Source: Lama guanicoe (taxonomy: Eukaryota). Taken from it: a stretch of 64,000 bases of DNA. The DNA lies in assembly GCA_013239625.1 (NCBI GenBank), contig MU053513.1, forward strand, positions 454,370 to 518,369. The letters run 5' to 3'. The notes below the pieces were generated by a model, which was not told the origin of the DNA, made no database searches, and worked only from the letters and a program-made list of their open reading frames with translations. Both the position numbers and the translations under genes were made by a program. Positions 1 through 64,000 of this stretch are shown in pieces. Each line of letters opens with the position of its first letter. The stretch's first letter is position 1.

Positions 1-59
1 ACTATAGAAACCAAGCTTCTCTCTTATGTTCTCACTCTTTCTTACACTACACATCCAAC

Positions 60-217
60 AATGACACATTTGACACTGTGTGGTCTTGATTTATTTTTTA
101 TACGTTTGTCTCTACTGCCAACATATTAGCTTGGAGACCCGGAATGGTGTCTTGCTTTTCTTTGTCTCCTCAGCACATGTCAGAGTTTCCAGGAGTTCTT
201 AACAAGTATTTATTGAA
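60..217 (+). mobile_element. L2 LINE 3' end fragment
   Basis: Degenerate L2 tail: ...tgtcttgcttttctttgtctcctcagcac...aacaagtatttattgaa. Confidence 0.55.
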
Positions 218-268
218 GTTCAGACTTTGAAAAATGTTTTCACATACAGGTAATATTTGTTCCAACAC

Positions 269-808
269 AGCATTAGTTCTATTGCTGTTGTAACAAATAA
301 GTGCAATTCAGTGGCTTAAAGCAACGCAAAGGTAGTATGTATAGTTCTGTAGGGTACGGGCAGGCGGTGTTCCTTTCTGGAGACTCTTGCTTAGTTCCGT
401 TGTTGAGAGAAGTCAGTTTCTTTTTGTCCGGGAACTGAGGTCCCTGCTCCCTTGCTGGCTGTTAGCCAAGTGCTGTTCCCAGCCTCCAGGATTAGGGGTT
501 GTCTGCGTTCCTCAACACCCATTTCCCTTCCTCTGTCCCCAAAGCCAGTAACAATGTCCTGAGTTTCTACCAGGCTTTGACTGTCATCTGACTGCCTCAT
601 CTGTCCTCAGATCTTTGGCCATTCTGCCTTCCTCTTCAGTCTTGGGAACCCAGGCCATTGCCCACCTAATCCAGGATAATCTCCCTATTTTAAGCACCAA
701 AGTCTTAATTCTTTCAATGAGATCCCTTTTGCCATGTAAAGCAATATAACTCCAGGTTCCAGGGATTCGGGGATGGGCAATCTGGAAGCTGCTATCCAGT
801 CTGCCATA
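269..808 (-). mobile_element. MaLR solo LTR (MLT1C/D/E-like)
   Basis: cattagttctattgctgttgtaacaaat...agtggcttaaagcaacgcaaa and cccacctaatccaggataatctccctattttaag match the reverse complement of MLT1 LTRs. Confidence 0.85.
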
Positions 809-824
809 AGGAGTATATTTAGAA

Positions 825-955
825 TAATCCTTGTTTGATGGGTGAAGAAACTGAGGTACGATGGCAGTGTGGTTTCCCACGGTCCACAGACGTTATTCAC
901 AGAGCTTCAATCCCAGTCAGACCACATGTCATCAATGTTGGCTCTTTCCACTGGA
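825..955 (-). mobile_element. MIR SINE fragment
   Basis: gggtgaagaaactgaggtac...ttcccacggtccacag...ttcaatcccagtcag is the MIR core in reverse. Confidence 0.6.
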
Positions 956-2302
956 CCTATCATTTTATACCCAAAATAATAATTAGATAACTCTCTGGAT
1001 ATAGCACTGAAATTAAAGCTGTACAGGAAAAACAAACAGGCAAACAAAGCTGATTGCTATTCTTGACTCCCTTCTTCATAGTTGGACCACAAAAGCCGTA
1101 AGACCTAAAGTGGAATTGATGTCAGATGATGAACAGATGGCAGAGTGTAAACAGAGATAAATTCCTCTCCCCTGGACTCACGGTATAAGACGAGGTGGAG
1201 AAACAAGCACTTATAGAAGGGAGAGAGGATCTGTAACCAGTTTACGTCAGACCAAGGCGTGCCTTTTTCAGAGATAGATACACAATTTCTTGACGTCCTC
1301 AAAAGCTGCTGGGTTACGTCTTGGGCATCAAAATACAAAATCTAATAGCTGTGTTTTGCAGTTAGTATGTGGTTTGCTGCAGTTGCCATTAAAAAAAGAG
1401 GGAAAAACACCATGAGCACACTAGCAATCCCTTATCCAATGAGGTGCTTTAAGAAATATAGAGAACAAAAGCTCATGAGTGATTAATTTTAAATGTGGCC
1501 ATTTCAATAGAAGAAGCTCAGTGCCTATCTACAGCACAACCTTGAAAGAGTAACACGTACACACACACACAAATCATATTTCTCCCTGTGAAGGGAGAAT
1601 GTAGCCTTGACTGGGTAAAACTCATCTAAAGCTGTAATGATTAAACACTGTAAATGCGAACTTTGTATTAAATACAATTATAACTGTATTGTAACAATAA
1701 ACCAAACTGCCAGCCAATTCACTTTTCCCAAGCAAGTCTAGTGAACGTTTTGCAAAACCAGTATGAGAAAATCCAATTTTGTTTTGTTTTGATTTTTCCA
1801 TTTCTTTCCTAGATTAAAAAATTGAAATGAATAAATGTGCAAATCGACACTCAGCACTTGATTATGCATGTTAATGAGGGATCAAAGCACTGTATTCGAG
1901 AATAAGAGCTAATCCCCCAAACATTTGTGTTTTTCATTAGAATATGATCATACATACCATCATATAAATGCGCAGGCTCTGTCCACATGACAGCAATTCA
2001 ACTGGTTAAACAATGAACAATTTTAGTAGCCAATGCTTGTTTTGTTTACATGATGCTGAGAGTCTGATATTGTGTTTGTATATGTTAATTCTATGGCTTA
2101 ATTAATTTAAGCCACTAGACATTTTAATACATTCTAGACAAAGCCATATTTATATGAAAATATTCCCATATGCCGCTCCTCTGTGTCTAGCTTCAGCAGC
2201 CATCAGAACCAGCCTTATACGATAGATAAGGCATAATGAAAGGGAAAAGTCTAGAAATATGCATGAAATTAATCATCTTTCTCACTGAGGCAGATATGCC
2301 TC

Positions 2303-2348
2303 TGTGTGTGTGTGTGTGTATGTGTGTGTGTGTGTGTTTGTGTGTGTG
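2303..2348. repeat. (TG)n microsatellite
   Basis: Interrupted TG run seen directly. Confidence 0.95.
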
Positions 2349-2474
2349 CGCCTACATGCACGCAAGTACTCACAGGCAAAACTTTACTGGTGGTTGCAAA
2401 CATTACAATTGTTGTTATTTTTATTATAACGATATTACTTTAACTTAAGAGTGGTAATATGAGCTGTCACAGGA

Positions 2475-2640
2475 TGTAGCTCAGGTAAGAGGAGCACGAT
2501 GGTTTGGGAATTAGGGTACCTGAGATTTTGTTCCATCTAAAGATAGCCTTTGCATGCTATTTGGCAAATCACTTAACCTCTCTAGATCTTGGATTCCTCG
2601 TCCTTAAAAAGAGTCTTATATAAGTTTATTATCTCTAAGA
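2475..2640 (+). mobile_element. MIR SINE fragment
   Basis: ttggcaaatcacttaacctctctagatcttggattcctcgtc resembles the MIR core. Confidence 0.6.
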
Positions 2641-2795
2641 AGTTGACTCATTCCTGGCAGACAGCGTGTATACTTTCAGATAATGTCAGATCTGTCTGGT
2701 TTCTCTTCTATAGCCAGCCTAGACGATGCCACAAATAGCAGCTCCGACCATCTGGGAACTAGGAAATAAACCTGCTTCTCACACATGGCTTAGAT

Positions 2796-2984
2796 CAGAG
2801 TTTCTTAAACTTCTATATGCATAAGCATCACCTTGAGGCTTTCCTTAAAGATGCCAGCTTACTTGTCCCAGTCTCAGTGACTGATTCAAGAACTATGTGG
2901 TGGGGCCTAAAAATGTGCATGTTAATTGTCATCCAAAATGATGCTTTTGCAGATGAGGCTCAGACTATACTTTGAGAAACACCT
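2796..2984 (+). mobile_element. MER5A-type hAT-Charlie MITE
   Basis: cagagtttcttaaactt...gcatcacct...gtggggcctaaaaatgtgcat...actttgagaaacac; ~190 bp, colinear with the MER5A consensus. Confidence 0.85.
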
Positions 2985-3111
2985 ACTCACACTTAGCGGA
3001 AGCTGTAATCACACAGAGAGCATCACCTGTATAGTGAGCAGTCGACATTTGTCTTTGGATTATGGTTATAACTATAAATGAGTTTCTGGTAGAGTCCTGA
3101 TTGTTCAGCAG

Positions 3112-3500
3112 GTGGTTTAGTCTGGTTTCTCCAGATGAGAACACTGAGAGGAGAATCTGTGCACAAGTATTCTCAGGAGAAGCCAGAACAAGAATGGAGA
3201 ACTCAGGATAGCTTCAGGCGAAGAAATTTAGCAAGGTGAAATCACACATTCAGAGAGCTACATACATTGTTGTTTATCACACCAGGAGGTAACAATGCTG
3301 TGCATTTAAACCTCTTTGGCTATTGTATGCCCCGTGGGAACTGAGACTCCCAGGCAATTTCCTCCCTGAGATGAGTGGCTCCAGGACTAAAAGGAGAGTC
3401 TTTTGAATATGATTGCAAATTTCAGCCCCTAGATGAAGCACATGCAGAAGTTGGGGGTACATTTTCCAAGGGTATCTGATTGGGCTGGGATCCAACAGTT
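3112..3500 (-). mobile_element. Old ERVL LTR fragment (LTR16-like)
   Basis: ttagtctggtttctccagatgagaacactgagaggagaatctgtgcacaagta resembles the reverse 3' end of LTR16-type LTRs; heavily diverged. Confidence 0.45.
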
Positions 3501-3632
3501 TCCACCTCCGCTGGCTCCCTCACATTTTATCTTCCCTTGTTAACTTTACTTAAGTACTCAACACTTGCAAGCTAGACATTTCTTGCTTATGACATTCAGT
3601 TGGTCTGAGGACCCTGAAAATGGAAATTAAAT

Positions 3633-4118
3633 TGAAAAATGAAAACGTTCAACTTCAAAATATGCCACTTTGGCATATTGATTATTTTGAGTTAAAGACA
3701 ATTGAGAAACAGCAGGTGCCAGAAAGGAACTCTGACCTTCCTTTTTCTTCCTAAAAGCAGGAGATAAAACTCCATGTGAAAGATGTTCTCTCTGCGCCGG
3801 GAAGAAGGAAGGCATTCTTACTACCAGAGATGGGAAATTGAGGCTAAGAAATTTGTACAAGCAACTCTTATTAAGTCAACCCTTACTTCCTAGCCATTTC
3901 TCTACAACTGACTGCCCCAGATCAAAGGTCTTTGTCTAAAAGGTATAAAAGCTTTGTGCTCTGGTCACTTCCTTGGGTTTTCATTCTCTTGAGAAGACTC
4001 TCATGGAATAATTTAATAAATGTGTATCCTTTACTCTGTATACCTCTCTTAAATCATTTCAATTCTTAGACCCAGCCAGAGACACTAAGAAAGTAGAAGA
4101 GAATGTTTCTTCCCTGAA
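3633..4118 (+). mobile_element. ERV1 solo LTR, MER34A-like
   Basis: caaaatatgccactttggcatattgattattttgagttaaagacaattgagaaacagcag is a MER34A hallmark; TATAAAA near 3944 and AATAAA near 4015. Confidence 0.88.
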
Positions 4119-7100
4119 AGAGCCAATTCACTTAGATTCTTTCCTCCATGTTCTTCTGTTCTGTTTGTGTTTCCTAATTTGGGCCTCAGTGTACTTTCTC
4201 AGAACTGGATCACAGTGTGTCATACACTGGTGACCACAGAACATGTGACATTCAAAATATGACACGGCTTCTTTTCTTTGGTGAATCTTCATGAATTTTG
4301 AACTCCGATCCTCAGACTACTGCCTGCTAAGCACACACTATCCTGCTGAACTTTCCATTTGTGTGTCCATTCGACTGTCACTCATGGATTGTGCTAAGAC
4401 AACTGCCCAAACAAGCTTGGCTTGATTCAATTCAAATTTAATGAGATTATCTAGAGTTCACAGATCAGCTCAGAATTAGGTTTGGGAAAAAGAAGTCTTT
4501 GTAATGGCATGATGATTTAAAAGATATGTAACATTTTAACACCAAAGTTTAATGTTTTAAAGTTTCTAATTAGGCAATGTAATCCAGTGCACAAAGCAGT
4601 CTGTTCCCTGTCTCCTATACAAATATAAAATGCTAGTTAGGACTACTTAATAAAGATAGTAAAAAATGACCATTGGGTAGGTTTAAAAAATCAAATTAAA
4701 ATTATCTCATATGCCTTTAATGTCTTACTATGGGGGCTATTTAATTGCATATAAACCTAGAAGTAGCTGCAAAATTCTTTCAATGGAAACAGATAGAGAT
4801 GATTTTTTTCTTGTTTTCTGTCTGTTCGGCCAATGAAATCATTAAGATGTTGGTGAACCAAAGAGCAAGAAACATATTTCTTGCAGTTATACTGTACTTC
4901 TAGTGACTAGGGATGAATAGAGCAAACTCTGGATATATTGACCAAAATTACATATCTGAAAGAAAATTAGAACTACAAATATTAAAGAAAATTCTTCTAC
5001 AAGATGATCAATTTAGAGTACCTGGAGGTAGTTGTATTTTTATGTATTGTTTACTTTTTCACAAGCCCCTATCTACCTATCAGACAAAAGATAAAATCTT
5101 GAAAGTTGTATTGTGAGCATGTGCATATGTGTAGCTGAAAATGCCTTCAATATTGGAGAATAAATAGAATAAGTCAATCAGTTCTATCTTCTCTAGATAT
5201 AATGATTTGATTAGTCATCACAAGTTTGCATAGCAGGGATTTTCACTAGGAATAAAAAAAACTATTTTATTAAAATTACTAGTTTGAATATTTTCTTTCC
5301 ATTTATTTGACTAGGTATTAGGCTAAAATTAACTGACTGTTTTGGTTCATCTAAACATCTAACACATACTAGCACTAATCACATAACCTTCTGGTATCTC
5401 CAAGCATTTATTAAAATGTGATGGACTGGCCAATAACTAGAGTTGAGAATTGGCAAATGAAATATCTAGATTCCAAAACAATACCCTTTGACAACTCAGG
5501 TTCTGTGAATGGAAAACAACGTAGGTACAGATTCGTTCCATGAAAGCAGAAGATGAGGAGGTGGGTACGGCAGGGATTCTGTTGGTTCGGGAAAAGCAGA
5601 ATATATGGCAAGCAGAATCCTTTTTGTAAAAGTGTGGTGGTATTTACAGACTTTAAATTATGTTAGGTTTCCTTTGAGTGTATTTAATAACCATTTTGTA
5701 CTTAGAATTGAAGCAGCATCTCCCAGGTTATTGTGAACGGGGTGGAGGCTTCTCTCACATACCATTGTGCACAGCCCTGTATCTGCCAAACTCTAGTTAA
5801 TTACCTAAGGCATTTTACTGTGCAGACAAGCCAAGGTAACCCACAGGGATTGTATTTTTGTAACACTAATCAAGTTTATCTTTTTACTGCTCAAAGCTAA
5901 TCATAATAGCTATGAAATCTAACTTTTCCCTATTTTGGATAATGCCAATCTTGTGTGCCAAATAGCCCTGATGGTTTAACATTTGGGATGCCACACAAAT
6001 GATCTATAATAAATCACATGGACCAAAGTGCTATCAAGTGCTCAGCTAGGTTACTAGAGACTGTTGGGGAAACAAAAGGACAAGACAATTTAAAGGGGGA
6101 AAATACTTATTCATCATCTATCTATCATGGACAATCTACCTGTGTATTTAGTAGCCTTTATATCTATAGACACACATTTATACACATACAGAAAAAAACT
6201 GAATTGAATTTTTTAATTATAAAGGCATGTACAGGCATAGTTTATTTTGGGGCTGTCATTATTTCTTGTCATTTAGTTGGCTTTAAATAAGGAATTAATT
6301 TAAAAAAAACCTGCAATCAATTCCACATTATTTTATAAGGTTTCTTTCATTCATTTATTCACTTAAGTTTACTAAGGTTAATTTTTACCCAAGAAATAAT
6401 GTGTATGTACTGACATTTTCCAAGAGTATTTTCTTCAAAGCCCACATTTTATTTTTATTTATTTCAAAAAGTTGATCTTTATCATCAGTTCAAATGCTCT
6501 ATTACATTAACAATATATAAGATTAAAATAGCAATGAAGAATGTGAGCCACTTAGAATTGACATCCCTCTCAGTTGAGTTACCAGTGGTGCTGCAGAAAT
6601 TAACACAGCTCCGATCTTCATTTGAATCTAGAGTTACAAGAGCCATTATGTACGGCTTGTGAAGAAAGCGTTTGGAAAGGAAAGGGGAGAAAGCTGCTCC
6701 TCTTTGTCAGACAACCTCATAGTAAGAATTAGTCTCCTTAGACATGTCCTGCAGGGAAATAATTTAAAGAAGTCTTTTCACAGCTTGACAACTGTCTTCA
6801 TGATTTCAGCTTCCTCATTAATTCAAAGATCCATAAATGAGAAATAGAATTTAAATTTATGTCAAAATTTGTGTTTTAAAGTAATTTCCAATGGTGAAAT
6901 GATCAGTTGAAATGTGAAGTTCTTTATTATCTTTTAAGAATTTTTCTACTTTCCATAGTAACATGTTTTACAAATAATTTCAACCCTTTAACCTCTGGCT
7001 GTTTGAGCAAACCATTAGGTTAGACATAAGATTTTTTTAAGTAATAATAAGACAAAAAGAAAAAGATAATATCTAGAAAATGTTTAATGTAAATGTTATT

Positions 7101-7619
7101 TTTGTTTTGGATTATCCACTTAGGTAGCTTTAAAAAACTTACTCATATTTCAATGTCCTGAGATTCATAGCTATTAGAAAAGAAAATGCATTCTATAAGT
7201 ATTGCTAATAAATTCAATGTATATTAAATATTACACAGTGAGAATATATTCATGTCACTTACTAGATATCACATCAACTTAATGCTAATTAGTCATGACA
7301 AAAAGTCATATCAAGTGATTTTCAGAAAGAAGCACAAGTTATTGATTCAACATACATTCAAAAATAAAAATAAGTAAAGTGTGCTTATGACAACAGATGT
7401 ATATAAAAAAAGAGCAAGACAATTTTAGTTGACAATCTGTTCAATGATTCAGCAGTGTCATGTCATTCCCACAAAATATTTGTGTTACATAATTTTAAGG
7501 CACACTTAAAATATAGGTATGCAATGTTTAGATAATAGCTCCAAACCTTCTTTTTTACCATTTTTTTTTTTTGGTCAAATTGTGCTTACGGTATAGAGTT
7601 GTTCACTATATACATACAG

Positions 7620-8149
7620 TGGATTAGTGTTGGGTATACATGTTTTGTCATTTTTTTCCATTAAGAGGTAAAGCCTGTTTTCATTCCCTTTGAACCTGGA
7701 CTAACCTTGCTCAAAAGAATGAAGCAGAAATGACAATCATGTATCTTTGAAGCTGAGTCTTAGATCTGCAGATTCCGGCTCTCCTAAAACATTTCATGTT
7801 GGAAGCCAGCTGTCCTGCTGTGAGGAAGTCTCACTCCCTGCAAAGGCCATGTCGAGGGAAACTGAGGCACTCTTGCTGATAGACACAGCTGAGCCCCAAA
7901 CAGCGTGCCAACCACCAATCACGAAAGCAAGCCCTAATGGATCCTTCAGGCCAGTCGAGCCTCCTGATGGCTATAGTCCAAGCTAATGCCACGTGGAGCA
8001 GAAAACCATCCAGCTGGTTCGTGTCAACCACGTAATCATGAGAGACAAAAAATGGTTGCTTGGTTTTGTCACTAATTTTTTTAGTGACAATTAATTGATT
8101 TTTGAGGACCTGTTACCAGCTTATCACATGGTAATAGATAACTGAAGCA
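7620..8149 (+). mobile_element. MaLR solo LTR (MLT1F/G/H-like)
   Basis: ccattaagaggtaaagcc...cccttt gaacctggact...agaatgaagcagaaatgac...gtaatcatgagaga...gtaatagataactgaagca. Confidence 0.8.
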
Positions 8150-8789
8150 ACTTTAAAGAGTTATAGGAGTGTATTTAAAGGGCTGAGCCTCTCATCACTC
8201 ACAAGTATTAGCAAGGGCTTCGAGATTAGCGATATTGCTCTCAGCTTGGTGTCAAACATGGCAGGTGTCCTCAGCTTCCCTCTAAAGCTCATTGCTCAGC
8301 CAGGTCTTTGGGGTCCAGTCTCTGGATCAGTTCATAATAAATATCCTAAATCTCCTCTGAGACTTCAGTTCTATTCTGATTAGAAGAATGTGGTTGGTGC
8401 CTAGACAACCTATCTCACGCTTTTCAGGTCCTCTTTCTCTGAGCTCACATGATTTCTTACATTGGCTTGACTAGGTGGTGGGCTAATCCAAACATATTAA
8501 GTCAGCAGAATCCACAACACTTTCATTCAAATAACTTTGAAATCATATGGCTCTCAGTCCCATTGAGGACTCTGGAAAATCTCAGCTCTCTAAAGGCCTC
8601 TTTTAGAATAACCAAATGATTTTATTATAGTCAGAGATGGTTGAACTGTTTCCAAGTGTATTTTGTAACAATCAAAGTCCATTGGAATTTCTTGATAAAA
8701 TAACAGTGAGCATTGGAACTTGATGATATGAAGAAGGGGGTAAACAGCGAAGAAAAAATAACAGTTAACTCTGTTCTAAATATTTTATG

Positions 8790-10080
8790 ATTATTGACTC
8801 ATGTATTCATTAAATAGGTTTTGTAAAGTTTACGCATGAACAATGTTGAGATGTTTATAATCTGGTTTTGATGACAGACACACAGTTGACAGTAGTGTGA
8901 GTCAGGATGAATCAAATGCCGAAAAAGAAGTTCCTTTAGACTATGTGAGCCCAGTCTAAAGGAATTCTGACTTTAGAAACTGACTAGAGAGGAGACAATA
9001 GGGTTTGTGGAAATCTTGAAAGGAAACATAGGCATTAATATAAGAGATTAGGACAAGAAGACGTTTATAGTCAAAGAGGAAAGTAACTGAATTCCAGATT
9101 GAAGGGATGCAGTGAACAAAAGGATAGTCAGCACAGGGAACCGGGGAAGTTGGATAAGCTAATACAGTAGGGAGATAACTATAAAACAGAAGTTTGAAGT
9201 CAAGTTTCTTAGCCTTTGCTATGAAATTCGCAAATTGATGGGGGGGTAATATAGCAGTAGGGAATGCTTTTGAGGGGGACAGTTGGGTATCTGACTAAAT
9301 CAATATTTTGGAAAGATAGCTGGTGACAGAATGGAGGATGATCTTCAGAGTAGATGGACATGTAGCAGATAGAATATTTAGGGGGTATCCGCTAGTAGAG
9401 AAAAGATGAAAATACCTAAGAGTAAATGGGAATGAAAAGGGGGTAACTATATTAAAAGATGATCTTAACAAAATTCATGGCTGATTGGGAGCCTGAGGTT
9501 GGAAAGAAACAACTTTGAAGTTTCCAAGCTGGGTGGCGAGGAAGATCATGCTGTAATCATCTTGGGGAAGGCGATAAGAGTCTTTTGAGATAAAAAGGGA
9601 AGAGAGGCATAATAAGAACATGCTGGTATTACTTGGAGATTACAGGCAAGCATTTGCAATTCATCTGTAAAACTCATAAGAAAAAAACTAAGAAAGTGTT
9701 ACCAATAAAAGACAAATCAGTTGTAGCAAGAAATTGAAGCCATGAGAAGAGAGGAAATGTGCAGAAGAGAACAGAACAAAACCTATGGGAATCCCAAGGA
9801 TTCCGGAGGATGAACAGACGCGCCAGAGAAGCAGGGTAAGAAATCGTGAGAGAGTCGCATTATTCAATCAAAGCAGAAGTTCACGGAGAAGGGTGAACCA
9901 CGGGGTCAAAAGCTGCGAAAGGTTAAAGATGATGAAAAACAAAAAACCCCAAATTGGACCCAATAATGAGAAGACAGGCATAGGGAAATTGAGCTAGCAA
10001 GCATTATACCAATATTTCAAGACAATTAGCCGAGAAAGGAAGAGAGCATTACAGAAATGCTAACTGAGGTGTACAGATCA
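8790..10080 (-). mobile_element. L2 LINE, long degraded fragment
   Basis: Purine-rich reverse-L2 signature (ttttggaaagat, tttccaagctgggtg, gtcaaaagctgcgaaaggttaaagatgatgaa). Confidence 0.7.
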
Positions 10081-11419
10081 TCCGCATGTACAACAACAGC
10101 CTCTCAGAAGAGCTCAGTTATAAATGGTCCAAAAATGCTTCTGAGTGTAGAATAATGAATTGTAGATTAGTGATTTACAACGTACAGTATTTCATTTAAG
10201 GAATATGCTATTATACATTCCTAAATGATACTGGCACTGCTAGAACAGGAACACATGGACTACTTAGGAGCCACATCTGGGTAGTTTTCATTTATTTTCA
10301 TCTATAGTTATAGGCAAATTCATCTTAAACATTTTGTTGTATAATTTTATATGAGTTGAATATGTATTGGGTACATCCAATAATTAAAGCTTGATTAGGG
10401 ATTCATTTAAACCATATTTCTTAAAAAATAACCCCAGAGACTAATACATTATTTCAATACCATACACAATTGTTACTGATCTTAAAAATATAATAAATTT
10501 TTATTCTACCTGAGTAGTGTTAAGATACAGAGTAAATAGATTATATTGTTCATTTTAATACTTGACACTATTCATTAATCAAGAGCAGTTTCACTTCCAC
10601 AGGAAGATCACAAAGTTTACAGGTAATAGGGCAATGCCACTGTGTTTTGATTTTATTTTGAAGAAAAACTATAGACTCTCAATGTTTACAGAGAACAGAG
10701 CAATACAAAGAGACTTTCAAAAATAGTTCATGAAATCTTTTGTAGATTGCTTTCAGTCTGTAATTAGAAGTTCCTCTTCTGAAGGGTCACTTATGCTTAC
10801 AGTACTTTAGTTAAATCAATGAGTGTAGCAGTTTCATTTTATGTAGTAAATGTTATGATGTGAAACCTTCTGCCCGTACAGTCAGGTGCTTCCCAATCGA
10901 TCGTGACCAAGGACCCCAGCAAGGATTCCAGGAGGTCAAACCTGTGAGTTGAGAAGGGGGTCTGAGGCTTTGACTACCTCTTTTGTTTAAATATATTTGG
11001 GAAACTTGGGGAAATACCTCAAGGGAATCTGGATATTTTTCATTTGTTTGTGATTAAAAACAAATAAAAAAAATCTTTAACTGAAGACACTTAATTAAAG
11101 CTAAAGGAGAAAGTAAACCACTTAACAGCAGGGGTACCCATGAATACAAATTCTTCATTAATTGGATAAAAGCGGAGGAGAAAAACCTTTCCAAAAATAT
11201 TGCTATGTGTTTCCGAACACATTTCGTTAAGTGCATTCTTTAATCAGTGATCAGCATAGACGAGGCTGAGACCTCCCATTGTCATGGCTTCAAACAACTT
11301 TCAGGTAACACATCACAGTAAGAGGGCAGGATGGAAACTGGAAGGACATTATTTTTGTTACACAGACAGAAAAAAAGGGCCATTATCTGCTCTTGGGTGG
11401 AGCCTGTACTGCACTACAA

Positions 11420-12270
11420 AGCAAAGACCATTCATTCATTCATTCACTTAATCAACAGTGTTTTCTTGTCTCCAGCGCCTGTGGTCCTATGCCAGGTGTG
11501 AAGTACAGACTTGTGAACAGTAAGGACAACGACGGAGAGTGTCAGTCCCAAGTGGTAACGGCCACAATGCAGATGAGGATGAGGACCACGTGGTCCAGGA
11601 CGACTAGGGTGATACAATTAACTCAGCCTTGGGAGGACAAAATATGTTCTTCTGAGGAAGTGACTTCTATACTTACACGTCAGAATAAGAGAAATTGACT
11701 AGTCAAAGAAAGAGGGAAAAGAATGTCATTGTCAGTGTTCAAAGATAAACTGAGGCATAGTCAACATTTTAAGAGTTTGAGCGAAGTTGACTTGAATCGG
11801 GGGGTACCAAACTGGAAGTAGTTAGGAGCACTTCGAATGGGAGTCAGGGGAGAGGCTTTTCTGGAGGAGATCCAGGAGCAAAGCAAAGAAATTACTTGAT
11901 TGGACATGACTTCAGCAGCTGTCTTGTTTGGGCAAGTCTAGTTGGCGGTTTGTGATTGGTTGTCCCAGGTTTTGGTTTCCCACCCTTGAAACATTTATAG
12001 GCAGGATTTAGGTTGCTTTCAAAGGCTGTGAAGTATTAGAACCAACTCAGTTGAATGGCCTCCTTGTTTAATTAATTTAGCAGCAGAAGGAGTGATATAT
12101 GCAGATACCAGAAAGCAGGGAGAACCTGAAACATCTGTAACTCAAGGGATTCCATGTGGCTGGACCAGGAGGAGCAGAGGGAGAGGCAGGGAGTGAAGAT
12201 AAGGCAAAGGTAGAGGCAGGGACCAGTTAACGACAGGCTTCTTAGGCTGTGTCCACAGGGATGGATGGTA
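11420..12270 (-). mobile_element. L2 LINE 3' fragment interrupted by an ERV1 LTR
   Basis: Starts ttcattcattcattcact (reverse L2 tail); ...gggaaaagaatgtcat [LTR] gcagaaggagtgatatatgcaga continues the L2 pattern across the insertion. Confidence 0.75.
11730..12082 (-). mobile_element. ERV1-class solo LTR nested in L2
   Basis: Bounded by tg...ca; ends cctccttgtttaattaatttagca (TGCTAAATTAATTAAAC on minus); two gattgg (CCAAT boxes on minus). Confidence 0.7.
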
Positions 12271-14394
12271 CTTGAAAAATAACAATGTGCAGAATCAATG
12301 ATGGTACAGTTTTGGAAAATGAACTGTATTTTTAAAATGTCTCCATACAAACTATATATGAAGCACAACCAAGTATACAAAATCTGTTTTCCACAAGTAT
12401 TCAAAGAAAGAATGGACTCGAAATGCCAGCAGTGATATCCTCACACAAGCTGACTTAACAATGTCACACATTTCATGTAATAGTGGGTTTGAGGGTATTT
12501 CTTATCACCTTGGATGCAGAGCTGCTATTTCGCTCTAACAACAACATTTTGCAAAGCTAACAACCATTAGTAATAAAATCAAATACCCCAGAACAAAGTT
12601 ATTTCCAAGACTGAGAGTCAGTTTTGTCCAAGGAATACAATCTTACCCTATACATGAGAGAACTCTTGAAGTACATAATGGCAGAGACTACCTTTTATGA
12701 GAAAGTGGCATAATCATCAAAAGTGATCTGCCCCTTCCCTCCAAAATGAATTTGGCAGTGGTGATAATGGTGGGATTAGCAATATTAGATATGTTGCATA
12801 ATTTAAGTGATATTTTGGCAAAGTATGGCTTTGCCTACTTAGCCAATGAATAAACAAATGGTATCAATTCTCATTCACCTATACTTTGAAGAAAAGAATA
12901 GTAGGAAAAGGAATGGAAATTTTCTTCTTGACATTCTTACCAAGCTGTTTTTAGGAGAAATCCTAATCTAGCAATAATGGGGGACAACTTAGCAATAGCA
13001 GGTAAGGCATTAATTTGATGAAATGAAAGCAGTCAGTATAGTGATAATACTAAAAGAAAAGGATGATATAATAATGAGCTAATGGTAATCGAATGAACTC
13101 CTTAAGGCATAAAAGGTTTAGCTTCTGGTGCGCTAATCACTAATGGAAGCAGTGATAATTTCCCCCTAACAAGATGTGCCATAAATATCAACTGATAAGC
13201 CTCAAACTGCATTTTAACTTTAAGAGCTGGATTTTTCCCAGAGATCCTCGACCGCATAATGCTATGTATCTTTTACGATCAGTTATTGCACATGTGCCGT
13301 GGAAGATATTATAAGATTTGTAGCAAAAGCAGTTATGCTTTGGCGATAAGAATCCTGCTTTCAAAGGGAGCAGGCTGGCTGCAGCGTTCTTCAGATTATT
13401 CTTTTTTTAAAAAGTTGTAAATGTTTTTCTCTTGTGGACTAGACTGATACTGATTGTACAAATTTTATAACCACTACTTACGATATGCTCCAGATCTTAG
13501 AGATGTATTGCAAATGTCTCCACTCTCCATTGCTGGTTATTTTGATTAGCTAGAAATTGAGCGTGGTCTCTGAATGGCCTCCTCTTTCTGCGGGCATTTC
13601 TGTTATTGTGTAAGGCCAGGAGGCATTCCCCTGAGGGGGCTGCCATGTACAGCTTCCTTTTTTTTTAATCTTTTCCCTGACTGCATCATGGTCATGCAAA
13701 ATTGAGGGAAAGAACAGCCTTCTATTGTGGCATCAACACAAACTACTTTCAGTTTAAATGTACTCCTGGCTAGAAAAATGCAATAAACTACGGTACCTAT
13801 GGAAATACATCAAGCATGTTCTGAAGTTAAATTGAGGAACTTTTGCAGAGATACAAACAGAGAGCATTTGTGTGAGCGATTGGATATCTTCCTTTGAGAA
13901 TGAGAAGAGTATATAAAAATTTGCCAGACCAACTACCCAGAGTTGGGAAACATACTTAATTTCAGTAAATCTTTTAAAGCCTAGAGAAAAAGAGAATCAA
14001 TAAAAAATGCAAATCAATCAATAGATGAATCATGACCTGAGACAATATTTTGATAAGCAAAATGCTCTGCTCTCTGGCTTTTGTAGAAAATATCTGAAGC
14101 CCAAAATGTGATTTTAAAAGGAAACAATTAATTGTTGGTATTAATCATCTCAGGCATCAAAAACTATTTTTATATTCATAATATCAGAATGTCTTTTGTT
14201 TTTGATACAAATTGTTCATCATTTGATCATTATATCTATCATCCATTATCGTCAGTTCTTCTCATGATGTTAAGAACGTAAAGAAGTTAAAGTCTGATTT
14301 CTCTTTTCTTTATAAGAGTTGTAATAAATGATATGACTATTGCAGGAGAAATATTAAGGCAGTTCTGAACATAGGGAGAAAGGAGGGTGTTAAG

Positions 14395-14434
14395 AAGATA
14401 GATAGATAAATTGATAGATAGATAGATAGGTAGA
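14395..14434. repeat. (GATA)n tetranucleotide repeat
   Basis: agatagatagataaattgatagatagatagataggtag. Confidence 0.9.
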
Positions 14435-14605
14435 CCTATTGCTAGTAAAAAGTATCACAGTTGGCCAAAGCAAAGTTGTCACAATCAAGATCTACTTAAA
14501 AAAAAAAAACTAGAGAAAAAACTCTGAAAAGCATGAATTATATTAATAAAAAAGCAAAAGGAAGAAAAAGACTTCTACACCAAACAGGTATACTCCCATG
14601 ACGCA

Positions 14606-15023
14606 TGTGATGGTTAGTTTTATGTGTCAACCTGGCTAGGCTATAGCATTTAATGATTCAATCAAACACTATTCCAGAGGTTGCTGTGAAGATAATCTGG
14701 ATGTAGTTAGGATCTACAATCAATTGACTTTAAGTAAAGGAGGTTATCCTCAATAACATAAATGGGCTTCACTCAATCAGTTGAAGGCATTAAGAATAAA
14801 AACTGAGGTTTCCTGGAGAAAAAGAATTTCTGCTTGGAGACTGCAGCCTGAACTCCTGCCTGCCAGCCTGGGCCACAAGTTTTGGATTTGTCAGTTCCTA
14901 AGATCACATGAGCTAGTTCCATAAAATAATCTCTCTCTCTCTCTCCACATATATAACAATACACACACACACACACGTATTTTGTTTGTTTGTTTGTCTC
15001 TCTAGAGAACCTTGACTAATACA
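14606..15023 (+). mobile_element. ERVL solo LTR, MLT2C/D-like
   Basis: Complete tgtgatggttagttttatgtgtcaacctggctagg ... tctagagaaccttgactaataca with internal (CT)n/(CA)n typical of MLT2. Confidence 0.92.
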
Positions 15024-15689
15024 AAAGACAAAACCTTTCCTAAATATTTCTCCTACTGTTGTTGAAAAACTATTTCCCTGACAGCATCCTCTCATCATCT
15101 GGTGAAGAAGATTCTCTCACAGATTTCATTCTAAAGAGGAGTTTCTGCTAACATGTGACAACCAGATGTTTCTGAATGAAAATGTCCCATCTTTCACGGT
15201 TGCATTCTCAGTAATTTATTTCCTTTATTAGGTTTTTCACAAAGGGTCCAAAAACGGCTGTGTGACCACCTAAGACCCTTATTTATGATACATTTTCACA
15301 AAAACTATTGAGATTCAAAGATACGCTCTTGGACCTCCCAGGTTTCTGTTCAGAAATCCAGACAGGGGAGATTTTATCAATTGTCACTCTCCACCCTCTT
15401 GTGGAAAAGTCCCACTCAGCTCTCTGATAAGAACAGAAATAATTACTATTATTTCCCACTGTCCAGGAGGACTGAGCTGAACGTGCAAATGTAGTGTGAT
15501 CACAGATTGTTTTACAATTGGTATACTTAGCATATCATGCTATGTAAAATCTCCTATTGGTGAAAATGTTTATGTGTGACATATTTATATAAGGACACAC
15601 TAAAATGTGAACGGCTATTAAGGTATTATATCCTACGTCTCAAATGATATGCAAGTGCTCTGGCCCTCATATAGTACTGTTCCGATGTC

Positions 15690-15875
15690 AAGTTTAGCTG
15701 AGGACTTATGAAATTGTCATATAGAGGGTGGGACTTGAGCCAGACCCTAAAGGACAAGTAAGACTTAGCCACACAGAAGATTCAGGGGAACACGGCGTCC
15801 GGGACAAGTTATAAGCAATGGTTCAGAAACTGCTAAAAACCGTGGGATGTTGGGAAGTAGGGTAGAGTAAGAGAA
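15690..15875 (-). mobile_element. L2 fragment
   Basis: ggtgggacttgagccagaccctaaaggacaagtaagacttagcc is a reverse-L2 motif. Confidence 0.55.
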
Positions 15876-16683
15876 AGTTTCACATTTTGCCATTTTAAAT
15901 GTAAGAAAACAAAACACAACTTTGTGCTGCCACCTCTGGGTCCCTGAGTGATTACACAGCTGTCAATAAAGGTTTACTCAAAAAAAAAAAAAAAGAAGTT
16001 AGTATAAATTGCAATAAACAGTAACACTTTAAAATAATTGCCTAATCAATATTAATTCCTCTGGTATCTATTTAACAGCATTAATCACAGTGAACTCATT
16101 TAGTATTAATGTGACTGTCACAAGTAATTCAATTGGATTTCCACTGTAATTCAACATTAATTACCTTAGCTGGGCCGTTATTTTAAAGTGTTACCCGGTA
16201 AACATGAAAATAAAAGCAACAAAATAAGACATTAAGGAATTATAATGTAGTGCTATACATTTTATCTCTATATAATAAACCAATTTATCAGATAAACTAT
16301 TTGACTTGAAATATTTTCTTTAAAAGATTTATTAGTAAAATGTATACACTCACACATGCCCACAAGATTATGTCACATCCTATCCACATTTGTAAGAAAA
16401 AGAGTTCAGTCTTGAGAATCCCCATTTAAGTTTCAACAGTTTGTAAAACATGCTATTTTAAGTGTTGACCCCCTATCCGTAAGGGGAGATAACATTTGTA
16501 CTTCGCCACGCTATACGATTTGAAACAACTGTGTTTTATGGTACTCACGTTAGTTTGTCAAGGTTTTTTTCAGTTTTCTCACAATCAGGTTTTCAGCTCT
16601 CATGTGTTACTTGTACGCAGGCATTTCATTTATCTGTCTTCTCCCGTCTTTCAATTCAATCCTTCTAATATACTGAGAGCTAT

Positions 16684-16712
16684 GAAAAAAGAAGGAAGGA
16701 AGAAGAAAGAGA

Positions 16713-16786
<74 letters not shown>

Positions 16787-16863
16787 AGGAAAGAGAGGAA
16801 GGAAGAAGTAGGGAAGGAGGGAGAAAGGAAGGAAGGAAGGAATAGAGGAAGGAAGAAAAGAAA
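16684..16863. repeat. (GAAA)n/(GGAA)n polypurine microsatellite
   Basis: ~180 bp nearly pure purine tract with a perfect GAAA core. Confidence 0.97.
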
Positions 16864-17624
16864 GACAGGCTTATTACAAAGTGTGTGTAAAGTATGAATC
16901 AGGAGGTTCTAAGTGGCAGAAGACAGGCCTCCAAATATAATTAGCCTTCATATACTGATTATACATAGATTTTTTTCACCTTTGAAAATACTGAAAACCT
17001 TCGTCTGACTTTTACTTTTGGTTCTAGGATGTTAGGAGTTTCACATCCTGATTTCAAACTAAATTACTCTGAGATGTATCACAGAATGTAGATGCTATAC
17101 CTCATGCTTGATTTCCCATTTGCATTTCATTTAGAAGCACTTGAGAAAGGAAGCATGTTTTGTACAATTTTGCACACCCTGTAGCACCAAGAGCAGTGTT
17201 TTGCAAAACTAACGTTCACTGGGGAGTAAAAAAAAAAGAGCAAAAAAATGATTCTTTCCCTCATCATAGATGCTAAATAAACATGATAATTCTCAACTAA
17301 ATCATTCATTCATATATGTTCATATATGACATACTATATAATGTAACATACAACATGACCTTTTTTAGTAGTCCTTAGAAACAGCACCTTTAAAAAGTGT
17401 GTCAAGTGAAATCTTACAGGAGCCCCAATGTATAAACAAACATGCGTCAGACAGTTGATTAAAATGGGGGCCATGGGATCTGGGACGTCAGCCAGGCCTT
17501 CCCTTAATGATGAGGGTGTCCTATGGGGAACCACCAGGGAACCTCATGGCTTGAACAACCTTAACAGGTAGCAAGGATATGGGAATCAAATATGGATAAA
17601 AATGAAGCTCAATAATTTGTTAAC

Positions 17625-17755
17625 TATAGGTTATCAGGCATGCAGGTTAACTTTCCTGAGCCTCCATTTGTCTACCTGTAAAATGAGACCAAATGCATTT
17701 ATCATTAAGTGTTAGCGTGAGGAGCAGAAGTTAGATGTAAGCAGCAGTATTATTT
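17625..17755 (+). mobile_element. MIR SINE fragment
   Basis: gcaggttaactttcctgagcctccatttgtctacctgtaaaatgaga. Confidence 0.65.
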
Positions 17756-17761
17756 TTTCCA

Positions 17762-18102
17762 GAAAAAAAAAAGTTCATAGATGCAGAGAACAGACAGGTG
17801 GCGGCCAGACATGGGGAGTGAGGGGACAGGAGATGGGTGAAGGTGGTCAAAAGTTACAAACGTCCAATTATAAAATAAATAAATCGTAGGGATGTAAGTT
17901 ACTGCATGGTGACAACAGTCATGAATGCTCTACTGCATATTTGAAAGTTGCTTAGAGAGTAAATCTTAAAAGCTCTCATCACAAGAAAAAATATGCCACT
18001 CTGTGTGGTGTAGACTCATTGTGGTGATCACTTCACAATACACCATTATGCTCAACACCTGAAAATAATATCATGTTATAGGCCAATTATATGTTGATAA
18101 AA
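17762..18102 (+). mobile_element. L1 3' UTR fragment (L1MA9/10-like)
   Basis: agagaacagacaggtgg...gggtgaaggtggtcaaaagttacaaac...tttgaaagttgcttagagagtaaatcttaaaagctctcatcacaagaaaaa. Confidence 0.9.
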
Positions 18103-18806
18103 ATGTTCATTTAATGCCTGCTTTGTTCAAAACTTGATAGTTGTTGGGGATAAGGTGGTGAATGAAGCAGACCAAGGCTCTGCATGTTCGGAACTTGTGC
18201 TTTAGTGATGGAGACTGAAACTAGAAAGACAAACAGGACATCATTTCAGATGGTCATGAGTAACATGATTCAAATGCAGCCAGGAAAGAAAGGAGAGAGA
18301 TGTTTGTCTGTCTCGTTTTCAGGTAGGGTACTCAGGAAAGCATTTGGAATAAAGTGAGGGGGAAAGCGAGGTGGATATAAAGAGGGAGAGGGTTCTTGGC
18401 ACAACAAACGGTGATTATGAAGGTCCTGGGGTGGAGCATTTGTGATGTAGTGGAGGGACACGGGGAGGCCAGTGCTTGGTAGTGTGTCTGGGGAGGCCCA
18501 CGGCTGGCCAGCGGGAGGAACTGAGATCACAGCATTGTCAGGACTCAGATCATTTAACACTGCATTCGACACTGAGTTAGATGGGAGAATGGTGGGTGAT
18601 ATTTGAACACAACTGTAAGTTGATTCGCAGGCTGAAGGAAGCATTCTGAAAGGCTATATGGGAAGGAGCCTGAAGTGGGAGACAGTGTGCGTGAAGGAAA
18701 GAGTTGCAGGAGGCTTCCATCATAAGAGGTGATGGCTGGTGCCTTGGGCTGGGGAGCTGTTGACAGAACTGGAGAAAGGTGTAGGTGGAATTGGGAGGGA
18801 CAGATA
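18103..18806 (-). mobile_element. L2 LINE 3' portion (L2a-like)
   Basis: ggtggtgaatgaagcagaccaaggctctg...ggggaggccagtg...actgagttagatgggaga...ttgaacacaact. Confidence 0.8.
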
Positions 18807-18813
18807 CTTTGTT

Positions 18814-18851
18814 TTTACTACATCACGATATATATATCGTGATGTAGTAAA
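18814..18851. repeat. Perfect 38-bp palindrome
   Basis: tttactacatcacg-atatatatat-cgtgatgtagtaaa equals its own reverse complement. Confidence 0.97.
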
Positions 18852-19537
18852 CACACACACATACACACACTTTGAAGCAAGATTGTATTGTGTTCCTATT
18901 TGTATTGATGCAAAATTAAAGTTCTAGGAAAACGCTGCATCTCCGTGTTCTCCTCCGACGGTTCCAGATTCCGTCTGGCATCTCTCCTCAGGCGTGTGCT
19001 CTCCTGCTCCCATGATTTAACCTGCCTCAGCCTTCCGTGCTTCATTTGTAAGATGCTCGGCTTTGCTCTCTAGGTCGAGAGTGCGTCAAATGAGAGAGGT
19101 GGCAATGTTTTCAAACCTGTAAAAGTGTCCACAGCTGTCAGATACTATCAGTGTTTTATAACCCAGTCCTTTAGATTATGCTCTATGCTTACATCGACTT
19201 CCCTGCTGATTCTTGCGGTCCTTTGTTACCTACTACTGTGTCCGTCTGTACTTTTTTTTCAGTGTGCTGTTTCTTTTTCACTCTGTTGCTGGATGTGAAA
19301 GAGAATGTTATTCGAGTTCTCATGTACTTCTTCTCTCTCAGGAGACTGCGTTGTGGGGCAGGTTGTGGAGACATCTGTTGAGGGACCCCTTTCCAAATCC
19401 AGAATAACTACGACACCACAATCTGACATAGTGCACCGCAGATGGGCTAGTGTTACTGTCTTTCATGCATGGAAGTCTGTTGGAAAATACAGCTCTCCAT
19501 TGTATTTTATAGCTCGCCAGCAGCAGCTAGACTTTGT

Positions 19538-19571
19538 ATGTGTGTGTGTGTGTTTGCGCACGCGTGCGTGT
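19538..19571. repeat. (TG)n followed by a CG-rich alternating purine-pyrimidine tract
   Basis: atgtgtgtgtgtgtgtttgcgcacgcgtgcgtgt. Confidence 0.9.
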
Positions 19572-20132
19572 CTAGGGGTGGTGCTAGAGAACTAACTTTT
19601 ATAATTATCGTTTTTGTATTTCCTACAGCTTCTTTTAATTTATATCATCTTATCTTCTAACTGGTTTTAGCTCTTTGACCCCTGAATTCCATCAAGTTTC
19701 TCAGTATACTGTATATTGCATGTTAAGATAACTGCTATGATCCAGTCAGAAAACCATGACATTTTAAGTTTTTCTATAAGTGGTAAGAGATTTTTTTTGG
19801 TCTTCTGAACCGTTTGACCAGCCCCATTGATGGTTAATGAGGTATTTTTTGAAACACTAGCTAAGGTTGATTAATGTCAGTGCAAAATTACATTTTTCTT
19901 GTTTTGGTTTTGTTTTTAATTATAAACCACTTGAATAAGAGGTGATACATTCACATTTTAGAGTATGTTTCTTTTTGATAAATGTGCAAACTTCTCTCCG
20001 AACAATTTCGTTGTAATGACATTTCTATTTCTAGAACAATACCATTTGATAATCTTTCCATCCTTTGCATCTGGTTTTGCTTTCCTCATACAAAAGAGAC
20101 TATTCAAACTGTCAATGAGATATCTGCACCAT

Positions 20133-21440
20133 GTATTTATTTTTATTTTTAACAGCCTACTTGAGATATAATTTGTATACCATACATTTGAAGTGTTTAA
20201 TTCAGTGTTTTTAGTACAGTCACAGAGTTGTGCAACCACACACCACAATTGACTTAGAACAATTTAATCTCACTCCAGAAGGAAATCTTGTACCCTTTAG
20301 CAGTCCTTCCTCTCCTCCCCAGCACTAGGTGAATGTTAATTTACCTTTTTTTCTATAGACTTGCCTATTTTGGACATTCCTTCTAAAAGGAATCATACAG
20401 CATGTAGTCTTTTGTGATGGGTTTTATCACCTAACATTCAACTTTCAAGATTCATTCATGTTACAACATGTGTTGATACTTCATTTCTTTTCATTGCTAA
20501 ATAATATTCCATTGTGTGGATATAGCACACTGTTTATGTCCAATTATCATGATAGATATTTGGGTTTTTACCACTTTCTGGTTATTGTGAATGTTGGTGT
20601 TATGGCATTCATGTCCAGATTTTTGTGTGGACATCATGTTTTCATTCTCTTGTGCGTGTACCTAGGAGTGGAATTGCTGGGTTATACGGTAACTCCATGT
20701 TTAACCTTAGGAGAGACTTCTAGACAGTTTTGCAAAGTAGCTGCACCATTTTGCATTTCAACCAGCAGTGCATGAGAGCTAAAATTTTTCCATATCTTCG
20801 ACAAGACTTGTTGTTATCTGTCTTTTATTCTATCCATCTTAATGCATTTGAAGGGGCATTTTATTGTGGTTTTAATTTGCATGTCCCTGATGGTTAATAA
20901 CATCAGGCATCTTTTAATCTTTTTCTTGTTGACAATCTATATACCTGCTTTGGAGAAATGTCTAGTCAGATGCTTACCATTTTCAAACATTGTGATATTT
21001 GTCTCTTGTTGAGTTGCAATCCTTCTTTCTATATTTTACATACCTTGTCAGATATTTCATTTTCAAAAATTTTCTCCCATTCTGTGGATTGTCTTTTCAC
21101 TTTGTTGATGGTTTCTTTGGAACCACAAAATATTTTAATTTTGATGATGTCCAATTTATCTGTGTTCTTCTTGTGTTACTTGTGCTTTCAATGTCATATC
21201 TAAGGGTTCATTGCCTAATCCAAGGTCATGAAGAATTATACCTACATTTTCTTCTAAGAATTTTATAATTTTAGCTCTTACATTGAGGGTTTTTAAAATC
21301 TATTTTGCGTTCATTTTTGTATATAGTGTGAGGTAGGTATATAACTTAATTCTTTTGCAGGTAGTGATATAGTTGTCCCAGCACCATTTATTGGAAACAG
21401 TATTCTATCCCAATAGTTTTTTATCCTGGTGTAAAAATGA
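20133..21440 (-). mobile_element. L1MB-type LINE-1, 3' UTR plus degraded ORF2 3' end
   Basis: Starts with the T-rich reverse tail; ttgagatataattt...cacagagttgtgcaacc...aggaatcatacagcatg...tacctaggagtggaattgctggg...gttgtcccagcaccattta. Confidence 0.93.
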
Positions 21441-23369
21441 CTAGATTTGCAGCAATTTTTATCCCCATTTTATTCAACAAGCGTTAACTAATCACCTACT
21501 TTATTTATTCTGTATTGGGCTATATGCTAGGGTTCATTAGGGTTCCTCTTCTTGGGCAGTTATACCAAATTGGTTCCTATATGAATGATCAAGCACAAAT
21601 AAAATAACACTTTCAACATCGTACATGGTAAGTTTCTTCTCTCTTTTTCTTTTTCTTCCTCTTTCTCTCTCTCATGTATGTGTGTTTGTGTTGAAGCCAC
21701 TGTTATAGACAGTAGACAAAGAAATAGAAGACACTGACATATGTGTACATATGTATCATACTAATTCCATATCAATATCTTCAATTCCAACACCAAAAAT
21801 CCTCCACATTCATGCCATTTTCTTTTCTCTCCCTAATAACTTGAAAGATCGGCTTTATTCGAATGTGAATAACAAGGTACTTGGTGTTTATTAGCTCTTT
21901 TATTCTATCTTTTCTTTCTGTTCTAGTTTCTTAAGTACTTTCTTTTCTACTTCTTCTTAAGTTATATTTTACTATGAATGGACAGAGAGCATTTTCTATT
22001 TTTCACGGACTCCTAAAAAAAAAACTTAATGATCACAAAAGCTACTTAAATTGTCAGATGCAGTTATTTTTGTGAGTTTAGCAATACTGAAACTGACCTC
22101 TACAACATTTTATTGTACCCGGCTCCATATTTATCTTTGAGCTGATTAGGACAAGTGAGACACTTGAAACTATAAACACAAGGCTGAATTTGCAATTGGT
22201 ATTTTTTTTATTGTTTTTCACATCATCTGTCATCTTCAAGGTGGGCACTTGTGGGTCTATAGAAATTGTAGCAATAAAGGTAAGCAGGATGGATAAGGAC
22301 ACTTGTCCACACTGCTGTCTTCACTAATAGCCATGTCTTTAAATTCCCATCTTCCCGTCTCACAGATTGGGCTGATCGATGCCTGCACTTGTTATGGAAG
22401 CATCTTTGTGATTTCCTGGAAACTATGCAAGTCTTTGCCTAGATCAGCAGCTGTTGGTTGTTTGGCATATCTACCTCTAACAGCAGCTTTCCTGAATGCG
22501 CAAGCAATCCCCACTGGAGATCTAAAATGCTAAATCAATTTCTGTTTTAAAATCTAAACTAAAGTAACTGATGTATGATGTTGCTGTTAAGAATTTTTAA
22601 TTTTTGTAAAGCTCCTGGGAATTCTCCAAGAAAGCCACTCAGAATATAAGTGTAATTTATCGTCTGCCTTGCATTAAGCCTTAAAGAGAAGGATGTCCCC
22701 TTAATGATATATTTATTCTTCATTTCTGACCCAATGTGTACTTTGAAATAAAATTCGTCCATAGAACAGTTCCCGTTCAAACCAAAGGGAGACAGAAACC
22801 GTATGAACATTCCCAAAAATGCTGCTACCCTACCTGAGAAGTCAACTGGATTTTTCAAATATATGGAGCAAATAGAGAGTGGATTCTCAAAGTCAAAAAG
22901 AAATGCATTCTCTTTTTATATTTGTTCTTCTTTAGCTTTTCACAGAAGAACCACTCCTATAGAATGAGTTTTGAGTACAAATGCAACCTTCTTACATAAC
23001 TCTCACTCTTGAAACCATGCACGTGGAAGGAAACAGAGTAGGAACATTCCGCTAGACACGTGAAAAGGTGATTCTGGCATTTAAAGAAAAAAGATGTGCT
23101 GGAAAATCATCTAAGGAGTTTTCTTGAACTGACTTTAATGTGGTATTAAGGACACTTCTTCCATCTTCTGCAGCTACAAATGAAAATTAGGTTCTGTTTC
23201 CATTTAACTAGACATGAGAAGAGAGCAAAGTATGGATGTACGGATGTGTGCGTGGTAGGCACTCTGAGGCCCCGTGCTTGGTAATTGTGCAAATGAGCTT
23301 TGAGGGCAGTAAAACTTGTACCTTTTATGAATAGTGGTGCTATGAACATTCATGTCCAACTTTTTGTTG

Positions 23370-23575
23370 TCTAGCAACACTATTTATAGGCTATGTAACC
23401 TTAGAAAATTATTTTGACAGTTTATCCACATCTGCAAAAGAGGTACCATAATAATACACACTTCTTAGAGTCGCTTTGAATATGAAATGAAGCAATGGAT
23501 ATATAATACTAAGCGTAATGCCTAGCATAATTTTAAGTTCACAGTAAAATAACCTCTTTGATTATCGCTGTTACT
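23370..23575 (+). mobile_element. MIR SINE
   Basis: ctatgtaaccttag...cagtttatccacatctgcaaaagagg...ataatacacacttcttagag...aatgcctagcata. Confidence 0.7.
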
Positions 23576-24344
23576 GGTGGCTAAAAATGCTCCTAGCAAA
23601 CCATGGGCTTCTTGGTGACACGAAGGAGAATCAAATGTCGCAGCTTTGCACATTGATGAGCAGGAAACACCACGAACGTTTTCCTCCCATCCTGCATGAG
23701 TCTGTGTAAGTTCTCTAAGACCACTATGTGACTACATAAAAAAAGAAAATGTCTGTCATACTGAAGTACAGTTTGAAAAGTTCCAAAGAAAAAAGGTCAC
23801 ACAGTGTGCCCAACACAAATGAAATGTTTTCATTTTTAGTTAATTAGTTATACAGTAAACTGTTGTAACCTTCAAAAACCTTCAAATACAAAAGGCACGT
23901 TTGCACACTTTCGGAGTTTCAGAGAATGGATGATTGGCTTCCTTTAGCCAGATTTAAATTGCACCTAGCTTCTGCAAGTCAGGCGCGTGTAGTGGTTTAA
24001 TAATTAAATGCCATATTCTCATTCTCTTTTCCACCCATGCAGTTTTCCTCAGGCAGTGACTATAAATGTTGAAGAATTTGAGAGTCTAGACTTCAGTGGG
24101 TCTTCAATGTTGGTAAAAGAAATGTATGGCAGGCCCAAACTAATTTAAAGCATTTGCAATTCTTGTAATTACAAGTTGAGCAAGACACACAGTCTCTCTG
24201 GATTCCTCAAATGTCACAGAGATTTCTAAAGGACGCAGCCATGTTTTGTTTTTTTTTTCTCCCATTGTCTTAATAATTGGCAAAATTTTTTTTTTGGCAA
24301 AATTTTTTCTCATAGAGGACTAGACTTTCAAAACCAGAAAGAAT

Positions 24345-24440
24345 GTTCCCATTCTCTCCTTTTAGAGATGAAGAAATTGAAACTTTGAGAATTTAAAGAA
24401 ATCACTTTCATCGCACATACATTTGGTTCAAAGACCATCT
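24345..24440 (-). mobile_element. MIR fragment
   Basis: ccttttagagatgaagaaattgaaactttgagaatttaaag. Confidence 0.55.
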
Positions 24441-25424
24441 TCTGGGAAAAAAGATGCATAGTGTTAGTAAAAAGATGAAAATCCATTTAATGTACCTACA
24501 CATACCTATCTATGTAAAATGTATGCATTTCTAAGTATTTCTAAATTTTAATTTGATTAAAATTATAAATATGCATACATATTTATAAATTTCAAAGGAT
24601 TACGTATATTATACTAAATTATATATCATACAGTGCACAATATAGATTTATGTAATATAAATATATATAGCCTTTCCATGTATAAAGACATCTATGGCTA
24701 AAAGCTATTCCAACTGAAATATTCTTAGTAACAATAGAATATAATACAGTTAAATTTCACCCAAATATTTCCATATCTTTATATTTGTAGCATATTCTAT
24801 GGGTATAATTAAATCCACACTTAAAAATAAGCAAACAAAAAGCAAACAAAAGCACACCTTATTCTAGCCTCTATCCAAAATGACTCAAAGACAGTTAAAG
24901 AGGCCAGATTAATCGTAAGACAACACCATTCTCTCCTTCATCTCTATTCTTTTCATTCGTCCCTAAACCCCCCTTCTCCAACAGCTGACCATGCCAGCAC
25001 TCACCAGCCACTAAACAAGAGCATGCTGTCCCACAGCACATATGAAAACACATATGTAGGGAAAGGGAATGGCCACAGCAGTGTCTGTGCCTCAGCAAGA
25101 GGTTCAACAATAGCTCATTATATGAATGAAGAAAATGTGTAAAATATCCATACACCTGCATTGTAACCCCAGTACAAGGTGTGTGTTAGATCTTGGTGCC
25201 TGCGTAAGAAGGAAGATTTAAGTTAGTGTGACACCTTGTCTTTTCCAAAATATCACCATTGCAATGAAGTCACTGAACACAAGCCTAATGAATTAGAAGT
25301 CAAGTTTGATTGGTTGAAAGAGCAAAGAGGATCAGAGAGCAGAGACTACTGGAGAACTAAGAGTACAGTCAGAAAGGAAGAGGGACTCCTGAACTTGGGA
25401 GGAAACCCCTTTTAATGGGAATGG

Positions 25425-25535
25425 GTCTGGGTACAGGGCTAGAAGACTGGGGTTCAAATCTCAGCTTAGACACTGTGTAGCTTTAGAGAAATCATTCAGT
25501 GCTCAGCAGTGTAGGGTGCAAAGATAATTACAGTA
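25425..25535 (+). mobile_element. MIR fragment
   Basis: agaagactggggttcaaatctcagctt...ctgtgtagctttagagaaatcattca. Confidence 0.6.
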
Positions 25536-27584
25536 CACTTTTCAAATAGGAGGAGACAATTGTGAGTAAGTCATGTAAGACAAATGCTTCAGGAGAGAAA
25601 AGAATCGTAGTTTTAGGCAAGATGCCAAAAAGGAGAGAAGTTTCCAGAAGGAGAGGATGGTCAATAAAGCATATAGGATAGAAATCAAGTCATTTGAAGG
25701 CTCCCAAGAGGTGGTGTGGGAGAAAGATACCCCAAAAATAAAGCTGGAGACAGGTAAAAAGTGCCTTATAGATGTACTATTTTACCTGAAGTCAGTCTAT
25801 AGTTCTACCTATGTTACAAGCCGTATTAAACATGATCTTAGGAATGAAACAAGTGTGTGACATCTACAATACCAAGCAGTGTGCCAATTTTTTATAAGCA
25901 TTTTTGATGTCTTTATCAGAGTTCTCACAGTGATGAGGTAATAAATCAATATAATCTACCTCAACTTTATGCACCATTTTTTCTGTTTCTTGGAAAGATT
26001 ATAATTTACGAATGTTACTTTTAACATTAGAATATTTAGCAGCCCTGTAACATAAATAAAATAGGGATAAAATATTAGCCATGATACTAACCACTTCCAT
26101 GAAACCCTATTTTGATGAAGGACTCAAACATTAGCACATGGCTTTTCTCTATGAAAGCATTTGCCCTTGTGGCAGAGGTGAGATTTAAAACTTAAAAAAA
26201 AAAAAGAATTCTCATAAGATTACTTAGAAATGTTCTCATTTGTGAGAAAAAGAAGTCAGAGTATGAATTCCACAGTGGAAAAATAACCTTATTTCTCTGC
26301 ATTTAGTATTGAGTGTTTGAACCTATGATCTTTATATTCATATGTATATCCACTGCTACATATTTAGTAGAAATGTATTCAAAGCAATTCTTTGCCTCTT
26401 AACTCTAAAATCCAGTTTGCTTAAATTTTATCACAAGTTGAAGATATTTTATGTACAAGTTGAATCAGAGTGTAGAAAATATAACTGTGGATGTAAATGC
26501 TGAAGCTACCTAAGTAGATAATGCATTTTCTATTCCACGGCTTTGTTTTCTCCTATTTGGGAAAACAGTAAAATCATTCGGGAGAGTGGTTATTTCCTGA
26601 TGAATATCCACATGATTCCTTCCACTTTCTGTGTCGCGTCTGGAAATGCAGCACCAGGGCGCACTGGAAACACACCACTGCTAGATTGTCTGTGGTTTTC
26701 TGGGAAGCTTTGAGGTTTTAGCTTTGATCTCTTCCCTCACACACTGAGGTGTTCTCCTGACTCCAATAGCCCAGACAGAATTTCTGCCCTTGATCTCTAA
26801 GGTAACCTTAAACATCCTCTTGACACCAGCATCGCTCAGTGGTGAAAGTTTCCCTCTTAACCGTGGCGTGTTTACTCTGCAGTTTCTGTGTTGTCCTTCC
26901 CTCATCTAGACTCAAAAGTGGCTTCTTTCAACTTTGCAACCCAGGAAGAGTGTGTCGGTCGTTTGGTTCGCTTGTTTCCTGCCTTGGCTAAAGTGTTTTG
27001 AGGTTCCATTTTTGTTCCCTCAACTCTTTAAACTCCGTTATGCTGAGGAAACCCAACTTTCTCTTTGATCCATCAAAGAATTTGTAACGTTTGACCACAG
27101 GGTGAACTCTACTTAAAGTTGGTTCATATTTTAGCTGAGCTTTCATTCATCCCCCTTTTTTTTTTCCTTCTGCTTCTCTTCCAAGGCACCCTACACCTCA
27201 GGTATTGAAGTTTTGTTTGGTTTGGTTTTACTATTTTACCCACTACTACCAAGCCGGGTCTTAGAAATTAATCTGCAGTCACTAACGTCTAGCTTCATAT
27301 GCCACTAATAGAATGTGTTACTTCAACGAGGGATATTTGTCGTTGAGTCCTGTCTTTCACAGGTGGAATAAAAGGAACCGTTTGTTTGACATAAAACATA
27401 ATAAATTAACAAACTATTGGCACTTTTGGAAGAGACTGCTTCTGTAAATCCTGCCAGCCCATAGAATCATTTCCCTCTTGTCATTGCATAAGAAGAAGCA
27501 GGCCACGTACAAGGGAAGAAGATACTTACGAATCTCCATTGGAGTCAGACTTCACGATAAAGAGTGTGGAACATGTCACTAACA

Positions 27585-27815
27585 CTTTCACGCACTTCAG
27601 TCACTACAAAGAACTATCAAGATATTATCTGATTATTATTTCACATCAGAACAAGTCTGTTAAATGTTACCATTTGTATTCCAATTTAGTAAGTAAACTC
27701 CAGTTCAGAAAGGTTAAAGCTTTCTGAAGGCCCGCGGTGCGCAGCGGTGGCACCTGGAACTCTGTCCCAGGTCCTCTTCCTCATGTCTGGTTGACTTTCC
27801 CCGACATCATAGGTG
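27585..27815 (-). mobile_element. MIR SINE
   Basis: ccaatttagtaagtaaactccagttcagaaaggttaaagctttctgaaggccc...ggaactctgtcccaggtc. Confidence 0.6.
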
Positions 27816-29319
27816 CCACAGTTACAATTTCATCATTTCTCCAAACCTACCATTTTCCCAGTTACTTCTTTTTAACCAATGCTTTGCTTTCACTTACGGA
27901 CCTCAGGCAGCATTAAATGTGTATAATACTGGTTGCAGATGGAATTCAGGCTTAAATATTTGAAATGTATCTCTAAAATAAGTTGAGATCATTTACTTGG
28001 CATTTGCCCTAACCACGATATAGTTCTGGACCTGAGAGATAATGCCAGGCCATCATTATACAAATATCCTTAAGTTATTAGTCCTCAAGTCCTGCTATTA
28101 GACTATTACTATCAGCTTTCTCATCACATTTGCCCACCTCATGTGGTCACTTTTGAAGCCATTCCTTTTATTAGCTACAGAATTTTCACTTAGATCATCT
28201 GACTATCCCTAGAGTTGATGAGAGGTTTCTTCTGCCAAAAACAGGCCATTTATAAAGTCTTTCATTACTATAGCTCCAAACAAGAAGGTACCAATTTCTA
28301 AATTAAATTAAATTTAATGTAAAAGATCTCTAAACGTTAGTATGACCTCCAAAGGATTAAATATAGAATTTCTACTAATAGCTAAGGTAGTTAACACTCA
28401 ATCATTCATTCACTCTGAAAATACTTATTGTACTAAGTTTTCCCAGTTTTCAAAGTCACCCTGAAGAAATTTATTATTGGCTATTTCCTTTGTTTCCATT
28501 AAGGGTCCATTTTTGTCCAAAACACAGGAAATATTATAATGTGAACATTTCAGCATGCTTGTTTTTCAGAGGGATAAAGAAGAAATGCTAAGAAGGTATA
28601 ATTCCCTGGTGAAATTATATTTCTGAGGTTGGCTTAATTTTGTATATCATTTATCTGGTTTTTTTAATAGTTCTCTTTGTCTGAAGTTAACACGGGCAGG
28701 ATGAAAGGTACTGAGCTAAAGCCAGTGCTGGAGTCTGAATAGACTCCTGCCTCTAATAGACACATCGGGATGTCTCTCACCTTCTCCATCTCTCTGAACA
28801 CTGAGCTAAGGACCAGCTTTCAACTGAGAAAAAAAAGTAATTTTAACAGATGAGGAGCAATTAATTCTTGGCTCTGGCTCTACTAGCCCTCTGCCTGATA
28901 CATATCCTATTATTTCCCAGACCAGAAAGGTCTTAGGGATCCAATCTCATATCCCAAATACCGTCTACTCCCCCAGCCCGCTTTCACACGCTAGGCGACG
29001 TCAACAGTTCCGTGTACATGCTGGTGACGCTACGCAACCAAACTGATGCTGCTAGCTGAACTTAATTCTTACATTTATCCAGAGGTTCAATAACAAGTAA
29101 GCCCCTCTTTCTGTCCCTGAGATAGAGGCATGTGTTCACGAGTACCCACGTAACCTCACATAAAAGCAAAATTCTTCCTGTATTGTGTATTTTAACCAAA
29201 GAGGGCTTAGGCAGTGGCAAAATTTTTATTCCTTGAAATGATGCCACTTACTGTTTTATCCTTATTTAGATAAACCCTCAAAATTAAGCTTTGCAAAATA
29301 CTATGGGAGTCAAAAGAAG

Positions 29320-29960
29320 TCAGAACCCTTCAATTCAAGAAGCATACAAAGAGACAAGAAGGCAGTCACACAATGAGGAAATGTTACATGATTACAGCTG
29401 CCAGTTAATTACACAGACAATCTTGTTTAGGAGTTTGGAAATTACTTGAGGTTTAGTAGAGAAGGGGTTATAGAGGAGATGGAATTTAAGCTGGCTTGAA
29501 GGGAACTGTGAAATTTAAAAACAAAATCTGAACTTGGGTTTTAAATCTAGTCTCTGTCATTTCATAGCTCAGTGCCTTAGGAAATAAATTTAGTATGTCC
29601 AAACTTTGTTTTTTTAATCTTTAAAATAAACCCTTATTTCAAAGATTCATTTGGTGAATCCACATAAAAATCACCGAGCATGGTGCCTTGGAGACAGTCG
29701 GTGCCCAGTAATGCTGCAGGAGGCTGGGTGGAGCTTCCATAAAACAGAAAGGGAAGTCCAAGCAGGAAGAGTGGGGGAAGCAAAATGACAGAAGTGAAGG
29801 CAGACAAGATATAGTCAGTCTATTAAGTGTGCAGCTTAGATTGATATGAAGGACCAAAGTAAAGGAGAAAAAAGGGACCAGGTCTGGAAACCCTCCCCCA
29901 ACGAAGTCTGGACTTGATCTTTGAGAAATGGGAAGAGATAAGGCATATTTCAACATGAAC
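29320..29960 (-). mobile_element. L2 fragment interrupted by a plus-strand MIR (~29525-29715)
   Basis: L2: agaggagatggaatttaagctggcttgaaggg; MIR: ctgaacttgggttttaaatctagtctctgtcatt...catggtgccttggagacag. Confidence 0.6.
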
Positions 29961-30567
29961 ATAATTGCCCAAGCGGCATTTGGAAAGTTCAATTATCATC
30001 AGCAAACATTTTTCTTAATAATTACATATTTATAGCCCATAATATTTTATAGCCATATTTATTGAAACTCAATCTTCAGTTGCACTTCTCTCAATGATCT
30101 GATGATGCAATAATGCAGAATTATTTGTTAGTACTGATTTATCTTTCAGCTAAGGGAATTAAGGACACGAGGGTAGAATATTTTATCTAAGTATTTAAGG
30201 AGGCATTCCAGCCTCTCATAGAAATCAGTTGCCTTATTTCAAGAAATTTGTTTAGTTACAATTTATACTCTGACTGTAAAATGATCGCAGCAGTTGAGGC
30301 TTCCCAAAACCTCTGAAAATCAAACAGGATACTGTTTTCAAAGCATCAGAAACCTGTGGTCCAAACAGAGAGTTGTTCCTGCTTAAATGCCCAGTAAGTA
30401 AGTCAGGATAAGCTTTGCAACATCACTCAGAAGGGTGGGGTTGCCAAGTGTCCAGGAAGATGCTTGGAGACAATTATCGCAAAGACTGCCTTGGGACTCC
30501 AGTTAATAAGATGTTTCTGATGTGACGAATATTTATTTTTAATAATGACTACTGCTTTGATGAAGGA

Positions 30568-30610
<43 letters not shown>

Positions 30611-30611
30611 T
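30568..30611. repeat. Compound (GT)n(GA)n microsatellite
   Basis: Seen directly. Confidence 0.95.
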
Positions 30612-31594
30612 TCAGAAGGCCTGGGGTGGGGGAGCCCAGGAGGTTATAGGATTTCTCTCTAGAGCATGATGCCAGCAACGCTGCTGGTATTTCTAAGATG
30701 AAGCCTCATATATTATAATAAACAGCAACCACAACTGCTGATGCCTGTCTTGGTCCCTGAAAGAGCAAGAGTCTTTGGCACTGTCACATACTTAGTTACT
30801 TTGCAAAAACTCTAATGAAGAAAGTGAGAAAGATGTGTTAATATTTAATAAGCCCGCTGATCGATTGCTGTGCCTCCTAAAATGTTCATCTCTTTGACTG
30901 GTGGGAAATGAACTTCATTAGGATTTCTCTGCTACCTTATAGCTCCTTGTTAACATTTCCCCTTTTGGGGCCCTGAGAAATAATGTGCAGCTTCTTTCCA
31001 TGAATCTCTGCCAGCTGTACTCTCCTGCACTATTTTCCATATTCATTTGCTGGGAAAAGTGGATGTAAATCTCATTTTGCAAGGAAAATATTATCAGATC
31101 TTTGTGATCTAAAGTAAAATTCATGAAATGGTATTTTTATGAGTCATAGAAATAACCGGTAGATTGATTTAATATATGGAAGATAGTACTATATTTAGTT
31201 TAAAGCTATGAATATCAAAAATATTAAGCACACTTTTTCATATTCTAGCTTCACTTTACATGTTTTATTTCAAAAAAGAGAAAGAAAAATGTAGAGCCAT
31301 GAAAAAAGGGGAACTACTAGGAAAAGACTTGCCCATAATAAAATAATTATTACAAAGTGTAATTTTTTAAAAAGACTTCAAATAGAGGAGAAAAAGGAAA
31401 TACAGTGTAACACATAGAATGCAGGTAGTAAAAGAGAAATAAAAATGGTGATTAATAAAATAATTAGCAATGTGACACTTCAGGATTTTTTGGTATACAA
31501 TTATTTCTGGTAATCTAATATGTGCATATATAAATAACTCACAATGAAGCTGACCTTAATGGTGGAAGAAAATTGTTAAATGTATTGATAACTT

Positions 31595-31830
31595 ATTATG
31601 TTTCAAAATAGTGTTAGACGTTTGGCATGCAGTGTCTCATTCAATCCTCATAACCAAAAAATCAGATATATACTGTAAATTACTATTTTTCCTTTTTTAC
31701 TAATGAGAAATCTCAGGGACAGACTATGAAGGAAACTTGCCCAAAGTCATACTATTAAAAATGTTTTAAGCACCCCGAAGGAAATTTCAACAAAGCATTC
31801 CGTTTCCAGAGCCTACCCTTCTAAAGATTA
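31595..31830 (-). mobile_element. MIR SINE
   Basis: tctcattcaatcctcataacc...tttttactaatgagaaatctcaggg...aacttgcccaaagtcatac. Confidence 0.75.
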
Positions 31831-32206
31831 CTTACCCATGGATGCAAGGTCAAGAAGGAATTAGGTGGATCTCTTCCTTCTGAAAATTCACCTGTTTTCA
31901 GAGAAAGCAGAAGAAAGCACCCAAACAGAAAAGTTGAGCAGCAAGGGAAATGTTGTTTTTAGGATCAGCTGCAATAAAAAGCCAGGCTTCCATCTGATGA
32001 TGTCGATTTCAATGAGAATGTAATTCAGGAAAGCAAGAGAAGGAGAATGGCCAGAAGTTCTTCCTGTATCTTTATCCTCTTTCTAAAACAGTATCATTCA
32101 TATTTATTTATTGAGGACACTCTAACCCTAGTCCTTTGTGGATGCTGGGATGTTTCTTAGTTCCCAAGTGTTAAAAAACCCTAGCTGAGGCAAGTAAGTT
32201 TCCACC

Positions 32207-32364
32207 CATGGACAACTGGCTACATATTCTGCAGGGCCCAGTACAAAATGAAAACGCAAGACTCCTTGTTCATTGTTAAGAATTCCAAAATGTTTAAGGA
32301 GGGCATTGAATCAAACTCAGAGTCCTGCGACTGCATTGCTGGTACACCTAAGAAACCTGCCCTC
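32207..32364 (-). mobile_element. MER45A-type hAT-Tip100 MITE
   Basis: ggctacatattctgcagggcccagtacaaaatgaaaacgcaagactccttgttca...ttaagaattccaa...gcgactgca...gaaacctgccct matches reverse MER45A. Confidence 0.85.
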
Positions 32365-33171
32365 CCCCCAGCTGAAATCTGAGTGTGTCTCCTGTGAACC
32401 CTTTCATGGGGGAAGTTTTGACCATTTATATTGTTCATCCTTGGCTACAAATTGTGGATGGTGGTTACATACAGACAGCTTTCTTTTCTCATTTGAGACA
32501 GATTTGATTTTGACATCTAATTATAACTTTCTTACTTCTTCAGGACACTGGAGGAAAATGTTTTCTGAGAGAAAAAAAAGAAATGAAACCTGTGATTTCC
32601 AGACAATCTTCAAAGGGAAAAGACTTGAATAAGAGAATATGTTGATGTTATACTTTATTCATTTAAAATATAGCCTATTTTGGGGGAAGGGGGATACAGA
32701 TCTTTGTGTCTCCACCTAAAAGCAAATAAAAAGTAATCAGTTTGTCTACTCTATTTTTTTTAATAAAAAGAACAACACTATTACATGGTGATTGCAGAGG
32801 GTCTCCCACATTAGAGGATACTTCCTATGTTGAGGGTGGGGGTGGGGGTGAGGGCGGGGAGCCAAGATGAAAGGAAATGACAGAAAACCTTTTTTTCTAG
32901 CTCCCCGACAGTTTACCCTGCCTCTCATTGAACTATCTCACCATTTCCCAAGTAGAGTTGGAAGGAATGTAACTAGGTTAATCCTGAGGGTGAACTCTTG
33001 AGCAGAAGAGAATGAAAGCGAGGCTTATCTGTCTGCCAACCACAATAGCACCCAGAACAAGGACTCGCACATAGAAGCTGATCAACAAGTACGTATGGAG
33101 GTAATACTTTTGTTAATAACATGAAACTTAACCATACATAAAGTGATAAGAAGATGTTATTATAAGACACA

Positions 33172-33532
33172 GGGAAGATTGCCAAGGTGGAGGAGTAGAA
33201 GGACATATAGCTCACTCACCCTCTCCCACGGATACACTAAAAATTACATCTAAATATGGAAGAATTCCCATAGAACACCTACTGAACACTGGCAGAATAT
33301 CTCTTACTTCGGACACACAAGAAAATCCTCACAAAACCAGATAAACAACAAGGTCCTTCTGTACAGCACAGGAAACTACAGTCAGTACCTTGCAGTAACC
33401 TATAATGAAAAAGAATATGAAAACGAATATAGGTATGTATATTGTATGTATATATATGACTGAAACATTATGTTGTACACCAGAAACTGACACAACATTA
33501 CAGACTGACTATACTTCAACTACAATAAAAAA
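33172..33532 (+). mobile_element. Internally deleted (candidate spliced) LINE-1: 5' UTR start joined to 3' UTR end
   Basis: 33172-33340 (caaggtggaggagtagaaggac...cccatagaacacctactgaacactggcagaa) resembles the cetartiodactyl L1 5' end. 33341-33532 (ataaacaacaaggtccttctgtacagcacaggaaacta...gactatacttcaac..aataaaaaa) is an L1 3' end homologous to 50676-50840. Confidence 0.85.
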
Positions 33533-35944
33533 GTTACAATATAGAGGTGGGATTCAGGATGGGAAAAACTGGATTCTTCGTGAGAAGTCACACTCATTAA
33601 CTCAGCCTTTATCTAGCCACTGCTATGGGCTAAGCATTGTCATCTATAAAATCCATCAGAGGTGCCCCTTCTGTCCACAAATACTCTGCACACATGACTC
33701 CAAGGAACACCATTCTCAGACTTTCTAAGGCACCTGGATCCTCACAGGGCTGTATCAAATATCACTGATGCAATACTGTTGCAACTGAGTAACACTTTAC
33801 TAGCACTTTTCAAGATAAATAAATAAATAAAACTAGTGGAAGTTATGATCATGTGATAAAAGCAAGGGGTGAAATAGAGAACGTTTTGTGAAAGAGATGA
33901 TTCTGGTAAATTTATGAAGTCCCAACAGATTATCAGGACAATAAAATAGTATCTTGCATTTTGGCCACTGTTTGGAAATAAAATACTGGATTAACCTTCT
34001 GAAAACATGTTTAAGTTATGACATGCATTTAATGCAATATAGATGGAAGCAGGTACCATATTGCTTCAAACTCTTCTTGAATTGTGTTCGTGAGGTTTAA
34101 TTTGTAAGATTTATGCATTTCTCCTCTCTTAAACTTCTCATTCTTTGTGAATAAATTTTTTGGTAGAATTCTATTTTTTCTGATTATATAGAGACTTAAC
34201 ATAGTCCTGCCTTTAGTTGAATGTTGAATGTTTAAATACAGCTTTTATGTCAACTGCAAGCTTTTTCTTGTAGCTAGATTATTTTTTGATTTTGAAAAGA
34301 ATAAATCTCTTCCCAAATGGCTTATATTTATCTTTAAAAGCAATTTATAAGGAAAATAAATCTGTCATAATCAGGCCACGCAGACATAGCACTAAAAGCG
34401 TTCTCATATCTGATAAAGTCTGTGAAATAAGAAACAATGTTGATTTTGCTCTTAAAATTTATCATGTCACATAATGGTCTTATATAAAGATGTCAATTTT
34501 AATGTTGGCTGATCCAAACAGGAAAAGAATAACATGAACTGAGGTAGATTCAGCATATGCATTGTTTTGAAATATTTTTAACATAGTTTTCTCTGAAGTT
34601 TAATGATTTTCCCATTGATTAAACATGTCTAGTTGGATTAGGCATATCTGATGTACTGGCAACAAACTTAGATGAATCTTTGGGGGCTCTAGGGTATACT
34701 TGGGGGTTTGGATTTCATTTTCCAGCCTGATTTCATTACAATATAATAAAATGAAGCAAACAGCAGCACTGACATGAGACAAATAATAAAGTTAATTTTA
34801 AGGAATCAGTTAATTACACGCTAATGCTGACTGTGTTTGTGTTCGTGTATGTTAGATTTTTTTCAAGGGGTCTATGTAATACATACAGCATTTCTGTATG
34901 TTCTTTAAAACTATTTAGTACGAAAAACAACGAGAACAATTTTTCTGTCACTTTTTGTTTTGTCTTCTCCAAAATTTGTTCAGTATTATAAATAAATTGT
35001 ATCCATTTGGTAAATTGGGTCAATTATTTTTATAATAATCACGTGGAAATTAGAATTTTCTGGGTATATTATCTAAATCAGATAGTAAATTTATGCCATG
35101 AGTGGCTATTTGGAATACACATCATTTTGCTATTAACTTATTATAAACTGAAAAGGAAGTTTTCATTACCTAAGGCAAAAATTATAAGTAATTTTCAAGA
35201 GTCTTTTAAATTAAAGGATAATGGGAATCCTTTGAGATGCTTCTGACAAGGGACATGTTCTCCCAGTGAGGGTCAGAGTTCAATTCCTGAAATCATCCAT
35301 CAAATTCTGACTGGCGAGGGCTGAATAGCTGTTAAAAAGTAAACGAGAGATAGGGTGCCCTGTCTGACCTCTTGAATCACTTTCATGCACACAGTTCAGT
35401 AAATACACATACCCATTCACAAACACCATACGCAAATAACTATACATTTTAAAAAAGGGCAATTGTGATGAGGAAAAACAAGATTTAAGAGGACCTGGAT
35501 GTGAAAGGATTTTATATATTTGAGATTTTTTTTTCAAAAGCTTATTTTAATTATATCACAGGATAACATCATTTCATACCATTATTTCAGTTGCAAGTAA
35601 GCAGCTGAAAATATTTATTGACGCCCAGGTGTATGCTAACAATTTTGATAATCATGAGAGGAGCAAGAGAATGTTTTGATAAAGGCCCCTCCCTATAGCT
35701 GGTCAGCCAGAACATATCTATTTAGCACTGAGGGTTCCCAAGGAACATGTAACCTGGTGGTGCTTCTGAACGAAATCAAGAATTTAGTGTTCACTTCAGG
35801 TGGTTCCAACTGTACTGCTTAACTACGTTTCTTATGATCGTGTCTTCATGTTAAGGAATACAAGTTAGGTAGTATTTCTTTGAAGTACCTTAGGAGCACC
35901 TACTTAGCCAGTTTCACGTACTAAAATATATTGTAAATTTCCTC

Positions 35945-36072
35945 TATAATTCTTTATTTCGCCAGCTGAAATGGGGGCTCCATGGTAACAGAGACCAGCC
36001 AGTCTCCACAGCTGGTATCCAGTGACTGGCGTGTTTTAAGTTCTAACTATTTGCTGAATTGACTAATTAAAT
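35945..36072 (+). mobile_element. L2 3' end fragment
   Basis: gctccatggtaacagagacc...ggtatccagtgactggc...tatttgctgaattgactaat. Confidence 0.6.
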
Positions 36073-39000
36073 AACTGCCCCCCAAATCCTGGGTCTGAGT
36101 GAACCCCTTCCCATAGGGAAGACAATTGATTATGGATAAAGGGACTTCTCAAAGTGACTAAACATGCTTTTCAGGTGACAGCCAGGCCACATCTTTCCTG
36201 TATATGAAACTGCGGTAGGACTAGATAATTTATTTATAAAGCAAATAAAGTAAATGGGGAGATGCTTTTCTCCAGGTTTATGAAATTAAATTATTTTGGG
36301 TCTACATTCCATTGCCAGTAGGAGAGAGAAACTAGATGAAACATACTATGAAAAGGACTTGACTTTCATTCATTCCATGTTCAAGGGGTCTGTCCCAGAG
36401 CTGGGGCACTGGAGGAGTTGAATGAATTTTTCTAAAATTAATTCAACCAAATTCAAAAATCCTTTTCCTCCTTGCCAGTGTTTTGATTCAGAAGAGTGCC
36501 TTTAAAAGTTGGAAGATGAAGAAGATGACAAGAGTAGATGACTGCCTTCTTCAAAATTCCCTGAGAAACAGCCTACCAAAAAAAATTTAAATATACCTAG
36601 AAAGAGATCATCATGACCAAGCATCTCAATAAACTCAAATCTGAGTCTTAAAATAGCACATTCTCTATAAAGAGATTCTGTTATATAGGCTTTTCTTGAC
36701 TATCTCGTTTTTCATTAGTGACTAGACTGGCGGAAGTGCCATTCAAAGTGTTTCAATCAAAATATCAAAATTTCTAAATGGTATCCATACTTTTAGAGAT
36801 GAAAAAGCAACAATGGTAGTATGTCAATATTAATTACAGTGTTTTCCAACTTAATGAAACCATGATCTTTACCAAAAATACTTTAATGTCCTAACATGTG
36901 AGAAAATTAGAAAATTAAGTGATGGGATTGGCTTCTATGCTGTAAAAAATATAATATTCTTAGGTTGCTCTAAAACAAAATTGGCTTAATAATATATATG
37001 TGATTCTTAAATACATATATAATTTTAATTGGTATACTTATTTGTCCAAAACATGTTATTTGTTAGAACCCTCAGCTTAAAATTTGAATAAAAATACATT
37101 TATTAAAAAGAAAAACTCTTGTTTCCCTAAGATGTGACATTTACATATTTAAAATTTACAATGATTTGAAGCATCAACATGTTCCACTGTAAAATCAAGA
37201 GTTGCACATATCCTTACTAAAATTCCGTTTGGGGGAACCTTACCAAAATGGACAGAAACTTATGTCTGTGTACACACCCAGACACACACACATCTTACTT
37301 CTGCCAAGAGACTGATAAAACATCTTGTTTTCAGTTCTGGGGTCCAGGTTTCACTCAGCTGTAAGGCTATGGCACCCCCTAGCCCAGCCTAGCAGAATAG
37401 CAGTCAGTTCTGGCACGAATTGACGTTTAAAGGGAGTTTAAAAAATGTACGAAAAACCCAGGAGCTTTTTACATGTATTCTCAATTAAAGGAGGTATTTT
37501 CTTTAATAGCAATTATTTTACTTTTTTCCTCAGAATTTCTGGTATATAATCTGCTCTGATTCTGAATTGTACCAACTGCTGCTGAAGTCCAGGAGGCTGA
37601 TCTATACTAAAGATCACATACAGCATAAACATACCAAACAGATTTCCGCTGGTCCTCTAAACACCACCCTCTTCCCGAATCATCAAAGAGTCAGACACTC
37701 GGAGTGCAAGTACGAAATACAGGACATGACTGTGATGGTTATTGGCAGATCTGATGCTAATAGGGAACAGCTCTCCGGAGGAAAAAGAAGTACATTATTG
37801 AAAAATATATCTGAATATGACAGACATGGCCAACACTAAGATAAGATCTTTATCATTATTCTTCTATTCGTATATTGCACATTAAGGAAGGAGTTGAAAA
37901 CTAAAGGATTCTGATATGCTTGTAATAAATGTAAACTGTTTTGCTTGTCCTGTCTTTGGATCTTTGTGGTTTCCTTATTAAGCCACAGTGACTATTTCCA
38001 GCATATCATAATAGCAAGGCTTCCACAGCACTTGCCAGTAGGAATCCAGCAATATACACCATAAAGGCTTTGATGGGAAGGTAAATGGAACACCCGATTG
38101 CCAATGCAGCGCTGGAGCGGGTAGAAACTGTGGAGTTCACAGGGATTCTGATTGGTCTAATATTTTTTGCAGACTTCAGAAAAAGAACTGTTATAAAACT
38201 GGAAAGCAAACAAAAGGCAAGTGTTCTCACCTTACTTGGCCCATTTTAGACTCATTCCTCTCTCTGCTCCAGGAATACTTGAAAGTCATCCTTCTTTAAG
38301 CTGAGATATTGTAAATCTAGATACTGTAAATCAGTTGGTCAATGTACATCAAATTTAATTCAGTCTGACCGCCACTACTATTCAAAGACCAGCAAATTGA
38401 TTGTGTTACTAAAAGGTGATCACATTGATACTGCCATTTAATGAACTCCAGGCTTGTCGGTGGCTCCTTAATGCACACTATTTTAGATCACTTAGTCAAC
38501 TCCAGTCTAATTGAATTTATCATGTGAAACCTTGACTTGATGCTAATGGTCCCCAAATAGCAGAGTCTTTCCAGAGTAGTCCTGTCTAAGAAATGCCATA
38601 TATTGTTGTTTTCCTGCAACAAACACTTGTCTTTCTTGTCTTTTTGTCAGGGCCAGTTGTCAGTTATTGAGGTACAATTATAAGAAAACTTGCATTTAGA
38701 AAAAGATATTGTTGACCTCGGCAAATTGACTGGCAACATCAAAATTTGAAAGTGGGGCTCGGGCAGCCTTAATGGGATCTATGCAAATTCCCCACACACG
38801 GGGCCTGAAACTGTCATATGGCCGTTGTTATTTTAAGACACGCATCCTCTCCTCTTTCTGTTCTACCCCTTTTATTTTCACTAAGTGGCGGCAGCACGTT
38901 TGCAAGACTAGTCTGGCTTAAGAGAAATGGCAAGAGTGTTTGCAGGGCTCCGCTGTGAAGGATCACAGTGAGTGCCGGTTGGTTTCATAAGCAAGCGCCG

Positions 39001-39689
39001 GAAAAAATTGAAACTGATACAAGGAGACATTAAAACAGGAAAAGAGAGTATAGAAAAGACATGGTTCCTGTAGGTTTACAAAATCATGGCAGCATTGTAG
39101 AAATTAGAAACGAGCAGAGAATAGTAACTGATTATGCTTTCGCTTTTTTTTTTAACCAAAGAACCTAATTTAGTGTTGCATTGTCGTTCAAAAATAGCTC
39201 CGCATAATTCATAAGGTGCTGTACTTGAGGGGCACTGAAGTTCCTCATTATGATAATGCCTTTTGATAACTTTTATTGAACAAAAGCATTCCCATGATTA
39301 AATCTCTTAATAGGCAGCTTTCTTCAGTACTGGTTGCCATAATTCCAAAGCTATGCTAGTACACATTTCTGTACCAAAACAAGATGATACCTAACACAGC
39401 TAGCCAAAAATCTAATGGGAGAATAAATGTGTGGAGAAATCATCTAATTTGCAATAACATAGCCAATGAAAAATTGCCATCTATGCAAAATTCTGAATGA
39501 AGAAATAAGACATTCTCCATCAAGACTTATACTTACATAACCCAAACTAAATAGAAAATTAGGCATATCTTTTTCAAGCTACCCAATGCTTCTAATCCCC
39601 CTTTCTTTTACAGATGTGTGTCCTGTGAAGTCCAACCTCACAGGAAAAAATTAGCTAATTACAACTTTACCACCACCTCCCCCCTCCAT

Positions 39690-40106
39690 TGTTGGATGGG
39701 GTTTTATAGAATCCTGAATTCCCGGTAATTAAAAGTTACCCGCGAGCAGGAATGTTTGTACCTGTTCCGTTGTTGCTCAAATCCTACAGGGTGACAAGAG
39801 TGGCCCAAGTGGATGCTTTGTTTGCAGTAGGCTTGTTTCACAGCTGAGGAACCTGAATTTAGGAGACTCCAACCTTCTGTAAGGGACTGTAAACAAATCT
39901 GCCTAATCTTCGCCTGGTAGGGGGCATTATCATTATTATACCCGGCAGCTCACAAACCTGCTCTTTGCTCTCAGGGACACCTTATTTCTATCTTCTAAGG
40001 CTGTTTGTTATACAAACATCCATGAAAAGATAATCTGCAACAAAGAGAATCAGTGCCTCTGCTTGCACAAAAATGCAACAGACCCATGGGGCATTGTCTC
40101 CCCAAA
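39690..40106 (-). mobile_element. ERV1 solo LTR (MER89/MER90-like)
   Basis: ctttgctctcagggacacc...tctatcttctaaggctgtttgttatacaaacatcc...aaaagataatctg...cagtgcctctgcttgca...gacccatgggg..ttgtctcccc. Confidence 0.75.
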
Positions 40107-40505
40107 CTCTCCCACCTTTGAATTCCCATAGGATTCATTTTCTGTTCTGATTAACATGTGACCTTAAATTTCTTTATACTTTGATCAGTATATCCAGTGT
40201 CCCCAAATAGCAGTTCCCAGAAAAAAATTCATTCTCATACCCAGCATATACTCTTAATGCCTAATAAGTCATAACCTGATTTGTGCTCAAGGCATACATA
40301 AGAAATATTATTGATAAGATGTTGAGTGATTTATTTACTGATTGATGGTGGAAATGATGTTAAAATTGAAAGATGCTGTCAATTTTCCAGAGATTTTTGC
40401 CCTCACAATGCCAATCACCAGGATGTTTACAAATCCAAATAATTTTAGATTGGCATTGTGTGGAATACAGAACTGTACAACCTTCAGAGCTTCAGTTTTT
40501 AATTC

Positions 40506-40527
40506 TTGTTGTTGTTGTTGTTGTTTT
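40506..40527. repeat. (TTG)n microsatellite
   Basis: About 7 TTG units. Confidence 0.9.
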
Positions 40528-43404
40528 GATATGATGTAGAAAGAGTCTTTGTCCAAAAACTTGCCCTGGTGAAACATATGCACATTTAGTTAGAAGAATT
40601 TGGTGTAGAAAATGCCCTTGAGAAGAAAAGAAATGGAAATTTAAAACAAAGGGAAAAATGGAGTTACAATGAATTCTAAGCCAAAAATCATTTTCACTTT
40701 TTGGCAGCCAAGAGATAGAGAGCTTGATATGTGCTATGGAAAACAGAGGCTCGTTGCTTAAAGTACTTCACTGGTAAAACTGCCTGGAGTACATTTTGTC
40801 AGTACCCAGATGTAATTTTAAAGTTTCACTGTCTTTAAAATACTCTAGTAGAGACTACTATAATGTAAAAAGTCCCATTACAATTAAGATGTTTTTCAAA
40901 GTTCATTAGGTTTAAACAAATCATAGGATATAGAAAATAAAATGATAAGATTTCTCCTTAAACACAATGAATTGTATCGATTGAATATACAATATTTTGT
41001 ATAAATTGTATCAACTGAATATCAAGTGAAACATATTAAGAAAGGATACCTCTTTATTGACAGCTTTAAATGTATCTTCATATTTAAGATGAATATAAAA
41101 AGAATATCAACAGACTTTGCAAATATCATGGATCTTCTTTGGTGTAATAAAATAAATGAAAGCACTATTAAAGTCTGAGCCAAGAAAGGGTCAGTTCTTT
41201 TAGAGAAAAAAGGAATCATTTGAGGTGTAAATATCTGACAAATAGGCGCAGCAGCAAAGGGAATTTAAAAGGGGTTCTGGGAAGAAATGAACAGTTTCTA
41301 CTTGTTAAGGTAATTAACCTTTTTTCAAGATCATTAAAAAATGTTTTTCCTGCACACTACTCATTTTCTTTCAGGTTATAGAGGTCATTGTTTAGCAGAA
41401 CAGGAGGGGAAAAAAAAGAAAAAAAAAACTTGAGAGCTGGTATTCATCTACCTAATGCAAAAGGGCCACAAACAATATTAATAATCCGTGTTAAGTTCTT
41501 TCTTTCTGGCATACGTCTTCCTGTCCTGGAATTCTACTGCAGGCAGGCGAGCTGCAACTCTAAAAAGAGCATCCATTAAAGTATTAATTACAGTGACGCT
41601 CATCAATGCAAAATAGTTCTTTCAGTAGTTTGAATATGCCCCACTATCTCCACACTACTTCGTACAAGGAGTGGTGTTCTTTTTAGTTCTTTTTAGCACC
41701 CAATTTTGTATGAAACAATTTGTCCCAATTGTACTGCAGATGGATTTCCTTTTTGCGTCTGTGCCCCGTGGAGCTGACTGCTAAAGGATAGCTAGATTAA
41801 GGACAAAACCGCTGTTCTTCAAGTATTCTCACAAAATAGAAATGTTGAAAGGCTAAGGTGATGGAATAAATACCTATAATACCAGCTCTGGCAGAACACA
41901 GGTTATACTGACCTTCTTAATTTCGTAATTGCTTTAGCTTTTCATGTGTAGAAGTTTTATTTTTATGGGAAGTGAGTAATTTAAAATAACTGACTTTTGT
42001 AAAAGCCCTTGGGTAGAAGTAAAGCTCGAAGCACAACATCACATGGATGTAGAAATGATAATGACTAAATCCGATCATGTCAGCTTCCGGTAGGGCAATC
42101 CAGTCTACCTAGTTACCACACTGCTCCGTGTCTTTATCCAACCAGAAAACTAAGAAGATAAACCATTTGCAGTGTGATTTTTTCAAAAGTTCAACTATTC
42201 TGAAAATCAAACCAACAAATAATAAAGCTGGGAACATCATAGAGAACCATGAATCCGGTCTACACGTGAAAGCAAGATGATACAGGAGAAACTGGAGAAG
42301 AGCTGAAGGTAGATAAACCTGGGTTTGAGTGGATCTCATGCTGAAGCTTATCCAACTGCCTTGTTTAGCAGACATTTTATTTAGATGTACACAGAAAACT
42401 TTGAACGCCACCTCCTTGGTCTCAGCAAACACTGGCACACAGATGAGCTCTAGGGAGAACATGACACGTGAATAGAACCAGGACATGGGGCCTGAATGTG
42501 AGTGCTCTGTTGAGCATTAAAATACATTTGCATTTAGCTTATCTGTCTCTTTTCTTTCTGTCTCTTGATCTATCTGTCTACTGGTAGGTGAAAAATTCAC
42601 TTGTATTTCCATTTTAGATTCCTGAGAGAGAAACTGAGTGTCCTCAGTGATCTATTTCTCCTTGGTCTGCCATCTCCGGTCAGTGAAGTCACCAACCTAA
42701 GATCCCAGTGGAGTGAGCCTGGGGACGGAGGGCACCCTAGGGCTGTAGCAAACATGCCACCGTGAACCTGCTACTTACGGACTAATGGTGGGCGAGTATA
42801 ATGATTAACACCATAACTCAAAATTCCATCTTTGGAAGTGTTGTAAAGATCTGGCCTAACTTGACCGAACCAGCACAGCCCTCAGCAACGGGCAGTGTGT
42901 TATGACTTCATGCTTCAAGAGGTCATCGTAAATGTGTGTGATTTAAGGACTTCCCCAAGTGATATTTGTTTCCCCAACTTACGTGATCCCTCAGGTTACC
43001 CTTGTCCTTCTCACTTTTAGAAGGAACTCCTAGAACAGGTGGTCATTTTATGATGCCAGCTGCTGATTCCATTTCCCACTTTGTGTCCAGATTGGTATTT
43101 GTAAAGGACACGTGGACATTGTCTAGATAAAACCCCACTTTCTCAGCCTGTACCTTCATGTTGGTGCCTGTCGGCTTCAGCATCATCTTTGGCTATTCCC
43201 TTCCCTACCTACTTCCAACCCTACATTTCAGCGGCATCGTGAATTCCCCCCTCTTGCTGGATGTTGTAATTACTGAGGTCCAAACACCCCACCAAACACC
43301 AAGTATTTGATCACTAAAATTCAGTGAAACTCTGGCAGGAATTGTACCTGATTTTCATATTGTGTCCACACTATCATTATTAAGAACCAACTGTTTGTGA
43401 AATG

Positions 43405-43600
43405 CAACATAGACCTCTTCTAATCTAACTTTCCCAACAGCCTCATGGAAGACAAATTATCATTTTAATTTTGCAGCTAAGGAAACAGGCTCTAGCAGGT
43501 TTGAAAACTTGTCCAACTTAAAACAGCTAATAAGAGAACCAGACAGAATTCAATCCCAAGTATGTCTGACTTTAAAGTTTATTTATTGTCCCACAAGACC
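43405..43600 (-). mobile_element. MIR SINE
   Basis: ttttgcagctaaggaaacaggctctagcaggtttgaaaacttgtccaa...gaattcaatcccaagtatgtctgact. Confidence 0.8.
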
Positions 43601-44591
43601 CCCTCTAGTCTCCATATTAACGGAGAATCTAAGGGCCACTTGGAGTAGAAGAAACTAGGCTATTATTGATTTTTGCTGAATTATAAGGGAGTACCAAGTC
43701 TGGGGTTATACAGGGTTGGACGTGTTTGCCCCTCCCTTCTACCAGTGTTAGCTCTCAAGGATGGGACGTGAATATAAGCTCATAGCACTTGCCGCCTGTA
43801 CTGTACCTGCCCTTCCTTTAATGATGCAGTGTCCATTTTTAAATGATGGGGAGAACAGCTGTTTGCTTACAGCTATGGCGATGATGTGAAAAGAACCTGA
43901 GAATGGGGTAAAAGAGTCAGGGAAAGATACAAACATGGGTGAGAAAATACTTTGTGATTGCCCCCTAAAGAGGAAAGAATGGGATTCTTTATTTGTTTGC
44001 ACAAAGGTATCAAAATTCTAAGATATTCCATTTTTAGGTATTTCTAATCCTTCATTTTGTTTTACTAGTATGACTGCTTTTGAATACAAATAAGTAAGTG
44101 ATTTTTGTTGTTGTTTGTCTTTGCTATCAATTAGCTGTTTAAATAAAAAGAAAAGTAAGCATTTTTTATAAAATATAATTATTTTGCCTCACAGAGATTG
44201 GCAGTTAAAGAAAATTCAAGTATATTACATACAATGAAGAGGTTCAGAGCAAATACAATGTAATAGCATGTCACAAAATATCTTCATTATTAATTATCTG
44301 AAAGATATAGTACCAGGTTATAAAAAGATGAATTTATTTTTCAAATATAGATATAACATAAAATATATTTATAATGTAGTTTATAGTGCCACATTATAAA
44401 CTAATATGAAAATATAGATATTCAAGCATTTCACAAGTTTTGTAAGCCAGAAATTCCAGTTCATCTCTGCCAGGTGCTTGATACTTGGGTTGCCCATAAA
44501 TATTTGTAGAAAGCCTATCAGATTGCCTCACAAATATTTGTTAACTTACCTTTTCCTCCTGAAACCTAAGAGCTCTTATCAAGGACAAGGA

Positions 44592-45016
44592 TTCCTCGAC
44601 TAGGCCCTGACTTTGGGCTTCCATGTTCGTTTCTGTGTTGTCCAGTTTTAGCAAGAACCCTGCTAAGTCAGTTTAGCCATCCTCAATATCTGATTACTCC
44701 TGATCCCTGGTCATTGGGTCCTCATCCTCCATCATCCCCAGGTGATGTCTGATCACGCTCGCCTAACTTCAGCCGATTCAGCCAGAATCTCCCCTTACCC
44801 TGATGTTTCTTTTTAGTTATTTTCCATCCACTGCTCCTCACCTTACTCCTTGGTTATAAATTCTCGCTTTTCCTTGTTGTATTTGGAATTGAGACTAATC
44901 TCTCTTCCTATTGCAAAACCCCACTGCAACAGTCCCTACACTTACTGTGATGGTTCTGAATAAAGTCTGCCTTACTCTTCTTTAACAAATGTCATTGAAT
45001 ACATTTTTTCTTTACA
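44592..45016 (+). mobile_element. ERV1 solo LTR, MER31-like (5' end missing)
   Basis: ctcgactaggccctgac...ccagttttagcaagaaccctgctaagtcagtttagc...ccccaggtgatgtctgatcac...aataaagtctgccttac...tttttctttaca. Confidence 0.88.
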
Positions 45017-46589
45017 TCAGTATGCAAAGACTCTATATGGAAATCTCCTACCTTGTAGAGCTGTTTTGAATATTTCAAGGAGTCCACATCAGTAACATTG
45101 CCCAGCTTCAAAGTGGGCACCTAAGAAGCATTAGGTGCCTTCTGTGAAAGTAATATTTTCGAGATTGTAAAATCATGGTTCTAATCAAACATAGAATGAG
45201 CCCTTAGCAAATATTTTCTTTAGCACTCATTAATTAGTGAGGAAGCATGAAAGATGTTAAAACTGGTTCAAATGAAAATGTGTTATAGGGATTTTTTTTC
45301 ACGACTGGACAAAATTCATTTGCATTCCTATGGACAAGAAACATTAACATTGTTATCAGTTTTCTACAGCATAACTTCCATCTCTATACAGTTGTAAAAA
45401 GCACAGTTAATATAAAAGACAATCAAAAGTGCACAGCCTTATAGAATCACATAATCCTCAGAGGGTCCAGGGAACAACATTTACCATGTCACTGAAAGGA
45501 CACCCAGGAACCTCATTTGCCATTTCTAAGTCAATTTCTTGTTGATAACTGTTTGCCCATTTCCAAGATAATTTTTTTTCTGGCACTTTCTTCCCCATAA
45601 GGTTTATTCATTTTAGGATTAAGACTTTATTAATCTTTGTATCTTCAGTACTTAGATATGATTAGCAGTAAAAAAAATGATGGTTTAAATAATTGATCAA
45701 TAGCCACTCCCACTTATGCAGCACTTTGTTAGATGCAACCGAGCTCTCTCCTGACCTCTGTCATCCATTCAATTATCTTACATGGATCATTGAAAAGACC
45801 GTGGTGGTCACAACATGATTCTCAATTCAATGTAATAAAAATTTAATGAGCATCTACCACGTATTTCCTGAAAAGAGAGGAGAAGGCTAACTGCCGTGGC
45901 TTGATCTAGATCTCTTCAGTTTTCCTCCCTGAGGATACACTGGGCTTTTCTGTTTATCCTCTCAGAATAATGTATCCGTATTACCAGGGAAACACTTCTG
46001 GAGTTACAATTCTGCTCTGTACAGGGAGTGTTTAGTCTGAAAACCAAAGGACAATATAAAACCCGTAACTACCTCCTCCTGGTTTAGAGTGAATCCTCAC
46101 ACCTCTCAGCAAGCGCAGGAAGTGCTGTAGCTGACGCCAGGGAACAGCGCAAAGCCAAGAAGACCGAGGGCCATTGTGAGATCATCTGCGTTGAGAAGGA
46201 CCCCACCTGCTGTTCTGCTGTGTAGTTTCACAGCCGCTTCTCAAGCTCGAGCTCTTTACCAGATGACTGTCTTCTCCTGATAAGTCAACGCACTGTGTTG
46301 GAATTTTACCCTTATAGCTGGCTTCCAAGTGGTGGGGGTGCTGTCTCCCTAGCTCGCCTCTTCTTTGCTCCTCTGAGTGATACAATTTTTAGCAAGAGAA
46401 AGAAACCTGTATCATTTGATGCCCAGGACAGATTCAGGTGCTTTGAATAAATGACACCTCAAATTGGGTGCATCTCATAATAGAAAGTATAGCTCAGAGA
46501 AGCTAAATAATTTATATATGTAATTAATTATTAAATTAAAAAATGGCCAGGGTAGGATTTAAGCTCAGGGTCCAAGGTTTGTAGAGAAA

Positions 46590-46812
46590 CCATAAGACTA
46601 ACAGCCTAGACTTTGGAGTTAACCAAAAAAGAACCTCTGTTTGCATCAAGGTCAACCATTGTCTGTGACTTTGAGCAAGTTACTTAATTTTTCATAATCA
46701 CATGGATTTCTCCTAGAAATAGTATGTGCCTAATGATGTAGCTTTCAGGATTAAATAAGATACTGCCCGAAAGACAACTATTCGATAATATTTTAACTTT
46801 TTATATTATTCT
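46590..46812 (+). mobile_element. MIR SINE
   Basis: agactttggagtta...tgtgactttgagcaagttacttaat...aggattaaataagata. Confidence 0.75.
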
Positions 46813-47201
46813 TTAGTTAATGCTGTCTGCCGAAGCTTTTACTGCTAATCAATACCGAAAATCAAACAGATAATAACAAACATGAAGACGTTACAAAGGT
46901 TAAGACATTTTATAAAATTCTTAAAGTCTTTAGCCTTTATAATTGTAAGCAGAAACATATACAAGTGTCTGCTTTCAACAGTTTTTTAAGCAGGAGATGG
47001 AATTCACTAATAATTTCCACAGAAGTTCTGCACCCCAACCCTCTTCTCATTTCCTAATTTCCATCCTTCCATTAAGGGGCACTTAACTCCATATTTTAGG
47101 AAATCTCCTTACTAGCCCTGGACCACTTGTATGATCGCTTGACTCAACTGTGTATTTTCAGTTTTAAGGAAGTGACTTGTATCTCAGTGGTCCGTGGCTC
47201 C

Positions 47202-47296
47202 AAAGAAAGAAAGGCAAAAAGAAGAAAAAAAGAAAAAGAAAAGGAAGAAAGGAAGGAAAGAATGAAGGAAGGAAGGAAGGAAGAAAGAAGAAAAAG
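47202..47296. repeat. Polypurine (GAAA/GGAA) low-complexity tract
   Basis: Seen directly. Confidence 0.9.
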
Positions 47297-50164
47297 ATTT
47301 CTTATGTACACACTCTCACTTTAGAGTTTAAAAGATGTATATTTTAACACTTTTCCTTTGTGTACACTCAGAGAGACCCTGGTTTTCTGTGCTGTCCTTA
47401 ACCAAGCTGAAGAGAAAGAGCTCATCTATGTCTAAGTGAGCTTAGTACTCATGGTACCCTGCATCAAACGTGCATGTTTATAGGATAGGACCTATTTTCA
47501 GTTCTCAGCATCTCATTCCATAGAGTTCAGTCAAACCAAAACTTTCAAATTGCTTTGAGCAGTAAGCCACTGGCCCATGTATTTGTTTCAGTTTATCAAG
47601 GATTCAAGTTATGGCAGATATTCCTTTTCCACTGCTGAAAAATCCTTTTATCTCAGCAGTAATTTTTGACTGAGATTTATTGACCCTCATATCTTCCTTT
47701 TTAATAGGCAATTAGTAATTCCTTATTCAGACTTCGATTCTACTTGTCACAAACTTACGTGAAAAGAGAAAAATTGACCCAAGTATGGACGAGGACGGAA
47801 ACTTTGTTCAAATTGTAATTTCCAAATCTTTTTTTGGAAAAAATGATTATCCCTGACAAAAAGCTTAATTAATTTTCAAATGAATTTTAATGAGATTAAG
47901 ACCACTTCTGAGAACTCAACTGTCCAGCCCTTCAGTGGTCTCTTAATCTTGGGACGGGGGCCTAACAACCTTTAACCAGTCTTAAAGGCACTGTTTACTA
48001 ATTCTTAACTAGATTCTTTTTTTTTTTATATGTAGTACAACAAGGGTTATATAATCATCCCCCTTTCCTGTAGTATTTCCTAAAGAAAAGTAAATCTAAT
48101 CTCAAACTGACCCATTGATGGTCTTTCCCCTGTCGCTGGATTGTAATACAATTTTGACACATACACAAAAGTAAATTGTCTAAAACGATGTTCACCATGT
48201 CATTATTTAAAATTACTTTTTGTTTTGTGTTAATCTTTCCCACTGCCTGACTAGCTTTTAAATGCTTTGATGACAGAGGATACAAAATCTTTTTTTATTT
48301 TAAATCCTGGTACCTAGAACAATATATGGCAGTTAGTAGATGCTTTACAGTTTTGCCGACTAAATGAAGATCAAACAAAAAGTGTGAGAAAGGTTCAGAG
48401 AGATAGGGCATAAAGAAATATTAGGGAGGCTGAAGAAGGCAATGAAGTTGGCATCCCAATGAAAAAAACCAATATCTATAAATTTTATATATACAGACAT
48501 AAGTATATTCTAATTCTTTATTATGTCTGTTAAGACTTCAGAAGTCCCTTTCTTTACATTTCAGCTCTTGCATCCTCCAATGTCTTTAGCAAATTACCAA
48601 GTTTTCCCTCTTATGTCTCAGCCCCTACAGGTCCTGCCCGTTCCTTCTTTTTCTCTACATCTGCCCTTTATTATGTAGATCTCTTTATCGGGTTCTATCT
48701 AATTCAGAGCTCATAAAATCCCATACTAATGTTTCTTATTCTATCTCATAATATTCTCTGTTATGAATCTAATGGCTCCCCAAGAAGATCAAGTACTTCT
48801 CCAGACACGTTCATTTGCATTGTCGTGTGGAAAAATGTTTTGCATCCTGCTTATTAGTCAAAGTAATTTTCTGAGTTTAGGACAATCTGAGACAATACTC
48901 ACTGCTCATGTTTGACAAACTGCTATTTTTCAATTAGTTAATATATGTATAACTAAGAGACATAACCGTGGTCTTTGGTGGGCCCTAGGATTCCTGGCGG
49001 ACCTTTTCTTTTACATTCAACTGTTTTCACAAATGGAACCAAAAGCCTGCTCCCTCCACCTCTACAAGCCTGTATTCACTGAGATTCTCTCAAACCTTAT
49101 TTAATCTCATTGTATGTAAAATTGGTTCATATGTCTGAAACACATCTTGTACCGACCTTAAATATGTCGTAGCATATTAAAAATTAATTTTTAAGTTAAA
49201 AAAAAAAACAAAGCCAGAGCAACAGCAAACACTAAGATTTGCTTCTCCCAAGATAGGGTCTAATGCAGCTGCAACAGCAAGTTTGGATAAATGTTTTCTA
49301 AAAACATGGACTCCCGCAAAGTACAGAAAAGCTTCTCTAAGTGTGGGTGAGCTCTGTTCATTGACTAAAACAAATATTTTGCAGTACAGGGAGCAGTGAG
49401 CTACAGTCCTGAGCCACGAATAAGGGGAATTCCTAAGCTGCCTTCTAATAAACTCATCTCTGATGTCTTACACGCTACTTGGCACTTCGCTAATTTCTCC
49501 TTTGTATCAGAGTTCCACTGCAAACAGCCTCCTGCTTGTTCTTCTGCATCACGGGCTAGGAAGTCTAGCGGACTCCATGAGATGTCTCATACTCTCTGTG
49601 CTCGGCTCCCGTCACAAGCTACTGCGCTCAAAGAGTTCCTGCTGTCAGCAAAAAGCTTTATTTGAATTACATTATTAGATTTGATCAGGGGACTACATTT
49701 TGTCTGCCCCCAAACTGACACCTATTGGAAAGGTACAATTTATATATATAGAAAAACTAGCAAACTATACATTTTTGGCTATGCCTGGCAGTGTAAGTCT
49801 GGATCCTTGGAAATATGTCTACACAAGACCACGGGTCAAATATGTAAAGTTTTAGACAGTGAATTCTCAGTTTCCAGAAGTGTTGACTGCTAAACTGTGA
49901 CTTGTTAATGCCTTCTTTACTCTCTTACTTTAAAAATTTCCCCATATTAAACAAACATTTTTTTTCAACCTATATTTTCAGATACACATACCTAGAAGAA
50001 AATATCTGAGCTTCATATTAAGCTTGTACTATGAAAACATGTTTCTGGGTCACTTATCTTTCACTCCTGATACCATATCCAATGGCTCAGAATTCTAGAA
50101 AATATTGGTGGATTTTGGCTGTCTTTATGAATGCATAATATAATAGGCACACAAATCTTTTAAG

Positions 50165-50360
50165 AATCTAGGAATTTGAATTCAGAAAATTTGAATTTTG
50201 TCCTGGTTCCACCGTTAACAAGCTAACAGATCTTGGTGAAATCAGGTTGTCCGAGTCTGAATTTCCTCAGCTATTGTTAGATAGAGCAAATGAAGTATTA
50301 TATGAGAAAGTATTCTAGACATTATACTATACTGCAAAGTTTATTAACTGTTGCTGCATT
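50165..50360 (+). mobile_element. MIR SINE
   Basis: tttgaattcagaaaatttgaattttgtcctggttccacc...atcttggtgaaatca...tctgaatttcctcagct. Confidence 0.65.
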
Positions 50361-50605
50361 CAATAGATGAAGAAAGAAAGAAGGAGGAATTATCCATCTG
50401 ACTTTTGTATCTTCAGTGTTTTCCTATCACAGTAAGCACTCTCATCACGCATGTTTTTAAAGACATTTAAATGGTAGCACAAGAGCAAATGTGTGAAACC
50501 CTGAAGATTTTGCCATTCAAAGTGCCAGCTAGTTCATAGTCACACTCACAGCCCAGTCCCAGGGCCGAGCAAATGTTCTGCTCGTCATTTAAAAATATTT
50601 GACTT

Positions 50606-50861
50606 GGGAGATGGGTGGGAAGGGATAGGCTGGGAGTTCAAAATTTGTAGATACTGACAGGCATACGTTGAATAGATAAACAAGATTATACTGTACAGCA
50701 CGGGGAAATATACACAAGCTTTTGTGCTAGCTCACAGCGAAAAAGAATGAATATATGTATGTTCACGTATAACTGAAAAATTATGCTCAACACTGGAGTT
50801 TGACACAATATTGTAAAATGACTATAACTCAATAAAAAAATTTTTTTAAAATAAATAAAAT
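50606..50861 (+). mobile_element. Young 5'-truncated LINE-1 (camelid-type 3' UTR) with perfect 15-bp TSD
   Basis: TSD aaaaatatttgactt at 50591-50605 and 50862-50876; ttt/aaaaa endonuclease site; G-rich tract, AATAAA and A-rich tail. Confidence 0.95.
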
Positions 50862-51724
50862 AAAAATATTTGACTTCATTCCAATCTGACCCAATTCACT
50901 TGACACTGTCTGAATTCAGGTGGCTAGTTAGTTGTGTAATTACAGCTCCACAGTTTTAGTTTAATGCTTTGGACTCAATTTAGTTGTACAAAGAGAACGC
51001 AAGATCACCACACAGATTAGTTCTTTACAGACTTTTGATCCTTTTGTATTTTAATAAATTTCCCAGATGCTATTATTGCTGCTCTTAAAGACTTGATTCC
51101 TGAAAGCGTTTGCTCTTTACAAGCTTAATATCTGCTGAAGAAAGCTGCAGAAAAAAATGTTCAATAATGGAAACACTAAGCCTTCGTTCTCAAAATCAAC
51201 ATAAGCTTTGAATCTTTATCAAACCTTTATCAACTGTTCATTACCTCCCATCCTTTAAGCTAGTGCTGACTTCACCACCAAACTTTTCATCGTAAAGTTT
51301 CTGTTTCTTTGTTTTGCTTTGGCAAATACTCTATTTCGTGTGTTTTGACTTTTGGAGGGACTATTGTTTTTATAATTTTATTTTTTTACATAGAATTGGT
51401 CAAAGGTTGTGTTAATAGTGTTTTACTGAGCAACATCAACATAAAACTGGTCAAGTTTATCCCCTAGGATACAGTTCACAATTCATATTCCAGTTAAGTG
51501 ACCATATGCCTGAAGTTAAATTTATCTCAAAAAGAATTAGCATTGGCCATTATACAGATGGCTTTTAAACTTTTATCTTTAATAATCTGTACTCTTATTT
51601 ATGAAAATGAAAATCACCATCCTGAGATGAATTTATTTTTATACTTTAAAAGCTAAGTTATTGGTAGCAAAAATGGTAAGAGTTCTTTGCATAAAATTCT
51701 TTATATTTATACTTTCATCCGTCC

Positions 51725-52085
51725 TCTTCATTGTTCAACAGTGATTCATTTGGGATCTACTCTGCACTCGGCACAGGCCTGGAGACTGAGCCCAAGAAGA
51801 ACAAAGCTGAGTAAGATACACCTCCTGCTTTTTGAGGACTTGTGGTCTGGGGAGTAAGAGAAAATGTTGAGTACGCAAAGGTAAGTGCACTAATGAATAT
51901 CAGGTAAGAACTGGCCAGTCTCTGACTTCCTCTGCCTCAGAGATCAGGGGGAGATTTCACAGGGCTTGCTATTTGAACTGAATTATGAAGAAAGCATAGG
52001 GCCACTAGATGAAAAAAAAATTAATGTAAATAAGGGCATAAATAAAAAGTGGAAAGGTTATGACAGGCAGGAATATGCCATTGCC
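51725..52085 (-). mobile_element. L2 3' fragment
   Basis: ttcaacagtgattcatttgggatctactctgcactcggcacagg...gaggacttgtggtctgggg...atcagggggagatttcacag. Confidence 0.7.
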
Positions 52086-52620
52086 CTTCGGAAATGACTG
52101 GCCCTGGCCTTTCCCTGGCATGAGTGAGTTAGAGCATTCCTCCCTGTTTTGTTGTGTGCACAACCCTCTGGAAAGCATTTTGTAGATCTGGTGTCTCACA
52201 GGAGCTTGCGTGCAGGGCAAAATCCTAACCATGGCTTGTATTCAAACTTGTCTAGCTGCATAGATGCAGAGTTTGAAGGAAGATTTCAGCTGCTTAAGGT
52301 AGTTGAGAAATTCAGAGAAGGAATAATGATTAATATACATTTTATTTTAAATTATATTTGTTATGTATAGAGTGATGGTATAGATTCACCTATACACTTT
52401 TCCAGTTGTTGTATATAAACTTAAATAATGTATTGTTGTCAGTAAGAGTAATTTGCTCTTTCTTTTGTTGCTGTTGTCATTTGAGTCTGCAGCAGAATTG
52501 TAAGAGCAGTGTTACACACTGTTTCCTTTTTGTGTTTGTGGCGTGCCAAAATTCAATCTAGTGCCCAGATGATAAACTGTTATTTCCAAATAATATTTAA
52601 GGTGTGTGGTGATTACCAAG

Positions 52621-53016
52621 CGTGATGAACTAGATGTTTGCATCCACCCAAATTCATATGTTGAAGTCCTTACTGGCCACCCACATAGGATCTAATCAGG
52701 AGCTGGGGCCTTTGGGAAGTAATTAGTTTTAAATGAGGTCATGGGGGTGGGTTCCTCATGATGGGATTAGTGCCCTTATAAGAAGAGACCAGAGAGCTTG
52801 CCCTCTGTTTCTCTCCATCACATGAGGATACACGAAGGGAACCACCATCTACAGCAGAGGAAGAGAGATCTCACCAGAGCCAAATCAACCAACACCTTCA
52901 TCTTAGACATTTCAGGCTCCAGAACTATGAAAAACAATGTCTATTGTTTAAGCCATCCAGTTCATGTTTCGTTCTTTTCTTTTCTTTTGTTCAAGCAGCC
53001 TGAGCAGACTAAGACA
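52621..53016 (+). mobile_element. MaLR solo LTR (MLT1A/A0-like)
   Basis: atgtttgcatccacccaaattcatatgttgaagtcc...catgatgggattagtgcccttataagaagagaccagagagc...gcagcctgagcagactaagaca. Confidence 0.93.
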
Positions 53017-54078
53017 CTGAGTTTCAACTGTGCACTTCTGCACACCCAAAACTCACACCTAGACAAACTAGTGAGAATTAGCATGCTCAAAGTGTGCCTT
53101 AAACCTAGATAAGCTTGCTACAGGTTTTCCACCCTTCACTATTCCCAGTTTTGGACTCTAACTTTTTAACCTAGTGACTCTTCTTTTCAATGTGAGCGTC
53201 CCTTCTAGTTTTTCAGACGTGTCAGGGAATCTTGAGTAAATAAAATTAAATTTTAATGAAGTTGCATATAGGTCATGGGTTAGTTTCTATTTTTTTCCCT
53301 CACTTCTCTGCAAATAATAAGGGCCTCTCCATCTTTGAACCCTGTCCTTGCTTGGCTCAGTGTAACAACTGCTTTTAGCGGTATCTGCCAGGGTCATAGT
53401 GCCATGGTACCCCGGATGCTAATCTGAGCAGACTGCACTGGAAGATGCAAGATCCCCAGGACATATGCCTTAAATACCCGTGCTAAAGGCACATGTTGCT
53501 TGTCTGCACATCTTGTCATTATCTCACCATCGAATCTTTTTTTCCTAACTTTTCTACTTTTTAAATGTCCTGTTTCTAATCATATGACTAAAAATGGGTC
53601 TATAATGAGGAAGCCTTTTATATATAGAAATGCTCAGGTAAGGTTTCCCCTCCTTTGAACAAAATCAATACCTCAGCTGAACTTGCACCCTTTCTCTCTC
53701 CAAAGAAATGTACTGAATAGCAATTTTTAGGCATCCTGTATACAGGGGAGTGATCTATAATTCGATACTATAGCTTCTTCTGGAAAAGGCCCTAAGATGC
53801 AGCACCACGTACTTGGAGACAACACAGAAAATGGTGACGGGAGCAGGAGGTAACCGCCTTTTTTTCCTTGACCTTCAGCTTCTCCCTGTAGGATGCTCTA
53901 AAACTAATCATATTCAGACTAGTAATATATTGTGTGACTACAGAGCTACAGCATTAGTATATAAATTATACCTTAAGAAGACAACTCTCATTTATTTTTC
54001 CCTCTAATGTGTTAGATAATTCTGTGGCTTTATTCCAATACCAAAACCCTTCAAAATAAGTCAGTGTCCCTTTGATAC

Positions 54079-54221
54079 TACAGGTTTTCCACCCTTTAGG
54101 AGGGAGCTAGGCTGATTCAGGCTCAGTTACTTGCCCGTGATCTTAATCTAGCAGAACAAGGTTTCCAACAGCCTGCATTTTTCCCCAAAAAGCATCACTC
54201 CCTCAGTTGGGAAAACCTGTA
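54079..54221. mobile_element. Candidate Tc1/mariner (Tigger-like) MITE
   Basis: TA-caggttttcc ... ggaaaacctg-TA: a 12-bp exact inverted repeat including flanking TA, with a further gagggag/ctccctc match inside. Confidence 0.6.
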
Positions 54222-54877
54222 ACTAGATTACTATAACAATGGACTGGAAGACAATTTTATGTTAATAATCAATGAGGAAACTGTGTGTAGTGAAGAATGT
54301 CAGACCAAAGAGAGAGATTATATGAAGAAAAAGTCAATAAAACTGGTTTATCAAGGAACTTCTACCACTGAGTTTTAATATATTTTTTCTGATGTCAGAA
54401 TTCTTAGAAGAGCAAGACATCTATTTTAATTTAGCCAAAACTGAATGAGTACCCATGATGTGCCTCGGACGTTGTGATGGATGGTGAGACTCACTGAATG
54501 GAAAGAGGAACTGTCGTAAGCTGTGGAGGACTTCCTTCAAAACCCGATGGCTGGGAAGAGGAAAGAGCACATCAGGTCTGGGAGGCTGAGAAATGAAGTC
54601 GCAGGTACCACTGAGTATTAGAAATAAGGGTCATGAGACTGCTCCTTGTCTGTGGCTTATTTTTTAAACCATTAGACATGATTCCTGCATCTATAGCATC
54701 GTTCCTGCATCTCTAACAAGGACTACCCACATAGGATTCGGTTCGCCGAAACATGTTAACCTTTAGAGCTATTTGCTGATGGGGTAAGTGCACGGGATCA
54801 CATAATTTTATTAATAAATTAAGATTGCCAGTAATTTTCCTAAACCACCCCTCTTGACAAAGATATATATCTAAAAC

Positions 54878-54879
54878 TA

Positions 54880-54923
<44 letters not shown>

Positions 54924-54924
54924 T
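54878..54924. repeat. (TA)n microsatellite
   Basis: About 23 units with one CA interruption. Confidence 0.96.
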
Positions 54925-55059
54925 TAACTATTTGATGTGACAGCCCCCTCCAGCGTGTTCAATCTGTGTGACATGTTCTCAAAATCATTTGTCAGTCAGA
55001 CCAGTGTCTATTTTTCCCTCATTTATTCCCCAACAAATGAGGCTTGAAGAAGTAAATTC

Positions 55060-55748
55060 TCTACCTTGGAATCATCATTGATTCCTTTACTTCACAACCG
55101 ACATCCACGTGATCAGAATTTCTTTTGCTGCTACTTTCCAAAACCTACCCAGAAACTAGTCACCACCTCCGCCTACGCTGCCTTGGCATAGGTCATGGTA
55201 TCGCGACCGAAAATTCTCCAATAACTTTCTAGCCAGCTTCCATGCTTTCATCTTTATCTACCGTCCAGTCTCTTCTCAACAAAACAGAGTGCCAGCCATC
55301 TTCAGATCACTTCTTCTCTACCTTTGTTGATTTTTTTGCTTCACCTAGAGTCAAAGCCAAACTTTTTCCCATGGCCAACAAGCCCTCTCTTAGTCTGCCA
55401 TTTTATCCTGCTATTTTTCTGGTAGCTTCTTCCATCAATTTACTTACATATTTTCACATGTCAGTCACCTTACCTGACTGAGACCCTTCCTTGACAGTCC
55501 TATGTAAAATGTCACCTCTTATTCTTTCTTTAATTCCCTAATACCATGTTTTTTTTCTTTCTTCGTAAGACTGAACCTGACCTGAAACAGTAAATAATAA
55601 TTGTTTATTTATTGTCTCTCTTCCCCCATTATAATGGAAGCTTATTGAAGACAGAGATATCTAGTCTGTTTACTGCTGGCACTGTTCAGCATTGATAGCA
55701 CTTAGAATCACGTGTGGTATATATTAATGCCATATTTAGTACTGAATG
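55060..55748 (+). mobile_element. L2 LINE 3' portion
   Basis: ccttggaatcatcattgattcc...cagtctcttctcaacaaaacag...agagtcaaagccaaact...ttgtttatttattgtctctcttccccc...cttattgaagacagaga. Confidence 0.82.
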
Positions 55749-57284
55749 GTGGTCAAGAAAGGCACTGTACAGTTTTTCAAAATATGAGTACTAACACACA
55801 TTTTTACTTTCAATGTAGCCATTTATCTAAAACTGCTACACTTTTCCTTATAAAGCACTGTTTTCAAATATCTAAAGTCTGATGCAACAATTATTTTTTG
55901 ATCTAGAAAGTTTCTCTCAAATGAGCTCTTGATCAGACCCCAACACAATTCCACTTTACTTTGCAACCTATTTAGAAGAAGGACTTACTCTTTATATGTT
56001 GAGATATGGGTTTGTGCATTGAAAAGCATTCAATATTATAGGTGTGATTAATACAAATAAAAAGTGTATTTAAAATAATTACTTCAACAAACTTTCCTTC
56101 TTTGCAACGTACTTAACTCTTTAAAAGACATTGTGTGTGTTCTAATTAGTTCTTTGTATAGTCATTTTTGTAGATGTTTACTTGACCATTTCACACAGAT
56201 AAATAAATGCTAACATATAAAGTAAAAGGACCCTCTACTGTCCGTGAGTCACTATGTTCAAGTTATTATCCTAATTCAGTGTTGATGAAATTCGAATTGT
56301 TTTTGTTTTTTCAGAAACTCTCTAGAAGTTTAGAAATAAGTGGAATGTAGCCCTCTCTCAAGTTTTCCAAATATTAATGAAAACATTCTGCTGCCCATAA
56401 AGCTATAGGTGTATTTTGAACCAATTTTATATCAATCTTTTACTTTGAATGCTCATAGCTTTGACTTTGGCACAGACTACAAGAAATACACTTTATAAGT
56501 CTCTTGCTCCCAAGTCTCTAAATTGCACATTCTGAAAAACTGGCTATTTCTGCACAGAACATAGAGATTGAATGCAAGGCTATAATTCACTTTCAGGTTT
56601 TCTGCTGATGACATAAACCACCAGAGCTTGTTGGTTTATGAACAGCAACAGGACACAGAGATTGAATTATGGCACATGTCAGTGCTGAGAGATAAAGAAT
56701 TGGCACCCACAACCTAAAGATAATACTTTCTCTCCATTTAAATTTGAGACACGGGGGAAAGAAAAAGATTTTAAAGAATTTAAGAAAGAGTTCATCTCAG
56801 TAAAAGTTCATATTTTATAAAAGATAACTAGCAAGAGCAATTTAAGAAAATATCAGATCTACGCTCAAGAGAATGTAAAATATAGAGATGATGTGGGGAA
56901 GTCCACAGGCAGATCTGACATTTTACATAACCAAGATGCTTCTGAATTTGCTGAGAAAATTACTACTTCTCCCTTCTGGAAGTAGAGCCTTACAATGCAT
57001 TAGATTAGCTCATTCATGACCCTGGCTTCTGAAAGTACTCTACTTATTAACAGTATAAGAAGACATTTCCTTTTTATTTCCTGATGTCTTTTGAGAGGAA
57101 GAGGAGAAGAAAGACACCAGCAGGATAAGTAGAAGCCATAATATGGTATTTTGTAAGGACGGCCGTTAAAGTAGAACGTGATAGCATCCTTTATTTTTCA
57201 GGATCCCCCGGTGGTTCAGGTGCCAAGTTTAGAACAGTCGGCTGAGCGGCTCAGCCTTATAAAAGCAGTCACAGGCAAAGAGAG

Positions 57285-58062
57285 GGTCTCAATTTGGTTT
57301 TCCTGGAGTCGGGTGCCTGGAGGGAGGATTCCAGGGCAGGTGTTTTATTTGGGAAGGGCCAGGAATGTGGACGGGGGAGAGAAACAGAGTTACAGAAAAA
57401 AGAAGGCAGCCACCAAGGGGGTGGGTTACTAAACCAGCTGCTTCAGTGGCTACTGGCGCTGAGCCCCACAGGGGAGCTCTGACAAACGGGGCAGAACAAT
57501 ACCTCCACGTTATCCTGTGGGAGGGGTGAGGCCCACGGGTTAGTTACAGAACCAAGCAGGACCCCATGGGACCTTCCTGGGGGTCGACCCCTCCTCCACA
57601 TCCTCTGCTGTCAGTCCTCCCTGAGGTGCATGGATAACGGTATCTGCTGCACATTTCCTGAGCTGTTTCACAGATGTGAAAATTCCCACCAAGTGGAAGA
57701 TGTTAGCTGCTTGATGGCCGTGAGCACGTAGCCCCCAGACTCACTGGAGCCTAAGAATTGATAATGCTACCCCCTGTGACACCGCCCTGTTACCTCCTCA
57801 TCAGCCAATCAGAGAACTGTGCAGGAGCTGATCACCTACCCTGCCACCCACCTCCCTCACCGCGCCTTTAAAAATACTTTCCTAAAAGCCGTCAGGGAGT
57901 TCAGGCTTCATGAGCACAGCGGTGCTGGGCTCTTTGTCTGGCGCTTTGTAATAAACGCCTTCCTTCACCCCGCCCCTGTGTCGTGAGACTGGCTTTACTG
58001 TGCACGGGCAAGCAGACCCAGGTCTGGTTCAGTAACAGTTACATCCTATAGTCACTGGTTGA
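57285..58062 (-). mobile_element. Old ERVL LTR (LTR16-like) interrupted by a MER41-like LTR
   Basis: ggttttcctggagtcgg...gaggattccagggcaggtgttttatttgggaag...; resumes after 58041 with catcctatagtcactggttga. Confidence 0.6.
57543..58037 (+). mobile_element. ERV1 solo LTR, MER41-like (artiodactyl type)
   Basis: gttacagaaccaagcaggacccc...cagccaatcagagaactgtgca...cctttaaaaa...aataaacg...gcagacccaggtctggttcagtaaca; 4-bp TSD gtta (57539-57542 / 58038-58041). Confidence 0.85.
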
Positions 58063-58429
58063 ATAACGCACAGAGTGGAGGCGGGCTGTATCAGTGCAGA
58101 AACACCATCTCAGGAGAAGAGATGTTGGCATTTAGAAGTCAAGGCCAGAGGGCTGCTGTCCAGGCGCTGCCTGTGTCTGTTATAGAGGGAATTTGGGGGC
58201 ACATTGCCACCAAGGTGGAGCCAGGTTGGCTTGATTTTACTCTTCCACTCATCAGAAATGCAACTGTGAGTCCCAACTTCCCCTTCATTTCCTCAAAAGA
58301 GATGGATGGAGCAGGTAATTTTTAAGGACTAGCCCCTTGCAATATTTGACAAACTTGGAATTCCCCACGGTGTAAGATTATTAAACACTTTAGGACCTAG
58401 ACCATATCTTGAGGCTCCAAAGCCTGGTT

Positions 58430-59276
58430 TAGCATCTACCATGTGACACTCTCCCCACACCTCACTTACCCTTCTCACACCTGCTTCCTCGTATGGATAA
58501 TGACACCAGCATCCACCCACCTGCTTTAGAGTCTGTTCTCACCCTACATCCTATTCATTAGAGGTCACCAAATATGTATCAAGTCTGACCACTCTCAACA
58601 TCCCCAGTGTTGCCAACCACGGCCACCATGCTGTCTACCTGACCTAAAAAGAGCCTTCCATTGTTTGCCCTCATAATCCTTTCTCCACGCAGCGGACAGT
58701 GTGCCCTTGTGAAACACAAATTTGCTTTGATGCTTCAGGAAGTATCTACTGCAATGAGATTAAAATCCATATTCTTTATCAGGATCTATAAAGCCAACCC
58801 TTCGTGACCTTTCTCCCCTTCTTGCCTCTTCAGTATCTTTTCTCACCACTCTTCCTCTTATTCTCTGGACTTGGGATACTGTAGCCATCTTTGTGCCTCT
58901 GTTACAAAAACATCTTGTTCTCTTCTCACTGTTCCACTTGTCTTGAACGCTTTTCTTCTATCTCAGCAAAGTTACATCCTTTCTGCTCTCACCTGAAATT
59001 CTTTCCCTTCAGGGAGAGTGCTAAAGTAGCAACCCCGGCTATCACCCTCTATTCCATGACTTTACGTTACTTTCTTCAGAACACTTACAATTATCTGAAA
59101 TTATCTATTTTATTTATTATTCTATTTATTTTCTATTTTGCCCCAGGGAAATTTAAGTGCCATAAAATCTGGGGTTTATGTTGATGCGTTTGTTTCTATA
59201 ATCCCAATGTCTAAAACAGTAGAAGACACTTGATAATGGACAGGCGCTTGATACATAGTTGTCTCATGAATGAACA
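58430..59276 (+). mobile_element. L2 LINE 3' portion
   Basis: caccagcatccaccca...ttctccacgcagcggacagtg...gattaaaatccatattcttt...cacttacaattatctgaaatt...gtctcatgaatgaa. Confidence 0.8.
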
Positions 59277-59425
59277 GTGGCTCTTCAATAAGTGAACTGG
59301 ATAGAACTCTTAATTTTCAGATATATTAATTGATACCTTAGACTTTAAGTGATATACAATATGGGGCAAGCTCACTATGCAGAAAATAATAAGGTGCCAC
59401 TCTGTAAAGTTAACTTGAAGGGCTG

Positions 59426-59899
59426 TGTGACAAGTAGAATACTGCCCACCCACCGCCTTAATGCCCACATCCTAATGCTGTAAATGTCTTAGAACACATG
59501 GCATTGGGATTTAGGTTGCAAATGGATTTAAGGTTGTTAATCAGCTAAACTTAAATAAGGGAAGTATCCTGAACTATCCGGGTAGGTCCGATGTAATCAC
59601 AAGGGTCCTCAAGTATGGAAAAGTGAGGCAGGAGAGAGCTGGAGGGAGATGTGATTATTACACTGTCAGAATATGCAATGTCCCGTTCTATGCAATGTCC
59701 TGTTTTGTGCAATGTTTTTGCTTTTTAAGATAGAGGAAAGGGTCATGAGCTAAGGAATGGGGATGGCCTCAAAACATCATGATTTTAGCCCAGTGAGATC
59801 CACTGGGGACTTCTGACCTCCAGGACTATAACATAATAAATTTGTGTTAAGTGGCTAAGTTTGTGGTAACTTGTTAAGCAGACATAAGAATCTGATACA
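59426..59899 (+). mobile_element. MaLR solo LTR (MLT1D-like)
   Basis: ttaaggttgttaatcagcta...tatcctgaactatccgggtaggtccgatgtaatcacaagggtcct...gacttctgacctccagg...ctgataca; TSD ggctg/ggcag. Confidence 0.92.
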
Positions 59900-60039
59900 G
59901 GCAGTGAGGACATTGACATAACTTCTGAGACTAAAGAATATAAAGAACCAATAACTCAGAGAACTAAGGAATATTATTTCAGTCTCAAATATAAATGTAT
60001 ACCTTAGGTAGTTCTAGTTTGTGATAGTTTCATAGAACT

Positions 60040-60225
60040 GTTTTATGTTTAAAATTATTTTTGCCAAAGAACAGATTATTATAATAGACTTACGAATTTT
60101 TACTATTCCCATTTTACAGATGAAGAAACTAAAGTAGTGAGGAGGCTAAGTGCTTTGTCAAAGATGGAACAACAAATAAGCAGCAGATCCAACACAGGAA
60201 ACTCTAGGTCGAATATGGGGGTGAT
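60040..60225 (-). mobile_element. MIR SINE
   Basis: attccccattttacagatgaagaaactaaag...aggctaagtgctttgtcaaagat. Confidence 0.8.
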
Positions 60226-60649
60226 GATCTGTACTCAAAGACTGATGTATAAAACTGAGTTGTCATCAAGCCAATAGTCAATAAATCAATGAAAATATAC
60301 AGAAAGCCCCCAGCTTGAAGAGAATGTCTTTCATTCAGTTTCATTCAATGTGTTACTATAATCAATAGCTCCATAGGTGATTGAATGTATTTATGACTTT
60401 AAAGGAATGTTTATTTTTTAGTCAAAGAGATGTTGACAAGTAACAGAAGCACAGAAAAGAGCGATTAAGAGAAGGCACACATTGGCAAGGCCTTTTCAGG
60501 TATCCAGTATGTAAGAAGGACCTCTAACTCAGAAACAAGGATATTACATTTATCAAGCAAATACAATCTCTTATTTAAGAGTTTCAATTACCACCAACCT
60601 TAGCAAAATGGGTTTATCCAATGTTTGGCACTCTCATTCTGTGTTCACT

Positions 60650-60810
60650 AGTCAACATGCTAAAGTATTATTGTTTCCTTTAACTAATGCTAATGCGTAC
60701 ATCAGTAACCTTACCTATGCATTTCTCAAGTCCTCTTAGCCACCCCATGAGGTTGGTACTTATGAAATCCATTTTGCAGATTAGAACTAAGAGCTCAAAG
60801 AAATGGCACG
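60650..60810 (-). mobile_element. MIR SINE
   Basis: tcctcttagccaccccatgaggttggtact...ccattttgcagattagaactaagagctcaaaga. Confidence 0.7.
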
Positions 60811-61269
60811 TCTTTCATTTTATCATGCTCCTTTATTCCCGAGAAAATGTGCCTCCTAGTGAGATTGAGAAGCCAGGGGGTTCTTGAGACAAATTAACAA
60901 ATTTGCATTCTATTTTATAACAATTTTTCGGTCTTTTGTAAAAGGTTGCATAGACACCAAATGGACTCAAGACCTGGACTTGGACAAACGGGGGAATAAG
61001 ACTAGAATGCCATGGTGACAGCAGTTACAGTCAGCTGTCTTCACTAAATGACATCCCTTACTCTGCACATCTTTTAAAATTGTAATGCAGCACAGGTCTT
61101 CTAACGCCAGGTTTTTCCAAAACAGACAATAATGTAGCCCAGGAAAAGAGCAGGTGAAGTTGAGGTCATACAAGGCACAAGTTAAAGGTATCTTGGCGGG
61201 AAAGGGAATTTGGGGCTTCTGTGTTAAACAGCAAAACACAGTGACGCAAAAGAAGAGCTGGAATGGGTA

Positions 61270-61495
61270 AGGGTACCCCCCCAGAATATAGGACATCCAG
61301 GTAAGTTGTAATGTCAGGTAAACAATGGATATCTTTTTAGTATAAGTAGGTCCTAAATATTGCATGGGAGCCACCCTACGAGTGTCCGCTATTACCCTTT
61401 GTAAGGAGCATACTTATATTTTAAAAACATCCAATGTTTATTTGCAAATAAAGTTTAACTGGGCATCCTGCCTCTTATTTGTTTAATCTGGTATG
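61270..61495. mobile_element. MER53 palindromic hAT MITE with a central insertion
   Basis: aggacatccaggtaagtt...taaacaatggatatctttttagtataagtaggtcctaaatattgcatggga [38 bp] catacttatatttt...tgtttatttg...tttaactgggcatcctg. Confidence 0.85.
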
Positions 61496-61629
61496 CAGAA
61501 TGGGCTAAAAGCACATTTGTATGTAAATTTGTAGGTAAACAGTTCAGTTGATGGATATGAAGTTGAAGTTCTGGTCGAAATCCAAGAATCACTATAATTT
61601 AAGTTCGTGAGGCTGCATAAAGGCAATAT

Positions 61630-61885
61630 GATATAGTGCAGTATATCTGAGCATCTTTCAGCTTGAGAGACAGGCTTAGATTTGATTTCTGGCTCCTCCA
61701 ACACAGTCCCACTTGTGTGACCTTGGACAAGTTACTTTTTTTTTTTTTTTGAGTTTCAATTTCTTTACATCTAAAAATGGAAATAATAATCTCTTGGTAC
61801 TTTCATGAGGATTAAATGTAATAATGCACACAAAATAATGTTAAAATACCATTGGGTGAAACATTTGCAGGAAGCTCCCTGACAT
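61630..61885 (+). mobile_element. MIR SINE with an internal poly-T expansion
   Basis: tgtgtgaccttggacaagttactt(T)n gagtttcaatttctttacatctaaaaatggaaataataat...gaggattaaatg. Confidence 0.85.
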
Positions 61886-62948
61886 TGTTATGAATGGATG
61901 ACTTTTTTTTTAAGTACATGAGAGAATAAATAACAGTTAAAAGCATGCCAATGAAACACACCATTAAAAACTGCAGATAGAATACACACTCATCAAATCC
62001 TTGATACAAGTGAAAAAGAAACTAAGAGACTGAGAGTTGAAAGATAGAGAATTTTGTCTATCATTTTATACACTAATATAGTAGGGAAATTTTAATTATT
62101 TTGATCCTTTACTCTGTACTTTCATTGTTTATTGAAAATGTTGAACAAGAAGCCAGCTAGCCGCCTCTGTTGAACCTCAATGCCAGGCTTCCTTAAAATC
62201 AGTACTGAGATTAGTTTTATTTTACAGAACTCTTAGGAGCAGAACAGAGAGTATGACAGATTCAGGGGCAAGCTTGGGTCACAGCGTCTGAGACACTTAA
62301 GTGCCTGAAATAGAAACAGTGAAACTAGACGGCTGCAAGGTGTGCTGTCTGCCCCAGCACTGCCTTTGTCACAAGGGAGTCACTTCATTTTTGATGACCC
62401 CCTTCCTAAGAATACTGTCCTCCCCTCAGTGACATATCTGCTCCCCCCAATTTTATCAGCAACGAAATATCCAGAGTTCATTATATAACTCTCATTCCCA
62501 AAGAAGATCATTCTACGTTATTGACAGCACAAGCAGGTTAATTAAGAATTCTGCCCATGGTAATGTTAAGAAAGTTGACATTATTTTCCAATATGAACTG
62601 TCATTACTCAAGCCAAAAGCATAACAGATCTTTGTTCAGTAATACTCAGATATGTCATGGATTGGGGCAGGACACTTAATATCTAGTCTAAATAAAAAAT
62701 CTAATATTGGAAAAATATACTTTCTAGACAGTTGTTCTTGTTCTTAGATACAATTATATTTCTCAGGTTAAAAAAAATTTGTAAGTTAGTCAATGGATGG
62801 TACACTGAATCATGAAGAATAACACTTTCATTTGATTGTAGTTTAAGAACATATGACAGTTATAAAATGCAGTCAGCACACTACGGTGAAAGGCATTCAA
62901 TACTGACACGTTGAAGACTCAGCCTCGAGTCCAGATTCTGCTACCGAC

Positions 62949-62971
62949 ATGCTATGCTATGCTATGCTATG
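62949..62971. repeat. (ATGCT)n pentanucleotide repeat
   Basis: atgctatgctatgctatgctatg. Confidence 0.9.
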
Positions 62972-63404
62972 GAATACACTCTGACATTAAAACATCTGGC
63001 GCTCAGGTCTTGGGGTGTCTGGGGAATCTGCGTAAGTTCTTCAGTGTTCTGGTTGTTCAAAGTTTTGAAGGTAGATAGAAATTGTTTTAATTCTTGGCTA
63101 TGACAGTTTCCTGTTGTGTGTTACTTAGCGACTTGGAGCCTTATTTCCTCTTTTGGAATACAGGGACCAGAAAGGCACTTGCTTGAGTGAGTTTTTCTGA
63201 GAACTGCAGGGAAAGCATTGATCATAGCAGGCAGCACACAGCCAGAGCTTGAGAAGAAAATCTTTAATTCGTCTCTTTCTTTTCCTTATTCCTTCTCCCC
63301 TACAGTGTCTTTGACCAAAGTCTGTGACTTTGCATTCGTGTATAATGTTATTGCTTTGTTTTAGATTTAGCAATATAGAAGTGTCTGTATACTCCATACC
63401 CTTA

Positions 63405-64000
63405 TACAACTCATTCTTTATTAGAAAATAACCACTGAGTACTTACGCGGAGGACAAGAATTACATTATAAAGAATAATAGTTATATTCAATAGGGTAAT
63501 AAACCATATAAAATGGAAAACTTAAGAATGGTTTACTGAAATTATGAGTTAGAAATAATCACTTGCCCACTTAGGAGAGTTACATGGGAAGAGCTAATTC
63601 TGCCTGGATAGTTCAAAGCAAGCATCTTGATGTTGGCATGTGAAACTTGGAAGTTGTTGTAGCCTGCATAGTTGGTAGAAAGGGCATTGCACACAGGGAA
63701 AAGTCTAGCAGAGACACTGAGTTTGGAAATAGCTAGAAATATACAGTGATATGCAAATACTCAGTTTTGGCTTTAGTATAGAGTACAAGAAAAGGAAGAA
63801 TGGGAGGTAAGCCTGGGAAACCAGCTTGGCAGAACTATTGGAGAGCCGTCAGTGGATTAAGGGAATTGGACATGTTTTAGCTAGCACTGGGGAGCCCTCG
63901 GAGGGTCTTCAGTTGGGGACGGGAAAGCACATGATCAGAATTTCACTTTAGGCTTATTTGTCTGGCAGTATCGAGTCCGACAGATTAGAGCAGAAAGAGA
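63405..64000 (-). mobile_element. L2 LINE fragment (runs off the window end)
   Basis: actgagtacttac...gggcattgcacacagggaa...gcactggggagccctcggagggtcttcagttgggg...catgatcagaatttcactttagg. Confidence 0.8.

Follow-up and report, generated by a model that had tools for sequence, protein, structure and literature searches.

Here we describe a 361-base element of the Lama guanicoe genome in which the start of an L1 5'UTR is joined directly to the end of an L1 3'UTR and followed by an A-tail, and which, judged from sequence comparisons, is very probably a retrocopy of a spliced L1 messenger RNA. The element occupies positions 33172..33532 of the window, by which we mean the whole 64,000-nt stretch of DNA that was analysed, and its coordinates, as well as those of its junction and of its AATAAA signal, are confirmed by the letters of the window as a preliminary description had given them (Table 1). 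It starts with GGG / GGGAAGATTGCCAAGG and closes with an A-run, CAATAAAAAAG, at about 33532. At the junction, ATAAACAACAAGG begins at 33341, directly after ...CACAAAACCAG at 33340, and the AG found here is common to both parents, which leaves a 2-nt ambiguity in the joining point. The preliminary description had taken the two halves for an L1 5' end and the end of an L1 3'UTR, and both identifications hold: the 5' half is collinear from its first base with 23 of 25 older L1 5'UTR copies and also matches the beginning of young L1s, some 1.3 kb ahead of an intact ORF1, while the 3' half is collinear in alignment with L1 3' ends. Within the window, relatives were found for the 3' half only, and to identify the 5' half we therefore turned to copies elsewhere in the assembly. 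The window copy is nearest in a tree to the L1 5'UTRs L084 and L094 and derives from L1 subtype B, one of three subtypes set out below; its 5'-terminal box, of CCAAGATGGCGG type, is mutated to CCAAGGTGGAGG. No L1 ORF is present in 33172-33532, where we found only chance ORFs of 32-107 aa that extend into the flanks, and searches of the element for a tRNA-like head with ARAGORN (0 genes) and for an Rfam head (0 matches at E up to 1) were negative. Summed contig depth is very high over 33341..33523, which identifies the 3' part as a highly repeated L1 tail, and L1 3'UTR contigs aligned to the window diverge exactly at 33339, where they are preceded by ...TATATAAAAT.

Table 1. Parts of the mini-L1 in the window and the L1 3' end used for comparison (a slash marks the junction).
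Feature	Positions	Strand	Basis
5' exon-like part: about the first 166 nt of an L1 5'UTR, subtype B, ending ...CACAAAACCAG	33172..33340	+	L1 5'UTR collinearity
Splice-type junction CCAG/ATAAAC	33340..33341	+	Identical junction at 118 places
3' exon-like part: last ~170 nt of an L1 3'UTR, including a variable TATG/TATA microsatellite spot	33341..33523	+	Alignment with 25 L1 3' ends and 73 other mini-L1s
AATAAA (33524-33529) leading into a short A-tail remnant	33524..33532	+	Window read
Comparison piece outside the element: older 5'-truncated L1 3' end with unspliced acceptor	50606..50861	+	TACTGAC at 50652-50658, AG at 50674-50675, then ATAAACAAG

First, the element is one of many. When the 2.05-Gb assembly (55,231 contigs) was searched with the 361 bases, 40 of the 41 matches listed crossed the junction, at 76-100% identity and with the window copy included. 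We counted 22 exact matches to a junction 17-mer (control: 0) and, with as many as 3 mismatches allowed, 118 matches to a junction 26-mer (control: 1). Since 22 of 29 BLAST-found copies satisfy the 26-mer criterion, the total can be put at about 150 or more, and the genome therefore holds at least 118, and probably 150 or more, copies of this structure, which we refer to as mini-L1s. Thirty copies aligned with their flanks share a start at a G-run, ATTGCCAAGATGGCGGAGTAGAAGGAC, are identical in every case at the junction ...CTCACAAAACCAG/ATAAACAAC, and end in A-rich tails beyond which the flanks are unrelated between copies. In a sample widened to 74 copies, the mini-L1 is 335 bp long (166 + 169), and the median K2P distance to a single consensus is 0.137, with the window copy at 0.129. 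A genomic deletion inside a full-length L1 after its insertion, confined to this locus, would have nothing in its favour beyond the missing target site duplication (TSD) at the window copy; it is refuted by the copy number, with the identical junction at 118 places, flanks that all differ and many TSDs, and contigs of four organisms, in which the left flank leads into the 5' half and on to 6 nt beyond the junction, leave it with next to no credence. The repetition of one junction in copies with their own TSDs, which the preliminary description had regarded as support for a spliced family, was thus borne out in at least 118 copies, many of which carry TSDs and A-tails. Two of the junction 26-mers, at G000:C6476:41786323 and 41788248, are identical, have the same two mismatches and lie 1.9 kb apart, which suggests a mini-L1 within a local duplication. 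Scans of metagenomes for the exact junction gave 0 matches, a result that says nothing on other hosts.

Second, the L1s of the same genome contain splice-site-like sequences at exactly the two points that are joined. A pattern made of the 16 bases that lead up to the junction plus a non-A base has 14 matches in the genome, which comprise five older L1 5'UTRs, five mini-L1s with a mutated first base and four unrelated sites. The five older 5'UTRs run on as ...CCAG followed by GTAGG, GTAGA or GTAGC, then by an A-rich run and then by GGAAATCAGTGCAGGACCTGTCCCC-like sequence, and two of them extend to the ORF1 start region about 1.5 kb downstream. The preliminary description had given gtagg as the continuation at this point in related L1 5'UTRs, and this holds for the 5'UTRs of this genome's own L1s. 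With up to 3 mismatches, a donor 28-mer recovers 25 L1 5'UTR sites, against 0 in the control, and in 20 of these GT directly follows ...CCAG. Our samples of L1 5'UTRs, of L1 3' ends and of additional mini-L1s were fetched by patterns centred on the sites, and site frequencies are thereby biased upward, as holds for the base counts in the 25 aligned 5'UTRs: on the putative exon side these are C in 22 at -3, A in 20 at -2 and G in 24 at -1, and on the intron side G in 22 at +1, T in 23 at +2, A in 25 at +3, G in 24 at +4, G in 21 at +5 and A in 22 at +6. The resulting donor consensus in full-length L1s, CAG/GTAGGA, shares 7 of 8 bases with CAG/GTRAG over -3 to +5, the exception being a G instead of an A at +4.

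At the other side of the gap, L1 3' ends read ...GCAGATACTAAC(T/A)ACTATGTATAAAATAG/ATAAAC, and the acceptor 34-mer GCAGATACTAAC.ACTATGTATAAAATAG/ATAAA has 5,167 matches when 3 mismatches at most are tolerated (control: 0). The 3'UTR form TACTAAC-N17-AG/ATAAAC is present in more than 5,000 copies, and no other AG comes between its TACTAAC and the AG at the junction, whose G follows the branch-type A by 18 nt. Seven L1 3' ends collected independently of any pattern have the AG here in 6 cases and TACTAAC, or a form with one mismatch, in 4, and these ends, together with the 30 BLAST-found mini-L1s, agree with the pattern-fetched sets. The branch motif and AG that the preliminary description had read in the L1 3' end outside the element lie exactly where it had placed them (Table 1), and its remark that the acceptor has no good pyrimidine tract likewise applies, the tract before the AG, CTACTATGTATAAAATAG, being poor. 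Because L1 5'UTRs continue with GTAGGA and L1 3'UTRs read ...AATAG before ATAAAC, the missing part begins with GT and ends with AG in the genome's own L1s, as had been anticipated for a spliced element. The roughly 6.5 kb that are missing are thus bounded by a good candidate donor and by a canonical branch motif with a weak pyrimidine tract.

Some side observations concern these sites and their surroundings. The variants CCAG, CCGG and CTGG occur before the junction (positions -3/-2) in mini-L1s and in L1 5'UTRs alike, which suggests decay of a CpG (CCGG) in some source elements; a CpG-based reading of the junction itself was set aside, as the GT and AG positions are unmoved. The comparison copy at 50606-50861 is about 73-75% identical to the mini-L1 3' half, has TACTGAC in place of TACTAAC, and continues into an A/T-rich tail with (AAAT)n-like repeats to about 50870. 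The TATG/TATA stretch of the L1 3'UTR (columns ~88-100 of the 3' half) is microsatellite-like, varies in length among mini-L1s and L1s, and has grown to (TG)n in some copies, for example in the flank copy of L024.

Third, the mini-L1s were inserted in the manner of L1. Flanking direct repeats scoring at least 9 accompany 30 of 74 copies, whereas shuffling of the flanks gave such a score in 6 of 361 pairs, and 22 of the 30 clear TSDs start with AA. An A-rich tail, with at least 67% A in the 12 nt past the element end, is present in 39 of 73 copies, and the L1 5'-terminal CAAGATGG box in 67 of 74, so that these 67 copies are 5'-complete. Across the set, the mini-L1s display the structural hallmarks of L1 insertion, namely TSD, A-tail and endonuclease-type target. 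For the window's own copy no TSD was detected (score 5, which is the control level), in agreement with the preliminary description, which had seen no clean one.

Fourth, the same junction was formed more than once. The L1 5'UTRs form three subtypes, A, B and C, which we assigned by eye and from the tree once the alignments had been seen, and the mini-L1s display the same three: subtype A is recognised by CATATGG...ACAAGGAAAATCC, subtype B by AAAATGG...TTAC-TTCGG...ACAA-GAAAATCC, with TCTCCCT, and subtype C by GGGGCTTCAAG...GAAGATCTTGTACAGTGGAACTAC...AATC(A/T)TCAC. A maximum-likelihood tree was built over 156 columns from 73 mini-L1s, 23 L1 5'UTRs and 3 young L1s, omitting L080 and L091, in which the 5' part is non-collinear, and the gappy m_L134. 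Mini-L1s and L1 5'UTRs are interspersed in this tree: the mini/L1 label changes 21 times, compared with a shuffled mean of 23.2, and 72 of 500 shuffles had changes as few as 21. At least 4 label changes are forced by starred branches, and the mixed starred clades comprise 17 mini-L1s with 7 L1s (99/92), 5 with 4 (98/90), and L029 with L093 (96/86). Mini-L1s formed one clade in no bootstrap tree, and the AU test rejects a single mini-L1 clade (delta lnL 176, p 1e-57). There are some mini-only clades, for example one of 6 rows at 88/90, and occasional copying from mini-L1 to mini-L1 may have taken place.

The 3' halves point in the same direction. Two 3' subtypes were defined from L1 copies alone, with 10 + 10 of 25 copies and 9 diagnostic columns, the remaining 5 (L110, L112, L114, L022x and the L1 3' end at 50606) being left out of the definition. 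The a/b 3' subtype accompanies A- or B-type 5' halves in 59 of 59 cases and the c subtype accompanies C-type 5' halves in 13 of 15 (Fisher p 1.6e-13), the exceptions being L136, which has an a/b-type 3' half, and L131, which is a tie. In addition, a B-type 3' marker, the T in CTTCTG, is found in 10 of 12 B-type mini-L1s versus 5 of 62 others. A full-length L1 with a B-type 5'UTR (L084/L157) has this T in its own 3' end, about 6.8 kb downstream, and in L081/L158, a full-length L1 of type A, the 3' end is likewise of a-type; linkage of the two ends within a parent L1 is demonstrated for types A and B only, as three intervals 5.6-8.1 kb downstream of type C 5'UTRs contain no 3' end of a type C full-length L1, and the downstream interval of the B-type L094, one of two B-type intervals, contains none either. 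From the matching of a/b and c subtypes and from the B-type marker, the two halves of a mini-L1 belong to the same L1 subfamily, as the reading in the preliminary description requires. Distances of L1 5'UTRs and of mini-L1s to the mini-type consensus are 0.111 vs 0.138 for A, 0.102 vs 0.109 for B and 0.142 vs 0.128 for C; the L1 5'UTRs are thus as close to each consensus as the mini-L1s themselves, and the ages match. Consensus differences specific to mini-L1s number 7-8 per type, mostly transitions in comparisons with samples of 7-8 L1s, and none is robust. Since the mini-L1s are polyphyletic and their 3' halves are of matching subtype, the same nucleotide-exact junction arose independently and repeatedly in no fewer than three L1 subfamilies that succeeded one another, and on every occasion it united the ends of a single subfamily. 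Such repeated origin fits splicing followed by mobilisation in trans, and argues against a one-off deletion or a self-propagating SINE-like master.

The latter deserves discussion, as a family of SINE or SIDE type, in which a single deletion or splicing event gave rise to a promoter-keeping master mini-L1 that was then amplified from its own copies, would agree with several of our observations. The L1 5' terminus with its CAAGATGGCGG box, which presumably resembles the YY1 site that positions L1 transcription, is kept in 67 of 74 copies; in comparable pattern searches mini-L1s outnumber recognisable full-length parental 5'UTRs by 118 to 25, about 5 to 1, a rough ratio that depends on the patterns used; and the tree does contain the few mini-only clades. 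However, the polyphyly of mini-L1s among the L1 5'UTR subtypes with its AU p of 1e-57, a mini/L1 label no more clustered than in shuffles (21 vs 23.2 changes), the fact that both halves follow the L1 subfamilies, and the want of robust mini-specific consensus differences all speak against a master, which we consider unlikely and disfavour as the main source of mini-L1s. The 'SINE-like family' of the preliminary description can therefore be retained if 'family' is taken to mean a product that keeps recurring, and the trees and diagnostic sites, which point to repeated fresh origin, do not allow it to be retained as a master lineage. Because mini-L1s arose afresh from one L1 subfamily after another, promoter function in the copies themselves is neither needed nor shown.

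We infer that the junction was made by the spliceosome and that the resulting RNA was mobilised in trans, as the preliminary description had proposed in suggesting that both ORFs were removed as one intron, a proposal that our comparisons support. In primary transcripts of long-ago active L1 subfamilies, a 5' splice site near nt 166 of the 5'UTR (CAG/GTAGGA) would have been used together with a 3' splice site about 170 nt ahead of the poly(A) site, where a TACTAAC branch consensus is followed after 18 nt by the first AG and by ATAAAC. About 6.5 kb, consisting of the remaining 5'UTR, ORF1, ORF2 and the start of the 3'UTR, would have been spliced away as one intron, and the capped, polyadenylated, ORF-less RNA of about 335 nt would then have been inserted through target-primed reverse transcription by L1 proteins supplied in trans. 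The same would have happened in no fewer than three L1 subtypes in succession (A, B and C), yielding copies that look like a family and are mostly independent by-products of L1 expression with no mini-L1 master copy.

A recurrent template jump of the L1 reverse transcriptase from the 3'UTR to a hot spot in the 5'UTR, favoured by RNA structure or the AG microhomology, might also join the two ends, and both the 2 nt of AG common to the two sides of the junction and the template jumps and internally deleted L1 insertions reported from cell-culture assays (PMC3414825) would be in line with it. A microhomology of 2 nt is, however, too weak to account for one exact junction in more than 100 events and three subfamilies, and by our own rough estimate, with three possible placements, an arbitrary deletion would have GT/AG boundaries by chance in about 1% of cases. 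Moreover, the donor fits CAG/GTRAG at -3 to +3 and +5, the acceptor has the TACTAAC branch consensus 18 nt before the first downstream AG, and, of 36 exact 16-mer sites, the 34 examined showed no other junction, these 34 being 23 mini-L1s, 7 continuous L1 5'UTRs and 4 unrelated sites. We therefore regard a template jump as quite improbable and favour splicing as the origin of the junction.

The mini-L1s are old. Median distances to the type-specific consensus are 0.108 for A, 0.101 for B and 0.133 for C (range ~0.10-0.13), which under a typical, uncalibrated mammalian neutral rate corresponds to tens of millions of years, and the youngest mini-L1 sampled lies 0.051 K2P from its type consensus. 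Young L1s with an intact 322-aa ORF1 are numerous (loci L031-L060), which indicates that L1 has recently been active in this genome. The 5' ends of young L1s are homologous to the mini-L1 5' half, and CAG/GTAGGA is absent from 3 of 3 copies (L032, L044 and L053), which read ...AAAAATCTG and then CCCACC or GGAGGAGG. Young L1s were accordingly rejected as parents of mini-L1s, since their 5' ends are homologous but without this motif and the youngest sampled mini-L1 stands at 0.051. We note that young L1 5'UTRs contain a GC-rich repeated part that is interrupted by N-gaps in the assembly, and that matches to the L1 ORF1 domain in frames of 1734 aa and 611 aa (G000:C2114:3704032-3704322 and G000:C3175:12748889-12749179, both on the minus strand), compared with the usual 322 aa, may reflect ORF1-ORF2 read-through or fusion in single L1 copies.

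How do mini-L1s relate to known derivatives of retrotransposons? In human L1 RNA, nt 97 of the 5'UTR serves as a splice donor (PMC2896524), human L1 RNAs spliced from a 5'UTR donor are reported to be retrotransposed (PMC5860796; PMC2896524), and the first report of human L1 splice sites is credited to Belancio and colleagues (cited in PMC5860796). The resulting spliced integrated retrotransposed elements, or SpIREs, of human L1 (Larson et al., 2018; PMC5860796) are described there as amounting to about 2% of full-length L1PA1-6, as having intra-5'UTR or 5'UTR/ORF1 deletions with ORF2 kept, and as evolutionary dead ends; 116 SpIRE97/622 are distributed across L1PA1-PA6 and thus recur over successive subfamilies (PMC5860796). 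Similar to SpIREs, mini-L1s have an apparent splice donor within the initial ~100-170 nt of the 5'UTR, a GT..AG gap, TSD and A-tail, and recur across subfamilies. In contrast to SpIREs, which keep ORF2 and mostly ORF1 and of which most are able to act in cis, the mini-L1 has its acceptor in the 3'UTR and retains neither ORF, so that mobilisation must occur in trans; and whereas SpIREs make up about 2% of full-length L1s, mini-L1s exceed the recognisable parental 5'UTRs by the rough factor given above. An ORF-less element with a 3'UTR acceptor is, in that respect, a new class relative to the SpIRE classes described, and by analogy the mini-L1 may be viewed as the ORF-less extreme of the human SpIRE phenomenon.

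Internally deleted derivatives of non-LTR elements, known as SIDEs, are called rare (PMC6740152); for the Persaeus SIDE, no fewer than four origins are reported, with break points that vary and that are flanked by a 5-bp repeat (PMC6740152), and an L1 SIDE had, according to PMC3414825, not been observed, which is explained there by the cis-preference of L1. Like SIDEs (R2 and R2/R1 SIDEs, Ag-Sponge, TbRIME and Persaeus), mini-L1s consist of both LINE termini with no coding interior and a shared junction. SIDEs, however, are deletion derivatives that then propagate, whereas the mini-L1 junction is nucleotide-exact, of GT-AG type and remade from each L1 subfamily; mini-L1s do not form the non-autonomous lineage of their own by which SIDEs are defined, a single clade being rejected. 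The resemblance to processed pseudogenes is closer, in that each mini-L1 would be an intron-less copy of a spliced, polyadenylated Pol II transcript made by L1 in trans, with TSD and A-tail, and each copy an independent event from the source gene or genes; GT-AG intron removal, a poly(A) tail, TSDs and independent insertions, which characterise processed retrocopies, are all found in mini-L1s. Unlike in processed pseudogenes, the source is L1, the 'mRNA' is ORF-less and the copies per transcript type are very many. HAL1 (half-L1) keeps ORF1 and forms lineages of its own; like HAL1, the mini-L1 is a non-autonomous L1 derivative mobilised by L1, and unlike HAL1 it has no L1 ORF at all. Finally, mini-L1s share with LINE-tailed SINEs and SVA that they are short, non-autonomous and L1-dependent and that they have an L1-type 3' end with an A-tail, the 3' part being shared with the partner LINE as in SINEs; they differ from SINEs in that the head is an L1 Pol II 5'UTR instead of a Pol III-type small RNA and no master lineage is seen. 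In the openly accessible articles searched, which included camelid surveys of transposable elements, we found no description of a 5'UTR-to-3'UTR spliced L1 family, and the accessible text of a paper on transposable elements in Camelus (PMC8605555) makes no mention of a spliced mini-L1 family.

An apparently spliced, ORF-less L1 RNA has repeatedly left at least 118 copies, about five times the count of full-length parental 5' ends that can be recognised. L1 proteins have a strong preference for their own encoding RNA. We tentatively suggest, as a possibility that we rate below even, that over a long period a spliced RNA of about 335 nt, consisting of nothing but the first ~166 and the last ~170 nt of L1, leaked from at least three subfamilies in succession and was mobilised in trans more often than full-length L1 was inserted. 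If this is true, two short termini would suffice for privileged access to the L1 machinery, as a 'minimal L1 RNA', or cis-preference would be weak in this lineage, and the missing donor CAG/GTAGGA in young intact L1s (3/3) would be a candidate case of L1 escaping a parasite made by its own splicing. Mini-L1s thus provide a natural data set on the efficiency of trans-mobilisation of L1-derived RNA, two short L1 RNA termini that are candidates for the smallest pair able to recruit the L1 machinery, and a concrete case in which splice sites within L1 persist over evolutionary time and then vanish in a younger lineage. In annotations they also readily pass for 'L1 5' fragment + L1 3' fragment', and are hence missed or miscounted as full-length or deleted L1s.

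The locus itself is older than the divergence of several sampled organisms. Sequencing runs of five organisms contain 81-87% of the sampled words of the locus, and in four of them (X1, X2, X5 and X13) contigs lead from the left flank across the 5' half and end 6 nt beyond the junction, and on the other side enter the 3' end from the right flank. As these contigs cross from the flank into the element in four organisms, the locus predates their divergence. The contigs of X1, X2, X5 and X13 break off at 33346 and restart at ~33473-33490, because the 3' half is a high-copy repeat, and under the 31+31 rule none of them bridges the element; the whole element is nevertheless likely to be present in all four organisms. 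In the window, the element is flanked by a G-rich (GGGGT)n-like run (32836-32860) and by an (AAAT)n run (33815-33832), and summed contig depth is raised at both.
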